From positions 507,183 through 571,182 of the forward strand of contig NW_003314277.1 of the NCBI RefSeq assembly GCF_000143415.4: a DNA stretch of 64,000 nt. Reading direction: 5' to 3'. Below the pieces are notes generated by a model. The model searched no databases, was not told the DNA's origin, and saw only the letters and a list, made by a program, of their open reading frames with translations. Source of the stretch: Selaginella moellendorffii (Eukaryota; Plantae; Lycopodiophyta). Position 1 is the stretch's first letter. Each line of letters starts with the position of its first letter. Shown one piece after another: positions 1 to 64,000 of the stretch. Both the position numbers and the translations under genes were made by a program.

Positions 1-807
1 TTTAACATAACTTAAAGAACTTACTTAAATATTTGCTTGGACATGGTGATCTTTTTCCTTGATCTAAGGAGTTACTAGAAAAAGATGATGGATCTACAGT
101 AATAAAGAAAGTAGGATTTTTATCTATACTGTCACTTAATTTTATTCTCATGTTGAATTTGAAGCTAGATTATTGTATGGGAAGCCCTTACCAATTGAGA
201 GATAATTATTATTAAATGGTTGGCAAGTCTGACGGGCCCAAAGGGAATAAGGTATATTGTTCGTTTCTCTGGATTGTTTGTCTCCTCCAGAGGCTGCTAC
301 ATTGCATGCACTATAGGTACTTAGTGAAATAATTGACTTTTGTGAGCATGATCTGAGACATGTTTCTAAATGTATATCAACTCTTAAAATATGCCAGAAT
401 GTCCAAGCATATTTAGTACTCCTAATATTTTATTAATTTTAATCTGAAATATGGCAACTGTAAACTTTAAATTAAATAGAAAAGTTTAAGAGTAGAACAT
501 CACAACTGTTACAATTAATATAAAAAAATATGCCTGGAAGATTTTTTATATATTCCTTACATCAAAAGACAAATCTGTTTTTCAACTTTCAAATGAAATG
601 CATTTAAAAAAGCGTTTCATCTAGCTATTATTATTCATATTATTAACGTTTTATATCTTGAATATGATAATATCTATTCGTATTAGAAATTATGAATCAG
701 GAAAAAGGAGCACATATTATTTATATCTAGAATATGCTATATCTATTTGTATTAGAGAATATTATTATAACCTTTCATTCAAATTTCAAATCACTTCTAG
801 TGATTTA

Positions 808-1438
808 GGGCTTTTGCACCCACCACGCTATTACATTAGATTTTAGAAATTCTAATTTAATAGTTTAACTTAATGGTAATTCGTTCAGACCAAAAATTAC
901 CATTAACTTAGATTAATGGTAACATTAGCATTTTCTTTGTATTTTTCCTTAAAATCCTAATGCTACACTTTTCTAGCATTATAATTAAAATATTCAAGAA
1001 TATTGCTTAAGGATTTAGCACAGTCCCTCTTCTCCGCAAAGACGATGCCAAGATCAAGAAAGGTAGGGTGCTGGAATCAATCAATTGCTAAACTCTCGAG
1101 CTGTGCAATCAATCAATCCTTACGCTACTAAAGTTGTGAGGGACTCCGGTTGCTAGCCATCAATCAATTGCACTCAATCGCTGCAATCGCTGCCTACTAG
1201 GGTCTTGAGGCAGCACTCCCACGGGAGCTGTGGGGATTCGCAGGAGCTCCACAATCACTGTATAATGATAAAAAATGAAATGTGAACGAAATGTGAATAA
1301 ATAACCTAATATAAATGGTTATGTGAACTGACTTTTTAGCAAAAATGAGAAAAATTTATAGCATTAAAATTTTAAATTAGGTTAAAATCATTTAATTTAA
1401 AAGTTTTAATTAATTTAAAAGTGAGTGCAAAAGTCCCC
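808..1438. mobile_element. Tourist/PIF-Harbinger-like MITE
   Basis: Imperfect terminal inverted repeats GGGCTTTTGCACCCAC (808-823) and GTGAGTGCAAAAGTCCCC (1421-1438), each flanked by TTA (805-807, 1439-1441); AT-rich non-coding interior. Confidence 0.6.
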
Positions 1439-1958
1439 TTAAACAAAGCAATAGTAACAACTAAATGTCTCATTAATCTTCCGTGTCTCCAATCTGTGCT
1501 GTGAGTTTCTCACTGTGAATTTCCTGGCAATCCAAGCGTAACCTTTTCTGAGCCTGACTTGCAATTGTCAAGTATGGTTGACCATGACAATCTCTTTTCA
1601 CTCCAGATATTGAAAATTTGATTGAATGCGGGAGCTATTTGCTCCGGCACTAATGTGGTTTAGAAAAACCGTTTAGAGTGCTTAGTTGTGATTCTTCATT
1701 CCGCCTGCAAACCAGAGCATATGATGAATCCAAAACGACTGGAAAGGCGTCTCTAAGCTCCGGGCTGCAGCGTTAAACCTTCTCGGTGGAAAACTAGTTC
1801 AAACAAACGTTAACCTTCACTCAAAAAATGGTACCTTAAGGCTCGTATTTACCTTGGGCAAGGAGTTGTGCACATCAGCAGCCAAACGTGATGTTCCAAA
1901 CGCTCGCAACCTCGGGCTTCTCCACATGATGAAGCTTACGGTTCCTATAACACCTCCA

Positions 1959-3402
1959 TTAGTCATACTCTATCAACACAACTTTAGACTTGCCTGTGGC
2001 GGTTGCGCTTCGCCTCGAGCCGCTCACACTCTCACGGATGGCCTTGTGGATCTCCTTCTCCATCTCCGCTCGTTTCTCTGCTGCTGTCGCTACAGGATTG
2101 AACACAATGCCAGGACACGACACTGGATCCACAACCTCTCCTTGGTTGACGCTTGGACGTGCAACACTCGGCACTGGATCCTCGTGACCCTGACCTTGCG
2201 AAGTTACTTGCTCCAAGGGAATAGGGCCATGGACGATCAGAGGGTACTCCACCGAGGCTCCCTGCTGGACCTGATCAGTCTTTGGCGGCTCGTCCTCATA
2301 AGTTGACAGCTCCGGAATTGGTGGCAGCAGCCGGACTTCAGCTGGAGCACCAAAGTTTTGATCCACCGTGGGATGGTAGACACCGAGAAACGGCAAAGGT
2401 TGGTACTCCAATGAGGCTCCCTGATAAGTTGACAGCTCCAGAATTGGCAGCAGCGGGCGGTCTTGAGCTCGTGCTACGATTGGATCCACCGTGGGATGGT
2501 AGACACCGAGAAACGGCAAAGGTTAGTACTCCATCGAGGCAGTAGACAGCTCCGGAATTGGCAGCAGCAGGCGGTCTTGAGCTGGTGCACCAACGATTGG
2601 ATCCACCGTGAGAAATGCCGAAGGTCGGAGTTGGAGTCGCCTTGGAGGCCTCAAGATCAGAGGACCAGCCACTTTTCTCCTGTTGGCATTTAGCTGTGAC
2701 AGTCGACCAAGCTGCTGCTTCTCCTCTCCAAGCTGCTGCTGCTGCTTCAAGCTGCTCCTTCTCTCCAACAAAGGAATTGAGCTTCTCTTCAACGAAGGAA
2801 TTGAGCTTGTCCCTGAGACGTGAGTCCTCAATCACGCTCAAGGGAACGAGGTATTCTCGCTGGCTGCCATTGCTGCTGCTGGCACCGCGAGGAAGATGGC
2901 TGCTCCCGATGAAGTGCACCATGACCTTGCCGTTGTTTCTTCTCCTCTTCACGACTATCCAGATGCTGCTGACGATGGCCACCACAGCAAGCAGGAACAT
3001 GATGATGCCTGCCGCGAGCAGCCCAGGCGGTGTGACAAACGCTGCTACTGCTGCTGCTGCCGAAGATGGTGACGACGACGCTGGCGGAGGCGGAGCAATA
3101 GAGGAGGAGCTCCAGCCAGGCGATGGTGGCAATGGTGGCCTTGGTTGCCACGTTACGGAGTCGTGAGCAGAAGGTGGCGGTGGCCCATACCTCCTCGGTA
3201 GCCAAGTGGTTGTTGTGGAAGAAGGTGGCAGCGGCTGCTGCCCTGTAGCCTTTGTGGCACTCCTGTGCCTCATGGGCTTTGCTGATGCCTCTGGTGGGGA
3301 CGGCGGATGCGCCCGACGATGATGCGGCAGTGGCCTCATGCTCTTCCTCGTGTTGTGCTCTCCATAAGGCGACGGCGGCGCGGCGATGATGTTGCGAGCC
3401 AT
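1959..3402 (-). pseudogene. Proline-rich single-pass membrane protein with ~40-aa C-terminal repeats, disrupted
   Basis: Pro/Ser-rich N-terminus, TM segment GLLAAGIIMFLLAVVAIVSSIWIVV followed by KRRR. The repeat frame (ORFs 2523-2831 and 1959-2519) is shifted relative to the N-terminal ORF and has CAA>TAA at 2523-2525 compared with the sister repeat (LEYQPLP vs MEY*PLP). Confidence 0.45.
2300..2620. repeat. Three imperfect tandem copies of a ~115-125 bp unit
   Basis: GACAGCTCC(G/A)GAATTGG recurs at about 2305, 2431 and 2546; GATCCACCGTG recurs three times. Confidence 0.85.
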
Positions 3403-4034
3403 AGCTACTTGGCAAAAAATAAAACTCACCTCAGACAGAATCCTTTTTCTTAGGGCATTAACACGCTTTTCGAATTAATTCGCCATGGACTTCTTTTAGT
3501 CGCATTTGTCCCTCGGCTGATCCTGGATGAGCATTTCGAAGACGACACTCCTCAACTTGGCTGTCGATGCAATTGCGCTGCCTCCAATCTCGGCCTGGGT
3601 CCACGAGCACGCGCGCCACTGAATTGACTGTTTACCAAGCCCGAGGGAGAAGGACACACTTCTCTGGAGACGCGAGCACTGAAAGTCACTTGGTTTTTAT
3701 ACAACGCTAAAAATCATATCAGCAGCAGAGCTAGAGTTTTGTTGCGGGAGTCGTGGAAGGATACTTCTCGCCATCGCGCTCGTGATTTTGATCAGTGGCA
3801 GCGTCGATTTTCCAGGCTTGGTCGTTTTTGGTGATGAAAACTGATTCAAAACAAGACTGATTAACTTCCAAGTGAGAGAAACTCACATTCTTACTTGGAA
3901 CGAGCTCCAACTTTTCAAAGTCAGCGAGCTGAAAATTCCACAAAAGTTGCTGAGTCGCCAGGCACGATTTCAATACACTCTTGGCACCAAACAAGTTCTG
4001 CATATCTTCCTCTCTCCCTGGCGAGCTGGATGCG

Positions 4035-4325
4035 CGGGCAGCGCTGGCGAATCCCCGGTACTCGTCCAGGATCGCGGGCAAGAAGATCATCGAGTGATCG
4101 CACATTGCCGACGTGAAGAGGCCGCGACGAGAGCTGGAAGAAATGTGCTCGCCGCCGTGCGCGAGAGAGAATAGACTAGTCTGCATCGGCCAAGAAACTG
4201 ATTAAAGATCTCGTCGTGGTTGCGACGCGCCGCGATCGTCGTTGAATAGGCGATTGGTGAAGCCGTAGCGCGGATGGCCGGTGCATGGTCATCGCGCTGG
4301 TCGTCCTCGCGAAATATCCCAAGCC
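4035..4325 (-). pseudogene. Deleted, frameshifted fragment of the COMT-like OMT exon 1
   Basis: Encodes GIFREDDQRDD...NHDEI and QTSLFSLAHGGEH...LFTSAMCDHSMIFLPAILDEYRGFASA, matching about 25815-26170 in inverted orientation. Confidence 0.85.
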
Positions 4326-4466
4326 ATTGGAGAGAGAGAGAGAGAGCTAGTGGATTCATTATCTTTTCGTTCTTGGACGCTTTGACAGCTGGTCAAATGC
4401 TGGTCAACTTAAGTAAACTGGCTACCTTGAAGCGCGCGAGAGACGAGAGGTGGTGATGAGAAGGCC

Positions 4467-6614
4467 ATGGAAGCCGCGGCATTTGCAAATACAGTGGCGG
4501 CACTCTCGAGAAGCGATCATGAAAGTTCAACAAGAAGAAGAAGAAGACGGAGCGAGATGGGTGCTGTTGCCGCAGAGCAGTGCTTGCCGGAGGAGACGAG
4601 CAATGCGTCGTCGTCGTTCTTCCAGCCCAAGGATCCATCGCCCAATGCGCCCCTGCTGGATGGCGAGCTCGCCGCCGAGCAGCTCCACGACTGCGCGAGG
4701 GCCCGAGACATCGCCCGAGGTAAGCGACTTCACTCTCTCCTGGCCGCGTCTGGGCAGGACCAGGGCGTCCACCTCGGCAACTTGCTCGTCACCATGTATG
4801 GCAAGTGCCGCAGCGTCGAGAATGCACGTCTCTCGTTCGACCGAATCACGCAAAGAAACCGGCGGTCGTGGAACGTGATGATCTCGGCGTATGCCCAGAA
4901 CGGGCATCTGGAGGAAGCTGTGGGAATGTTCAAGGCCATGTACCAGGAGGGCGTGCAACCGGACAACTTTACGTTTAGCACCGCGCTCAGCGCCTACACG
5001 AGGCTCGCGGACGTCGTAGAGGGGAGAAAGGTCCACGAGAGGGTGGCGAGCGCGGGATTTCTCTCGGACTTGATCGTCGCAACCGGGCTCGTCAACTTGT
5101 ATGGGAAATGCGGGAGCCTGGACGAAGCCAGACAAGCTTTTGAATCGGCTCTTGCGGCTAGCGAGGAAGATCAAAGAGAAGGACTCTCTGGCAGCGACGT
5201 GAGCGGCAGCGTTGGGCTGTGGACGGCGATGGTGGCGGCGTGCATCGATGCTGGAGAGGGCTGGGAGGCGATCCGGGTCTTCGCCGCGATGCTCCTCCAT
5301 GGAGTCCGGCCAAACTCGCAGACTCTCTCGACCGTTCTCAATGCATGCTCGGCCGTAGGAGCTCTCAAGGAAGGCCGGCGTCTCCACGACTGCGTGATCC
5401 GCAGCCTGGGAATGGATACCAGTGACACCATCGTCGCCACCTCGCTCGTCACCATGTACGCCAAGTGCAAGAGCTTGGACGAAGCTAGAGCCGCGTTCGA
5501 TCGCCTCACCGCGCGAGATATCATCAGCTGGAACGCGATGCTGGCCGCCTACACACACAATGGCCAGGGCCACGGCGAGGCCTTCACGCTCTTCCAGGCG
5601 ATGCAGCTCGAGGGGATCAAGCCGGACAAGTTCACAATGAGCACCATCGTCGTGGGCCTCGCCACCCTCGCGCAGGTCGACTACGTCAAGCGCCTCCTCG
5701 CCGAGAGCTCGCTGCTGGAGGAAGATCTCTTCCTCGCCAACACACTGGTGACCATGTACGGCAAGCACGGCTGTGTTGGCGGCGCCCGATCACTCTTCGA
5801 CGCCATGAAGAACCGCGACGTGATCTCCTGGACGGCGCTCATCGGCGCCTACTCCCAGAACGGGATGTTCCGCGAGGCGCTCCACCACTACCACGCCATG
5901 AACCTTGATGGCTTCCGCCCAAACCAAATCACCTTCGTCAGCGCGCTCGACGCGTGCCTCAACCTTGGAGCGCTACAGCAAGGCCGCGCCGTGCACGCCG
6001 CCATCGCCACCAGTGGCGTGGAGCTCGACTGCTTCCTCGAGACCGCGCTGGTGAACATGTATGGCAAGTGCGGGAGCTTAGAGACCGCGAGGGCGGTGTT
6101 CAATCGGATGCCCGCCACTGATATCGTCACCTGGACGTCGATCATCGGCTCTCATGCGCAGCATGGCAAAGGGTCGCGCGCCATGGATCTGTTCCACCGG
6201 ATGGAGCTCGAGGGCCACACACCCAACGCCGTCACCTTCATCATCTTCATCTCATCGTGCAGCCATGCTGGGCTCGTTGACGAGGCGCTGGCCTACTTTG
6301 GATCCATGACCAGCGACTACAGCATTCTCCCCGACGCGGAGCACTGCTTGTGCATCATCGATCTGCTGGCGCGCTCCGGCAGGCTGGCCGACGCTGAGAG
6401 GTTTATCGAGAGGATGCCGTTCAAGGCGGACGCAGTGGCGTGGACGACGCTGCTCGCGGCTTGCAAGGCCACCGGGGAGACATTCCTCGGTGCCAAGGCT
6501 GCTGCCAAGGATCTGTTTGCGGGTCGCGAGTCGGGTGAGTGCGGCCCCTATGTCATGCTCGCAAATTCCTACACACAGACTTCCAAAGACACTCAAACCT
6601 TGAGTATAGGTTAG
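4467..6614 (+). CDS. PLS-class pentatricopeptide repeat protein with truncated E domain, no DYW
   Basis: Intronless 715-aa ORF with repeated LVTMYGKCG / SWNAMI.AY motifs, ending ACSHAG-like...MPFKADAVAWTTLLAAC...YVMLAN. Confidence 0.9.
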   Translation: MEAAAFANTVAALSRSDHESSTRRRRRRSEMGAVAAEQCLPEETSNASSSFFQPKDPSPNAPLLDGELAAEQLHDCARARDIARGKRLHSLLAASGQDQGVHLGNLLVTMYGKCRSVENARLSFDRITQRNRRSWNVMISAYAQNGHLEEAVGMFKAMYQEGVQPDNFTFSTALSAYTRLADVVEGRKVHERVASAGFLSDLIVATGLVNLYGKCGSLDEARQAFESALAASEEDQREGLSGSDVSGSVGLWTAMVAACIDAGEGWEAIRVFAAMLLHGVRPNSQTLSTVLNACSAVGALKEGRRLHDCVIRSLGMDTSDTIVATSLVTMYAKCKSLDEARAAFDRLTARDIISWNAMLAAYTHNGQGHGEAFTLFQAMQLEGIKPDKFTMSTIVVGLATLAQVDYVKRLLAESSLLEEDLFLANTLVTMYGKHGCVGGARSLFDAMKNRDVISWTALIGAYSQNGMFREALHHYHAMNLDGFRPNQITFVSALDACLNLGALQQGRAVHAAIATSGVELDCFLETALVNMYGKCGSLETARAVFNRMPATDIVTWTSIIGSHAQHGKGSRAMDLFHRMELEGHTPNAVTFIIFISSCSHAGLVDEALAYFGSMTSDYSILPDAEHCLCIIDLLARSGRLADAERFIERMPFKADAVAWTTLLAACKATGETFLGAKAAAKDLFAGRESGECGPYVMLANSYTQTSKDTQTLSIG

Positions 6615-6668
6615 TACTGTTTAACACGTAGTCATTGATAACATCTATAGAAGTTACATCCTTTGTAA

Positions 6669-7022
6669 TTACGCGCATGGGTCACAAGCCTCCAGATGAT
6701 CTGTGACAAATGATATACAGGTATCCAGGTCTACAACTTCGAGTTTGCCATGTTTGATTTCATAGCTGCAGACAGAACCTTCATCGTTGCAAAGGAAAAA
6801 GGGCGAGCCACCAAATGAGAGAGTCAAGTTGGAAGCACAATTCGTAGTGACCGTGCCGTCCTTGGACACATGGACTTCACTGCACGAATTTCTAAATTGC
6901 CCGCATGCTTGCACCTAGCATACAAAAGAAGTTATAGTCTTCTTAATCTTTTCAGTGATAAAATTCTCATTTACCTGAATGGCAACCGCTAAGAAGACAA
7001 GAAAGAATACTGAGCTAGTCAT
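6669..7022 (-). CDS. Small secreted cysteine-rich protein, cyanovirin-N-homolog (CVNH)-like
   Basis: Exon 7022-6975 (MTSSVFFLVFLAVAIQ), 60-nt GT-AG intron 6974-6915, exon 6914-6669 in frame (97 aa). Signal peptide, then CGQFRNSC...GTVTTNC and VDLDTCISFVTDHL. Confidence 0.7.
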
Positions 7023-7547
7023 CTTTGAAGAAATATAAGCCCCAAATTAAGAATCCACTCACTCAATATATGCTATGCCATTCTTGATTAATCAGGTGGA
7101 CGGCAATTTTGTTTTTAACTTAAACGTACACGATAAACTAACATAGTGCTTTGATACAATTAATGTACTATATAAGAACATGTTTTAAGTTATCAATCTA
7201 GTATTTAAAACACTTCTATTTGATAAATTGTGTGTTTATAAATTATTAATCTCTGAATAGTTGTGTTTCAACTTTGATAGAAGCGTTCTTCTCCCTCACG
7301 CTTGGTAAACAGTCAATTCTCTGGCGCCTTTCTCGTAAACCAGAAGCCATCTGTTCAAATCAAGACTGATTAGCTTCCGAGCAGCTTACACTCTGACTCG
7401 GAACGAGCTCCAGTTTTTCTAAGGCAGTTTGCTGATCAAAGTTTACACAAAAAAAGTTAGCGCCAGGAAAATAAGGAGACTGCGGGTTACATAACATAGG
7501 CTCGCCCCGCTACAAAACATGTCACCGGGGCAACTATTGCCAACACT

Positions 7548-9916
7548 AAGGGAACTGTCATCATTGTGAAAAGCTCGAGAAAAGTTGACAACATGGACCA
7601 TTTGTGCAAAAACCCAAGTAACCAATGACATCATGATGAAGTTGAAATTGATGAAAACACCTCTTGTTAAGTTATTTGCTAGTTGAGTGTAATGAAGTGG
7701 TTGAAACCTATTGGGTTGCTGATAAAGAACTTGTGAATGCAAAATAGAATCAGCTTGCTTGAAACTAGTCATTGAGATCAAAGTTTATTGTAAATGTCAC
7801 TCAAGAGGAGCTTGCTTGAAAAAAACTATTGATGTTGTTGTCAAACAATTTGGTAGTGGAATAAGACCTGTTGATATTGTATTTGATTAGTCCAAACCAA
7901 TCTTTGTACTAGAAATAGTCAAGCTAGTTGATGTTGCAACAAACACCTAAATAAAGGCTTCAAAAATATGAAGTACTTGTTTCACATCCTTAAAACAACT
8001 CTATAAAGGTTGGAAGCTAAGAGTAGTTGTCACTAGCTTGATTGTTAAACTTGAAATGGTTGGAACTAAATCTTATTGTAGATGTTCAACCTTTTTAGTA
8101 GTTGTTGCTTGATGAAAACCATCCTCTATCAAGTTATAAGATGCAACCTTTAACTCATTGCAAGGTAGCTCTATTGCACAAAACCCAAGTAAATCAAAAT
8201 CATCTTCAACAAAAGTTTCCAAAACCAAAGTCAAAATTAACATGTATGCTTGGATAACCTAGGAACTTATCTAAGTTTTCAATCTTTAAGCACTAGTTGG
8301 AACCATAACATTCAAATAAAACTGAAGTGGTTGAGGCAATCAATAAAGTAATTAATGGAGCACTAGCCATTGCAAGATTAAGAAGGCAACTGTCAAGAAA
8401 CAATTGTGTGAAGACCCCTCGTGCTTTTGATGAAGTTAGCCAAGTGTTTGCTAACTAATCATAACCAATGTTTATGTAGATCCATTGCCTTATTGCACAA
8501 TGCTCATCATCATGATCGTATTCATCACATGCATAAAAAAGATGTTGGTATGAATTGTAATCACTTGAATGCTGTTGTGATGCACAATAACCACTTGAGC
8601 TTGAATATGGAGGTTTGTATGAAGGATAATTATTTGATTATGAATATGCCTATTGCTGCCCAAACTGCTGACTCTGTCTAGTAGGTACATCTTGATATAG
8701 ATATGTTGCATTGAAGGTAGTTTGAGATCCTTGCATATCTTGCTCTTGCTGATGATGACTCCTTTGTTCTTAAGGTAGAAAGCATGGTGATTGTGGAAGC
8801 AGTTAAGCATGGTACACATTGTTGATAATAGGCCCTAGTTCTTGCAATCGCTTTTTATCTTGCGCAATAGCTTCTTTCATTGTTGCTTGCAATGTTGATG
8901 GATCTTTGTACCAAATTCACCTATTAAATTTGAATGCAAAAAGTCTATATAAGACTTCACCACTCATAGACTGTTGTTATCAACTCCATATTCTTGGCAC
9001 CGTGCATCATACACCTAAACTCTCTCATTATAGGCTTGGATAGATTCATTTGGTCTTTGTTTGAATGCGTCTCACTCTATCATTACCATGTCCTTTGTTA
9101 TTGTAGGTTCAAACCACTTCAAAAACATGATCTTGAGCATCATGAGTAGAGGAGGTGATTCCATATTCATCATAGCAAACCATGAATCAGCTTCATCATG
9201 CAAAGTTAGGAGGAAATACCTTGACTGCATTGCTGAATTTAGCACTCCAAACCCTCTCAACAACCTTTTTACCTTTGTAAAATGCTGGCAGGGATTTTCT
9301 GCCTTGTAGCCATAATATCTTAGAAGAATTGTGAGCAAATGTGGATCCATTGCTACCATTGGAGCTGTTGACTGAACTAAATCTCCTTAAAGTGCTCAAT
9401 CTTGAAAGTGTTGTTTATAATGCTGTTGTCGTGAACTTTCCAGGTATTGCATGTTCTTGTGAGCTTTAGGACCTCTTTTGATATTCGGCTTTGAACACAA
9501 CATTGGCAATCCAGAATATGCAAGCATCTGACCAAACCTAGGCACCTTAATGTTGCAAGTTCGAAATTCAAGGTTGAGCAGCATCCATGCAGCTGATATG
9601 GAACTCTTTTTGCAATATTTGCCTTGTGATCCTTAGATGATACGCAAGGTTTTGCTATCCATGAATCAAGTTGCTCCTCAAACTCTTAAAAGCTTCAAAA
9701 TGATGTTGAATATGGTTAGATAGCCATAGGGCACCCTAATCAACCAAATTCACTAAGATAACCATAGGTCACCCAAACAAATTGCAGCCATTCTTCCACC
9801 ACATAACCTTTAGGGGCAGCAGCAGCTCCTTGTCTTGTGCTCAGGGTTTGGCAATCGAGGTAGATCAGACCCCCCCTCAACATCCCAAGGTTGCCTAGAT
9901 TCTACCTGGATTGCCA
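7548..9916 (-). mobile_element. Degenerate Ty3/Gypsy-like LTR retrotransposon internal region (gag)
   Basis: Gag-like peptides YGYKAENPCQHF and LTLHDEADSWF...LKIMFLKWFEP (9072-9359); many stops; PBS-like TGGCAATCCAGGTAGAATC on the minus strand at 9898-9916. Confidence 0.55.
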
Positions 9917-10025
9917 ATATTAGATTTAATCTTAGCATGCAGGCACTGATTTGTGATGAAGTCTCTCGTTTTTCAATCCCAAATGTCTGGGAAATTTGAT
10001 TATCATAATTGTATGAACAAAGGTG

Positions 10026-10076
10026 AGTACATGCTCAATAGTGGAAGTTCCAGTGTTCCACTATTGAGCATGTACT
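10026..10076. repeat. Perfect 21-bp inverted repeat (hairpin) with 9-nt loop
   Basis: AGTACATGCTCAATAGTGGAA-GTTCCAGTG-TTCCACTATTGAGCATGTACT; second copy near 14439-14489 with one mismatch. Confidence 0.95.
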
Positions 10077-10242
10077 ATCACATTCAACACAGAACTTGTT
10101 TTTTCATATTGTCAGACTCACTTTGCAGTAATTTATTCCATCTCAACACGTTTGTTCTTATCGAGAACAGACTTAGTCTACTCTGAACGCACCGGCAGCC
10201 TTTCAGTACGTTTTCCTTGTCCTCTGGCTTACAGTCCCTTGG

Positions 10243-10249
10243 TATAAAT
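10243..10249 (+). promoter_or_regulatory. TATA box of cysteine-rich peptide copy 1
   Basis: TATAAAT about 80 nt upstream of the ATG; retained in copy 2 (14262-14268, minus strand). Confidence 0.6.
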
Positions 10250-10328
10250 TTGTGAGTGTTGTTCCTCAATTCGCCAATCCTCATCTGCTCGTTCCAAGTT
10301 CATTAGTATGTTTCTCTTCAACAACAAG

Positions 10329-10568
10329 ATGAAGCCTGTTGTGCTGGTTTGTCTCCTCATAATGGCTCTTGTTTTTCAGGGCTTCCACTTCAACGTTCTC
10401 TCTGAATCTTGTAATCCTGGGGACAAAGTCTGCACTGGCAAGATATATGGGAAACTTAGTGGTCATAACTGTCAGAGGAAAGGTGGGAAGCAGTATGGAT
10501 ACCAGGGCAATTGTCTGCGTATCAACCAGGCGATCGGATATGAGGGAGGATGCTGCTACTTGAGCTGA
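10329..10568 (+). CDS. Secreted defensin-like cysteine-rich peptide, copy 1 (79 aa)
   Basis: Hydrophobic signal MKPVVLVCLLIMALVF; mature region has 6 Cys including GNC and terminal CC. Confidence 0.8.
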   Translation: MKPVVLVCLLIMALVFQGFHFNVLSESCNPGDKVCTGKIYGKLSGHNCQRKGGKQYGYQGNCLRINQAIGYEGGCCYLS

Positions 10569-10658
10569 ATGAGTCGGAATGACTTGAAAATTAATAACCA
10601 TAAATAAATCTGGTTTTTGGCTTGAACAATAACTGCCCTAGGTGCACCTGAGCGAGAA

Positions 10659-10760
10659 AATGGGGAGATGGGGCGGCTTTGAACAGGATCGCATATGGAG
10701 CGCATCACGGATCCGTCGCATCTTCAGCTTTCTGGGTCTTCCAGAGTTGTTCATAGTGCT
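10659..10760 (+). pseudogene. 5' fragment of the F-box gene
   Basis: Encodes MGRWGGFEQD...ERITDPS...HIFSFLGLPELF with deletions, matching the start of the gene at 13052. Confidence 0.8.
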
Positions 10761-10896
10761 ATATATATCATTGTAAGCGTAGAAATAAAAGCACCAAAGT
10801 TCTTACAAGGTTTAAAGGCTGAAATCATGGTTCAATCAAGAAAGTGCAAAAAACAAAGCCTACTAACTCCAAATCAGTGCAAGAATAAGTAAGTGA

Positions 10897-11679
10897 CATC
10901 TTGTTGCTCAGCAGACTTGTTAACAGAAACAGACTAATCAACTTGAAATGAGTCATGAATGGAGGAGCAACATCCCAATTTTTAGTGTTAAGAAGTTACC
11001 CTACAAGCCTGGGCTGGGGCAATACTATTATACCATGTGTAGCGGGCATTATTAAATCATGCGTTGGGAAAACTTCAAGTAGCTATAAAAGCTAAATAGT
11101 ACATTTTCGACTCCCTAAATGAACTAAAGCCTTAGGAGGAAATGTAAAAAAGAGTCAACTGGAATGTTGTCCATCTCTAATGTCATTGTAGCCATCATTG
11201 AATAAAGTCAAATTAATCAAATCCAATCTGACAGCATTCGTCTTCCGGCTCTCAAGCAAATTCAAGGCATAATATTCAGAATGTTTTAGTTATGTACAAA
11301 ATTCTGATAAAAACCACTGGTCATAGCCCAGTCAGGCGTGGTTGTAAGGGTCCTCCTTGGGAAGCTTGGAGTTTTGAGTAATTTATTCATGAACAAAACT
11401 CAAACACCACATAATTCTTCTTGGTATTTATTACATTATACTCCATATCAGGTGCACACACCACCTGCACAATATGTTGCAGTCGTTATAGCAACCCGTG
11501 ACAGTCGGGTTCTTGCATTGCGCACATGTTTGCTTCATAGTGATGGAGAAAGTTATCACCGTTTGAGTGTTGTATATGCTAACGTTTCCTCAGGCGAATA
11601 CAGTACATCCAAAGTTTGGGACCGAACCACGCTTATATGCAGCTCATAGGAATTTGTACCCAGAACAGGAAACATTCCA
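10897..11679 (+). repeat. First copy of ~780 bp direct duplication (partner 14570-15344)
   Basis: Near-identical from CATCTTGTTGCTCAGCAG to AAACATTCCA, with a few short indels. Confidence 0.95.
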
Positions 11680-11729
11680 TTCACTAGTATGATCTGAAAA
11701 TTTCTCGTTTCCTACATATGGAGATCCTG

Positions 11730-13052
11730 TTAAGGCTTGGCAGTTAGGCTGGGTATCACCACATAATTGCACTCAATATCCTCGTTCTCCATGTTCTCCA
11801 TGCAGCAAGTATACCACTTGGACAGAGCAAAGTCGTACGCAACAGGAGGCCACACCCCATGGCTTTCCTTCCTATAGAAAACCGAGATGAAAGCGGTGTC
11901 CTCGACCAGCCTCACGGTCATATCCTTGTCCCCCACTGACAAACAACAATTGGGTCCAAACAGGTCCGTGGACAGAATCCGCGACACCAAGACCCACGTT
12001 GAGTTTTCCTGTTTCATCTCCCAGATCGCCACTCCAATGTCTTCAAATGTCTCTGCATTGAACATGAACGATGCCCAGTAGCATTTCCCCTTGTACATGA
12101 AGGCACCTATGTATCCAAAAGACCAGTTTGCCCAGCTATCGTCTTCCTGTTCTTGTTCTTGTTCGTTCCGTGCTGGTGGCGAGATAGCTACATGAGACCA
12201 AGCTCTGGAATGCGGATCGTAAGCTGGGAATATGTTCTCCCCAGTGTAGAAGAAAGCACACCCTCGGAGAGGTGATCCCAATGAGTTTGAAGTGCTGAAG
12301 AGCGGGCCTTCATGCCAAGAACACGACTCTGATTCGTACTGCAGTGAGCAAATTTGGTCGTCATCATCATCTTCTGTCGGGCCTTCAACAGGCGTCTGGT
12401 ACTTCTGGTACAGTATCACGACCTGGTAAGAGCTACTGTCTGCGTTTATTTCTGCTTCCATGGAGATGTTGAGGTAGGCTGGGCGTGGACGATCCGGAGA
12501 GGCAATTGGAGCAGCCGGTAGTGCCTTCCACATGTTGGTGATCGGGTTTCCCACAGCTAAAGTCACCGAGTCTCTATGTTCCATGAGCATGCCACAGACA
12601 AGTCCATTGGAAGAACACAAGCCCACGAAACGCGAACCTGATGGGCCCAATGGAAGACTGCATCTCTTACGTTGGTTCAAGCTCAGGTGTGTACGCCATA
12701 GCTCGGTGTGATTCTCCAGCTCCATGCCATAATCAAAATGCTCCTCGTCATAGCGAAGCTCCCTACAGAGCCACTTGCTTCAACGATCATGATGAAAGCA
12801 GCAAGCTTACCGGTCAACAGGCGGATCCGTCCGCACTCTGAGCACAGCCCAGGGTTTGAGCGATGGCTTGTACAGCTGCACGAAACGAGGAGCGAGCACA
12901 GCATCATACCAGGACTTGCAGACAGCCCGCAATGTGAACAACTCTGGAAGACCCAGAAAGCTGAAGATGTGGAGCACAAGCGATGGCTCCGTGATGCGCT
13001 CCAGATTGCCGCAGCGACCCCCATCCTGTTCAAAGGCGCCCCATCTCCCCAT
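11730..13052 (-). CDS. F-box protein with C-terminal FBA/kelch-like domain (424 aa)
   Basis: Exon 13052-12811 carries the F-box (LHIFSFLGLPELFTLRAVCKSW); a 48-nt GT-AG intron 12810-12763 gives an in-frame join (VDR|ELRYDEE) to exon 12762-11730 with SSNGLVC and VGNPITNMWKALP. Confidence 0.85.
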
Positions 13053-13276
13053 TTACTCACTATTAGGGTTTTTGACTTTAAACGTAGTGCAGCTGGAACC
13101 GCACTACAAGCTTAAATAATGCAGATAAGGGCGCAGACAAGAGGTAATGTATGAGCTGGCCGTCAGTAGAAAGGCTGTGGAGCTTGCTTGTTGGAAGGGC
13201 AAGGCACCGCGACAGTGAGTTGGGATCGGAGGCTACTGTTTCTCTTAGTGCTCTGGATCGGCTCTGTAGCGACAAG

Positions 13277-13410
13277 ATGAAGGTGAAGGTTGTTCTGGTC
13301 TGTTTCCTTTTGATAGCTCTTAGCTTCTACATGACTTTTGCTTTGGAAGGCGACTACTTCAACATTCTCAAGCTTGCAGCCTGTGATGAAGAGGACAGAG
13401 CCTGCACAGA
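13277..13410 (+). pseudogene. Divergent third cysteine-rich peptide copy, truncated
   Basis: MKVKVVLVCFLLIAL...YFNILKLAACDEEDRACT resembles copies 1 and 2, then runs into an F-box fragment. Confidence 0.7.
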
Positions 13411-13413
13411 TCT

Positions 13414-13860
13414 GCAGACAAGCCCACGAAACGCGAACCTGATCCATGGGCCCAATGGAAGACTGCATCTGTGACGTTGATTCAAGCTCAGGTGTGGACG
13501 CCATAGCTCGGTGTGATTCTCCAGCTTCATGCCATAGTCAAAAAGCTCCTCGTCATAGCGAAGCTTTCTTAGTAACACTGTGAGAATCTACAGAGACTTT
13601 GCTCAGTTTGCTTCAATGAGAGACTAAGAAGCAAACGAAGCTGGTCAATAGGCGGATCTGTCCGCAGCCTGAGCAGGGCCCAGGGTTCGAGCGGTGGCTT
13701 GTAGCCTTGTACAGCTGAGCGAAACGAGGAGAGAGCACAGCATCATACCAAAACTTGCAGACAGCCCGCATTGTGAACAACTCTGGAAGTTCCACAAAGC
13801 TGAAGACGTGCCAGAGCACAAGTGATGGTCCGTGATGCGCTCCAGATTGCCGCAGCGAGC
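13414..13860 (-). pseudogene. Truncated, frameshifted F-box paralog
   Basis: HVFSFVELPELFTMRAVCKFWYDAVL and LRYDEELFDYGMKLENHTELWR match 12600-13020; the C-terminal two-thirds is missing. Confidence 0.85.
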
Positions 13861-14569
13861 AGGGCAGTTATTGAAAGTGTTCAAGACAAAAACCAACAAA
13901 CTTTTATTTATGGTTATTCATTTTCAAGTCATTCTGAATCATTCAGCTCAAGTAGCAGCATCCTCCCTCAAGTCCGATCGCCTTGTTGATACGCAGACAA
14001 TTGCCCTGGTATCCATACTGCTTCCCACCTTTCCTCTGACAGTTATGACCACCAAGTTTCCCATATATCTTGCCAGTGCAGGCTTTGTCGTCATCATCAC
14101 AAGATTCAGCGAGAGCGTTGAAGTGGCAGCCCTGAAAAACAAGAGCCATTATGAGGAGACAAACCAGCACAACAGGCTTCATCTTGTTGTTGAAGAGAAA
14201 TAGACTAATGAACTTGGAACGAGCAGATGAGGATTGGCGAATTGAGGAACAACACTCACCAATTTATAGCAAGGGACTGTAAGCCAGAGGACAAGATAAA
14301 CATTCAGACTGAAAGGCTGCCGGTGCGTTCAGAGTAGACTAAGTCTGTTCTCGATAAGAACAAACGTGTTGAGATGGAATAAATTACTGCAACGTGAGTC
14401 TGACAATATGAAAAAACAAATTCTGTGTTGAATGTGATAGTACATGCTCAATAGTGGAACACTGGAACTTCCACTATTAAGCATGTACTCACCTTTGTTC
14501 ATACAGTTATGATAATCAAATTTCCCAGACATTTGGGATTGAAAAACGAGAGACTTCATCACAAATCAG
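13861..14569 (-). repeat. Right arm of inverted duplication
   Basis: Reverse complement of 9946-10639. Confidence 0.95.
13943..14182 (-). CDS. Secreted defensin-like cysteine-rich peptide, copy 2 (79 aa)
   Basis: Intact ORF, 69/79 residues identical to copy 1, TATA box retained. Confidence 0.8.
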   Translation of the reverse strand: MKPVVLVCLLIMALVFQGCHFNALAESCDDDDKACTGKIYGKLGGHNCQRKGGKQYGYQGNCLRINKAIGLEGGCCYLS

Positions 14570-15344
14570 CATCTTGTTGCTCAGCAGACTTGTTAACAGA
14601 AACAGACTAATCAACTTGAAATGAGTCATGAATGGAGGAGCAACATCCCAATTTTTAGTGTTAAGAAGTTACCCTACAAGCCTGGGCTGGGGCAATACTA
14701 TTATACCATGTGTAGCGGGCATTATTAAATCATTGTGTTTAAACATGGCTTGATCGTTGCGAAAACTTCAAGTAGCTATAAAAGCTAAATAGTACATTTT
14801 CGACTCCCTAAATGAACTAAAGCCTTAGGAGGAAATGTAAAAAAGAGTCAACTGGAATGTTGTCCATCTCTAATGTCATTGTAGCCATCATTGAATAAAG
14901 TCAAATTAATCAAATCCAATCTGACAGCATTCGTCTTCAGGCTCTCAAGCAAATTCAAGGCATAATATTCAGAATGTTTTAGTTATGTACAAAATTCTGA
15001 TAAAAAAACACTGGTCATAGCCCAGTCAGGCGTGGTTGTAAGGGTCCTCCTTGGGAAACTTGGAGTTTTGAGTAATTTATTCATGAACAAAACTCAAACA
15101 CCACATAATTCTCCTTGGTAATTATTACATTATACTCCATATCAGGTGCACACACCACCTGCACAATATGTTGCAGTCGTTATAGCAACCCGTGACGGTC
15201 GGGTTCTTGCATTGCGCACATGTTTGCTTCATAGTGATGGAGAGTGTTGTATATGCTAACGTTTCCTCAGGCGAATACAATACATCCAAAGTTTGGGACC
15301 GAACCACAACACAAGCTTATATGCAGCTCATAGGAAACATTCCA
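14570..15344 (+). repeat. Second copy of direct duplication
   Basis: Matches 10897-11679. Confidence 0.95.
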
Positions 15345-16260
15345 CGCCCAGCTGGTATGATGCTGTGCCACTCACCAATTTTTTCAATCAATGACATTAG
15401 AGATGCTCCTCAACCTTGGAGCACTACAGCAAGGCCGTGCCGTGCACGCCACCATCGCCACCACTGCGGGTTACATAACATAGGCTCGCCCCGCTACAAA
15501 ACATGTCACCGGGGCAGCTATTGCCAACACCAGCATATCCTATAAAGCTGAGCTGGCGAAAATCACTAGCAAGTTTACACCTGTTGCTAATTTTATACAT
15601 GAAATGGACAAACGTATGCTTATATAATTGGTTTGTCCTTCCCTATGGATCTTTGTTATATCAACTTACATGGTAACTTGCAAAGGCTAACATCAGACAA
15701 AGAGAAGAGCTAGTGTTTTGCTATTGGAGTGGAGGAAAATGGCTCGTGGAAGGATACTTCTTGTGATTTTGATGAGCACCAGCATCAATTGTTCCACGCT
15801 GGGCTCGTTGTCAGTGATGAACCAGCAGGCCGAGCTTGGGAGCTTGTTCCAAGGCAGCGTGTCTCCGGGAGGTCCTTCAATGCATCGACAGCCAGAATGA
15901 GAAGCGCCCGGATAGACCGACGAGTGTGGATCAGGAAGGCTCAATCGGAAATGAAATGTTCATCCAGGGTCAGGCTAGTCCATCACCCGGCCCATCCAAG
16001 GACAAAATGAATCTTCTTGTTAATTATAAGATATAAGTAATATATTTAGAATTGACAGAGCAAACTTTTTGATTTTTTAAAAATCAACTTGCATTATATA
16101 AGATTTACATGGTCCTTATATAAGAACAAAATTGTTTCTTTCCAAAGTAAAATCCAATTCCGTCATTCCTTGGATAAGCTGCCTTGCAGATGGAATGCTA
16201 TCCCAATCCATAGAATTGTGATGGAAATTCCTTAAACTTCGATCTCTCTTGCGTGCATTT

Positions 16261-16875
16261 TTAAATACCACTTCCAAATCTATATTTGGGAACGGACAAG
16301 ATGAGACAAGTGTAAAGCAGCATCCCTAATCCCCACACATTGCTGGCTGTGATATAGCACCATTGAGCATCGAGCATCGCTTCGGGGGACATATGATCCC
16401 ACGTCTCACCCCCACACTCGTTCCATGGATCCTTTATCCAGCAAGCCATCCCAAAGTCGGACACCTTTAGGACATAAAACTTCCCAGGTCACGGGTACTT
16501 CAGCAAAACATTCGCAGGCTTCAGATCACAGTGGATGATCTCGTTATCATGAACTCTCTTTAACGTCTTGGTGAGAGTTATGACGATCTTTGCAGATTCT
16601 TCCCCATCAAGCTGCCCCTTGTACTTGATCCGGTCGTGAAGGCTGCAATTGCACAGCTCAAGAACAAGGTGGTACACCTCCCCGTACTGATTGGGCTCTT
16701 CTTGTACGATCTGCTCAAAGTGGACTCATCCAAACACCTCTAGCATAACCATCACTCGAGCTTCAAACAGCCCATCGGACCCATGGACTGTCTTGATCAC
16801 AAAAACCTCATCACTCCTTTGGAATGCCATTGCTTGCCTTCCACCCCAATCGATTTCTCTAGTCTATAGTTCTTT
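16261..16875 (-). pseudogene. Ser/Thr protein kinase pseudogene (CAMK/CDPK-like)
   Basis: YRLEKSIG, VFVIKTV, HLVLELC, IIHCDLKPANVLL, SDFG, MSPE, NVWGLG motifs; in-frame TGA at 16489-16491 plus an upstream stop and frameshift. Confidence 0.8.
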
Positions 16876-17114
16876 ACTAGCGTTGGGTATTCTAGAACTT
16901 CTTATTCAAGACCGTGTGTTGGTTGAAACACTCCATCTTTTGCCTAGGTTTTTTGTGCATATAATTCTTCAAGCTAACCATCTCGAATGAAAAATGTAAC
17001 CTTAAAATCAAAACTGCTCTAGAGCTTGTTTGTAAAGGTAGAATCTTCGTTTAAGTATCTTTTATTTTTAAAGGTATCATGTTTAAGTGATAACATTTAG
17101 GTAATTTTCCTGGA

Positions 17115-19073
17115 ATGATTCTCCAGAGCTCCGCGCGATCAGAGTCCATACACTCGCTGCTAGCGGCGCTCAAGGTATGTGCTAGGACAAAGGATCTTGC
17201 ACGGGGCAGGGAGATCCATCATGCGGCCTCCAAGAAGTTTGGAGAGGCCAACATCTACATCGCCAGCGGTCTCGTGGCCATGTACGCCAAATGTGGCTGC
17301 TTGGACGAAGCCGCGGGAATTTTCCAGGGGATGGAGCAGCGAGACGTGGTTTGCTGGACTGCGCTCATCGTGGGCTACGTCCAGAATGGAGCTCCGGAGA
17401 TAGCACTGGATTTGTTCTCGCAGATGGAAAGAAGTGGCTGCGATCCAAGCGGCCCCACTCTCCTGGCCCTTCTCAAGGCTTGCGTGATTCTGGACGAGAG
17501 AGAACGAGCAGGGATCGAAAATGGGAAGTTCTTCGCGGGGAGGATGAAGCTGCTCGAGAGAACCATGGCGATCCACGCTCGAGCTGCCAAGAGCTCGGAT
17601 AGCATGCTCTCGCGGTACGCTCGTTTGGCAACTTGTCTCGCGGATACCTACGCCAAGTGTGGAAGCATGAGAGACTCTTGGCGAGTTTTCGATGGGATTG
17701 AGAACCACGACGTTGTCTCCTGGACGGTATTGGTTCTGGGATACGCTCAAAACCGGCAGGAAGATTTGGCTCTGGAGCTCTTCTCGCAGATGGAAGCTGC
17801 TATGATCAATCCAGATTGCTCGAGTTTTCTCGCGGCTGTCAAAGCTTGCTCTAGTCTGGCCGTGCGAGAGGAGATTGATGCGTCGTTGGCTGTGAAGATC
17901 AAGAGCTTGGAACGAGCCATGGCGATTCACTCTCACGCATCAAACTCTCGCTGCTTCAAGTTGGAGGCGAGGAAACATTTACACTTGGCGAACGCGATGG
18001 TGGACTTGTATGCCAAGTGTGAAAGTTTAGAAGATTCTCGCAGGGTGTTTGATTCGATGGAGCAGCACGACATCGTTTCCTGGACATCGATCATCACAGG
18101 CTATGCTCACGAGAGCCAAGATGGAGAAGAAGCTTTGCTTCTCTTCTCTTGCATGCAAGAACAAGGATTTAAACCCGATCGTTTAGCTTGCGTCGCCGCT
18201 ATCAAGGCTTGTAGCGTAATTGCCGAGAAGAAACAACGCAAGAGATGGGATTTAGACGTAGAATCTCTCGAGAAAGCAATGAAAATCCACTCGTGGATCT
18301 CGCAGCTTGGCCTGGAGAGAGATCCATCGCTTGCTAGCAGTCTGGTTGATATGTATGCCAAGTGTGGAAGCTTGATCGTGGACGCTCGCCGGGTATTTGA
18401 TAAGATCTTAGATCGCGACGTAGTCTCGTGGAACTCTTTCCTGTTTGGATGTGTTTACATTGGTGAGGACGAGCTTGCGTTGGAATGCTATGCGGCCATG
18501 GAAGTTGCTCCCAACTCTCAAACATTTCTTGCGTTGTTGCAAGCTTGCGGGAACCTGGGAGATTTGAAGCTCGGTAAGCTCTTCCACGGACAGATTCTCC
18601 GGCAGGGACTGGAAGGGAGTCCTGTGGCGATTTCCCTGCTCGACTTCTACTGTAAATGCGGGAGCGTCGAGGTCGCCGAGCTTGTGTTTGAGAGCTCCAT
18701 TGCGTCTCCCGACACTGTGGCATGGAATACTTTGATTGCAGGACATGGCGCTCGAGGAGACGCCATCGCTGCGTTCCAAGCGTTTCGGAGCATGCGAGTG
18801 CAAGGCGTGGATCCGGACAGTGTCACCTTTGTAGAGATTTTCGCGGCGTGCAGTCACGCTGGGATTCTCGATCGAGGACGGGAATTCTTGGATGGAATGT
18901 GGTCCAAGTTTGGGGTGGCTGCTCACATCGAGCACTTTCACTGCATGATCGACGTTCTTGGCCGTGCCAGTAACGTCGAGGATGCCATTGCTCTAGCGAG
19001 GAGAATGCCATTCCAGCCAAATAGCGTGACATGGACCACGATTCTCGACGCATGGAGGAAAAGATACACTTGA
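17115..19073 (+). CDS. PLS-class PPR protein with long L-motif insertions, ends within E domain
   Basis: Intronless 652 aa; MYAKCG and VVSWT repeats; ends MPFQPNSVTWTTILDAW. Confidence 0.9.
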   Translation: MILQSSARSESIHSLLAALKVCARTKDLARGREIHHAASKKFGEANIYIASGLVAMYAKCGCLDEAAGIFQGMEQRDVVCWTALIVGYVQNGAPEIALDLFSQMERSGCDPSGPTLLALLKACVILDERERAGIENGKFFAGRMKLLERTMAIHARAAKSSDSMLSRYARLATCLADTYAKCGSMRDSWRVFDGIENHDVVSWTVLVLGYAQNRQEDLALELFSQMEAAMINPDCSSFLAAVKACSSLAVREEIDASLAVKIKSLERAMAIHSHASNSRCFKLEARKHLHLANAMVDLYAKCESLEDSRRVFDSMEQHDIVSWTSIITGYAHESQDGEEALLLFSCMQEQGFKPDRLACVAAIKACSVIAEKKQRKRWDLDVESLEKAMKIHSWISQLGLERDPSLASSLVDMYAKCGSLIVDARRVFDKILDRDVVSWNSFLFGCVYIGEDELALECYAAMEVAPNSQTFLALLQACGNLGDLKLGKLFHGQILRQGLEGSPVAISLLDFYCKCGSVEVAELVFESSIASPDTVAWNTLIAGHGARGDAIAAFQAFRSMRVQGVDPDSVTFVEIFAACSHAGILDRGREFLDGMWSKFGVAAHIEHFHCMIDVLGRASNVEDAIALARRMPFQPNSVTWTTILDAWRKRYT

Positions 19074-19399
19074 GGAAAAACTTTGATGTATATTTGAGGA
19101 GTCGCGCCAAACAATCCTTGAAGGGGTGATCCCTGTTGGAGTTGGTTTTGCGGCTACCAGCGAGGTTATGCAGTTGCTGAGCTTGACAGCAAGCTTGGTG
19201 TTGTAACAAGCTCTTGCCAATCTCTCACATTGGATGTTTGCCACAAAAGTTTCGCAAAGCCACCACCGATTGCCCACGGGCACCTGTGACTTCAGTAAGC
19301 ACGAGAGCTTTTGCAACTGAACTGGGAAAAGAAACCAGCTCAGTAATGTTTGAATCTTTTCGCTGTGATTTGGACCTGGATAGAAAGATTGACAACATC

Positions 19400-19600
19400 A
19401 GGAAGTAGGACCTTTGAAGTGATGTCTATGTAGTCTGCAACACCTGCTTGGCCACCCAAGACTACATTATCACCTAGTCTGCAGCGAAGGAAAAAGAGAA
19501 AGATCTCATACTTACATGCAATTCCGACTTGTCCACAAATTAGCATCCTATCACAACATTGTGTCCAACTTAGGTTATCAAGCTTCATGTTATGCTTGAT
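19400..19600 (-). pseudogene. LpxD-like hexapeptide-repeat acyltransferase fragment
   Basis: KLDNL...MLICGQVGIA and LGDNVVLGGQAGVADYIDITSKV separated by a probable intron; no N-terminal part found. Confidence 0.55.
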
Positions 19601-19649
19601 GGTTGAGGGCAAACCAGAGGGCATTGCAATTTGTCCTTAGAGAGCATAG

Positions 19650-22600
19650 TTTTTTAACAGTAATTTGCTTAGTATTCAGTATCATACTTTTGTTTTTATT
19701 CCTTTATTCTCTTTTAAATTTAGATATATGTTATCCTTTCACCAAATCTAAAATATGCCATCCAAGGCTGCAGATGACGTGTTGTGGTTGTCATATTGTT
19801 CTTGTGGTTATGTTATCTTTATATTGAGTTTTTGGTGATATATAGCATGATCTTGTTGATGTTGCTCAAATCTTGATGTATTGTCATTATTAGCTTTCCT
19901 AGAATATAATTACATGATTTCTCCTATTCTTGATTTCTTGTCAATCTCCTATTAATATAGAGTATGATTGTGATATTAATTGAAAAGTTATAAATAATGT
20001 AGTCTGGTTTTTGAAGGGTGTTTGAGGATTGAGTTTATAAAAAGATGATATTTGAGCTTGAGTGAATTTCTACTAATAAAGAATTTGATTGCTTTGGAGA
20101 TAATTATGAAGACAAATTGGAGATTTTATTGAGTAAGTGTTAATCCTTAATTTGCCACATGATCCTTTCTATTTGCCTTTTACTCTCTTACAACATTTTC
20201 TTATTTCTTGGCAATGCCTTTTCCATATTTATAATATTTCCTTCTCTTAATATGTTGATCATTTGGTCATTTTTTACTCTTATGAGCTTTATTCTCAGTA
20301 TAGTGTTAAATTGAGTGTTTTCTATCTTTGTCATATTTGGATATTGCGTATGTATGAAGTTGAGAATTTTGTTTTTGCTTTGTTAGTAGAGTTTTTGATT
20401 ATTTCTGATATTAAGTATTCCTCTATTCCAAAGGTTAAATTAATTTTGCTAAAATTTTGGGTTAAGTGTATTTCCTCTAATGTAAGAGTCTTTACGTTAC
20501 TATTATTACTAATGAATTTTCTATTTCCTTAAGAGTATGAACTTTTTTATTGATTTTCCCATCTTAAATATTGAGTTTCATACTAAAAAGGTTGAATATA
20601 TAGAGTAGTTTACTTATCTAGGCTTGGCTAAAGTATTTTATAATAATATATCTCTTGGTCTTTAGCCTTTTTTCTTGGATGGAGTCTCTTATAATAGGAG
20701 GTCCTTTCTTATCCAAGTTTTAAGCATATTTCCTTTTTTTTTTTATCCATTTTTATTTTGACAACTATTGAAAATGCTTCTTTCAATACTTCTTTATTCA
20801 TTTTTTCTTCTTCCATAATGTTTCTTCAATTTTTTTCACTTTTTCTTCTTTGCCCCAATGCTTCAAACTTTTTATTTTAAGAGGGAGTAGAGGGGATAAA
20901 TAGGAGTCTTACCTATGAGGATGAGTAGATATAGTAATGAAGCAATGACAAATGTATAGATTGTGGAGTGAAAATGAGTGTAACAAATTTGAATGAAATA
21001 TTTAGCCTTGATACAATGAGGGTAAATAAATTTGATAATGGAGTGAAGTCACACATAGATGAAGACAAGTACAATGAATTAATAGAATTAAACTTTTTTC
21101 ATTTAAAGAGAGGATAAAGAAAGACCCAAGTTTAACAATGGAGAAAAGAATATGAAAAGTTAATAGCCATAATGTATAGGATGAATAGAGTGAATTTTAC
21201 TTCCCATGTTGGTGTTATATGAAGACAAAGGTTGTAAATTCAAGTTAACACATGTCTTGAAAACTAATCAAAAGGAAAATGCAAGGATATATTTTATTGA
21301 TGGTCATGGGTCAAAGTTAATGGTGGTTTCAAAAGATGGTCAATATGCTATTTTAATATCATTTGTTACAACAATGTCTTGTGGATTATAGTTGCCCTCG
21401 ACATACTTTGCTTTGGTTCATAGTTATAGTTTTAAGGTTAATTTGAGCATTTAGATACTGCACACAAAGTTGCAATTATTTCACCAAAATTCCTTAGTTG
21501 TATACCATGGCTTTGGATTTTGTTTCTGTCATGATTGTTAGTAATTATATTAATGGTTTTGTAAGAGTTTTAAGTTCTTGTAGTAGTGTATAATCACTCA
21601 AAAGAAGCTCTAAATATTTCATCTAACTTCGTTACCTTTTTAACTTTTTGATGGGAGGATCTATAAATATATATATGTATCAATGTCTATATAATATACT
21701 AATTATAGTAGTATAGCATATAGACTATCTATTTAGGACTGAATTTGGTCTATCCATTTCTATATATAAGCAGGAGTGTAAACCTATTTCCATATTCTAT
21801 GCACTTATATTAATAAATTATGATAATATAAATAAAATCCTTTTCCGCATATTATATATAGCAATGTTTAGTTTACTATTTTATTCTTATTTAGTATTAT
21901 TTATTAATATAATTGATTAATATATAATTATATTAAGAATTTTAGAAGAGAAGTTGATAAAAAGTTGGATAAGCATTCATAATACTCATAATACATTTGT
22001 GGGGATAAAAGATAAACTTTTCTTTAATGATTACATACTTGAGTTTTCTTTGACTAGTTTTAGAGTTAAGCCAAAGGTGCACCAAGATGGAAGACCATCA
22101 AGCATAACACATTTAGGCCAAAAGCTTTAACACAAAAAGTAAAGAGTAGAAGTGAAATTTCTAAAGAAGGGTTTAAGGGACAAGCATAAAACAATTAAAC
22201 AATGAGCATGAAGTGATTAAACAATGAGTATGAAACAATTGATAACAAATCTCTAAAAAGGGACATAAAAATGACTAATACCTAGGAGTGTTGAAACCAA
22301 AATTCTAGAACCCAAAATCTCAAAGTGGAATAATGTCAAAACCCACTGAAAACCAAGTATTTGAAGTGTTAGACATATTTGGGGATAGGCATATTTGGGG
22401 CTAAACATATTCAACCTTTAAATGATCATTTCCCAAACCTTAAATTTCTATAGAATAGTAGGGGGAAAAATTTTAAAAGAATCAATATGACAAAAAAAAG
22501 TTTTACACATCTAGTGGGTGATAATATAAATACTTAGGAGTCTAAGGCTAAAGTGAACATAGATGGACAAATAAAATGAACTATTCAAGAATTAATTTTA

Positions 22601-25300
22601 TCTCTCTTGGGAGATTAGGCTTCCAATCCAAGTGTGGGTGGTATTACCTACTTAGATACTTTATGTGGCTTAATGAAACCTTAGCCATATGACTAAGGCA
22701 CATTAGTGGTAAAGTTAGTGAGAGTACCCATAAAGCTTGCATTGGGTCATAATATTTCAAAATATTGTTTTGAAATTTTTTATTATGAAAAGGAAGAAAA
22801 ATGGTTTTCTTACTTAATAACTATTGTATGGATATGTGGTGTGAAAGTCCCAAATGTCATTAAAACTTAGTAGATAAGTCTTCAAGCTCTAATCTAGTAG
22901 TGGTGTTGGTGTTATTGATTGGAGAGGATTTGGTGGGGATCAAAAAAAGGATATTGAAGGTTTACGGGCTCTTTTCTTTTATATTTAAACTTCTATGGAT
23001 TGTCTTTAAAGTCATTCTTTTTGGTTATTTATAATCCACCCCACTTTCTACAAATTCACACCCTTGTGAACAAAAGTTGAGAGTTGCAACTTTCCCAAGA
23101 TCCCTTCTTTTTTGACATCTTACACCTCAAATTAAGCCTAGTTGGAAACAAATTAGACTTACCAGATGTCAATCTTAATATGTGGTATGATTCCCTTAGC
23201 AATAAATAGAATCGGACTTAAGACTTCTTTGATACCAAATGTAAATTTCTGAATTTGGACTTCTCGAGAGGTTATTCAGCTTAGTACTATTCAATTTCAA
23301 AGACATTTAACCTCAAGTATTCTAAAACCTTTAACCGATTAAAAAAAAGGTTGCACTCTTATTCATAAACATTTTCCTTCTATATTTAAACCTTTATGAA
23401 TTGTCTCTCAAATCGTTCTCTTTAGTTGCTTATACCATTAATTAGCTTTTCTTTTATATGCATACTATGAGTTACAACTTAAGAACTTTATTCCTCCTAA
23501 CTTCTAAATTATCTCATTTGATGAACTTGATAATTAATTTATAATTATGCATGGACTCCTCCATATTTGGTTTTATGAGCCTTCTCTTATGGAGTCAACT
23601 TTTTCAGAGAACATTACTTTAACTTGCCAATCTTACTTAATAGGTCATTTAGCTAGTGTAACATAGTTTTACATATAAGTATGTAAGTCATCAAATACTA
23701 ACTTCCATTCAAAATCATCATTTTGAATATGTGAAATTTACTTTTCTAATCTTGATAATTTTGCATTATAACAAACTTCAAAACCACACTTTTATTGTAT
23801 AACTTTGATTCTATATATGCCTATAAACCATTTGTACTCGGCTTCCTGGAGACTAATTTATTTAAGTACATTAAAGGGACTCTAGCTCTTAGCTTATTAA
23901 AGCCTTTCCCTTCACAAACTTTATGCTCTATCCAATCTAATATGATCATTTTTATACTTTAGATTCTTTATAGTGTCATATTTGCAAGTAACAAACCCTT
24001 AAGTTTATACTTGATTCCCCACTTCTAATTTGCATAACCACTCTTACTTATGTCCTTTGATTCCTATTGTTCAATTCTATTCATTTATTATTTACTCTTG
24101 GTCTATACATTCCTTTAGCTTATTTTTCTCTATGCTAGAAGGGCCTTGCATTTCTTACTCACCCTTTAATAAATATTTTTAGGGATAAATTTATTCTAGG
24201 AAGTGGTTTTTCAATTTGGATATACTCAACCTATAATTTCATATACCAAGATTAACATTATTACTTATGAACCTTTATATGCCCATTACTAGCCATATGA
24301 AAATCCTTTTGACCTTATTCATTTTGAATAGATAAAACTTCCCAATTTCTAGTTTTCTTTAATCTTTAGTTCATTGAGCATTATCTATTGCTCTTATAAT
24401 ACTAAACACCTTCTTAGTATTTTAGGTGTTTCTATGCTCTAATAATGGACTTTTTAGGAAATGGGTATTTCCTTCTACAATAATGACTTACTATATCATA
24501 ATAGAAATAGTTTATCCATTAAAGAATATATCCAACTTTTTTTTTTCTTAACACATAGTCTTGAGAAGTTAAATCCCATTATCTTTAATTAGTTGTCCTT
24601 ATAGTTATTTTGTCCTATAACTCATTATTAGTGATTCTACACCTTCATCCATATTTGGTCGAAGCACTTTATTTCTATACTTTATATTTTATGCTATGTC
24701 AACTTTGTTTCCTTTGGTAAGGATTTCATGAACTAACCATTTGGATTTATTCAAGATATCTTCCAATGAAATACTTGGTGTCTTTACATTATTAGCTTTG
24801 TAAGTTTATCTTTATGACACATACTATTTATATTCATATTGATTGCAAAAACTATATTTCACCATTTTTATACCAACTATTGATTAGCCTTTCACCATTG
24901 TATTGAAACACAATTCTTTATAAGAAGTTGTTTTCTTCAGTGAATGTTTTCACTAGGCCAATAATAAGATACCCTTTATTCTTATTCTTGAATTTTAGGA
25001 TTATTTCAACCTTTAACTGGGTACAATATATCTTGGTCGAAACTTTTTATGATAGATGGTATAAACAGTAAATTGATAATATTATAAACATTAAAAACAT
25101 ATTTCAAACATCTATATTTATACTTTTTAAACACAAACTTAATCTAAATAATAAACTTACAAATATACTAGATATCCAAGTTAATAAAGATCCAATAGTA
25201 AATATTGATACTAAGCTCCAAAAAACAGATTAGTCCTGCAGCAAATAGCTCATAACAGTCCATCCTTTAGATGATAATTGCGAGTAATAAAAAGAAGCAA
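19650..25300. mobile_element. AT-rich decayed retroelement sequence
   Basis: No credible ORFs. The minus strand reads TACA-TT-TGGTATCAAAG at 23243-23227, resembling an LTR end plus Met-tRNA PBS; a ~60 bp repeat at 22980 and 23381; short tandem repeats at 22190-22245. Confidence 0.35.
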
Positions 25301-25545
25301 AATGGTGGTAAGATTAATATAAAAGACAAAGATAAATGATTATTTAGATTGTATTTTTATATTTTAAAACAATACTCACCATTTTTTAAGTAAAAAGTGC
25401 CAGCTCCAAGCCAATCCATGTGGAGTTTTCACACAGCCCGCCTCTGGGTCAGATGATAGCGACGGTGAAGAAGAATCGATGCTACTTGCCTCCTTCTCTG
25501 CTAGAAGAAAACCCACTTCTTCTCCTCCTCCCTCAGACTCTCTCC

Positions 25546-26910
25546 ATGCCAATGGCCTCGCGCGATTCGATCTGGCCGGCGCCACGGACTATCCACGACG
25601 AGGATCGGCAGCGAATCATGGAGCTGGGGCTGCTGTGCAACGTCCCCATGGCGCTCACTGCCGCGATCCGGCTGGACGTGTTCCAGATCATTGCCAGCGC
25701 GGGATGCGACGCGATGCTCTCGGCGGCGGAGATCGTGGCGAGGATCCCCGGATGCCAGAGCCCGGCGTTGGGCGGCATTGTCTTGAATCGCATTCTAAGG
25801 GTTCTTGCGAGCAGGGGGATATTTCGCGAGGACGTCGAGCGCGATGATCCTGCCCCGGCGGCCATCCGGCGCTACGGCCTCACCAATCTCTGCCGCTTCC
25901 TCCTCAAGGACGATCGTGGCGCGTCACTGGCGCCGTGGATCTCCCTCAACCACGACGAGATCTTGATGCGGCCGTGGCAGTTCTTGGCCGATGCCGTGCT
26001 GAGCGGCGGGCAGACCAGTCCATTCTCGCTCGCGCACGGCGGCGAGCATTTCTTCCAGCTCGCGTCGCGCAGCGATCGGCTGGATCGCCTCTTCACGTCG
26101 GCAATGTGCGATCACTCGATGATCTTCCTGCCCGCGATCCTGGACGAGTACCGGGGATTCGCCAGTGCCGGCACGATCGTGGACGTCGGCGGGGGTGTCG
26201 GCGTCGCGCTGCGCGACATTCTGGCCGCGCATCCCAGCATCCAGCACGCGATTAACTTCGATCTTCCCCACGTTATAGCCCGAGCTCCAGAGCTCGCTGG
26301 TAAGTTCCCTTGATCTCGTTCTTCCTTTGCCTGGTAGAATATCTCGCTATGCTAGGAACTATCCTCCGCGATCTTAGAACTTTTGGGGAGATTTTATCCT
26401 CTTTGGCCTAAGAAGGAAAGTTTGTGTGTTCTACCTATAGGTGTGAAGCACGTCGCCGGGGACATGTTTGACGAGATCCCACAAGGAGATACGTTCTTGA
26501 TCAAAGTAAGAACGACTTCCTTGCTCTTTCGCTTTAGTCAGCCTGCGAGCTTTTCTTTCTTTTAGCTGGTTCTTCACGACTGGAGCGACGACGACTGCCT
26601 TAAGATCCTTGGGAACTGTCACAAATCGCTGGCCAGCCATGGCAAGCTCGTCATCGTGGATGCCGTGCTGCCCAGCGGCGTGGAATACGACTTGGGATCT
26701 CGTCACGTATTGGCCATGGATTTGCTGATGCTATCCTGCTGCCCGGGAGGCAAGGAGCGAAGCCTGCAAGATCTGGAGGCGCTCGCCAAGGCCGCCGGTT
26801 TTACTCCGCCGCGAGTGGTGCTCACTGTCGACTACTTGTCAGTGATTGAGCTGCACAAGCAGGAGAAAAAGAGCCACCACCCAAAACGTCAAACTTGTAC
26901 ACCGGCCTAG
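25546..26910 (+). CDS. COMT-like SAM-dependent O-methyltransferase
   Basis: Exons 25546-26299, 26441-26505, 26566-26910 with GT-AG introns; motifs VDVGGGVG, INFDLPHV, GDMF, LHDWSD, GGKERS. Confidence 0.93.
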
Positions 26911-27019
26911 GCCTAGACCTTTGTTGCGAAGAAAACTACAATGTTTAAGAAAACTACATTGTACATACATCTTAGATTTTCTACATACACTATAGAAGAA
27001 CTATAACTTAAATATAAAA

Positions 27020-27885
27020 AGTTGACGAGGTGAAAGGCGCAGGCCACCATTTCTTGACCTCGTGAACGTTTCATACACTCGGATGAGTTTTTTGGGATGG
27101 GTTTGAACTAGCTGTATTGCTCACTTTGCAAATTGATGCTCCTAGCGCAACGATTTAAAACCGTGGCCTGCCTCAAGTTACAAGTGAAGTGAAGAAAGCA
27201 AAACAAACCTAGGGGATAATCAAGCATTTCAAAGCAATTTCTTGCATCGAGCCTTGCGCATAGAATCGCTTCCACTGCAGCTGCCATGAATGGAATCTCC
27301 CACAGAGCATAAACAACAAATTGGTGCAAAAACCTTGGAGGCACGAGCGTGCAAAAGCATTTCAAGCTGCTCGATTGAGAGCTTATCAGAGTCCATGAAA
27401 CGGCCCATGTAAAGAAAGTTCACAAAGTGGGAGATTATCGCTTTGCCCAGAGCAATGTAGAAAACGCCATCTTTTGAAGGAACTTCGTCCAGCATCCTCC
27501 GTAACACGGAAGAGCGGCTCTTATATAAGGCAAGACACTAGAATCGATCAGATGAGTCCTTCAAACGAGATTCGAATTTGTTACCAACACAAAACTATGG
27601 CAATTGACGACTTCCCAACACATTCCGCCTGAAGTATATCCAGGAGGGTGGGCGGGGGTGGCGGAGGAATGACCCGTAGTGGTCCCTCATAATCAATGGC
27701 TGGTGTTGCCAAAGACTGAAAGGCTTTCTTCATGGCTGACCGTTCGAGGCGTGGGACTTGGTACATTAGTAAGGTATCAAAGAATGGACGTCGAGTTCCA
27801 CGAGTTTTTCTGAATTTCAGTAGACGATCTCGTCAGTAACAAGAAAACCAACACGTACCAATGTAGAAAAAATCTATAAATTGCT
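27020..27885 (-). pseudogene. Double-BTB gene, 5'-truncated tandem copy
   Basis: RSSVLRRMLDEV...SHFVNFLYMG and LWEIPFMAAAVEAILCARL parallel 27898-29100; frame disruptions. Confidence 0.65.
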
Positions 27886-27897
27886 GAAAATTCTATT

Positions 27898-29269
27898 CTA
27901 GTGCTTCGGGCTGCTGAACGTTTCGTACACTCGGAGGAGATTTTGCGGTTGACTTTGAACCAGCTGCACGTATTTCTCACTTTGCAAAAAGCCATAATGG
28001 TTGATGGTCCTGGCGCAGCGATTTAAAACCGTGGCCATTGTGGACTGCCACCAGAAATAAGGATGAAGTGAAGTGAACGAGAAAGCAAAGCAAACCTCTG
28101 AAAGGGGATAGTCAAGCATCTCAAAGCAATTGCTTGCATTGAGCCTTGCGCATAGAATCGTTTCCACTGCAGCTGTCATGAATGGAATCTCCCACAGAGC
28201 AGCTGCATTGGAAACAAGAAGTTGGCGCAAGAAACCCTGGAGCCACGACACTTACCAACGTGCAAGAGCCTTTCCAGCTTCTCGAGTGCGAACTTGTGTG
28301 AGTCCACGAAACGGCCCGTGTAAAGAAAGTTCACAAAGTGAGAGATTATCCCTTTGCCCATAGCAATGTAGAAAACGCCATCTTTTGGAGGAACTTCGTC
28401 CAGCATCCTCCGCAACACGGGAGAGCGGCTCTTCTGCAAGGCAAAACAATGGAATCAATCAGATAAAACGAGCTTCAAAGTTGTTACCAGCACAAAGCTA
28501 TGGCAATTGACGACTTCCCCGTCGATGTGATCACAATCTGGTGGCTGTGCGGTGGCCTGAAGCATAAGGTCTCCATCTTTCTTCTCGATCCAGGAAGTAA
28601 CAACGTCCGTGGCGACGGCGACGCCAGGTGGCGCAGGTGATCGGCAATAATCCATGGAGGGCTGTGTAAAAAACTCAAGAGATTTCTCCCACATCCGAAT
28701 TGTTAGCAGTGGGTAGTCGGTCTTAAACTTTGAATAGCCAGGCAGTGCAACGTTATGGTTCATCTCCCGAGCAGCTCGAAAAGTAATCTCGTTCATCAAG
28801 GCCTGATCATGGATGGATCAATCAAAGTGCTAGTTTTGTTTAGCATATGTACCTTCAGCTTGGACGCGTTAGCAAGCTTTAGAAGATCGAGCCAGTTCAA
28901 GCCATGAGTTCCCTTGAGTTGGTTCACTGCTGCCTGTTGGAGGCCTGGGATTTTGTATATCACTCCAGCGGAGAATATAGCTAACAGAGAATGCACGTCC
29001 AGTTCCACGAGTTTCTCTGAATTTCAATAGATGATGCTCGTCAGTAACAAGTAAACGCGACACTTACCAGTGTAGAAAAAATCTAGAAATTGCTGGAGCA
29101 CAGTGGCGGGCACCTCGAGTTGAATGGAGAAAGTATCATCAGTGAGATGCGCTGCAATCTGTGGAGAGCGGTCCACGAGCACGAGCTTGTGAGCGCGGCA
29201 GGATGTGTCTTTATCTTTCGAGAAGACAGCCACATCCGTGAAACGCGAGCGATCCTTCACGGAAAACAT
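27898..29269 (-). CDS. Tandem double-BTB/POZ protein, multi-exon, probably the intact copy
   Basis: BTB1 FTDVAV...CRAHKLVLVDRSP...FLDFFYTG; BTB2 GDLMLQ...NCHSFVL|SRSPVLRRML...FVNFLYTG; BACK-like NASNCFEML; short GT-AG introns. The start may lie further upstream. Confidence 0.7.
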
Positions 29270-29569
29270 GGAACCCTTAAATCATTGTCAATTGAAGGAA
29301 ATATTTGTCTTCACTAAGATCGAATATGCTAGAATACTTTTAAAACATTCGGAAGACCTCTCCATGAAGAAGAGCGATCGCTCCCCGACGAGCTTCCTGA
29401 TGGAGCTGGGCCAGGAGCCACGGACGAGCTTGTTGTGATTGGTGAAGATGAGCTTCAATCCATCGGGGGGATTCACCACCAAGGACGTCTCTTGATTGTC
29501 TCTTACAGATATGATATATATTTTGCAAATTCTAGAGTGTATTAATGAATATAATCTTAACGAGCAGTT

Positions 29570-30640
29570 TCTTGACCTAAGGTGCCTGCATGATGGGGTT
29601 TGAACCAGCTGCACTTTCATCATAACTGGCGAAGCATTTTACAACCATGCTCATTGTGGACTGCCTCAAGTATTATGCGCAAGGCTTGATGCAAGCAATT
29701 GTCTTGAGATGCTTGACTAGTTTTGCTTTCTCGTTCACTAGACTTCATTCTTAGAATCGCTTCCACTGCAGCTGCCATGAATAGAATCTCCCACAAGTAG
29801 CTGCAATGTGAACAACACTTTGGAGCAACAAACCTTGGAGCCACATACCTTAATATCGCACAAACATACCAGCGTGCAAGAGCATTTCAAGCTGCCCGAG
29901 TGCGAGCTTATGCGAGTCCACGAAACGGCCCCTGTAAAGGAAGTTCACGAAGTGGGAGATACACCCTTTGCCCAAGAAAACACCATCTTGTGGAGGAACT
30001 TCGTCCAGCATCCTACGCAACACGGGAGAGCGGCTCTTCTATAGGCAAGATAATAAAATCAATCAGATAAATCGTTCAAAACGAGCTTCAAAGTTACCAA
30101 CACAAAGCTATGGCAATTGACGACTTCCCCGTTGATGTGATCACACTCTGGCGCTCGAAGCATAAGGTCTCCATCTCTCTCCTCGATCCAGGAAGTAACA
30201 GAACGCTCAATGACAGTGGTGACGCCAGGATTGACCGCTAGTCGGCAAATTTCAGAGGATGGTGCAAAGAACTGAAGAGCTTTCTCCCATATCTGAATGG
30301 TGATAGTTGGTCTTAAATTTTAAATAGCCAGGCAGTTTAACAGTATTATTCATATCCTGAGTAGCTAGAGACTTCATCAAGGCATCTCAATCGAAGTGCT
30401 AGACTAATAGTATATGTACCGGCAACTTGGACGTGTTAGCAAGCTTTAGAAGATCGAACCATGAGTTTTCTTGAGTTGCTTCATGGCTGACTGTTTGAGG
30501 CGTAGGATTTTGTATATCACTCCAGCAGAGAAAGAACGGACGTCCAGTTCCAGAAGCACATCTGAATTTCAGCTCATGACCCTCACCACTGTAGAAAAAG
30601 TTTATAGATTCCAGGAGCACAAATGGAGGAAGTACCATAA
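29570..30640 (-). pseudogene. Double-BTB gene, degenerate tandem copy
   Basis: Same blocks (INFFYSG, NCHSFVL, SRSPVLRRMLDEVP, LWEILFMAAAVE) with deletions and frameshifts. Confidence 0.65.
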
Positions 30641-31300
30641 GTGAGTGATTCTTCTCCCACTGGTGAGGACATCCAAATAAGCACTCGCTCATCGCCGCCG
30701 AGGCCAATCCCAACACTTTCCTCCCAACCAATGCCAGCCTCTTCTCCTGGAACCTCATGCTCGCAGCCGAGCCGGGCATCTCCATCTCTTCGCGCAGCAG
30801 CTCCACGGCTTCAAGCACGACGTCTTTAACTTCGCCACCGCTTTCCAGAGTTGCCAGAGACTCGAGAGCTCTATGGTCTGTTCCACTCCAGCCGCGTCCA
30901 GCCCGACGAAGCCATCCACAACGTCCTCCACGTCTACGGCAAGCATGGCGGCCTGGAAGACTTCTAGTCCATGGAGCCTCATCTCTTCCACAGCCTCAAC
31001 TTGGAAGATATTGGCTTGGACAGCGCTGCGGTGGCCAGCGCTCTGGATTCCTGCTGCTCGCTCTCCCAGGGACGAGCAATCCACCAGTCCAGACCCCGGA
31101 TCCAATCGTAGAGACGGGGCTAAGTAGCTTGCGGGGAGATGTGGACGAGTATGATCAAGGCTCACTCGTCTGCCTGGTAGAGCCAAGATCCTCGCTGGGA
31201 TGGAGCAAGATCATGGAGTGATGCAGGAGCTGGATATGTGCGTGCGTGATCGATCTTCTCGCAAGAACTGGGAAGCTGGAAGCCCTTCTCCTCAAAATGC
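30640..31300 (-). pseudogene. Frameshifted GC-rich coding remnant, possibly RNase III-family (RNC1-like)
   Basis: Overlapping ORFs 30755-31186 and 30399-30818; RFQEKRLALVGRKVLGL resembles a degenerate RNase III signature (from memory, not searched). Confidence 0.3.
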
Positions 31301-31406
31301 GTCACCTTCACCACTGTCTTGAGCGCCTGTAGGCTCCATCAGGATCTCCGAGACGATGACGAACTCTTGACCGACCAGAGATCCCAAAACGTGGCGAGGA
31401 ATCCTG

Positions 31407-33362
31407 CTAGCTTCTTCTCGCTTGGCTCTGCTCGATGCAGATGTTTCGCAGTGAAACATAAGCTCCAGAGTCATCTCGCATCTGTCCGGCTGCTCGAGCA
31501 CCTCTGTGAACATCTCCGTGAGTGGTACACGAGCCAAGTAACGTCGTCCAAGCCACCGTATCAGCCTTACAAGGCATTCTCTTCATCACGAGCTCCGCGG
31601 CCTCCAAACATCCAGCTCTTCCCAGCAGATCGATCAGGCACATATAGTGGTCGATTGCTGGCTTCATGTCGCAAGCTTCCACCATTGTTCCAAACCACTC
31701 GGTCGCTTGATCGACGAGACCACCGTGGCTAAATGCTGATAAGACGCTTGTGATCGTCCTGTTGTCCGGCTCCAGTCCTTCTAGCTGCATCAGCCGGAAG
31801 AGTGTTGTGCTCTCTTCCCAGTCTCCATGCTGTGAGTAGCCGGAGATTATAGCACTCCACAGCACTACGTCGCCTTTGGCCTGGATAGCGTCGAAGAAGT
31901 CTCGAGCAGTTCGCAAGCTCCCACATGTCGCATACATATCGATGAGAGCAGTAGCTACGAGGCCGTCCAGTTCGAGCCCGCTGCCGGAGATGCTCGAGTG
32001 AATTGCCTTTCCTTGTGACAAGGCCGAGGACTTGTCGGAGCAAACGCTAAGCACCGATATCAGAGTGATAGGATCGGACTTCTCTCCTTCCAAGTCCATG
32101 GTTTGAAAGACTTGGAACGCTCTGTCTCCGTCACCATGTTGCGCATACGCCCCAAGCATCGACGTCCAAGCGCACCTATCCTTCCCTTCGATTCCCGCAA
32201 ACACAGCTCTCGCATCTTCCAAGTCACCACACTTCCCATACATGTTCACCAACGCACTTCCCACCGCAACGTCGGTTTCCAATCCCTGCTTCGCGATTTG
32301 CGAGTGAATACGCCTGCCTTCTTCCAGAGCTCCAAGGCTCGTGCACGTATCAATGACGCTTGTGTATCCAACTCTGTCCAGCTTCACTCTCTGCGCTCGC
32401 ATGATCTCCAAAACCTCCAAGGCGGCCCGACCCTGACCAGAATGGGAATAAGCAACGATCATCGCAGTCCAAGATATGACGTCCCTGTTCTCTATCCTGT
32501 CAAAAACCCGCCTTGCAGCCCCGAAGTTCCCATGCTTCCCATACATGTGAAGCAGTGCGTTACCGACGACGACGTGAGACTCGAGTCCACTTTCCATCAC
32601 ATTTCGATGAACGCTCGACCCCTCAGCGGCCAGTTTCGGATCCGAGCATGCGAAGATGACACTGCTGAACACAAACTCGTCGGGCTGCACACCTTGGAGC
32701 AGCATCTGCCGGTAGAGTTTCACTGCCTCCTCACACTGTGCCTTCTGAGAGTAGACAACCACGATGGCATTCCACGAAACCAAGTCCCGGACCTCCATAC
32801 CATCAAAAACCGCTCGAGCAGCTCTTGCATCCCCCGAACACCTCCCGTACATATTCAATAGAGCAGTGCAAGCCACCACGTCCGACTCAAATCCCCCCTC
32901 CACCATCCTGGCATGGATCTCCAGTCCCGCTGCCAGGCCCCTGGCACCACTACACGAATCCAGCACACCCAAGAAGGTGACCCTGCTCGGCTTCACACCC
33001 TCCAAGTCTATCCTCCGGAACACCTCCCAGGCGTCCCTGCTATGCCCATGCCGGGCATACGCCGCGATCATCAAGTTCCAGGAGAAAACGTTGCGGTCGA
33101 GGATGGCCTCAAACACCCTGCGTGCCTCGTCAACCTTGCCACACTTCCCATACATCTCGATGAGATAGTTCCCGATGTAAGTCTCTCGATCACGTCCACA
33201 CTGGATGATATGTGCATCAACACGTATCCCAAGCGTCAGTGATCTCGAGCTTCCACACTTCCTGAGGAGATCCGAGTAAACCGCAGAGTCGACCCACTTC
33301 TTCCTTTCCAGCCACACCACAGTATCGTCGAGCGGCTCTTGGTACGCTTTGGAGAATTGCAT
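31407..33362 (-). CDS. PLS-class PPR protein with truncated E domain
   Basis: Intronless; MYGKCG and VFSWNLMI repeats; ends MPCKADTVAWTTLLGSC...AYVSLRNI; first likely ATG at 33362. Confidence 0.9.
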   Translation of the reverse strand: MQFSKAYQEPLDDTVVWLERKKWVDSAVYSDLLRKCGSSRSLTLGIRVDAHIIQCGRDRETYIGNYLIEMYGKCGKVDEARRVFEAILDRNVFSWNLMIAAYARHGHSRDAWEVFRRIDLEGVKPSRVTFLGVLDSCSGARGLAAGLEIHARMVEGGFESDVVACTALLNMYGRCSGDARAARAVFDGMEVRDLVSWNAIVVVYSQKAQCEEAVKLYRQMLLQGVQPDEFVFSSVIFACSDPKLAAEGSSVHRNVMESGLESHVVVGNALLHMYGKHGNFGAARRVFDRIENRDVISWTAMIVAYSHSGQGRAALEVLEIMRAQRVKLDRVGYTSVIDTCTSLGALEEGRRIHSQIAKQGLETDVAVGSALVNMYGKCGDLEDARAVFAGIEGKDRCAWTSMLGAYAQHGDGDRAFQVFQTMDLEGEKSDPITLISVLSVCSDKSSALSQGKAIHSSISGSGLELDGLVATALIDMYATCGSLRTARDFFDAIQAKGDVVLWSAIISGYSQHGDWEESTTLFRLMQLEGLEPDNRTITSVLSAFSHGGLVDQATEWFGTMVEACDMKPAIDHYMCLIDLLGRAGCLEAAELVMKRMPCKADTVAWTTLLGSCTTHGDVHRGARAAGQMRDDSGAYVSLRNICIEQSQARRS

Positions 33363-33558
33363 CAAGGGAGACCCTTTATAAATCTGTATCATACAACGAC
33401 ACAGCAACCTTTGTCCTAGTGATCAGCACATTGAAATCTCACAAAATGGAAACTCAATGTGTACTGACCGGAGGTTTTCTCGTAGACAGGTCTTGGGCGA
33501 GCTTCCATCACTAAAGAGAGCCTTGAAACATCTTCACTGACGCCGCCGGTGGGTAGCG

Positions 33559-34995
33559 TCAGATCTTTTGCCGCACGCGCCTTCCCAATCCGTCGCCACC
33601 ATCTGCGACGTGCGTCCAGACGGTCCTGTTCTTTGTTCCAGCCTTGGCTTCTTCTTCTACTCCCGCGACCGTCTTGAGGAGCTCGGATTGTAATGACGGG
33701 CAGCTCTCACGCAGGTACTCAAAACCATCAGACTGCATCACCACTGTCAAAAAACAAAACAAACCAGCCTCCCGAGTTAGACAACACGCTACACATTGCA
33801 AAGCTTAACTGAGGCGCCAGACCTGCAAGGTTGGAAGCAGCGAACTTGAGGCAGACATTTTTGAGCTGAGATGCATGGTGTTGGTCTGCCAACGCAAGCG
33901 TAGTCGCCACTGTGTCAACAGTGATCTGTTCACAGAGCCTGGACTCGCACAAAAGTCTTAAACGATCCAGGCAAAACCTATCTGCCGCTGCGAGTAAATG
34001 CTGAGCCATCATCGTCGCGGTCGACTGTGACGAAGATCCTGTCATCTCGTTGGTATCGGGCAGACTGTCTTTATATATAAAGTGTAGCATGGCCTATCAA
34101 ACAAAGAGGACGAAAAGTTGCATGAGAAACAGTTAGTGTGTATAAAAGAAGCTCTTTACCTTGAAGACAGGTGGTTCCATGTCGTCGATTTCGATCACGT
34201 CACCATTCTCGTCCTTCATGGGTCCAAACAGCTGCGCTTTGAACACTGGGGATCTCGCAGCCAGTAACAACTTGTGAGCACTGAATGCCTCCCCTTTTAC
34301 GTTAAAGTTAACGTCCGTTCCTTCACCACTTTCCAACAAAGAAAGGAAATGTTGGCCAATATCGGATTCCGGAACTAACAAAGAGTGTTGCTTCAAGGCT
34401 TGCATGGAGGAAACTACGACGCCGACCGTGCAGGTGATTGAAAGACTGTCGTCTTTCAGAAAATCGGACGTCTCGAGCACGGCCCGTCTGAAGAAGCGCT
34501 TGTAACCCCTGCAAAGCCAAAACATTTTTTAGTCCTATGCAACTCAAGGAAGAAGAAAAAAAAAACTTACCACATACTGCCTCGATACTTCAGTGTGTAA
34601 GGACCACTCTCCAGCGAACGATCAAAGTGGCTGTGGATCTTATGCTTGTTCTTGCCGCTTTGATCCAGAAGCGTCAGCTCGAACAGCGCCCTCACATCCG
34701 TCCCTTCACTTGCCAGAGCTATGAACACCGACACGTAGAGCGAGTTGTCCTCGGTGTTCTTCCCATCCGGATAGAAGTAGATCGCCCACTGGTAGCCCCC
34801 AACCGTGAATGTGTCGCTCGCAATGTACTTCCCTACGCCCATCCCTTTGGCCAGGGAATAGCCATGGATCGTGAAATGGTGAGATCCATTCACAGTCTCT
34901 GTGATGCATCGAGATCGGGAAGGCGTTGCCGTGGATGTGGGACTCCCGACCACTTGCCCTGAATCGTCCTGCAAGACTACCGACGTCCGTGCCAT
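33559..34995 (-). CDS. BPM: MATH-BTB protein (CUL3 adaptor)
   Basis: [24 protein letters not shown]...[10 protein letters not shown]|GYKRFF; [28 protein letters not shown]; three short introns; C-terminal GRRVRQKI. Confidence 0.95.
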
Positions 34996-35373
34996 GGAAT
35001 GGCCTAGACGAGCATTCTAAGACCGACTTCCACGCCCTAAAAACCTCGAATCGCTCTGCTGGTCACGAATCAGCAAGAGAATCTACCACAGATCGAAAAT
35101 CTGCACCTGCGAAGGGCGGTGGGGACGAAGCAAGAGCCCCCGATCTGGACACCGCCATAGCCGTGGCACTCACGTTTGAAACAAAACCCTAGCGCTACAT
35201 TCTCTCTTGCTGGTGTTTATATATTCGAGCCGTGATGTGGCACGTCCAAGCCCGTTGATCGTCACGTTGGCCACACAAAGCATCGGACGGCTCGCTTCAC
35301 CTTCTAGTAAGCTTCAACGGTTGGATGGGGCGTTCCAGAGCTTTTAAATTTCTAGGGTTCTAGAGACGCGGCT

Positions 35374-36935
35374 ATGGCTGACTTGGGGGTGAAATTTCCC
35401 TCGTTCTTGCCCCCGGAGGCCTCGCATTTGAAGGAGCAAGCTGCGCGGATCATGGCGTCGAGGATCAAGAGGCTGCCAGTGACGGTAAGGCGCTCTAAGC
35501 TATGGAAATTCGCGAGGAAAATCTTTAGTTTCACAGACGGAGCTGAGCGCCTCGCCAATCTTGACGAGCTGTGTCACGCCGGGAGTGATTCGATCCAATG
35601 CAAGTCCACTGCTGCTCCTGCATGGCTTCGACAGGTAAGATTGAGCTAGCTCGTAAATTTCTTTTGTGATTTAGCGCTCACACTTTCGGGATTGATCAGC
35701 TCTTGCCTGGAATGGAGGCGGGCGTTTCCCTTGCTTGAAGATGCTGGCCTTGAGCCTTGGGCTGTGGATATTCTAGGCTGGGGATTTTCTTCGTCGGGTA
35801 ACTTTCTCTTCCACTTTGGATTTCTCCTTTCTTTCTTTCACTTTCGATAAAGTTTCTTCTTTCTGCCAGAGAGAAAGATTTCGTCATACGGTGCAAAAGC
35901 AAAGACGAGGCATCTATACGACGTAAGCTTCTCGAATTGAAAGTTAATATAGAACTAGCTTGATTCCTCAGTTTTGGAGATCTCATATTCGAAGGCCAGC
36001 CACAGTCGTTGGCCCGAGCCTGGGAGGTGCGGTTGCTATCGAGCTTGCTGCAACTTATCCGGAGATGGTGCGTACATTATATACACTCGAAAAATATGCA
36101 AAAACTTACTCTCGTTTGCAGGTGTCTAAGCTGGTGTTGATTGATGCTCAAGGCTATGCAGAAGGATTGGGAAATCTCACCACTTCTCCAAGATCGCTTT
36201 TGTACGCAGGGGTAAGAAAACAACTTCCTTAAAGTTATCTTATGCGACAACTTTTATGAACAGGCAGCTGTTCTGAAGAGTGTGCCTCTCCGTGCATATG
36301 CGAACTTATTAATTTTCAAAGGCCTGAATTATAGCTCGTTGATGGACTTGATTCGGGTACGTAGTACAAAGTTTTTCTCACGGCTAAAAGGAGCACTTCA
36401 TTCTCGGCCAGGTGGGAAGACTTCACTGCCTTATGCCAGGATGGGCCGATGCTTTGGTCGATTTCATGATTAGTGGAGGTTATAACGTCGTCTCTCAAAT
36501 ACCACAGGTGCCTCTCGAATGACTTTGTAGTTGTGAGGTGCGCGCAGCATTTACATCGAAACCGAGTGCAGTTGATACAGTTTGTGTTGTTTGTAGGTGG
36601 ACAAGGAAACTCTGCTGATATGGGGGGAGCGGGATACTATTGTTCCAACGTTTAATGCCGAGGTACGCTATCTTCTTACTTTTTACTTTCTATTTCCTTT
36701 GGTGTTTTTTTCGTTTCAGAAATTTCTCGTGGATCTCCCCAATTCCCGGCTCGAGATTATCAGCGACTGCGGTCATATACCACATGTTGAGAAGCCTACA
36801 GCCGTGGCAGACTCGTTATCCAGATTTTTAAAAGGTACTCTTTTGTTGTATTTGAGCAATGCAGTGACAAGTGGTCATGCAGACGGGCCCGATCTCGCTA
36901 GCGCTGGAACCTCTTCTTTATCAGTGTCCTTGTGA
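35374..36935 (+). CDS. Alpha/beta-fold hydrolase, multi-exon
   Basis: LLLHGFDS|S, VDILGWGFS, VGPSLGGAVA nucleophile elbow, LIWGERD, CGHIPHVEKP; many short introns. Confidence 0.9.
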
Positions 36936-37059
36936 AGTCATTGACACGACCCACGAGATTGTGAATCTCAGTTGGCAAAACAACACACACAGGGAAAGAA
37001 CGTGAGTTTTCATTTCTCGTGAAACACGCTGAAATAGTTCCTGCAGGGAAAACTAAGAC

Positions 37060-38646
37060 TTAAAAAATCAGCTGTGACAAGACTCCAGGCGCCGAACTGT
37101 CCAGTCTCAGTGCTTGCTGTGCGACACGAGCTCCTCGCTCCTGGTCAGTGTGAATCCGACAAGCAGCAAGCAGCGCTTTCCACACGATGTCAGTATCAAG
37201 AAAGGGCATGTTGGCGATGAGTTCCTCGGCCTCTTTCACTTTTCCGGACCGCCCGAGCCCGTCCACCATGCACACGTAGTGCTCCAGATACAAATCCAAT
37301 CCAAAGTCGAACACCATCGAGACAAGCAACCTCCGAGCATCCAGCACGCGCCCAGCATGGCCCAACGTCGAGACAACGGCCACGAAAGTAGCCTCGTCCG
37401 GTAACAAGCCATCAAGCAGCATCTCCCGGAGAGACTCCACCGCTTCGGACAAGTGCCCGTTGTGAGCATACGCGGCAACGAGGACTCTCCACGACATATC
37501 GTTGCGGAGTGGAATTCTCCGGAAGAGCTCGGCGGATTTTTCAGCGTGGCCGCACTGTCCAAACGCCGCGATCAACGAGTTCCAAGAGACGGTGTTGTGG
37601 CGAGCCATTTTGTGGAAGAAGAGCTCGGCCTTGTTGGATTCGCCACAGTGGCCGCAAGCAGCGATCATCGTGTTCCAAGCGACAGCGTCTCTCACTTTCA
37701 TATCCTCGAAAACTCTGATCGCTTGAGAGAAATCTCCATTAGCCGCGTAGGCCATCACAAGAATGTTGCAAGCCACCGTATCTCTTTTGGGCATCCCGGC
37801 GAACATTCTCTCTGCGTGCTCCAGATGCCCAGACTGGGTATATGCCAGCATCAGCACCGTCCAGGAGGCCACATCGCGGCCGTCCATCCTGTCAAAGAGG
37901 CATTTTGCTCGGTCCAGATCCCAGCGATGGGTATATGCTACTAAGACAGAGTTTCCCGCAGGAGCATCTAAGAAGCGATATATTTCGGACAAGATTCCAT
38001 CTGCGGAAGCTGCATCTCCGCCGTTGATGCAAGCGATTGCCATTCCTGCGAACGAGAGGGGACTATGCTGCGCCATTGGATCAAAAAGAATCTTCGTGTT
38101 GGAAATATGCCGGTTCTGGGAATATGCCCAGAGTAAAGTGTCCCAGGAAACGATAGTACGCTCAGGCATGCCGTCAAAAACTGCCTTAGCGTAATCAAAA
38201 CTCCAAGCTAGTACTAATCCTGCGATTAGCGAGTTCCAAGAAACAACAGTCCAAGAAGGCATCTTATTGAAAGTTTCAATGGAAATATCCAAATGCCCAT
38301 CGAAGGCATAAGCAAAAACCATGCTATTCCACGATAGGTCATTCCTTTGCGGCATCTGAGAGAACAGATCGTTCGCCTCCGAGCACCAAGAGTTGCGATT
38401 GCACGCCGCGATTATCCCGTTCCAAGCAACAACATTAGCCTGCGGCATTTTCTCAAACACCCGCATCGCGTCGCCAATATGCCCACTCTGAACATAAGCC
38501 TGCATGAGAAGCGTCCACGAGTATTCGTTGCGATTGGCGATCCCGTCAAAGACCCTTTGCGCGTCTGCGACGGCGCCAACTTTTCCATATCTTTCAATCG
38601 CAAGATTTGCCTCGTAGCGAAGTTTAATGGCGTGCTTCCAAAGCAT
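37060..38646 (-). CDS. PLS-class PPR protein rich in short 31-aa repeats
   Basis: Repeated F..MP.RN.VSWN units; ends EHYVCMVDGLGRSG...WKALLAACRIH. Confidence 0.88.
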   Translation of the reverse strand: MLWKHAIKLRYEANLAIERYGKVGAVADAQRVFDGIANRNEYSWTLLMQAYVQSGHIGDAMRVFEKMPQANVVAWNGIIAACNRNSWCSEANDLFSQMPQRNDLSWNSMVFAYAFDGHLDISIETFNKMPSWTVVSWNSLIAGLVLAWSFDYAKAVFDGMPERTIVSWDTLLWAYSQNRHISNTKILFDPMAQHSPLSFAGMAIACINGGDAASADGILSEIYRFLDAPAGNSVLVAYTHRWDLDRAKCLFDRMDGRDVASWTVLMLAYTQSGHLEHAERMFAGMPKRDTVACNILVMAYAANGDFSQAIRVFEDMKVRDAVAWNTMIAACGHCGESNKAELFFHKMARHNTVSWNSLIAAFGQCGHAEKSAELFRRIPLRNDMSWRVLVAAYAHNGHLSEAVESLREMLLDGLLPDEATFVAVVSTLGHAGRVLDARRLLVSMVFDFGLDLYLEHYVCMVDGLGRSGKVKEAEELIANMPFLDTDIVWKALLAACRIHTDQERGARVAQQALRLDSSAPGVLSQLIF

Positions 38647-39248
38647 GCAAGAAGTCTTGTTCTAGTTTGCCACCTCTACATTGTTGCCACGGATCAAAAT
38701 CATTGTTGGAGGGCGCGAAATCATGCAACCAAACATTGACAAATCTTTTGGCAAATGGCTATGCCTATGACTTCCACCCAGAAAATAGATAGACAGGTAG
38801 AAATTGGGGGTTTCCTCCTTCCACACACCTTCCTTTTTACCAACGCACTCGATGCGAGCAATCACAGAGGGCTAGGTTGCGTGAAGGCCGGAGTTTCTTC
38901 CTCTATCCAGGGGCAAATTGTTTGAATTGTCCTCGCAAGTTTCCCAAAGCCCTCCGTTCTCTTTGGAAATCGCAATGACGAGCGAGAAGCTTACACGAAA
39001 GCACCAGTCAATCCACCACAAAAAAACTTGATTTGCGTTGCTCGCAATCGCCTGAATCTTTCGATGGTGGCGTCGCTCGCAAGCAAAAGGAGAACGAAGA
39101 CTTACCGAGAGGTTTGAATAGATGCCGGCGAATATTCCGGATGTTTGAAAATCAGGAACCCTAAAAACGCTAACGGATAGATAGGGTTCTTGTGGTGCGG
39201 GGATTTTGCTTTTGCGCCCTCCAGCGATGTGAGGGGGCGCTGCCGCTG

Positions 39249-41448
39249 ATGTGGGCGATTGGAAGCTGTCAAAATGCGCTGCCAGGTATCGCCATTCCTT
39301 TCATCTCTAGATCGGTGATAGACGCGGGGAGAGGGGGGAAATTAGGTCGTGCTAGCAATGTAGCAGACGCCAAGAACGTAGCATCGACCGGAAATGCGAT
39401 TGCCGGGAACTTCCAGTGGATGTTTAGCGGTTTCTATGAGAATCCAGCGCAAAATCCAGTGGTTGTGGGAGAGGAAAGCAGTGTAGTGGCAGATAAAAAT
39501 CTCACTCCTTGTGAAGAAGATCGGGGGCAAATAGCTGCGAGTAGAATTAGCTTATCGGATCAAACAGATGACACGAAGAAGTTGATAGGAGCCATTTATC
39601 GCCGCTACGCTACTTCTGCTGGAGGGAAGTATGATTTCTTGCGGCTTCACAACGCTCTTCACAGGCTGGGAGCTGACGATCCCGTTGCTCCAGTTCTAGA
39701 AAGCTTTAGGCGAGCGATAACCAAGGACACAGGATCCTGGCTGGTCATCAAGCTCTCGAGAGCTGGCCGACGAAGAACAGCCTTCAAAGTCCTGGAATGG
39801 CTGAGCGACAGGAAGAGAGGTATCCACGCCAACGCTTACAACTCTCTCATCACCGGACTTATGAAAGATGGCGACGAGGCCGACGCCATCGCCATCTTCG
39901 AGAGGATGAAGCACGACCGGGTGGCCCCGACGCTCTACACTTATACGGCCGTCATGCGAGCGCTGTCTCACGTCCAAGGCTGGGAGTCGGCTCACAGGAT
40001 GTTTAGCGAGCTCGTCGTGCATGGCTCGCTCAAGCCCGACGTCGCCATGTACAACACGATGCTGGCGGCCTACGGGCGAGGCCACAAGCTGGAGAGAGTT
40101 CTCCAGACGTGGGAGAGGATGCAAAAGGAAGGATGCGTCGAGAACGTTGGAACTTACTGCCTGCTCGTGAGCACCTTCGTCCAGACGAACCAGGCCGACT
40201 TGGCTCTCGACGCCTACGCGCGAATGAACTCACAGGGCCTCAAGGCGACGGATGGAATCTACAGAGGCCTGGTTTGCGTCTGCGCGACGCAAGGACGCTG
40301 GCTCGTCGCTCTCACCTTCTTCAAGGAGATGCTAGAGTCCGGTTGCAAGCCGACCATCGTCACGTACAACGTTTTGATGCGAGCGCTCGGCAAGGCAGGG
40401 AAGTGGGAGATCGTCCTCGACTTGCTGCCGCGGATGAAGGCGTCCGGGGTGGCGCCCGACTTCTACACCGTCAATGCGGTTCTAAACGGCCTCATCGCGG
40501 CCAGGGAGTTTGATCGAGCGATGCTCTTCTTCCACAGCGTGAAGTCGTCGGGGATGAAGCTGGACAGGGAGGTTTACAACGTGATCCTGGTCGCCTGCCA
40601 GAAGTCGAAGAACTGGGAAGCGGCGCTCTCGCTCGTCCAGGAGATGGAGCAAACCGGGATCGCTCCAAACGAAGTTACGTTTGGTCCGCTGCTGGTGGCT
40701 TGCGAGAACGCCAAGCAGGTCGAGGTAGCGCTGAGGCTTTACGAGCACATGAAGCAGCGGCGGTGCGTTCCAAACACTCACGTCGTGGCGTCGCTCATCC
40801 GAGCCTGCGGGAAGGAGCTCATGTGGCAGCAAGCCAGGAACATTTATCGGGTAAGCTCCGTCTCCTTCTAAGTTCCTTTTAGCTCTCCTTCCATTCTTCC
40901 ATTCTTTTTCTCCTTGTAGCTCCCTTTCACTCTTTCATTCCTTCTAAGCGTCATCTCCTTTCATTCTTCCATTCCTTGTAAGCTCCATCTCTTTCCTTGT
41001 AGCTCTCCTTTCATTAGCTCCATCTCCTTCTACTTTCCTTGTAGCTCTCTTTTCATTCATCTCATTCATTTCATTCCTTGTAGCTCTCCTTCGTCCTTCA
41101 CAAGATCCATCCTTTCTTTCTCTTTCCTGGGTCATCTCCGCAGCATGACCGAAGTACTTCCTCCCGTGGTTCCATGCTCTATACCGGATTTTGATTCTCC
41201 TGCCTGCGCATTTCTTTTCCTTTTTCTCACGCACGCACCCAACACTACAGGACTTTCGTAAGGCGGGACAAAAGCCCAACGTTTACGTTTACAACGCGCT
41301 CATTGATGCCTATTGCAGGAGCCAAAAGTACCACCTCGCCAAGAAGGTGGACAGGCGGATGATCGAGGAAGGCTGCCAACGTAACAACGTGACCAACCTC
41401 TTGCGGGACAAGTACTACAAGAGAACCCCGAGCGTTACAGACTACTAA
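39249..41448 (+). CDS. P-class PPR protein with probable organellar transit peptide
   Basis: Tandem 35-aa repeats (YNSLI, YNTML, TYNVLM); exon ending 40850, intron 40851-41250, last exon DFRKAGQKPNVYVYNALIDAY. Confidence 0.88.
40865..41100 (+). repeat. Pyrimidine-rich intronic repeat with recurring CCTTGTAGCTC
   Basis: Four exact copies and one variant inside the PPR intron. Confidence 0.8.
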
Positions 41449-41463
41449 AGAGAGAATCCCCTG

Positions 41464-41517
41464 GCATATTCGCGTCCATGGAATATACCATATCGAAGGA
41501 TATCCCCTCGAATATGC
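41464..41517. promoter_or_regulatory. Cluster of four P1BS (GNATATNC) motifs
   Basis: GCATATTC 41464, GAATATAC 41481, GGATATCC 41498, GAATATGC 41510. Confidence 0.6.
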
Positions 41518-41926
41518 TCCGGGCCACATGACACGAGAAAAAACTGTTTTTCTTCACACCACAAAGAGAAAAGAACAAACTTGTGAGCTTGTGTGAGCTA
41601 GCCTCCTCCTTTTGGACTAACAAGAGAGAGCTCTTCTCTCTCTCTCTCTTCTCTATAACCGCTTTGGCGAGAGTCCCAACTAACGGATCCATCCACACAC
41701 AAAACTCTCGCCTTCCCGGTTTCCATGTGTGAGGGAGAGCAAAAAAAAATTCCCCCCATCGATCGTCTCTTCTTGTCGATGACGATGACGACGATGGCGA
41801 TGGCGATCCAATCTGTGTGTCGAGTTTGTTGTGTGCGTGCGTGCCTCGAGAGCTAACAGAGGAGGAAGAAGATGGGAAGAACCAAAAAACCCACCTCTCT
41901 CTCTCGATCTCTATCTCTCGCTCGTC

Positions 41927-43688
41927 TCACCTGTGATCCTCACCTCCTAGATCGTACGCGTGACTCACCTCCCCTGGCTGTTGATTATCCTGGCGACCAA
42001 TCTCCATCTCGTCGTCATCGCCATCTTCCTCGTCTTCCTCCTCCTCCGCCTCGTCGCCACCGCGCTGGTTCTCCTCCCCGTCCAATTGCCTGTCCTCCCG
42101 GTTCTCCCAGTCCGCCACCGGGATGCAATCGTACTTGTGCCGCAGCTTCCAGTCCAATGCCTGGCACGCCCGCGAACAGTAGTTGACACGGCCGCACGCC
42201 GAGCAGCGCCGGAACTCGTGCCGCCTCGTCTCGGGCCGCCCGCAGTTTGCATGCGAGCACAGGCGCAGCCCCGCCGCCGACGTTGGGTGCAGCGCAAACC
42301 ACTCCACCAGAAACTTGTTGGCGACGTGCACCTTGGCCGGGGGCACGTTGCAGCCGAAGTCGCTCAGCAGCGCGCAGCCACCGTTTTGGAGCAGCTTGAA
42401 CACCGGGTGCCGCTCCACGGCATTTGCTGCACTCGCATTGGTGGCGCCGCCGCCAGCGCCACCACCACCACCACCACCACTAGCAGCAGCGACGATCCCA
42501 GCGCTGTCCAAGACCGCCTTTTGGAAGATGTCCGCCTTGGTCGACGGCGGCAGCGTGAAGAACCTGTGATGCGGGCAGCTGGCGCAGCCTGTCCGAGAAG
42601 TCCGCTTGAGCGCCAGCTCCATGAGGTTCTTGGGGAAGGCCGCCGCCACCGCCGCCGCCGCCTCCCGTGCGTTGGCCTCGAGCAGCAGCCGCCGCCCCTG
42701 GAGTACGTTCTTCACAACTCCATAGCCGTCCTGGAGGCAGTGCCCGAGCTCGCGGATGGCGTCGACGTGACCCAGCGACGCCGCTCGCATGCACAGCGCC
42801 ACCCCGGCCTTGAGGTTCTTGTCCTTTCGCCGCCCGCCGCTACCATTGAAGTGGATCACCGCCAGGGAGTGGAGCGCCGCGGCGTGCGACGCCACCGCCG
42901 CCTTGGCCATCAATGAGGCGCCGCTGCTGTTGTTCAAGCAGTAGAAGCGAATCTGCCCATCAAAAGACCACTTATCATGAGAAGGAAGAACAGCGAATCC
43001 ACGACTAAGGAACCAAAGCCAAGCATGGAACCTATGCTATGGAACCAAAACCAAGCATGGAACGAAGAAGAGATCTCTACTCTCTCTCACACTGATTGCT
43101 ACTCTTCACTCACCATTCCCAGCGTGTAGAGCGCTTCCACATTGCCGACGTCGGCGCATTGCTTGAGGAATCGATGCGATCCCGCGGACCAGCTCCCAGC
43201 CTTGACAGCGAATGCTTGAGGCGATACTCTGGCCAAGACCTGTGGATGCGTCGCGGCGGCGCAGAATCTCCGGCATCTGGAAGAACACACAGCGCGCGAT
43301 GAGTCGGGGAAAGATCGAGAGCGAGGAGCGATATTTCGGAAGAGATCGAGCGGGGAGAGCGAGAGGAGCGATGTTTCGAGAGAGATCGAGCGAGAGGAGC
43401 GATATTTCGAGAGATCGAGACTCACATGAGCATCATGTTGAAGAGATCGGCCGGCGACGAGGCGGTGGAGACGAGCGCCATGGCGATGTCGACAAGGAGA
43501 TCGTCTGGGACAAAATCGAAGGCGCATGGAGCGGTGGATTTCTTGGAGGATCCGGCGACGCGCGAGAACTTGCATGGCCGCTCGGCGGCGTCGAAGGATC
43601 CCTGGCGCTGGCGCTTGTGAGAGTATGGCTTGATGCTAAAGATTATGCCGTCCGTCGGCGATGGATAGTTCCCCCTTCTCGTCCTCAT
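41927..43688 (-). CDS. F-box / SEL1-like repeat / MYND zinc-finger protein
   Basis: MRTRRG start; F-box-like FDFVPDDLLVDI; GNVEALYTLGM|IRFYC; GHVDAIRELGHCLQDGYG; MYND CSHANCGRPETRRHEFRRCSACGRVNYCSRACQALDWK; two introns. Confidence 0.92.
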
Positions 43689-44372
43689 TGGCGATGAGCG
43701 TCCTCGAGACGAATGCTACTAGCGCCGCGACAAGATTCCCGCCCTGATCAAGAACACTCCAGGCGGATTTTCGATCCACGGCGCTCTTGCCAGGCACGTC
43801 GCGGGAATCCGGAGCTCATCTTGATCCTTTCCTCCGGGCAAGGGCAGGAAAATCGCGTCTTGCGAGCAAAAAAAGCTCAAGATCGGCCAAAAAGAGGAAG
43901 AAAAGGAGGGAGTAAGGGAATCATCCACTGCCGCTTGCAAGAAATGCGATCTGGCTCCTATGATCGCTCCGCAACACGGAAAGACTCTCAAGGATTTCGA
44001 CACACGCCCTAAAAAAGAAGGAAACAAGAATACACAACAAACCCCGATATAGGACAAGCACCATAGCCAACACTATACACACAAGCCATTTCTTTTGCCG
44101 TCGGCTGGTGGCCGTTGGATGGCACCCTCCAGCGGGCGCCGTCGGATCCACCATACGGAATGTACTTTTTTATTCCCGCCGAGCTGGCCAGATCTCGGCC
44201 GTCTAGGCGGCGTTGACATGGACGGCAGTCACGGGGTCATCAATATCCCCGCCACTGTGGCAGCATGCGAGCCGTAGATTCGTTACAACGTTTGACAACC
44301 GGGGTTTACCGGCCCCGGGTAATTGCTCCCCTGACGCTGACGTGGGCGCGGGTCAAACGTCCCCCGGCCGGC

Positions 44373-47300
44373 GAATATTCCCGGCCGAGTGGCCGCGGAA
44401 TATCCGGCGCGGAGAACACAGGTCCAACATGTTTGTTTGCCGTGAGGGGTTTATGGAAGTTTGGTGAGCAAACGCGGGTAGAAAAGAAACCCTAGCGAGA
44501 CTTTGGAAGAGAGATCTGGACGATTGCTTCTAAGTAACAGCTTGGATCTGGAAGGAAGGATCATCGCTCCAACACACACAAACACAATGACCGTGGTGGC
44601 ACGCCTTTCCAGGTTTGTTATACTTCGTGAATTCTAAGTTCTTGGCATGGATTGATCGATGGGGATGGAGCAAAGATCGATCCCCAAGCGAATATACTAA
44701 TAGGGGTTGCTTCAAAGTAACATTTTTCTCTTGGATTGCACACCTTGGTGTTACTTTTGTTCCCAATCTTCCAAGCTACAAAAGCCCAAAGGGAAAAGCC
44801 TGGCAGGGGGCAGCAGTGGCGTATAGATTGTGAGTGTTCCATCCTTCCATTTTTAAAATAATACTTCCTTTTTTTTTTCGCGGTTTCTTTTTTTTAAGGG
44901 ATTGGCTCTAACTGCACGGTGCATGTTTTCGCCTGGTTCCCTCGTTAAGCAACAGCAGACTAAGCTAGATTCCGTGTTTGATGCCACCCCAACAAGCGGG
45001 ATGATTCCCCTGGCGCAAATGGAATCTCGCTCTCGCCGATCTCTATCTTGCTTGCCCGCTCGCGTGTGAGCAAACTCCTTCCCCTTGATTGCACGTAACC
45101 CTCCAAGTGCCCACGGTACATTTTCCGTTTTACCACGACAGGAGTCTCCGCCACGCCACAGCAAGGGACTACGAGAAAGCCTACCACTTATACTATTGCT
45201 TGCCGGTAAAAAACCTAGTGATGAATTACTTCTGGTCTTTAACGGAATATGCTCTCGTCCCTCCGTGCGGGGGATATTCCTTGACCTTTGAATTTATTTG
45301 CGCGCGACAAAAAACGGTCGGGTGGCGGATGGATTTTCTTTAGGGTTGAGGCGTTTCCTGACTGGAAGCATCTCCGTTTTTCTTTTCTTTTTTTTGTTGG
45401 GATTTAGCAAGCCAAGCAGTGCAATAATTCGGCCAAGGAAAAACCACGGCATTCATTTTTCCCGGCGGGGCACAAGAATGCGTTGTTGCCTGCCCGGAGA
45501 GGACAGACAACGGCAATCCCGGATCCAATTCGAATCAATCGCCCGCTCGTAGCGTGGGCTCCGTCACCTTTGGCGTCACAGCCGTCAACGGCCCAAGATT
45601 AGGGCAGGAAAAGCAGAGGTGACAGCAGCGTGATGCAAGAGACAAGATAAAGAAGAGAAAAAAAAGGAAAAACTATCCCAATCTCCTCCACAACTCTCTA
45701 GCTCCATCAATCCATTTGAGGGATGGAAATCGCAATCCATTCCACTGTCTAGTCGCCTTTCAAAGCCCCGAAAAGCACACTCAGTGCCAAGCAAGCGCTC
45801 ATCCATCGCTCCTCCCTTTTGCAATTTGGTCTCTCTCCCGCGTTTGCGTTGCTTTCACACACACACACACACACACACACAGACTATACACACTGGAGCA
45901 CGCCAATCTTTTGGGTTTTTTTCTGGGCTCGTGCATTCAATCCTCACACCAGCAATTGTGGGTCCAAACCCATCCGACCACCCAACAAACATTGCCATTG
46001 CTCCCTCCAAACATTTCGGCACTTGCCGGACCCCAAAGACCAACACCAATTTCTCCTCTCGGAGGAAAAGAAAAGTGAGAGGGTGAATGATTCTGGAGGA
46101 CTTCTCCCTTCCTATATAGCCCGTCTATAATGCGCCTCACACAAAACAACACACACTACAATGGAGAGCGAGAATCTTCGCGTAGAATAAGAGAATATAA
46201 ATTAGTCTTGTAATGCAAAAGGCTGCCGTGTTGACCAAATGAAAAATGCATCTCCCCTTTCCTTGTAAAGGTGGCGCACTTTACTTGTATGTTCCACTTA
46301 GCCAGAGACTGGAACTTGAAAACGAAAGAGGAGAGATCTATATGCGATCTCGTGGTGAAAGCCTTTGGAAGCTCGCATTTGCCCGAAGGTGGCAACATTC
46401 TTTTGTACGATGTGGAAAGACAAGAGGCTTAATTCTTTTTTGGGTGGGTGTTTCTCTCAGCGCTCGCCAGTTGTCAAGCAACAACAACAAAGTCTCGCCA
46501 AATCCTTGCACTTGCTGTTGCTGTTGGATCAAAGTTCCTTCGTTGGCTCGGCACAATGAAGTGTCTTGGCATGTTGGTAGAACCTCTAATACGACCAAAA
46601 ACTTTATCTCTCTTCCCTAGAGCCATCTGTACAATGGGGGCAATTGTTTGCACTCGAGATGCAAAGATCGGCCCCAATTGGAGTAGAATCTAATCTGCCC
46701 GTGTCACCGCCGTGACACTGGCTTGGTCTCTACACTTTGATGTGTCAACAAAACTCTATCCACTTTTGCCTCGTCTGCCTCAATAGCACATGCACAAGAT
46801 ATATGAGTGATGATGATGGACAACAACAAACGAAGTGGAAAAAAAGTAAAAACAAGCCTCCCACGGTTGCTTCGCACCAGAGGCAAGCTACTGCAGAGCA
46901 GCACACCTCGTGTCAAACGCGCGGATATTCGCCGCGGTGCAGGGAATATTCTACACGGCATCATATGAAATATTCCGCACGTCGTTTCGCACACAGTTGG
47001 CGGCCGTGACGGGCCGACGGGCGTGGCCCGTCCACTCCCGTGCGCCCGTGAGGGAGGCCTGCCGTGCACGCCAAGTGAAGGGTGGCGTCACGGATGACGG
47101 TGGACATGTCACGGATGACGCCCGGGCTTTGTTTGGTGGCGGGCCCGGGAAAATCCACATCTTTTCTGTGGCCCATTTTTTCTCCTCTTACTCCATTTTT
47201 ATTTTGATTGGGAAACGGTGGCCATTTCTCACCTATGATGGCCCAATTATCAAATTGTCGCTCAACCCCGTTCCGGCCACTCGTCCGCTCACTCACGACC

Positions 47301-47842
47301 AATGCGAGAGCCAAAAAAGAAAAAACACTTTGATTCTGACAAAAGGAGAAAAAAAGAGGGAAAAAGAATGGAAAGAAAATCCGGTTGTGTCCGCTATAAT
47401 GCGTACCATGCATGCGCACGATAATTTATATGTGGACCGCATATCATATACTTTTTACATGGTTTGTGCAACCAAGGGGGACAATGCAAATGTGTGCGAT
47501 TCTTTCTTTCTTTCTTTCTTTCTTCGCATTCACACCAAAGAATGATACCCTTGATGACCGTCTCTCGTCTTGTGGCTGACGTATCGTATTTGCCCCGGTA
47601 GATCTTTTGGGGAATGCTGGTACGAATGTTTTGCCTTTAAAGCCAAGACGTTGCAAATGCCCAACCAGTTTAATTAGTAGACTTTAAACCTTAACTTCGA
47701 GCTCGGGATTTCGATTTCCATCTCTTTGTTTTGTTTTGTTTTGTTTTGTCCAAAGCAACGGCGGCAACCTCACTTAGATTGCGTGAAGACTTTGTAACGT
47801 GTTCCACTCTTGCTGGGAATTAAGTATTCCCGCGGGATATTC
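44373..47842. promoter_or_regulatory. Long intergenic region with eight P1BS motifs, mostly paired
   Basis: GNATATNC at 44373, 44398, 44690, 45245, 45272, 46923, 46944, 47835. Confidence 0.55.
45856..45881. repeat. (CA)n microsatellite
   Basis: About 13 CA units. Confidence 0.9.
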
Positions 47843-48189
47843 TCCCTGTCGCGCCCCAGGGCGACAAGCCAACGCCATCCCAGCACCAGTCAACGCACCA
47901 GTCCACCGTACGTGGCTTGTTCCTTGTTTTTCTTTTTGTTTTGCCCATTCTCCTTTCGCTCGAGACGAACGCGTCGGGCCAGTTTATATTGTAACTTAAG
48001 CTTTCTTCCTCCATTTTTTTGCATTCTCTCTCCTTTCCTCCACCGTTTTGGCACTGCAGAGTTGACGAGTGTGCAAAAGGCAGGAGAAAAATAAAAATCG
48101 ATTCTCTGGTACTGTCTGAATCCTTGAAGTGATTGATGGATTGGATCGAGCAAACGCCCCTTTTGGCGACGAAGGAGTGTGGCAAGTTC

Positions 48190-49371
48190 TTAGAAAGGAT
48201 GGGTGCGCTCGGGTTCTTTGCCGCAAGGCAGCATTGCGGCCACTACGTCGCGGCACTCGACGTTCATGAAATTGAATGCGATGGCAGCATGCCTCTGTTT
48301 GAAGGGAGAAAAACTTTGCGAGTGAGGACAAAATGGAATTGTTACGAGACGTACCGAATCGACGGATTCGATCTTGATATTTCTGGATTTAAGAAACTCC
48401 TTCACTTCTTTGCTGGGAAACTTCGTCGTGTTCCCGGTTCCGAGCACCAAGATCTCTGTGGAGATGGAGAAAACTTTAGAGAAGTTTGCGAGAGCTGGAG
48501 TGTTTCAGTGGAGAACCTGGAGTTGGAGTCAGTAGATCAACAATCGCCAAGCTGCAAAGACGATCGTTTCAGTTTAGAGAAAAAACTAGCACGAAGGAAA
48601 AGAAAGGAAAACAGACCTTTCGGGGGTGATTTCTTCAAACGTTTTCGGAGTCCATGACAGGACAAACTTGCTAAGGCATATGATTGAATCGAAATATTCG
48701 ACCTGATCCACCGAGAAGCTTTCCTCACTTAGTCTGCACAGAAGTGAGAAAGATTAACATAAAGAAAAAACACCATAGCTAGAACAAGAAAAAAAAAGAG
48801 CTTAAAGTTCTCAAACTTCTCAAACATCGCAAGAGAAACAAAGAAAACGAAGTTGAATCTAGAAGAAAGAAATAAAAAGAGCTCAAGTTCTCAAACTTCT
48901 CAAAAAGCGCAAGAGAAACAAAGAAACACAGAAGTTCTCAAAGCAAAAAATCTAGAAGAAGGAAAATAAAGAGCTCGAGTTCTCAAACTAATCATAAAAC
49001 GCAAGAGAAACAAATAAACACAGAAGTTCTCAAAGCAAAAAATATAGAAGAAGGAAAACAAAAGAGCTCACGTTCTTTCTTAAAAACTCAAGAGAAACAA
49101 AGAACCTCAAGCAAAAGAAAGAAACCAATGGAGTTTCCGTAAAAAAAAGAGAACTTACGCATCCACGGCGACGCGCCCCGAGCTCTCTTTCATTTTGCCA
49201 AACAGATCAAAGTCGTGAATAGAGGTCGTATTGCCCCTGATAAACCCTAGCTTCCATCAGCAACGAAGAATCGATCGATCGAAATGGATCACATTACCTC
49301 CTGTGCTGCGCGATCCCGGCCGCGCCTCTCGCAAAATGCGCTACCCGGGCGCGCGCCAGCGCCATCGCCAT
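48190..49371 (-). CDS. NDUFAF3: NDUFAF3 / Mth938-domain complex I assembly factor
   Basis: Spliced reading MAMALARARVAHF...|GNTTSIHDFDLF...|LSEESFSVDQVEYFDSIICLSKFVLSWTPKTFEEITPES|LAIVDLLTPTPE|ILVLGTG...IKIESVDS|RHAAIAFNFMNVECRDVVAAML; GT-AG junctions keep the frame. Confidence 0.85.
48770..49120. repeat. Degenerate tandem repeats inside an NDUFAF3 intron
   Basis: AGTTCTCAAA and CAAGAGAAACAAA recur four or more times. Confidence 0.75.
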
Positions 49372-49440
49372 CACCAGAACCCTTGGCGTCAAGAAGCACG
49401 AGGACCGTTGGATTCGAAACAACCGACGGCCGAGACTAGC

Positions 49441-49800
49441 TTATTTCTTACAACACTCGTGGTGTTCATGGTGTTTGGAAGAGGACGATCCATCCATTGT
49501 CGAGCTCTTCCTTTCCAATTTCTCCTTCTTCTTCATCTTCTTCTTCTCATCGCCCGGATCGCCATCGTCTTCGCTGCTGCTGCTGTCCGTGAATTCCTCC
49601 TCCTTGTGGAAAATGCAGCAAATCTTGGAGCTCTTCTTGTCCAAGAACTCGTTGTCGACAGTGTCCGCCTTCCAACTCACCTTCTTCTTGCGCCGCGGCG
49701 CCAGGCGCAGCGTCAGCCTCTCCAGTTGCCGCGGCTGTTGCAGCGTCACCGTCGTCGTCGCTGTCGCGCTCGATGACGATGCCGCGCCATTGCTCGCCAT
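49441..49800 (-). CDS. INH3: Protein phosphatase 1 inhibitor-3 (Ypi1/PPP1R11 family)
   Basis: KKKVSW PP1-docking motif and TVDNEFLDKKSSKICCIFHK signature; acidic tail. Confidence 0.93.
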   Translation of the reverse strand: MASNGAASSSSATATTTVTLQQPRQLERLTLRLAPRRKKKVSWKADTVDNEFLDKKSSKICCIFHKEEEFTDSSSSEDDGDPGDEKKKMKKKEKLERKSSTMDGSSSSKHHEHHECCKK

Positions 49801-50099
49801 CGAAATCCAAGCTCCCCCGTCACTCGATCGAGCGAATTGGGATCCCACCACTGAAGAACCCTAAAACATTAAACTCGAGCTCACCGGTTTCGAACCACAT
49901 TCAAAGAACCCTACAACTTAAAAACTCGAGCGACAAATAATATTCGAACGATTTAAATTTTGGTCTTTCTTTCCATTCATTCCAAACAAACTCATCCGAT
50001 CAAAATGACAAGAAGCTCGATCCAAAGGAAGCTCGACTCGATCGATGGAAACAGACGACTCACTCCGATCCAAACGCCAAGAAGCTCGAAGAACAATCC

Positions 50100-50320
50100 C
50101 CACACTAGCAACAATTCGAAGAACCGATACCTGCGAGAGACAAAACGATGACGAGAACGCTAAGATCTTCGAGTACCTGGAGTTCTAGACGATTGTAGCT
50201 GGCAATTCCACTAGCAACAACTCGCTATCTGCGAGAGAGAAAAACGATGACGAGAACGAGAACTAAAATACCAAAGATCTTTCGAGTACCTCGTTTCGAG
50301 TTCTAGACGATTGTAGTCCG
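50100..50320. repeat. ~110 bp local tandem duplication that includes the CSE1 stop region
   Basis: CACTAGCAACAA...AAAACGATGACGAGAACG and GAGTTCTAGACGATTGTAG each occur twice. Confidence 0.8.
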
Positions 50321-53240
50321 GTACGCGTTACACATCTGGCGTAGCGCTTCCTGGTTGCCTGCGTCGAGATGCTGCTGGATCACTCCCGGGAATTTGCCCG
50401 GGTACTGCATCGAGAGCCTGTTGAGCGAGTGGCAAAGGTACTCCTTGGCGTCCTTGATCTCCTTGAGAGGATCATCGTCCTTCTTCCCAGCGTGGTGGAG
50501 CTGCGCGTAGACTCCACCATACCCGGTCACCTGGTCCAGCTCCGGAACATCGGTTTCTTCCGCCACTCTTTCCTCCTCGGGCCTCACCAGCAACACCACC
50601 ACGTTGTTGAGCAGCTTCCCCCAGAGCTGATCCTCCGCGAGAAGTAGAGCCGACTCGCACAAAAGCCTCGTCGATGCCACGGCGCACAGCTTCGTCTCGA
50701 TGCTTCCAGAGATGGAACTCAGCGTCGGGATCCAAAACTGCTGCAGCACGTCCACGAAGAGCCGCGGCTGCGTCGGGCTCACCTTGTTCACCGAGTCGAC
50801 CAGCACCGCTTGGCCGTGCTTCACCGTGAAGAGCGACATGAAGAGCACCAGCAGCTTGAGGAACTTGACGGTGCGGTGCTCTCCCATGAGCCGGGAGAAG
50901 AAGGCCGTCCATAGATGCGGGACGATCGGCATGAGCAAGTCCTGGCTGAGGCTCTCCACCATCGCGTTGGCGATGTAAAATGCGTAGTCCTCCGTGCTCT
51001 TCCGGGACACCAGCCTACTGAAAACGTTGTAGACCTCCTGCAGCTGGTTTCCCTGTGCTATCTCCCGAGGTGCTTTGAGCAGGAAGGCCTGGAGAAGCCG
51101 GATGATGGCAGGAACGTTGGCCGACTTCTGCCAGAATCTCTGGTCGATCAGCACCGGAAAAATCACCAGGTACTCCCTGGGAATAGGCTGGCCCCTCGAC
51201 TCGATCAGCTGCGCAAGTATCTGAAACGCGTACGGCTGGAACTCGGCAACGTCGTTCTGGAGGATGAACTGAAACACCGGAAACAGCTTCCCTTCGAAGG
51301 CCATCACCACTTCTTGGTCCCGTTCACAAGCCTTCCTCACGAGCACGGACACCGACTCAAAGATGTAATGGTTGAACGTCGGATTGGTCGGGTTCCTGCA
51401 TACCTTGCCGAGAATCCCCACGAGGTCGTCCAAGTATTTCACGGACATCGGGCCAACCTCCGCCACGGAGAGAACTCTCATGATGCACTTCATCACGTAG
51501 GGATTCTCCTGAGAGTCTGGGAATTGCAAGGCACTGAGCGCGTTGGCCAGGAGCTGGCTCTGAAAGGGAGCGAGGTCTGCCGAAGAATAGCGTGGCACTC
51601 CTCCGTCTCTCACCAGTAGCAGCTTTTCCACACACCCAGCAGCATACGAGTGCACCACGTTGGTTGAGCTGACCAAGAGCTGGATGATCTGCGGCATCAG
51701 TTCCAAGACTACCGGTTTCGGCACGGCGCTCCTGAAGGTCGTGATGAACTTGAGCGCATCAGCCACGAGGATATCGGTTGAGCCTCGAAGCTCGGGGTTG
51801 ATTTGCGACGCAAGGAACTGCTCAACGTTGACAAGATCAGTTGTCACAGCTCCAGTCAAAGGCTGCTTCTGTGCCAAGGCGACGATCAAGTAGATGGCCG
51901 TATCCTTGTCTTTCCAGTTCCCTGTCGGATTTGCAGAGTAACTCGCACCTAGCTGTCCTAAGTAGCCGGAAACCAAACCAGTAACTTGGTCCCTGTACCG
52001 CAGCATAAGCCCCTTCACAAGCTCGCAAGCTATACGCCTTCTGGTATCCGTGTCACTTCCCTCGATGTCTCTTCTTATGTACTCCAGAGGATTCAATTCG
52101 AAAAGCTCCTCATCTTCCGCTCTAACTGTAAAGCAGCAGAGAAACGTGAGCTCGACATGAAGAAAAAAATAAAACTAAGAGAGAAATATACTTACTTCTA
52201 ACGTTTGGGATGGCGATACTTTCGCAAATCTGTCTCAGGGTGTCCGCGCCGCTAAAGAGCGCATGATGCACGCTCTTACTGACCGTCGTCAAGAACTTCA
52301 TAGCCGACATTGCCAGTCGGTCGTGCGCTGGCTGCAGCGACGTAGACATCAACAGGTTCCAAACATCCGTCGCAAATCTCTGGAGATAGTCTCTAAACTC
52401 CTCCTCGTTCTTCTCCATGTAAAGGTTTATGTTCTCGCAAACGGCAGTCTTGAGCTGATCCACGACGCTCTCCTTCTCGGCATCCCTCTCCGCCAGAACC
52501 GGGTTAGAGTACATGAGATAGTACTCAAACTCGTCCATCCACTCTCTCATGTGGTTCTCAAAAAACTCCGGGAGCTCCTGCGAGTTGAGCGAGTAGAAGA
52601 TCCGGCAGCACAGCCTCTGGCACTCGAACAGCGGCCTGAGCGTCGCAGGATCCTGCGTAGCCTTGATCTGTGCCCCGGTCTTGGTGAAAATCTCCAGCAG
52701 CGGCGCGGCAAAACCATCCAGGCAGTACTTGAGATCGGTGTAGAGCTCCACGCTCTTGTATCCATATCTAAACTTCTTGAAGATGGAGTTGAGAGCTTGC
52801 AAGATCCCGTTGATGGTAGTGTAGCTTGTCGAAGTTGACAAACTCCCAACAAGCTCCGGGAGGAGCCCCTTCCAGTTGCTCGGGAAATCATGGCTGCTGA
52901 TGATCGCGAGAGCTTCGCTCAGCTGGCTCTGGATCTTGGGCGACGAGCTGAGCATCAGCCTGACCACGTACCCCTTGATCTGCTCCTTCTCGCTGTCCTG
53001 GATCCGCAAATTCGCCTCCAGCTCGCCGGGATTCCATCGGAACTTGACATGGTTCTTGAAATGCACGGCCGCCGCTTGCCGCACCTGATCGTCCACCGCC
53101 GCCTCGCCAAGAAGCTGGAGAACAGCGACGCCATAGCCGGGCTGGGCCGAGGCGTTGGCGAGATAGAGCTCCGCCTTCTTTCTTGGCTCTGGATCCGGCG
53201 CTAGAGTATAGAGAAAGGCCTCAGAGAGATTTACCGCCAT
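50303..53240 (-). CDS. CSE1: Exportin-2 / CSE1 / CAS
   Basis: IBN_N AAAVHFKNHVK; FYSLNSQELPEFFE; intron 52195-52126; EDEELFELNPLEYIRRDIEGSDTDTRRR; ENPYVMKCIMR. Confidence 0.95.
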
Positions 53241-53336
53241 GGAGTCGGCGAACGCCGCATAAGCGCCAGAATCCCTCCTCGCCGCTCCTCGCAAAACCCT
53301 ACACAGCCTTGGATAAACCCTAATCTAGCAAACAAA

Positions 53337-53535
53337 GAAGAGCGCTTTAAATTAGAACCTACTCATTGGCGAGTCCCTTGTACAGGAATGGTGACGATGG
53401 GATTTGGTTTGTCGAATTTACAGGGATGTTGGTTTGAGAAGTAAAAATCCCCTCCCCAAAGTATCGTCGTCGAATCAAAAGGATGAACACACACAAAAAA
53501 AAAGAGAGCGAGAATTTGGAAGAACAAAATAATGC
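53337..53535 (-). pseudogene. Inverted copy of the LIP1-like last exon
   Basis: LIRRRYFGEGIFTSQTNIPVNSTNQIPSS vs LIRRRYFGEGISTYFSSTQSNIPVNSTNQMPSS at 58942-59040. Confidence 0.85.
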
Positions 53536-53725
53536 TAAGATGGTCGTTTTCAAGCGGCTGCGATGAAAAGATCGGCCAGAGCTTTTCCAGAAAACAAATA
53601 GGCAGGAAGGAGAGCCTACATTTTTATGTTTTCCAAGAAAGATCATAAGGATCCTAAATTCCTCGACTTGTAATTAATGAGAATCGGCTGATAGTTTCTC
53701 GGTGGTGGTAGCGGTGTGTGCGGCT

Positions 53726-55522
53726 ATGGCTTCCAGCTCTCGTTCTTCCCAACCAAAGGTGATAGTGGGCTTAGATTTTGGGACTACATTTTCCGGCTTC
53801 TCGTTCGCGCATCGCTCTGATCCGGATGATGTGCAAAGCTTCTACGACTGGCCAGATGCCGGCAGGCCCTACTGCAAGACGCAGACCAGCTTGTTCTACT
53901 CTCCAGCGGGAGAGCTTCTTGCTTGGGGATGGAGCGCGCTCAAAGCCTACTCGGAAGCTCTCCAGGTTTCCTCCAGCACTGGCCAAGGCGAGGTGGGTCT
54001 CCTAGTGTCCAAGTTCAAGCCCATTCTCGAAGATGGCGAGCTCGCGAAGAGTATGCTGGAGGTTCTTCCGGGTTGGGCGACTGCGGAAAAGCTCATAGTG
54101 GATTATCTCGGTTGCATCTCCGAGTTTATTGGCGGGCATCTCCGGCAAAAGTATGGCTCGTGCCTGCTCCGAGAAGAGGTTGCCTGGTGTCTCTCCGTGC
54201 CTGCGATCTGGAGCGATGCTTCCAAACGCAAGATGGAGATTTATGCAGAGAATGCAGGGATCGTGAAGGGGAAGCATTGCTCCAGCTCCGAGGCGAGTTC
54301 ATTCCCTCTCAAGATAGTTCTCGAGCCAGAGGCAGCGTCGTTTTACTGCCAGAAGCAGCTCAAAGACACGGCAATCCTGTGCAATGGTGACAAGTTTCTC
54401 ACCGTGGACGTTGGTGGTGGGACGATCGACTTGGTGGTGCACGAGAAAGTCGAGGGTGGATCATCATACGAGGTGCGTGAGGTTTCAGCCAGTTCCGGGG
54501 AGCTGGGAGGAGGGACGTACGTCGACAAAAACTTCCTGGGCTTGCTCAAAAGAAAGATTGGGTGCTTAGAGAGCTTTGACGATCCAGAGACGCTTCACAA
54601 GATCACACGGTGGTGGCTGGGGTCTCTTGGAAAGAGTAGCTTCGATGGAACGGGTTTCAAACTCTATGAGCTGCCGCGGAAGCTCTCAAAGGCATGGAAG
54701 AAGTTTGATGAGCAGCTGGGATGCGCAGAGGGTCATGACGAGGAGTACTACGAGAAGATCAAGCTCAGCGAAGAAGAGCTGAGGGGCATCTTTGACACCG
54801 AGATCGAAAAAGTTGCAGCTCTCATCGACAAGCAGCTCTCTCATTGTCGTGACACGATGATCCAGCACGTCTTTCTGGTTGGCGGATTTGCTGAGAGTCC
54901 TTACCTCGTGAAAAAGATCACTGAGAAGTACAACTCGAGTAACGCTGGCGCAACGAGAGAGGTGATCGCTCCTCCATCTCCAGGTGCTGCCATATGCAAA
55001 GGCGCAGTGGCACTCGGATTTGGCACCGCTGCCGTTGTCTCGAGAATCTCCAAGAAATGGTATGGCTTGAGGACCGCGCAGAGGTTTCAGGAGGGTGATC
55101 GGGAGGAGTACAAGTTCGTGAATGATGAAGGAGTTGATATGTGCGATGAAAAGTTCCAGATATTTGTGAAGAACGGGGAATCTATTGCAGAGGACACATT
55201 CGTCTCTGACGGGAACTTTGGTCCGTCATTCGCGAAGCAGAGATCAATGACGATAGAGTTATTCAGTTCGAGTGGCGAAATTGCTCCAAGCTACGTCACT
55301 GATCCGGGCTGCAAGAGGCTGGGGAAGTACATCTTTGACATAAGCGAAAACATGGAGCTTGGGCACAAGCGGAGTGTTTTCGTGTCAATGTACTTTGGAA
55401 GGTCGAGCATCCAAGTGTTTGCGCAGCGGATCAACTTTGGAAAGAACCGACAGCCTGAGAAGCTCTACTGCGTTGATCTGAGTGGGTCTTCCATAGGCAG
55501 GAAGAGGAAATCGAGAATATAG
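53726..55522 (+). CDS. HSPA12-type atypical Hsp70 (actin-like ATPase), intronless
   Basis: VGLDFGTTFSG, LSVPAIW, LEPEAAS, TVDVGGGTIDL, FLVGGFAESPYL, AICKGA; no EEVD tail. Confidence 0.88.
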   Translation: MASSSRSSQPKVIVGLDFGTTFSGFSFAHRSDPDDVQSFYDWPDAGRPYCKTQTSLFYSPAGELLAWGWSALKAYSEALQVSSSTGQGEVGLLVSKFKPILEDGELAKSMLEVLPGWATAEKLIVDYLGCISEFIGGHLRQKYGSCLLREEVAWCLSVPAIWSDASKRKMEIYAENAGIVKGKHCSSSEASSFPLKIVLEPEAASFYCQKQLKDTAILCNGDKFLTVDVGGGTIDLVVHEKVEGGSSYEVREVSASSGELGGGTYVDKNFLGLLKRKIGCLESFDDPETLHKITRWWLGSLGKSSFDGTGFKLYELPRKLSKAWKKFDEQLGCAEGHDEEYYEKIKLSEEELRGIFDTEIEKVAALIDKQLSHCRDTMIQHVFLVGGFAESPYLVKKITEKYNSSNAGATREVIAPPSPGAAICKGAVALGFGTAAVVSRISKKWYGLRTAQRFQEGDREEYKFVNDEGVDMCDEKFQIFVKNGESIAEDTFVSDGNFGPSFAKQRSMTIELFSSSGEIAPSYVTDPGCKRLGKYIFDISENMELGHKRSVFVSMYFGRSSIQVFAQRINFGKNRQPEKLYCVDLSGSSIGRKRKSRI

Positions 55523-55563
55523 AAAGATGGCCGCATATTATTATGTTAATAATACGGATTTAA

Positions 55564-55985
55564 GCGCCGCTAAAGAGCGCATGATGCACGCTCTTACTGG
55601 GACCGTCGTCAAGAACTTCATAGCCGACATTGCCAGTCGGTCTGCACCGGCTGCAACGACGTAGACACCAACAGGCTCCAGGCATCCTAGCAAATCTCTG
55701 GAGATAGTCTCAAGAGCGCTTTATATTAGAGCCTATAGTGCGGCGAGCTATTGCTTCTGGTGAGTCCATTATAGGAACGATGACGATGGCATTTGGTTTG
55801 TCGAATTTACAGGGATGTTGCTTTGCGTCAAAGAAAAAGTGGAAATCCTGGAAGAGAACACACAAAAAGAAAAGAGTGAGATTTTGATCCAAGAGGAAGA
55901 ACGAAATAATGCTCATACCATCAAGAAGATTGTTGATTGCTTGTACTCCATGTCCAGCTTTCCATCCTTTGCTGCCTGGAAAAAA
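55564..55985 (-). pseudogene. Chimeric fragment: CSE1 piece plus LIP1 3' exons
   Basis: 55564-55711 matches CSE1 52246-52393; 55712-55985 is the reverse complement of about 58812-59108. Confidence 0.85.
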
Positions 55986-56595
55986 AACCATCAAAAAACT
56001 TTCAAAGACAACTAGTCATTGGATGCAAGCTTCATCAATTGTTGTTAAGAGAATGAAATCCTTTCCTTGTAAACTTTAGAGAATTATAGATTTTGAGGGT
56101 TTGAGTTCCAATTATTTAATTATTATATATTATAAAACAAATTGAAATGATATTTATTTAAATTAAATTAATAATAAATTAAGGAAAATTCTCTTAAGAA
56201 AATAAGAATTTTCTAAATTGTTACAAAAACTTTGTAATCACCAAAATCTATTAAATATTTGGTACCAATTGTTTCCTTCTTATTTAGTTTATTACTACTT
56301 TTAAAATTAATATAAAAATATTTTGTTCAACAAGTTTATAAATCTAGTAAAGCTAATAAGTAAGAATCAATATCATCATTAAAATAATGTTGAAATAAAT
56401 TTAGCATAATGTAAAAAATCATTAAAAATATATAATATCAATCAAATAAACAATTGAAACTTAAATTTTATTTCAAAATATAGGTGATTATTATAGTAAT
56501 ATATATAGTTAATTTATTTATTTATATTGATATTAAAATTAATATAATTAAACAGAAAGATATCAAAACAATTAATTAAAATTTCTCTTTCTTTC

Positions 56596-57250
56596 AAGGG
56601 GTTAATGTATTTATCTCAAAAAAAATATAGTTATTACAACCTTTTGATTGTGAATGAGCTCAAAAATCTTATATGTGACAATCACCCCAAAAACGCTAAA
56701 TTAAAAGTACAAAGAAGAATTATTTTAGGCAAAAATAACATTCAATAATTTATTTTTTAATGTTTGAATTATAATTACAAATTCAAAATGATTCAAAAAA
56801 TAAAATCACTATAGTGCAATTAAAAGTGTGTTATACCTTTTTTTTGTGAAATATCAATATTCGCAAAGTTATATTTTTCACATATCACGCATCCTGTTTA
56901 AAGGACCACATATACACAAAAAAATAATTAACTAAAATTATTTTTTATTTTAAGGGGTTAATGTATTTGTCTTAAAAAAAATATAATCCTCACAACCTTT
57001 TAATTGTAAACAAGCTTAAAAATTCTATATACGACAATTATCCTAAAAACACTAAATTAAAAGTATAAAAAATGATTATTTTAGGCAAAGACAACATTCA
57101 ATAACTCATTCTTTAGTGTTTTAATTACAATCATAATCTCAAAAAAATTCAAAAAATTAAATCACTGCAGTGTAGGTAAAAGTGTATCATACCGTATTCA
57201 TGAAATGTTGATGTCTGTGAAGTTCTTCTTCTACATATCATACATCTTCT
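56596..57250. repeat. Two diverged ~355 bp AT-rich tandem units
   Basis: AAGGGGTTAATGTATTT at about 56596 and 56952, colinear for about 300 bp. Confidence 0.8.
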
Positions 57251-57888
57251 CTAAATTTATATATTTTTAGCTTATTTCATATTCTTTTAATCTTTTTTGA
57301 TTCGACAAAAACAATTTGAATGTCCTTTAATCTTTTGTTTGATAGTGTTCTATAACACATATGTCAATGCCAATTAACAAAACAATATTAAAATTAAAAT
57401 CTTAACACTCATCAAAATTAATATAATAACCAATAATTACCACTAACTACATGAATGAACCATTCTAAACTAAACAATAGCACATTATAGTTTTTCTTCA
57501 CAAGATTAAATGCTTATTTACAGCATTGTGTTGTTTAATTATTTTTTAATTCATTTTAATTTATTTTAGTTTATTTCAATTTGTCAAATGCAAATTACCA
57601 TATAATATTGTTAACTTGAGTTTTGTATACTTTTTGAACCTATCTAACTTGATCAATTTCCAGCTACATTTGTTGATTTCTAGCCACAACCAAACCACAC
57701 TTTTTATTCTTAGTAACATTAGTGTGTCATCACTTTGGAAACAATTCACTTCAGCAGCTTGATTGCTTCTACTTGGGATTTGTTTTACATTCGTGTGTCA
57801 TCACTTTAACAACACTTCAACTTGATAGAAAGTGAAGCTTGCAATGGTTGCATCTATAGAAAGAACTTTGGTTTAGGGTTTTGCCAAA

Positions 57889-59097
57889 ATGCCGCCGAGT
57901 ATGTACAGGAGGGCGAAGGAGGAGGCGCTGCCGCCGACGGGCCAGGTGCGCGTCCTCATCGTCGGCGACGCAGGTGAGCTCTGCTCTCGGTTTTCTCGAA
58001 ATTTCAAGATCACGGCCGAGGGATCTCTCGCATCTAGGGGTCGGGAAATCCTCGCTCGCGCAGCTGATTGTGGATGGGAGCTGCGGCAAGGACGTCGCGC
58101 GGACGATTGGATGCACGGTTCACGTCAAGGTATCGATGTCCATTCTCTCTCTCTCTCTCTCATTACTGCTCTTGGCAGCACATCCAACACACTACACTGG
58201 CAAACAGCTTCCAGGATTTCTTCGTGGAGCTCTGGGACGTCTCGGGGAACGAGTGGTACAAGGATTGCCGCTCTCTCTTCTACTCGCAGATCAATGGTAA
58301 GCTTCTTCATCTTTTTTCTCTTCGGTTTTTCTAAGATGGTGCTCTACTGACACCAGGGATCATTTTTGTTCATGACTTGTCTCAGCGAAAGACCAAGAGC
58401 AGCCTCCAGAAGTGGGCGAGAGAAGTAGCCTCTCTGGGCCATTTCTCGGCACCGCTGCCATCGTCCGGCATGGGACTCGTTCCAGTGCCGTTCCTGGTGA
58501 TTGGCAACAAGGCCGACATTGCTCCAAAGGCTGGTGGTAGCAGTGGCAATCTCGTTGACGCTGCAAGGCATTGGGTCGAGAAGCAAGGCCTCCTCTCTCC
58601 AACGGACGAGCTTCCTACGTCGGAAACATTCCCTGGAACTCAAGGTCTTCGAGCGGTATGTTTCCTTCTCGAAATCTGTAAGAATCCTCTAAAGTTGACA
58701 AGGAAAGGATCTCATTCTCTTATCAGCAGTTGATGAAGTTTGCATCGAATGACTAGTTCTCTTCATAGCTCTCAGAAGGTTTTTTTTATGGCTTTGATGG
58801 TTTGTTTTTCTCTTTCCAGGCAGCAAAGGACGGAGAACTGGACATGGAAGCAATCGACGATTTTTTCTCGATGGTATCATTATTTTTGTTCTTCCTCTTG
58901 GATCAAATTCTCGCTCTTTTCTTATGTGTGTGTTCTTCCAGTTAATTCGCCGACGCTACTTTGGGGAAGGGATTTCCACTTACTTTTCTTCGACGCAAAG
59001 CAACATCCCTGTAAATTCGACAAACCAAATGCCATCGTCATCGTTCATGTACAATGGTCTCGCCAGAAGCAATAGCTCGTCGCGCTATAGGCTCTAA
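57889..59097 (+). CDS. LIP1: LIP1-like atypical small GTPase
   Basis: PPTGQVRVLIVGDAG|VGKSSL, TIGCTV, FFVELWDVSG, CRSLFYSQING, VPFLVIGNKAD, GNLVDAARHWVEKQGLL; last exon 58942-59097. Confidence 0.9.
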
Positions 59098-59140
59098 AAG
59101 CGCTCTTCTTCGGCTATGAAGTTCTTTGACGATAAAAGAA

Positions 59141-59514
59141 ATATGCGGCCATCTTTCTACGTTCTCGATTTCCTCTTCTTACCTTTATCCCTCGTCTCCG
59201 TGGTCAGATCAACGCATTAGAGCTTCTCGGTTCTTTCCAAAGTTGAGCCGTTGTGCAAGCACTTCGATGCTCAGGAAAATACTCCGCAGGTCCATGTCTT
59301 TGCTTACGAGCAATTTCGCAACTCGAACTGAGAGAACTAAGTTCCCTTCAGAGACGAAGGTATCCTCTGCAATAGTTCTTCACAAATATCTTGAACCTTT
59401 CATCGCACATATCAACCCCTTCATCATTCACTCCTCCTGATCACCACCTCTGATTCTGAACCCATACCATTTCTTAGAGATTCACGAGACAACGGCAGCA
59501 GTGCCAAATCTGAG
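59141..59514 (-). pseudogene. Inverted, multiply deleted copy of the Hsp70 3' end
   Basis: Reverse complement aligns in blocks to 55012-55538. Confidence 0.85.
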
Positions 59515-60657
59515 TATAATTATATGCTTTATTTTATATCTCGACTTTTATTTATTAAAAAAGAAGAATGTGTGGAATGTTTGAAGAAGATGAAGTTACT
59601 TTATTATTTGGCATTACTTTATATGCTGGAAGTTTGATTGGAGGAGAGAACTATATGAGAAAAAATAATGGAGAGGTTATAATTAAAATAGTATGGAAAA
59701 GATGTTCAAAAAAGAGCATAATGGAGACGGAGAGCATGGTGTGAGATAGCAAAATTGTTATGAATAATTATGAGAAATAAAAGAGTATTGCTTTGGTGTT
59801 TCTCTCTCTCGTATTGACATTGTTGGTTCTGTTGCTAGGAACTTAAGTGTGTTTGAGTGTTGCATGGATAGCAAGCTTAACACCTTTGCCATGGACTAGG
59901 AATGTCAAGGAGAGAGTTCAATTTTATACCTTCTGTTAGCTTTGGAGGAATAATATTAGGAAAGCTTTTTATAATGCTATCACATTTCTAGCAACAATTA
60001 CTTATGAATCTTTGTGATTGAAAGTGGATCTTGGCCTGGAATCGTCCTCTTCACCACAGGTCCTCAAGAACAATTGACAACTACTGACAAAGGGCTACTA
60101 CAAAAGTGACTATACTCTCATGAATGGTCATAAGGATTTCTCCTGGCATTACTCGGAGTTGAAAGGATATGGATCCAGCATGTTTGTTCAAACAGTTTTA
60201 TAAATTTTGCCTTCACAGAGATGCACACACTAATATTCATTATGGCACTTGCTCCGCGACTATGACGATTTTTCCGATAACGAGCTTTCCTGCGACGTGG
60301 AGCTGCTGAGGAAGCTTGGCCGGAAGGTGTGAGGTGGAGTGGAGATGCAGCAGCAAACGGCAATAGCATCAGCAGCTCGAGCAGTAGCGGTGCTAAAATA
60401 TCATTATAAATTTATTATAAATTGATTACTAACCAATAATAACCTAAAAATGTAAAATTGATATTCAAAGGCAATAAAAACTTACCTTTCTCTATTTTAT
60501 TGGATGAGTAAAACAGAAGACCGTTGGAATGAACATCAAGAACAAAGATACTCTCTGGATTTTTCTTGTCTTGGCTTTCTTGGCTCTCCAGGAAGGAAAA
60601 GCGCTTGGATATATAGGAAGTGATAATATTCTTGTTATAGCAGCCAGTTGATCGACA

Positions 60658-61743
60658 ATGTGTAACCTGGCATTGCCTGGAAAGCATCCCCGGGGCTTCC
60701 AATCTCTCCAGCAGCTCGATCGCCGCCTGGAGTCCCTGGAAAGAAGAAGCGAGCAACATGACGATGGCGATGTCCCAGCTCCTCGGGCGGCACCGCCGCA
60801 AACAAAGCCAAGGCTCACAGCCTGCCACTTCGGACGAGCGCTGGGACTGTGGAAGGGCCAGCGATTCAAGCTCTGGCAGCAAAAGTCTGGCCTCCTGGAT
60901 GGAAGATCCGCGGAGCTCGTCGTCAGTGGCAAGGACCGATTGAATGGAGGTCCGGATGAGCGATTCCTCAAGGCAGAGATGAGTTCCTGGGCTTGGGCTC
61001 CAAGGACTTCTTCTCCCAGGGAGGCTGCGATGATGTGGGGACTTGGCAACGAAGTGGAAGCCATCGAGAAATACTCCAAGATCACGGGAAACATCGTCAA
61101 CCGCGAGACAGTGTTCACGATCTACAAGGAGAACGATGAGCTCTACGATTGGCTTGGAGGATTGCCGGACGGTCTTGTGGAGGAAGAAGAAGAAGAAGAA
61201 GAAGAAACTCTCAAGAAGAATAGTGGACTTAGTAAGATTCTGGAAGAAGAAAGGAAGAACAGTGGTGGTGATGGGATTTTGGGAGAAGGGAAACTCCTCG
61301 CGAAGAACAGCGGTGGTGGTGGCATTTTGGAAGTCAAGTGCCCGCATCGCAAAGTCCTTCCATGCCCGCTCACACTTCCATACTTCTACGTTCCTCAAGC
61401 GCAGGGATTGATGGAGATCCTCGACCGGGAGTGGCTCGATTTCTACTTCTGGACGCCGGGCGTGAGCAGCGTGCTGAGGATGAAGAGGGACCGAGACTAC
61501 TGGGGATTGATCTTCCGGGTGATGAGCGAGTTTTGGTGGTCGAATGTAGTTCCTGCCAGGCAAGAGCGTGAGAGAGGCAGCCCAGAGGCTTTCATGCCCA
61601 GCGACACGCATCCTCTCACGCCCGCGGTGATCGAGAGGAGCCAGAAGATTGCGTCGCGGGCGAGAGTTATATGGACGGATTACCGAGGTGGTGGTCGAGA
61701 GGAGGACGAAGGGTCTTTCTCTTATACAATTCTTAAAAACTAG
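60658..61743 (+). CDS. YqaJ-like / lambda-exonuclease-fold PD-(D/E)xK nuclease
   Basis: LTACHF, MMWG..NE..A, WLGGLPDGLV, ILEVKCP, YVPQAQGLMEILD. Confidence 0.85.
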   Translation: MCNLALPGKHPRGFQSLQQLDRRLESLERRSEQHDDGDVPAPRAAPPQTKPRLTACHFGRALGLWKGQRFKLWQQKSGLLDGRSAELVVSGKDRLNGGPDERFLKAEMSSWAWAPRTSSPREAAMMWGLGNEVEAIEKYSKITGNIVNRETVFTIYKENDELYDWLGGLPDGLVEEEEEEEEETLKKNSGLSKILEEERKNSGGDGILGEGKLLAKNSGGGGILEVKCPHRKVLPCPLTLPYFYVPQAQGLMEILDREWLDFYFWTPGVSSVLRMKRDRDYWGLIFRVMSEFWWSNVVPARQERERGSPEAFMPSDTHPLTPAVIERSQKIASRARVIWTDYRGGGREEDEGSFSYTILKN

Positions 61744-62094
61744 TACTGTTCTTCGATTCCTTCGCTAGAAAAATTTCTACGAGCAAAGCTTTGATCAGAT
61801 AGATGATGATCATCGCAAACATTATCGCGAGAATCTCAAATAAGAGAGGGAGAGAGAATCCCATTGCGTGCAAATACCTTCCATTCGTCAAGAGGGGGAA
61901 GCTTACACCCATGATTCCTGGCGAGAATGCGTTACAAACTCCCGAGAGTCCACACCTTGTAGATCAAACCAAGCTTGCATTTCACGGGCTATATAAATTC
62001 GTACCTTGCTTCTCAGCTCCTCACAAAGCTTCAAGGAGCTCATACTTTCTTCACAGCTTTAGTTCTCGCGAGATTTTCTTCTTCTTTTGTATCC

Positions 62095-62406
62095 ATGGCT
62101 CTCGCAAAGCTTGCGCTCGTGGTCTTGTTCCTGGCGGCGACAGTGGCTATTGTATCAGCGGTAGAATGCAAGAACAACATAGCGGACCTGTTACCGTGCC
62201 AGGCAGCGGCCCAGAGCGAAACGTCCACGCCCTCCACCGAGTGCTGCACCGCCGTTGGCAAGTTTAAGGATGATCCGGCTTGCCTGTGCAGCACCATCGC
62301 CGCGGCACAGGCCGCTGGATTCACCATCGATGCTCCAGTCGCGGCAACCATTCCCAAGCGCTGCAAGCTCGATGGATACCCGACGAGCTGCTCCAAATCC
62401 AAGTAG
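62095..62406 (+). CDS. Non-specific lipid transfer protein
   Basis: Signal peptide plus 8-Cys pattern C-C-CC-CLC-C-C; TATATAAAT near 61990. Confidence 0.9.
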   Translation: MALAKLALVVLFLAATVAIVSAVECKNNIADLLPCQAAAQSETSTPSTECCTAVGKFKDDPACLCSTIAAAQAAGFTIDAPVAATIPKRCKLDGYPTSCSKSK

Positions 62407-62568
62407 AAGTTCCAACGTTTTCTCCATCATGCTCGGCTTCCTGTCAAGTGTTAGTTGATGGTGCTTGCCGCGCGAATGTAATAAAACTTGTTCTCATCAC
62501 CTTGAAAAATAAAAGTGTGGTTTTGTTTCTTTTCTTTTTGCTTACTTTGTGAGCGATTCTTCTGTGTT

Positions 62569-64000
62569 CTAGTCTGTGGCTAGTGTCCCGATGCCGTATC
62601 TGAGAGCAGCGGAGCGATAGACATCGGCATGAGCTTGGACGGATACTGTCACAGAAACTTAGCGTATTTAGCGAGTTTTCAGCTAGAAGTGAAGTAGGTG
62701 AAAGACGCAAAGTTGTTTTTTACCAGTGTGTGGCCGTGAATAGCCACCGCCCATTGTGATCACAAGTGGAACGCTACGTTGCATACAAGAACTATAGACC
62801 AAGTTGTTTCTCTGGAGCAAACCTTGCCTGGAAGTGAATGGAATGTTAAGCTACGCTCGGTGGGAAGATAGACAAAACAATTACCTGGACAAATTGAGAC
62901 GACCAAAACTATCCTCTCGCAATGCATCAACACCGGCCTGGAAAAAACTGAAAGTTTAAAAAGCTTGAAAAGGATTATAGATTACCTGGAAGAAAACGAG
63001 CCCGGGGCTGTGAATTTGGAAGAGCTTGTCAAGCCAGTCTTTGAGAATTGAGACGTATTCCTCGTCACCGGTTTTGTCTGGTAAATCCACATCGTAGTCA
63101 GACTTCATCCTGGTTCGCCATGGATAGTTATTTGCTCCTTGAATACTGAAAGTAATCACTCTTTTATCGTTCTCAAATATTTGAGCAGTACCATTTCCCT
63201 GTGAGAGCCAGAACGTAAAATCGAATGTTGGATATAAATAAAGGAAGATAAATAAAAAAGCACACCTGATGGACATCGAGATCTATGACCAGAACTGGAG
63301 AAGCTAAATTACAACGAGATGGATAAGCTTCCAAAGCAGCTACTGCAGCGACAGAAATGTCGTTGAAAACACCTGCATTGGATCGATCAAATCCCGTTAG
63401 AAAAAAGAACAAAAAAGAAGAAGAAGAAAACAGAAACAACTTACAAAATCCCTCGCCGTGCTCAGGAAATGCGTGATGAGTTCCACCAGCAATGTTTGCA
63501 GCTGCTCTCCGCAATCCGAGCATGACAGCGTGCATTGCTGCTAGCGTTCCCCTGAAAGACATGATTTTTTCTTCCTATAACTCTCATAGTTATCCCACAA
63601 AAAATGAGGATACAAGAAGAAAAAACTTTACCCGGACGAGCAGCGAGAACGAGCAACAAGTTCTCGACTCCATGGAAAGCCTAGTTCTCTCTGTTCACGC
63701 TCGTTCAAAGCACCGCTAAACACTCGTTGCACATAGCTGGAAGAAACAATTCCAAAGAAGAAAATCAAACAAAGATTCAAAGCTAAAGTCCGTCCATACC
63801 TTTCACTGTGAACAAGACAGAGCTCGTTCTCAGTTGCCAATGGAGCTGGAAAAGTAGTGAGCAAATTCCGCAGTAGCAAATCTTCTTCTAAGATCATCCT
63901 AGTCGCTCTATACCTGAAAGAGCACCAAAGATAATTGGTTCTAGCTTTGTTTTGCCCGAAGAACACTCACTCACTTATCCATGGGAAACCTGTGTCCTTT
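62569..64000 (-). CDS. Histone deacetylase-family protein (class IV / HDAC11-like), 5' end outside window
   Basis: FPMDK|YR, NIAGGTHHAF, GEGFC|VFND, IDLDVHQ|GNGT, FFQ|AGVD, TMGGGY, AHADVYR. Confidence 0.9.

Follow-up and report, generated by a model that had tools for sequence, protein, structure and literature searches.

Six-cysteine peptide and F-box genes of Selaginella moellendorffii were probably duplicated together as passive neighbours

Why do small cysteine-rich peptide genes lie beside F-box genes, copy after copy, in one stretch of the Selaginella moellendorffii genome? We addressed this question in a window of 64,000 nucleotides (contig NW_003314277.1, positions 507,183 to 571,182, forward strand). 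An earlier note had described three peptide copies here, each next to an F-box copy of the same subfamily, and all of these elements were found in place. The window contains two intact 79-aa six-cysteine peptide genes (pep1 and pep2), a truncated third copy (pep3), the intact F-box gene LOC9641606 and, as further F-box copies, the 5' fragments B and F' (Table 1).

Table 1 Features of the peptide/F-box cluster in the window
Feature	Position	Strand	Description
Inverted-repeat arm A	9946–10639	+	Promoter region, pep1 gene and ~70 nt of 3' flank
pep1 CDS	10329–10568	+	79-aa precursor
B, F-box 5' remnant	10651–10759	+	5'UTR, ATG at 10661, ~33 codons with internal deletions; ends abruptly at 10759
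Repeat X	10897–11652		Direct repeat of 14570–15336; just 3' of the intact F-box gene
LOC9641606, intact F-box/beta-propeller gene	11730–13052	−	424 aa; ATG at 13052
LOC9641606, parts	Exon 1 13052–12811; intron 12810–12763 (48 nt); exon 2 12762–11730	−	Splice sites read, consistent with P0001
pep3, 5' fragment of third peptide gene	13277–13415	+	Signal segment and first two cysteines
F', truncated F-box copy	13418–13858	−	Exon 1 from codon ~6, intron, first ~44 codons of exon 2
pep2 CDS	13943–14182	−	79 aa
Inverted-repeat arm A'	13861–14569	−	pep2 gene with promoter and 3' flank
Repeat X'	14570–15336		Second X copy; directly abuts arm A'

As had been reported, the intact F-box gene is flanked by the arms of a ~700-bp inverted repeat, A and A', which are 93.7% identical. 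Arm A reads TATAAAT at 10243–10249 and AATAAA at 10603–10608. The ATG of B lies 92 nt past the pep1 stop codon, F' starts 85 nt past that of pep2, and pep3 and LOC9641606 stand head to head with 224 nt between their ATGs. The pep3 fragment is cut after ~46 codons, at its junction with F'. F' contains frameshifts and shares ~80% identity with LOC9641606. Within the window, intact peptide and F-box genes are 0.9–1.2 kb apart. The copies are true homologues, so that chance cannot plausibly account for this arrangement. A Pfam search of the open reading frames in X yielded no protein-family match, and an Rfam search of 9000–16500 returned chance-level matches to hairpins only. A transposon origin of the inverted repeat was not supported: a target-site duplication is lacking at 9946/14569, and no further copies of X occur in the DNA examined.

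The product of LOC9641606 is 100% identical to the database protein P0001. We searched the F-box exons separately and used P0001 as the spliced product. Exon 1 scores above the Pfam cut-offs for PF12937 (34.6 bits, cut-off 24.3) and PF00646 (33.4 bits, cut-off 20.5), with similar scores for P0001, so that the gene is predicted from its sequence to encode an F-box protein; F' also exceeds the curated F-box cut-offs. The C-terminal part resembles an At3g26010-like beta-propeller weakly, at 19.5–21.9 bits for PF24750, under the cut-off of 25. Five loci of the subfamily were detected, none of them outside S. moellendorffii. F-box dN/dS is 0.18–0.3, and a value of ~0.19 for the F-box gene corresponds to plain purifying selection. 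In the F-box tree, B clusters with LOC9641606 (support 98/90).

The two intact peptides of the window are 87% identical. In the pep1 precursor, a hydrophobic N-terminal signal-like segment (residues 3–18, with an AlphaFold2 helix at 3–22) precedes a mature sequence of the pattern C-x6-C-x12-C-x13-C-x12-CC. The six cysteines are invariant in four homologues, with spacings of 6, 12, 13, 12 and 0 in pep1, pep2 and the homologue at locus L002, and 10, 13, 10, 15 and 0 in the homologue at locus L004. Signal-like N terminus, small size and conserved even cysteine count place the family among putative secreted cysteine-rich peptides, and secretion is probable. The pep3 fragment matches the peptide profile (E = 5e-8) and clusters with pep1 and pep2 (87/87). 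An exhaustive HMMER profile search of 1.84 billion representative proteins found no genuine relative of the peptide; the sole match, P0007, is spurious, being a 1868-aa tandem-repeat protein whose score is summed from weak repeat matches. A word-based protein search with pep1 gave no candidates, and a profile search of the PDB gave nothing under E = 0.5.

The earlier note had called the peptide defensin-like, a label that found no support. No Pfam family matched pep1 at E ≤ 1 or the L002 and L004 homologues at E ≤ 0.1, including Gamma-thionin, Defensin_like, AtDEF-like and SLR1-BP. The defensin fold consists of one alpha-helix and a three-stranded beta-sheet, and in the cysteine-stabilised alpha-beta form CxxxC and CxC motifs staple the helix to the sheet; both motifs are absent from pep1, pep2 and the L002 and L004 homologues. 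AlphaFold2 placed only strands in the mature part, at a mean pLDDT of 51.7 for the full precursor and 49.3 for the mature domain, models too poor for a fold search. Look-alikes from a protein-atlas language model fell in defensin-type clusters, with scores of 0.79–0.85 that equal chance level. A defensin identity is thus not demonstrable. In other respects the family resembles plant secreted cysteine-rich peptides (DEFL, LCR, SCR and other CRP): a small single-exon precursor with a signal-like N terminus and an even cysteine count; a mature part that is basic and rich in glycine and tyrosine; local duplication, both tandem and inverted, accompanied by pseudogenes; replacement changes between recent copies; and omission from gene annotation. 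It differs from them in its lack of Pfam or PDB matches, in a cysteine spacing that ends in a C-terminal CC, in a mature part without predicted helix in low-confidence models, and in having no relative detected outside S. moellendorffii.

These peptide ORFs could be non-functional, the region being duplicated DNA in decay with only one real gene, the F-box gene, in it. They are missing from the NCBI gene set, look-ups of the exact products of five ORF versions, a proxy for expression, found none on record in any assembly, and searches of the protein databases turned up no relative. Moreover, the coding sequences of pep1 and pep2 diverge by 5.4%, no less than their flanks. Against this, dN/dS is 0.34 over a dS of ~0.6 between pep1/pep2 and the L002 homologue, which suggests a real, putatively expressed gene. 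Even in the L004 homologue, none of the six cysteines has been lost and the HNC, YxG and GCCY motifs persist; TATA boxes and poly(A) signals show conservation as well, and the truly dead copies (at L001, pep3 and the F-box-proximal copy at L004) are clearly unlike the intact ones. We consider non-functional peptide ORFs very improbable.

The adjacency of the two genes is family-wide rather than confined to the window. A peptide homologue lies within 1.3 kb at four of the five F-box subfamily loci, including L004, that of the most distant paralogue, and homologues adjoin F-box paralogues on three further scaffolds. The earlier claim that the pairing persists through several duplication rounds therefore holds more strongly than it was put. 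At L002, an intact peptide gene lies 115 bp past the stop codon of an F-box gene that is frameshifted by a 1-nt deletion; at L001, the F-box gene is intact and the peptide at the same place has decayed. The two loci thus show reciprocal loss, the F-box surviving in L001 and the peptide in L002. L004 holds an intact 130-aa peptide homologue 1.3 kb upstream of its F-box gene, and a decayed peptide copy whose 3' flank stops 17 nt short of the F-box ATG. L003/L005 have a degenerate F-box and no peptide. We rejected L001 as an allelic haplotype of the window, as its neighbouring genes differ and its flanks lack homology.

The window cassettes and L004 share a tight layout, in which the peptide stop codon is followed after tens of bases (~90 in the window) by the F-box ATG, with a conserved AAATAAATCTG poly(A)-signal motif in between. 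Overall, adjacency is kept in tandem, convergent and divergent orientation. No tightly adjacent pair has kept both partners alive: B and F' are dead next to the intact pep1 and pep2, as is pep3 next to the intact LOC9641606. At the level of the locus, both genes are nonetheless intact in the window and at L004. In coarse outline the peptide and F-box trees agree, in the manner that joint duplication of the pair would produce: in both, the window copies cluster, L001 and L002 branch outside them and L004 forms the outgroup. L001 and L002 form a supported pair (84/86) in the F-box tree only.

We interpret the window as a rearranged local cluster derived from one ancestral neighbour pair, whose members were co-duplicated passively and then decayed independently, and assign this reading a probability of about 0.7. 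The ancestral pair in S. moellendorffii would have been a lineage-specific gene for a secreted six-cysteine peptide and an F-box/beta-propeller gene starting tens of bases downstream. Segmental duplications would have copied both neighbours several times, to other scaffolds and locally within the window, together because they lay so close. Three cassettes would have arisen in the window, followed by the recent ~700-bp inverted duplication and the 750-bp direct repeat. After each duplication, peptide and F-box genes would have lived or died independently, leaving one working F-box gene, a putative SCF substrate adaptor, two working peptide genes and pseudogene debris. The peptides most likely act as apoplastic defence or signalling peptides, and we infer that the peptide and F-box genes have separate functions and do not interact.

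Besides the family-wide adjacency and the coarse tree congruence, passive co-duplication is supported by direct observation of hitch-hiking: the L001/L002 homology block takes in other flanking sequence too, along with fragments of an unrelated cation-efflux gene. Partners decayed independently in the window, L001, L002 and L003/L005, and both the F-box and the long-term peptide dN/dS ratios agree with this reading. The earlier note had named passive co-duplication as its null explanation, which the cation-efflux fragments, the reciprocal loss and the purifying selection on the F-box gene now favour. Three observations run against it. The tight tandem is common to the window and L004 although their F-box proteins share 42–46% identity and dS is saturated, a long time for unrelated genes to stay within tens of bases of each other; adjacency survives in three orientations; and pep1 and pep2 differ by replacements only. 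Their 13 nucleotide differences fall in 10 codons, every one of them amino-acid-changing (dN 0.070, dS 0.010), a hint of selection or diversification on the peptide, although the excess is not significant (neutral simulation, P = 0.025–0.13).

The same replacement changes would fit a functional module, whose F-box protein would recognise the adjacent peptide or its target and whose linkage would be under selection, as in S-RNase/SLF self-incompatibility or in toxin-antidote systems whose antidote is an F-box protein, with matching possibly per locus rather than per cassette. Such a module would also account for adjacency at four of five loci through all duplication rounds and for the fact that, within 1.2 kb, the window retains both genes in at least one intact copy. 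The two families are also lineage-specific, occur in multiple copies and abound in pseudogenes. However, after reciprocal loss the F-box and the peptide that survive at L001 and L002 lie on separate scaffolds, every tightly adjacent pair has a dead partner, the unrelated cation-efflux neighbour was co-duplicated as well, and selection on the F-box gene (dN/dS ~0.19) is plainly purifying. SCF adaptors are cytosolic or nuclear, whereas secretion is predicted for the peptide, so that the two would probably share no compartment without an uptake step. We regard a functional module as unlikely, and the recognition or killer-protector role suggested in the earlier note found nothing to support it in these observations.

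Known self-incompatibility systems offer a partial parallel. At S-RNase/SLF (SFB) loci, too, a secreted-protein gene is linked to F-box genes, several F-box copies are partly degenerate and the locus is rearranged. By contrast, the partner there is a T2 ribonuclease and here a 55-residue cysteine-rich peptide, whose 79-aa precursor has no RNase match; SLF genes form a large array, whereas the window has one intact F-box gene under purifying selection; and the S locus is single, whereas the peptide/F-box pair occurs at four unlinked loci, a poor fit. We know of no S-RNase/SLF-type self-incompatibility system in spore plants. In Brassica SCR/SRK, the peptide ligand is linked to an S-domain receptor kinase, whereas the linked partner here is an F-box protein.

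Toxin-antidote elements provide precedents for a module. In C. tropicalis, F-box antidotes degrade linked toxins and the toxin/F-box module itself has been repeatedly duplicated (PMC12680543); an F-box protein, HPA, also serves as the antidote in rice qHMS1 (PMC10657391). These elements (klmt-1/kss-1, pzl-1/kss-2 and hyde-1/kss-3; qHMS1 HPT/HPA) share with our locus an F-box gene tightly linked to a second gene, repeated duplication of the module, and lineage-specific families with fast turnover (PMC12680543, PMC10657391). The known toxins, however, are intracellular (tRNA-synthetase paralogues, an RNA helicase), and toxicity, rescue or drive were established genetically, whereas at our locus secretion is predicted for the partner, none of the tight pairs is intact and any such function would be hypothetical.

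Adjacency could instead reflect regulatory coupling, through an ancestral overlapping or dicistronic unit or an F-box promoter inside the peptide gene, and so shared transcription rather than protein partnership. The short intervals before the F-box ATG and the conserved motif within them are consistent with this, the space being too small for an independent promoter and 5'UTR. At L004, moreover, the F-box gene is intact although the peptide copy proximal to it no longer has an ATG. Yet no extant tight copy has both genes intact, and many ATGs in the peptide ORF would impede downstream translation. Nor do the F-box genes of the window, L001 and L002, or those of L003 and L005, have a tandem upstream peptide remnant. 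Regulatory coupling is accordingly improbable in our view.

Taken more broadly, the orphan peptide and the F-box protein might form a real lycophyte two-gene module in which the F-box protein controls the peptide or its target, as a killer-protector system, a self/non-self system or an ancestral dicistronic unit; we give this little chance. If true, it would add a first example outside seed plants to the peptide/F-box recognition or toxin-antidote modules, the spread of the cassette to new loci would represent selfish or selected propagation instead of passive hitch-hiking, and the locus would bear on how such systems grow out of linkage that already exists, a route proposed for the nematode kss/fars-3 modules.

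The locus also resembles ordinary birth-and-death in plant F-box clusters, with fragments duplicated locally, pseudogenes, a subfamily confined to one lineage and purifying selection on survivors. It departs from that pattern in having the same unrelated small neighbour gene beside nearly every subfamily member, and provides a clear worked example of neighbouring genes that travel together through segmental duplications and afterwards decay each on its own. The practical yield is modest: a family of putative secreted cysteine-rich peptide genes in a model lycophyte, unannotated and apparently restricted to the species, and a corrected picture of a small F-box subfamily, with one hidden frameshift and one probable mis-annotation.

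The window, part of Selaginella moellendorffii scaffold GL377581.1, carries two intact six-cysteine peptide genes (pep1 and pep2), a truncated third copy (pep3) and one intact F-box gene, LOC9641606, among F-box 5′ fragments (B and F′), inverted-repeat arms (A and A′) and direct repeats (X and X′). All coordinates and distances in an earlier note's description of this arrangement proved correct when checked against the sequence, and its observation is confirmed and extended here. Aligning pep1–B with pep2–F′ revealed a common junction, consisting of the peptide stop, ~70 nt of 3′ flank, the F-box 5′UTR and the ATG. This indicates that both derive from one tandem peptide-to-F-box cassette, with separate later deletions in each. 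X and X′ consist of blocks with 97–100% identity, with indels between them; they gave no protein-family match, and neither the window nor the fetched loci contain a further copy.

Features of the window (nucleotide positions) and related F-box loci (scaffolds)
Feature	Position or scaffold	Strand	Description
pep1	10329-10568	+	single-exon ORF, 79 aa
pep2	14182-13943	-	single-exon ORF, 79 aa
pep3	from 13277	+	third copy, ends after ~46 codons, abutting truncated F-box copy
LOC9641606	exon 1 13052-12811; exon 2 12762-11730	-	intact F-box gene, two exons; P0001, 424 aa
LOC9641606 intron	12810-12763	-	48 nt, GT-AG
Arm A	9946-10639		reverse complement of arm A′, 93.7% identity
Arm A′	13861-14569		inverted partner of arm A
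B	10651-10759	+	F-box 5′ fragment
F′	13858-13418	-	F-box 5′ fragment
X	10897-11652		direct repeat of X′, ~750 bp
X′	14570-15336		direct repeat of X; adjoins arm A′, junction precisely 14569/14570
L001	GL377593.1		F-box intact; decayed peptide, position as in L002, one cysteine lost, deletions
L002	GL377565.1		F-box exon 2 with 1-nt deletion; intact convergent peptide homologue 115 bp past F-box stop
L004	GL377582.1		F-box intact, 42-46% identical; intact 130-aa peptide ORF 1.3 kb upstream and decayed second copy
L003/L005			haplotype pair; F-box degenerate; no peptide within 10 kb

The pep1 and pep2 precursors have a hydrophobic N-terminal segment and would enter the secretory pathway. Their mature part is basic, rich in glycine and tyrosine, and contains six cysteines with a spacing of 6/12/13/12/0. 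TATAAAT lies ~85 nt upstream of both genes and AATAAA ~35 nt past each stop; neither gene has an entry in the annotation. Compared with the homologue at L002, the peptide shows a dN/dS of 0.34 at a dS of ~0.6, all six cysteines are invariant among four homologues, and the dead copies are clearly unlike the intact ones. These features argue that the peptide is very probably a functional gene; that the ORFs are not genes at all is highly improbable. The label 'defensin-like' is not supported: defensin cysteine motifs are absent, and searches of Pfam, PDB and protein databases returned no relatives. Two structure predictions were each of low confidence. We therefore place the peptide in the wide group of plant secreted cysteine-rich peptides, where it is a new member, rather than among the defensins.

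The exons of LOC9641606 were searched separately. Exon 1 gave Pfam F-box and F-box-like matches exceeding the curated cut-offs, and exon 2 gave only a sub-threshold Pfam match to the At3g26010-like beta-propeller; the database protein P0001 was taken as the spliced product. A word search identified only six annotated relatives of the F-box protein, at five loci, all in S. moellendorffii, and the 10-kb flanks of each locus were fetched and searched with the peptides and a peptide profile. The ORF at L004 encodes the cysteine core of the window peptides (HNC, YxG, GCCY), together with a signal segment and a long propeptide. The decayed copy at L004 is colinear with its intact counterpart all the way from the promoter into the 3′ flank and ends 17 nt short of the F-box ATG; the window cassettes share this tight tandem layout. 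The 3′ flanks of L004 and the window also have in common AAATAAATCTG, a short poly(A)-signal motif.

Both the F-box tree and the peptide tree place L004 as the outgroup. The window copies cluster in each: the intact F-box gene (F) groups with B (98/90) and has F′ as its nearest neighbour, and pep3 joins pep1/pep2 (87/87). L001 and L002 lie outside this window cluster in both trees and form a supported pair (84/86) in the F-box tree only. This coarse congruence, one of the checks the note had proposed, shows that the peptide and F-box genes duplicated as a unit and were then amplified locally. It fits passive copying and selected linkage alike.

Passive co-duplication, with the partners undergoing birth and death independently, is favoured by four results, and we assign it a probability of about 0.7. 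First, the duplication blocks exceeded the peptide/F-box pair. The flanks of L001 and L002 can still be traced because the two loci are young (dS 0.14–0.28), and their homology includes other flanks and fragments of a cation-efflux gene, an unrelated gene upstream of the L001 F-box; neighbours thus hitch-hike. Second, decay is independent between partners. In the window, pep1 and pep2 are intact next to the dead B and F′, and the intact F-box gene lies next to the dead pep3; at L004, the peptide copy closer to the F-box gene is dead. In L001 the F-box survives and the peptide is lost; in L002 the peptide survives and the F-box is broken. This is a classic reciprocal loss, after which the survivors sit on separate scaffolds. 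Third, the dN/dS of the F-box genes, 0.18–0.3, gives no hint of an arms race. Fourth, the peptide is predicted from its sequence to be secreted, while SCF adaptors function in the cytosol or the nucleus.

The pairing through several duplications that the note described thus stands, largely as its own null explanation; the recognition or killer-protector function it proposed is disfavoured by the block sizes, the decay and the dN/dS values. Some features nevertheless remain notable. The tight tandem layout has been kept since the family's deepest split, and adjacency has been kept across three orientations. Between pep1 and pep2 there are 13 nucleotide differences, each in a codon with a changed amino acid (dN 0.070, dS 0.010), six of them in the loop between cysteines one and two; the promoter halves of the arms are only 2.9% divergent. 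So few synonymous changes arose in neutral simulation with P = 0.025 to 0.13, which is suggestive and not significant. We regard a functional peptide/F-box module as unlikely, and a purely transcriptional coupling of the two genes as equally unlikely.

Toxin-linked F-box antidotes are known from Caenorhabditis tropicalis, in which the entire toxin/F-box module was duplicated repeatedly (PMC12680543), and from rice qHMS1 (PMC10657391). The likeness is in layout only, and the intact pairs of those systems have just loose counterparts at the S. moellendorffii loci.

Several further observations concern the arms and annotations. Both arms contain a near-perfect hairpin with a ~21-bp stem (10026-10076 and 14439-14489; 86 nt folding at -37.9 kcal/mol), located ~250 nt 5′ of the peptide start codon in each case; Rfam gave miRNA-precursor matches at chance level only. 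ORFs 5′ of each peptide gene (9953-10186, plus strand; 14562-14329, minus strand) contain GKFDYHNCMNKG, which weakly resembles the peptide core near the third cysteine (profile E 0.12) and may be an older peptide relic within the arms. At L002 10890-10910, the F-box gene SELMODRAFT_402137 (P0003, 382 aa) has a 1-nt deletion relative to L001, which the annotation hides by an artificial intron skipping ~40 codons; this points to a probable pseudogene or an assembly error. Past the L002 peptide gene lie cation-efflux (MTP-type) fragments and then an extra F-box fragment (12584-13428 and 13552-13748), which show a larger duplicated block from an L001-like locus. The annotated minus-strand gene at L004 7990-9119 (195 aa, no Pfam match) is probably wrong, as it overlaps the plus-strand peptide ORF (8317-8709) with its signal segment and conserved cysteine core. 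L003 and L005 carry extra F-box exon-2 fragments (8415-8770) ~1.5 kb upstream of their degenerate F-box genes; nearby fragment duplication seems typical of this subfamily. Finally, a short ORF in the window (16489-16677, minus strand) contains a protein-kinase catalytic-loop motif (HCDLKPANVLL) and probably represents one exon of an adjacent kinase gene.
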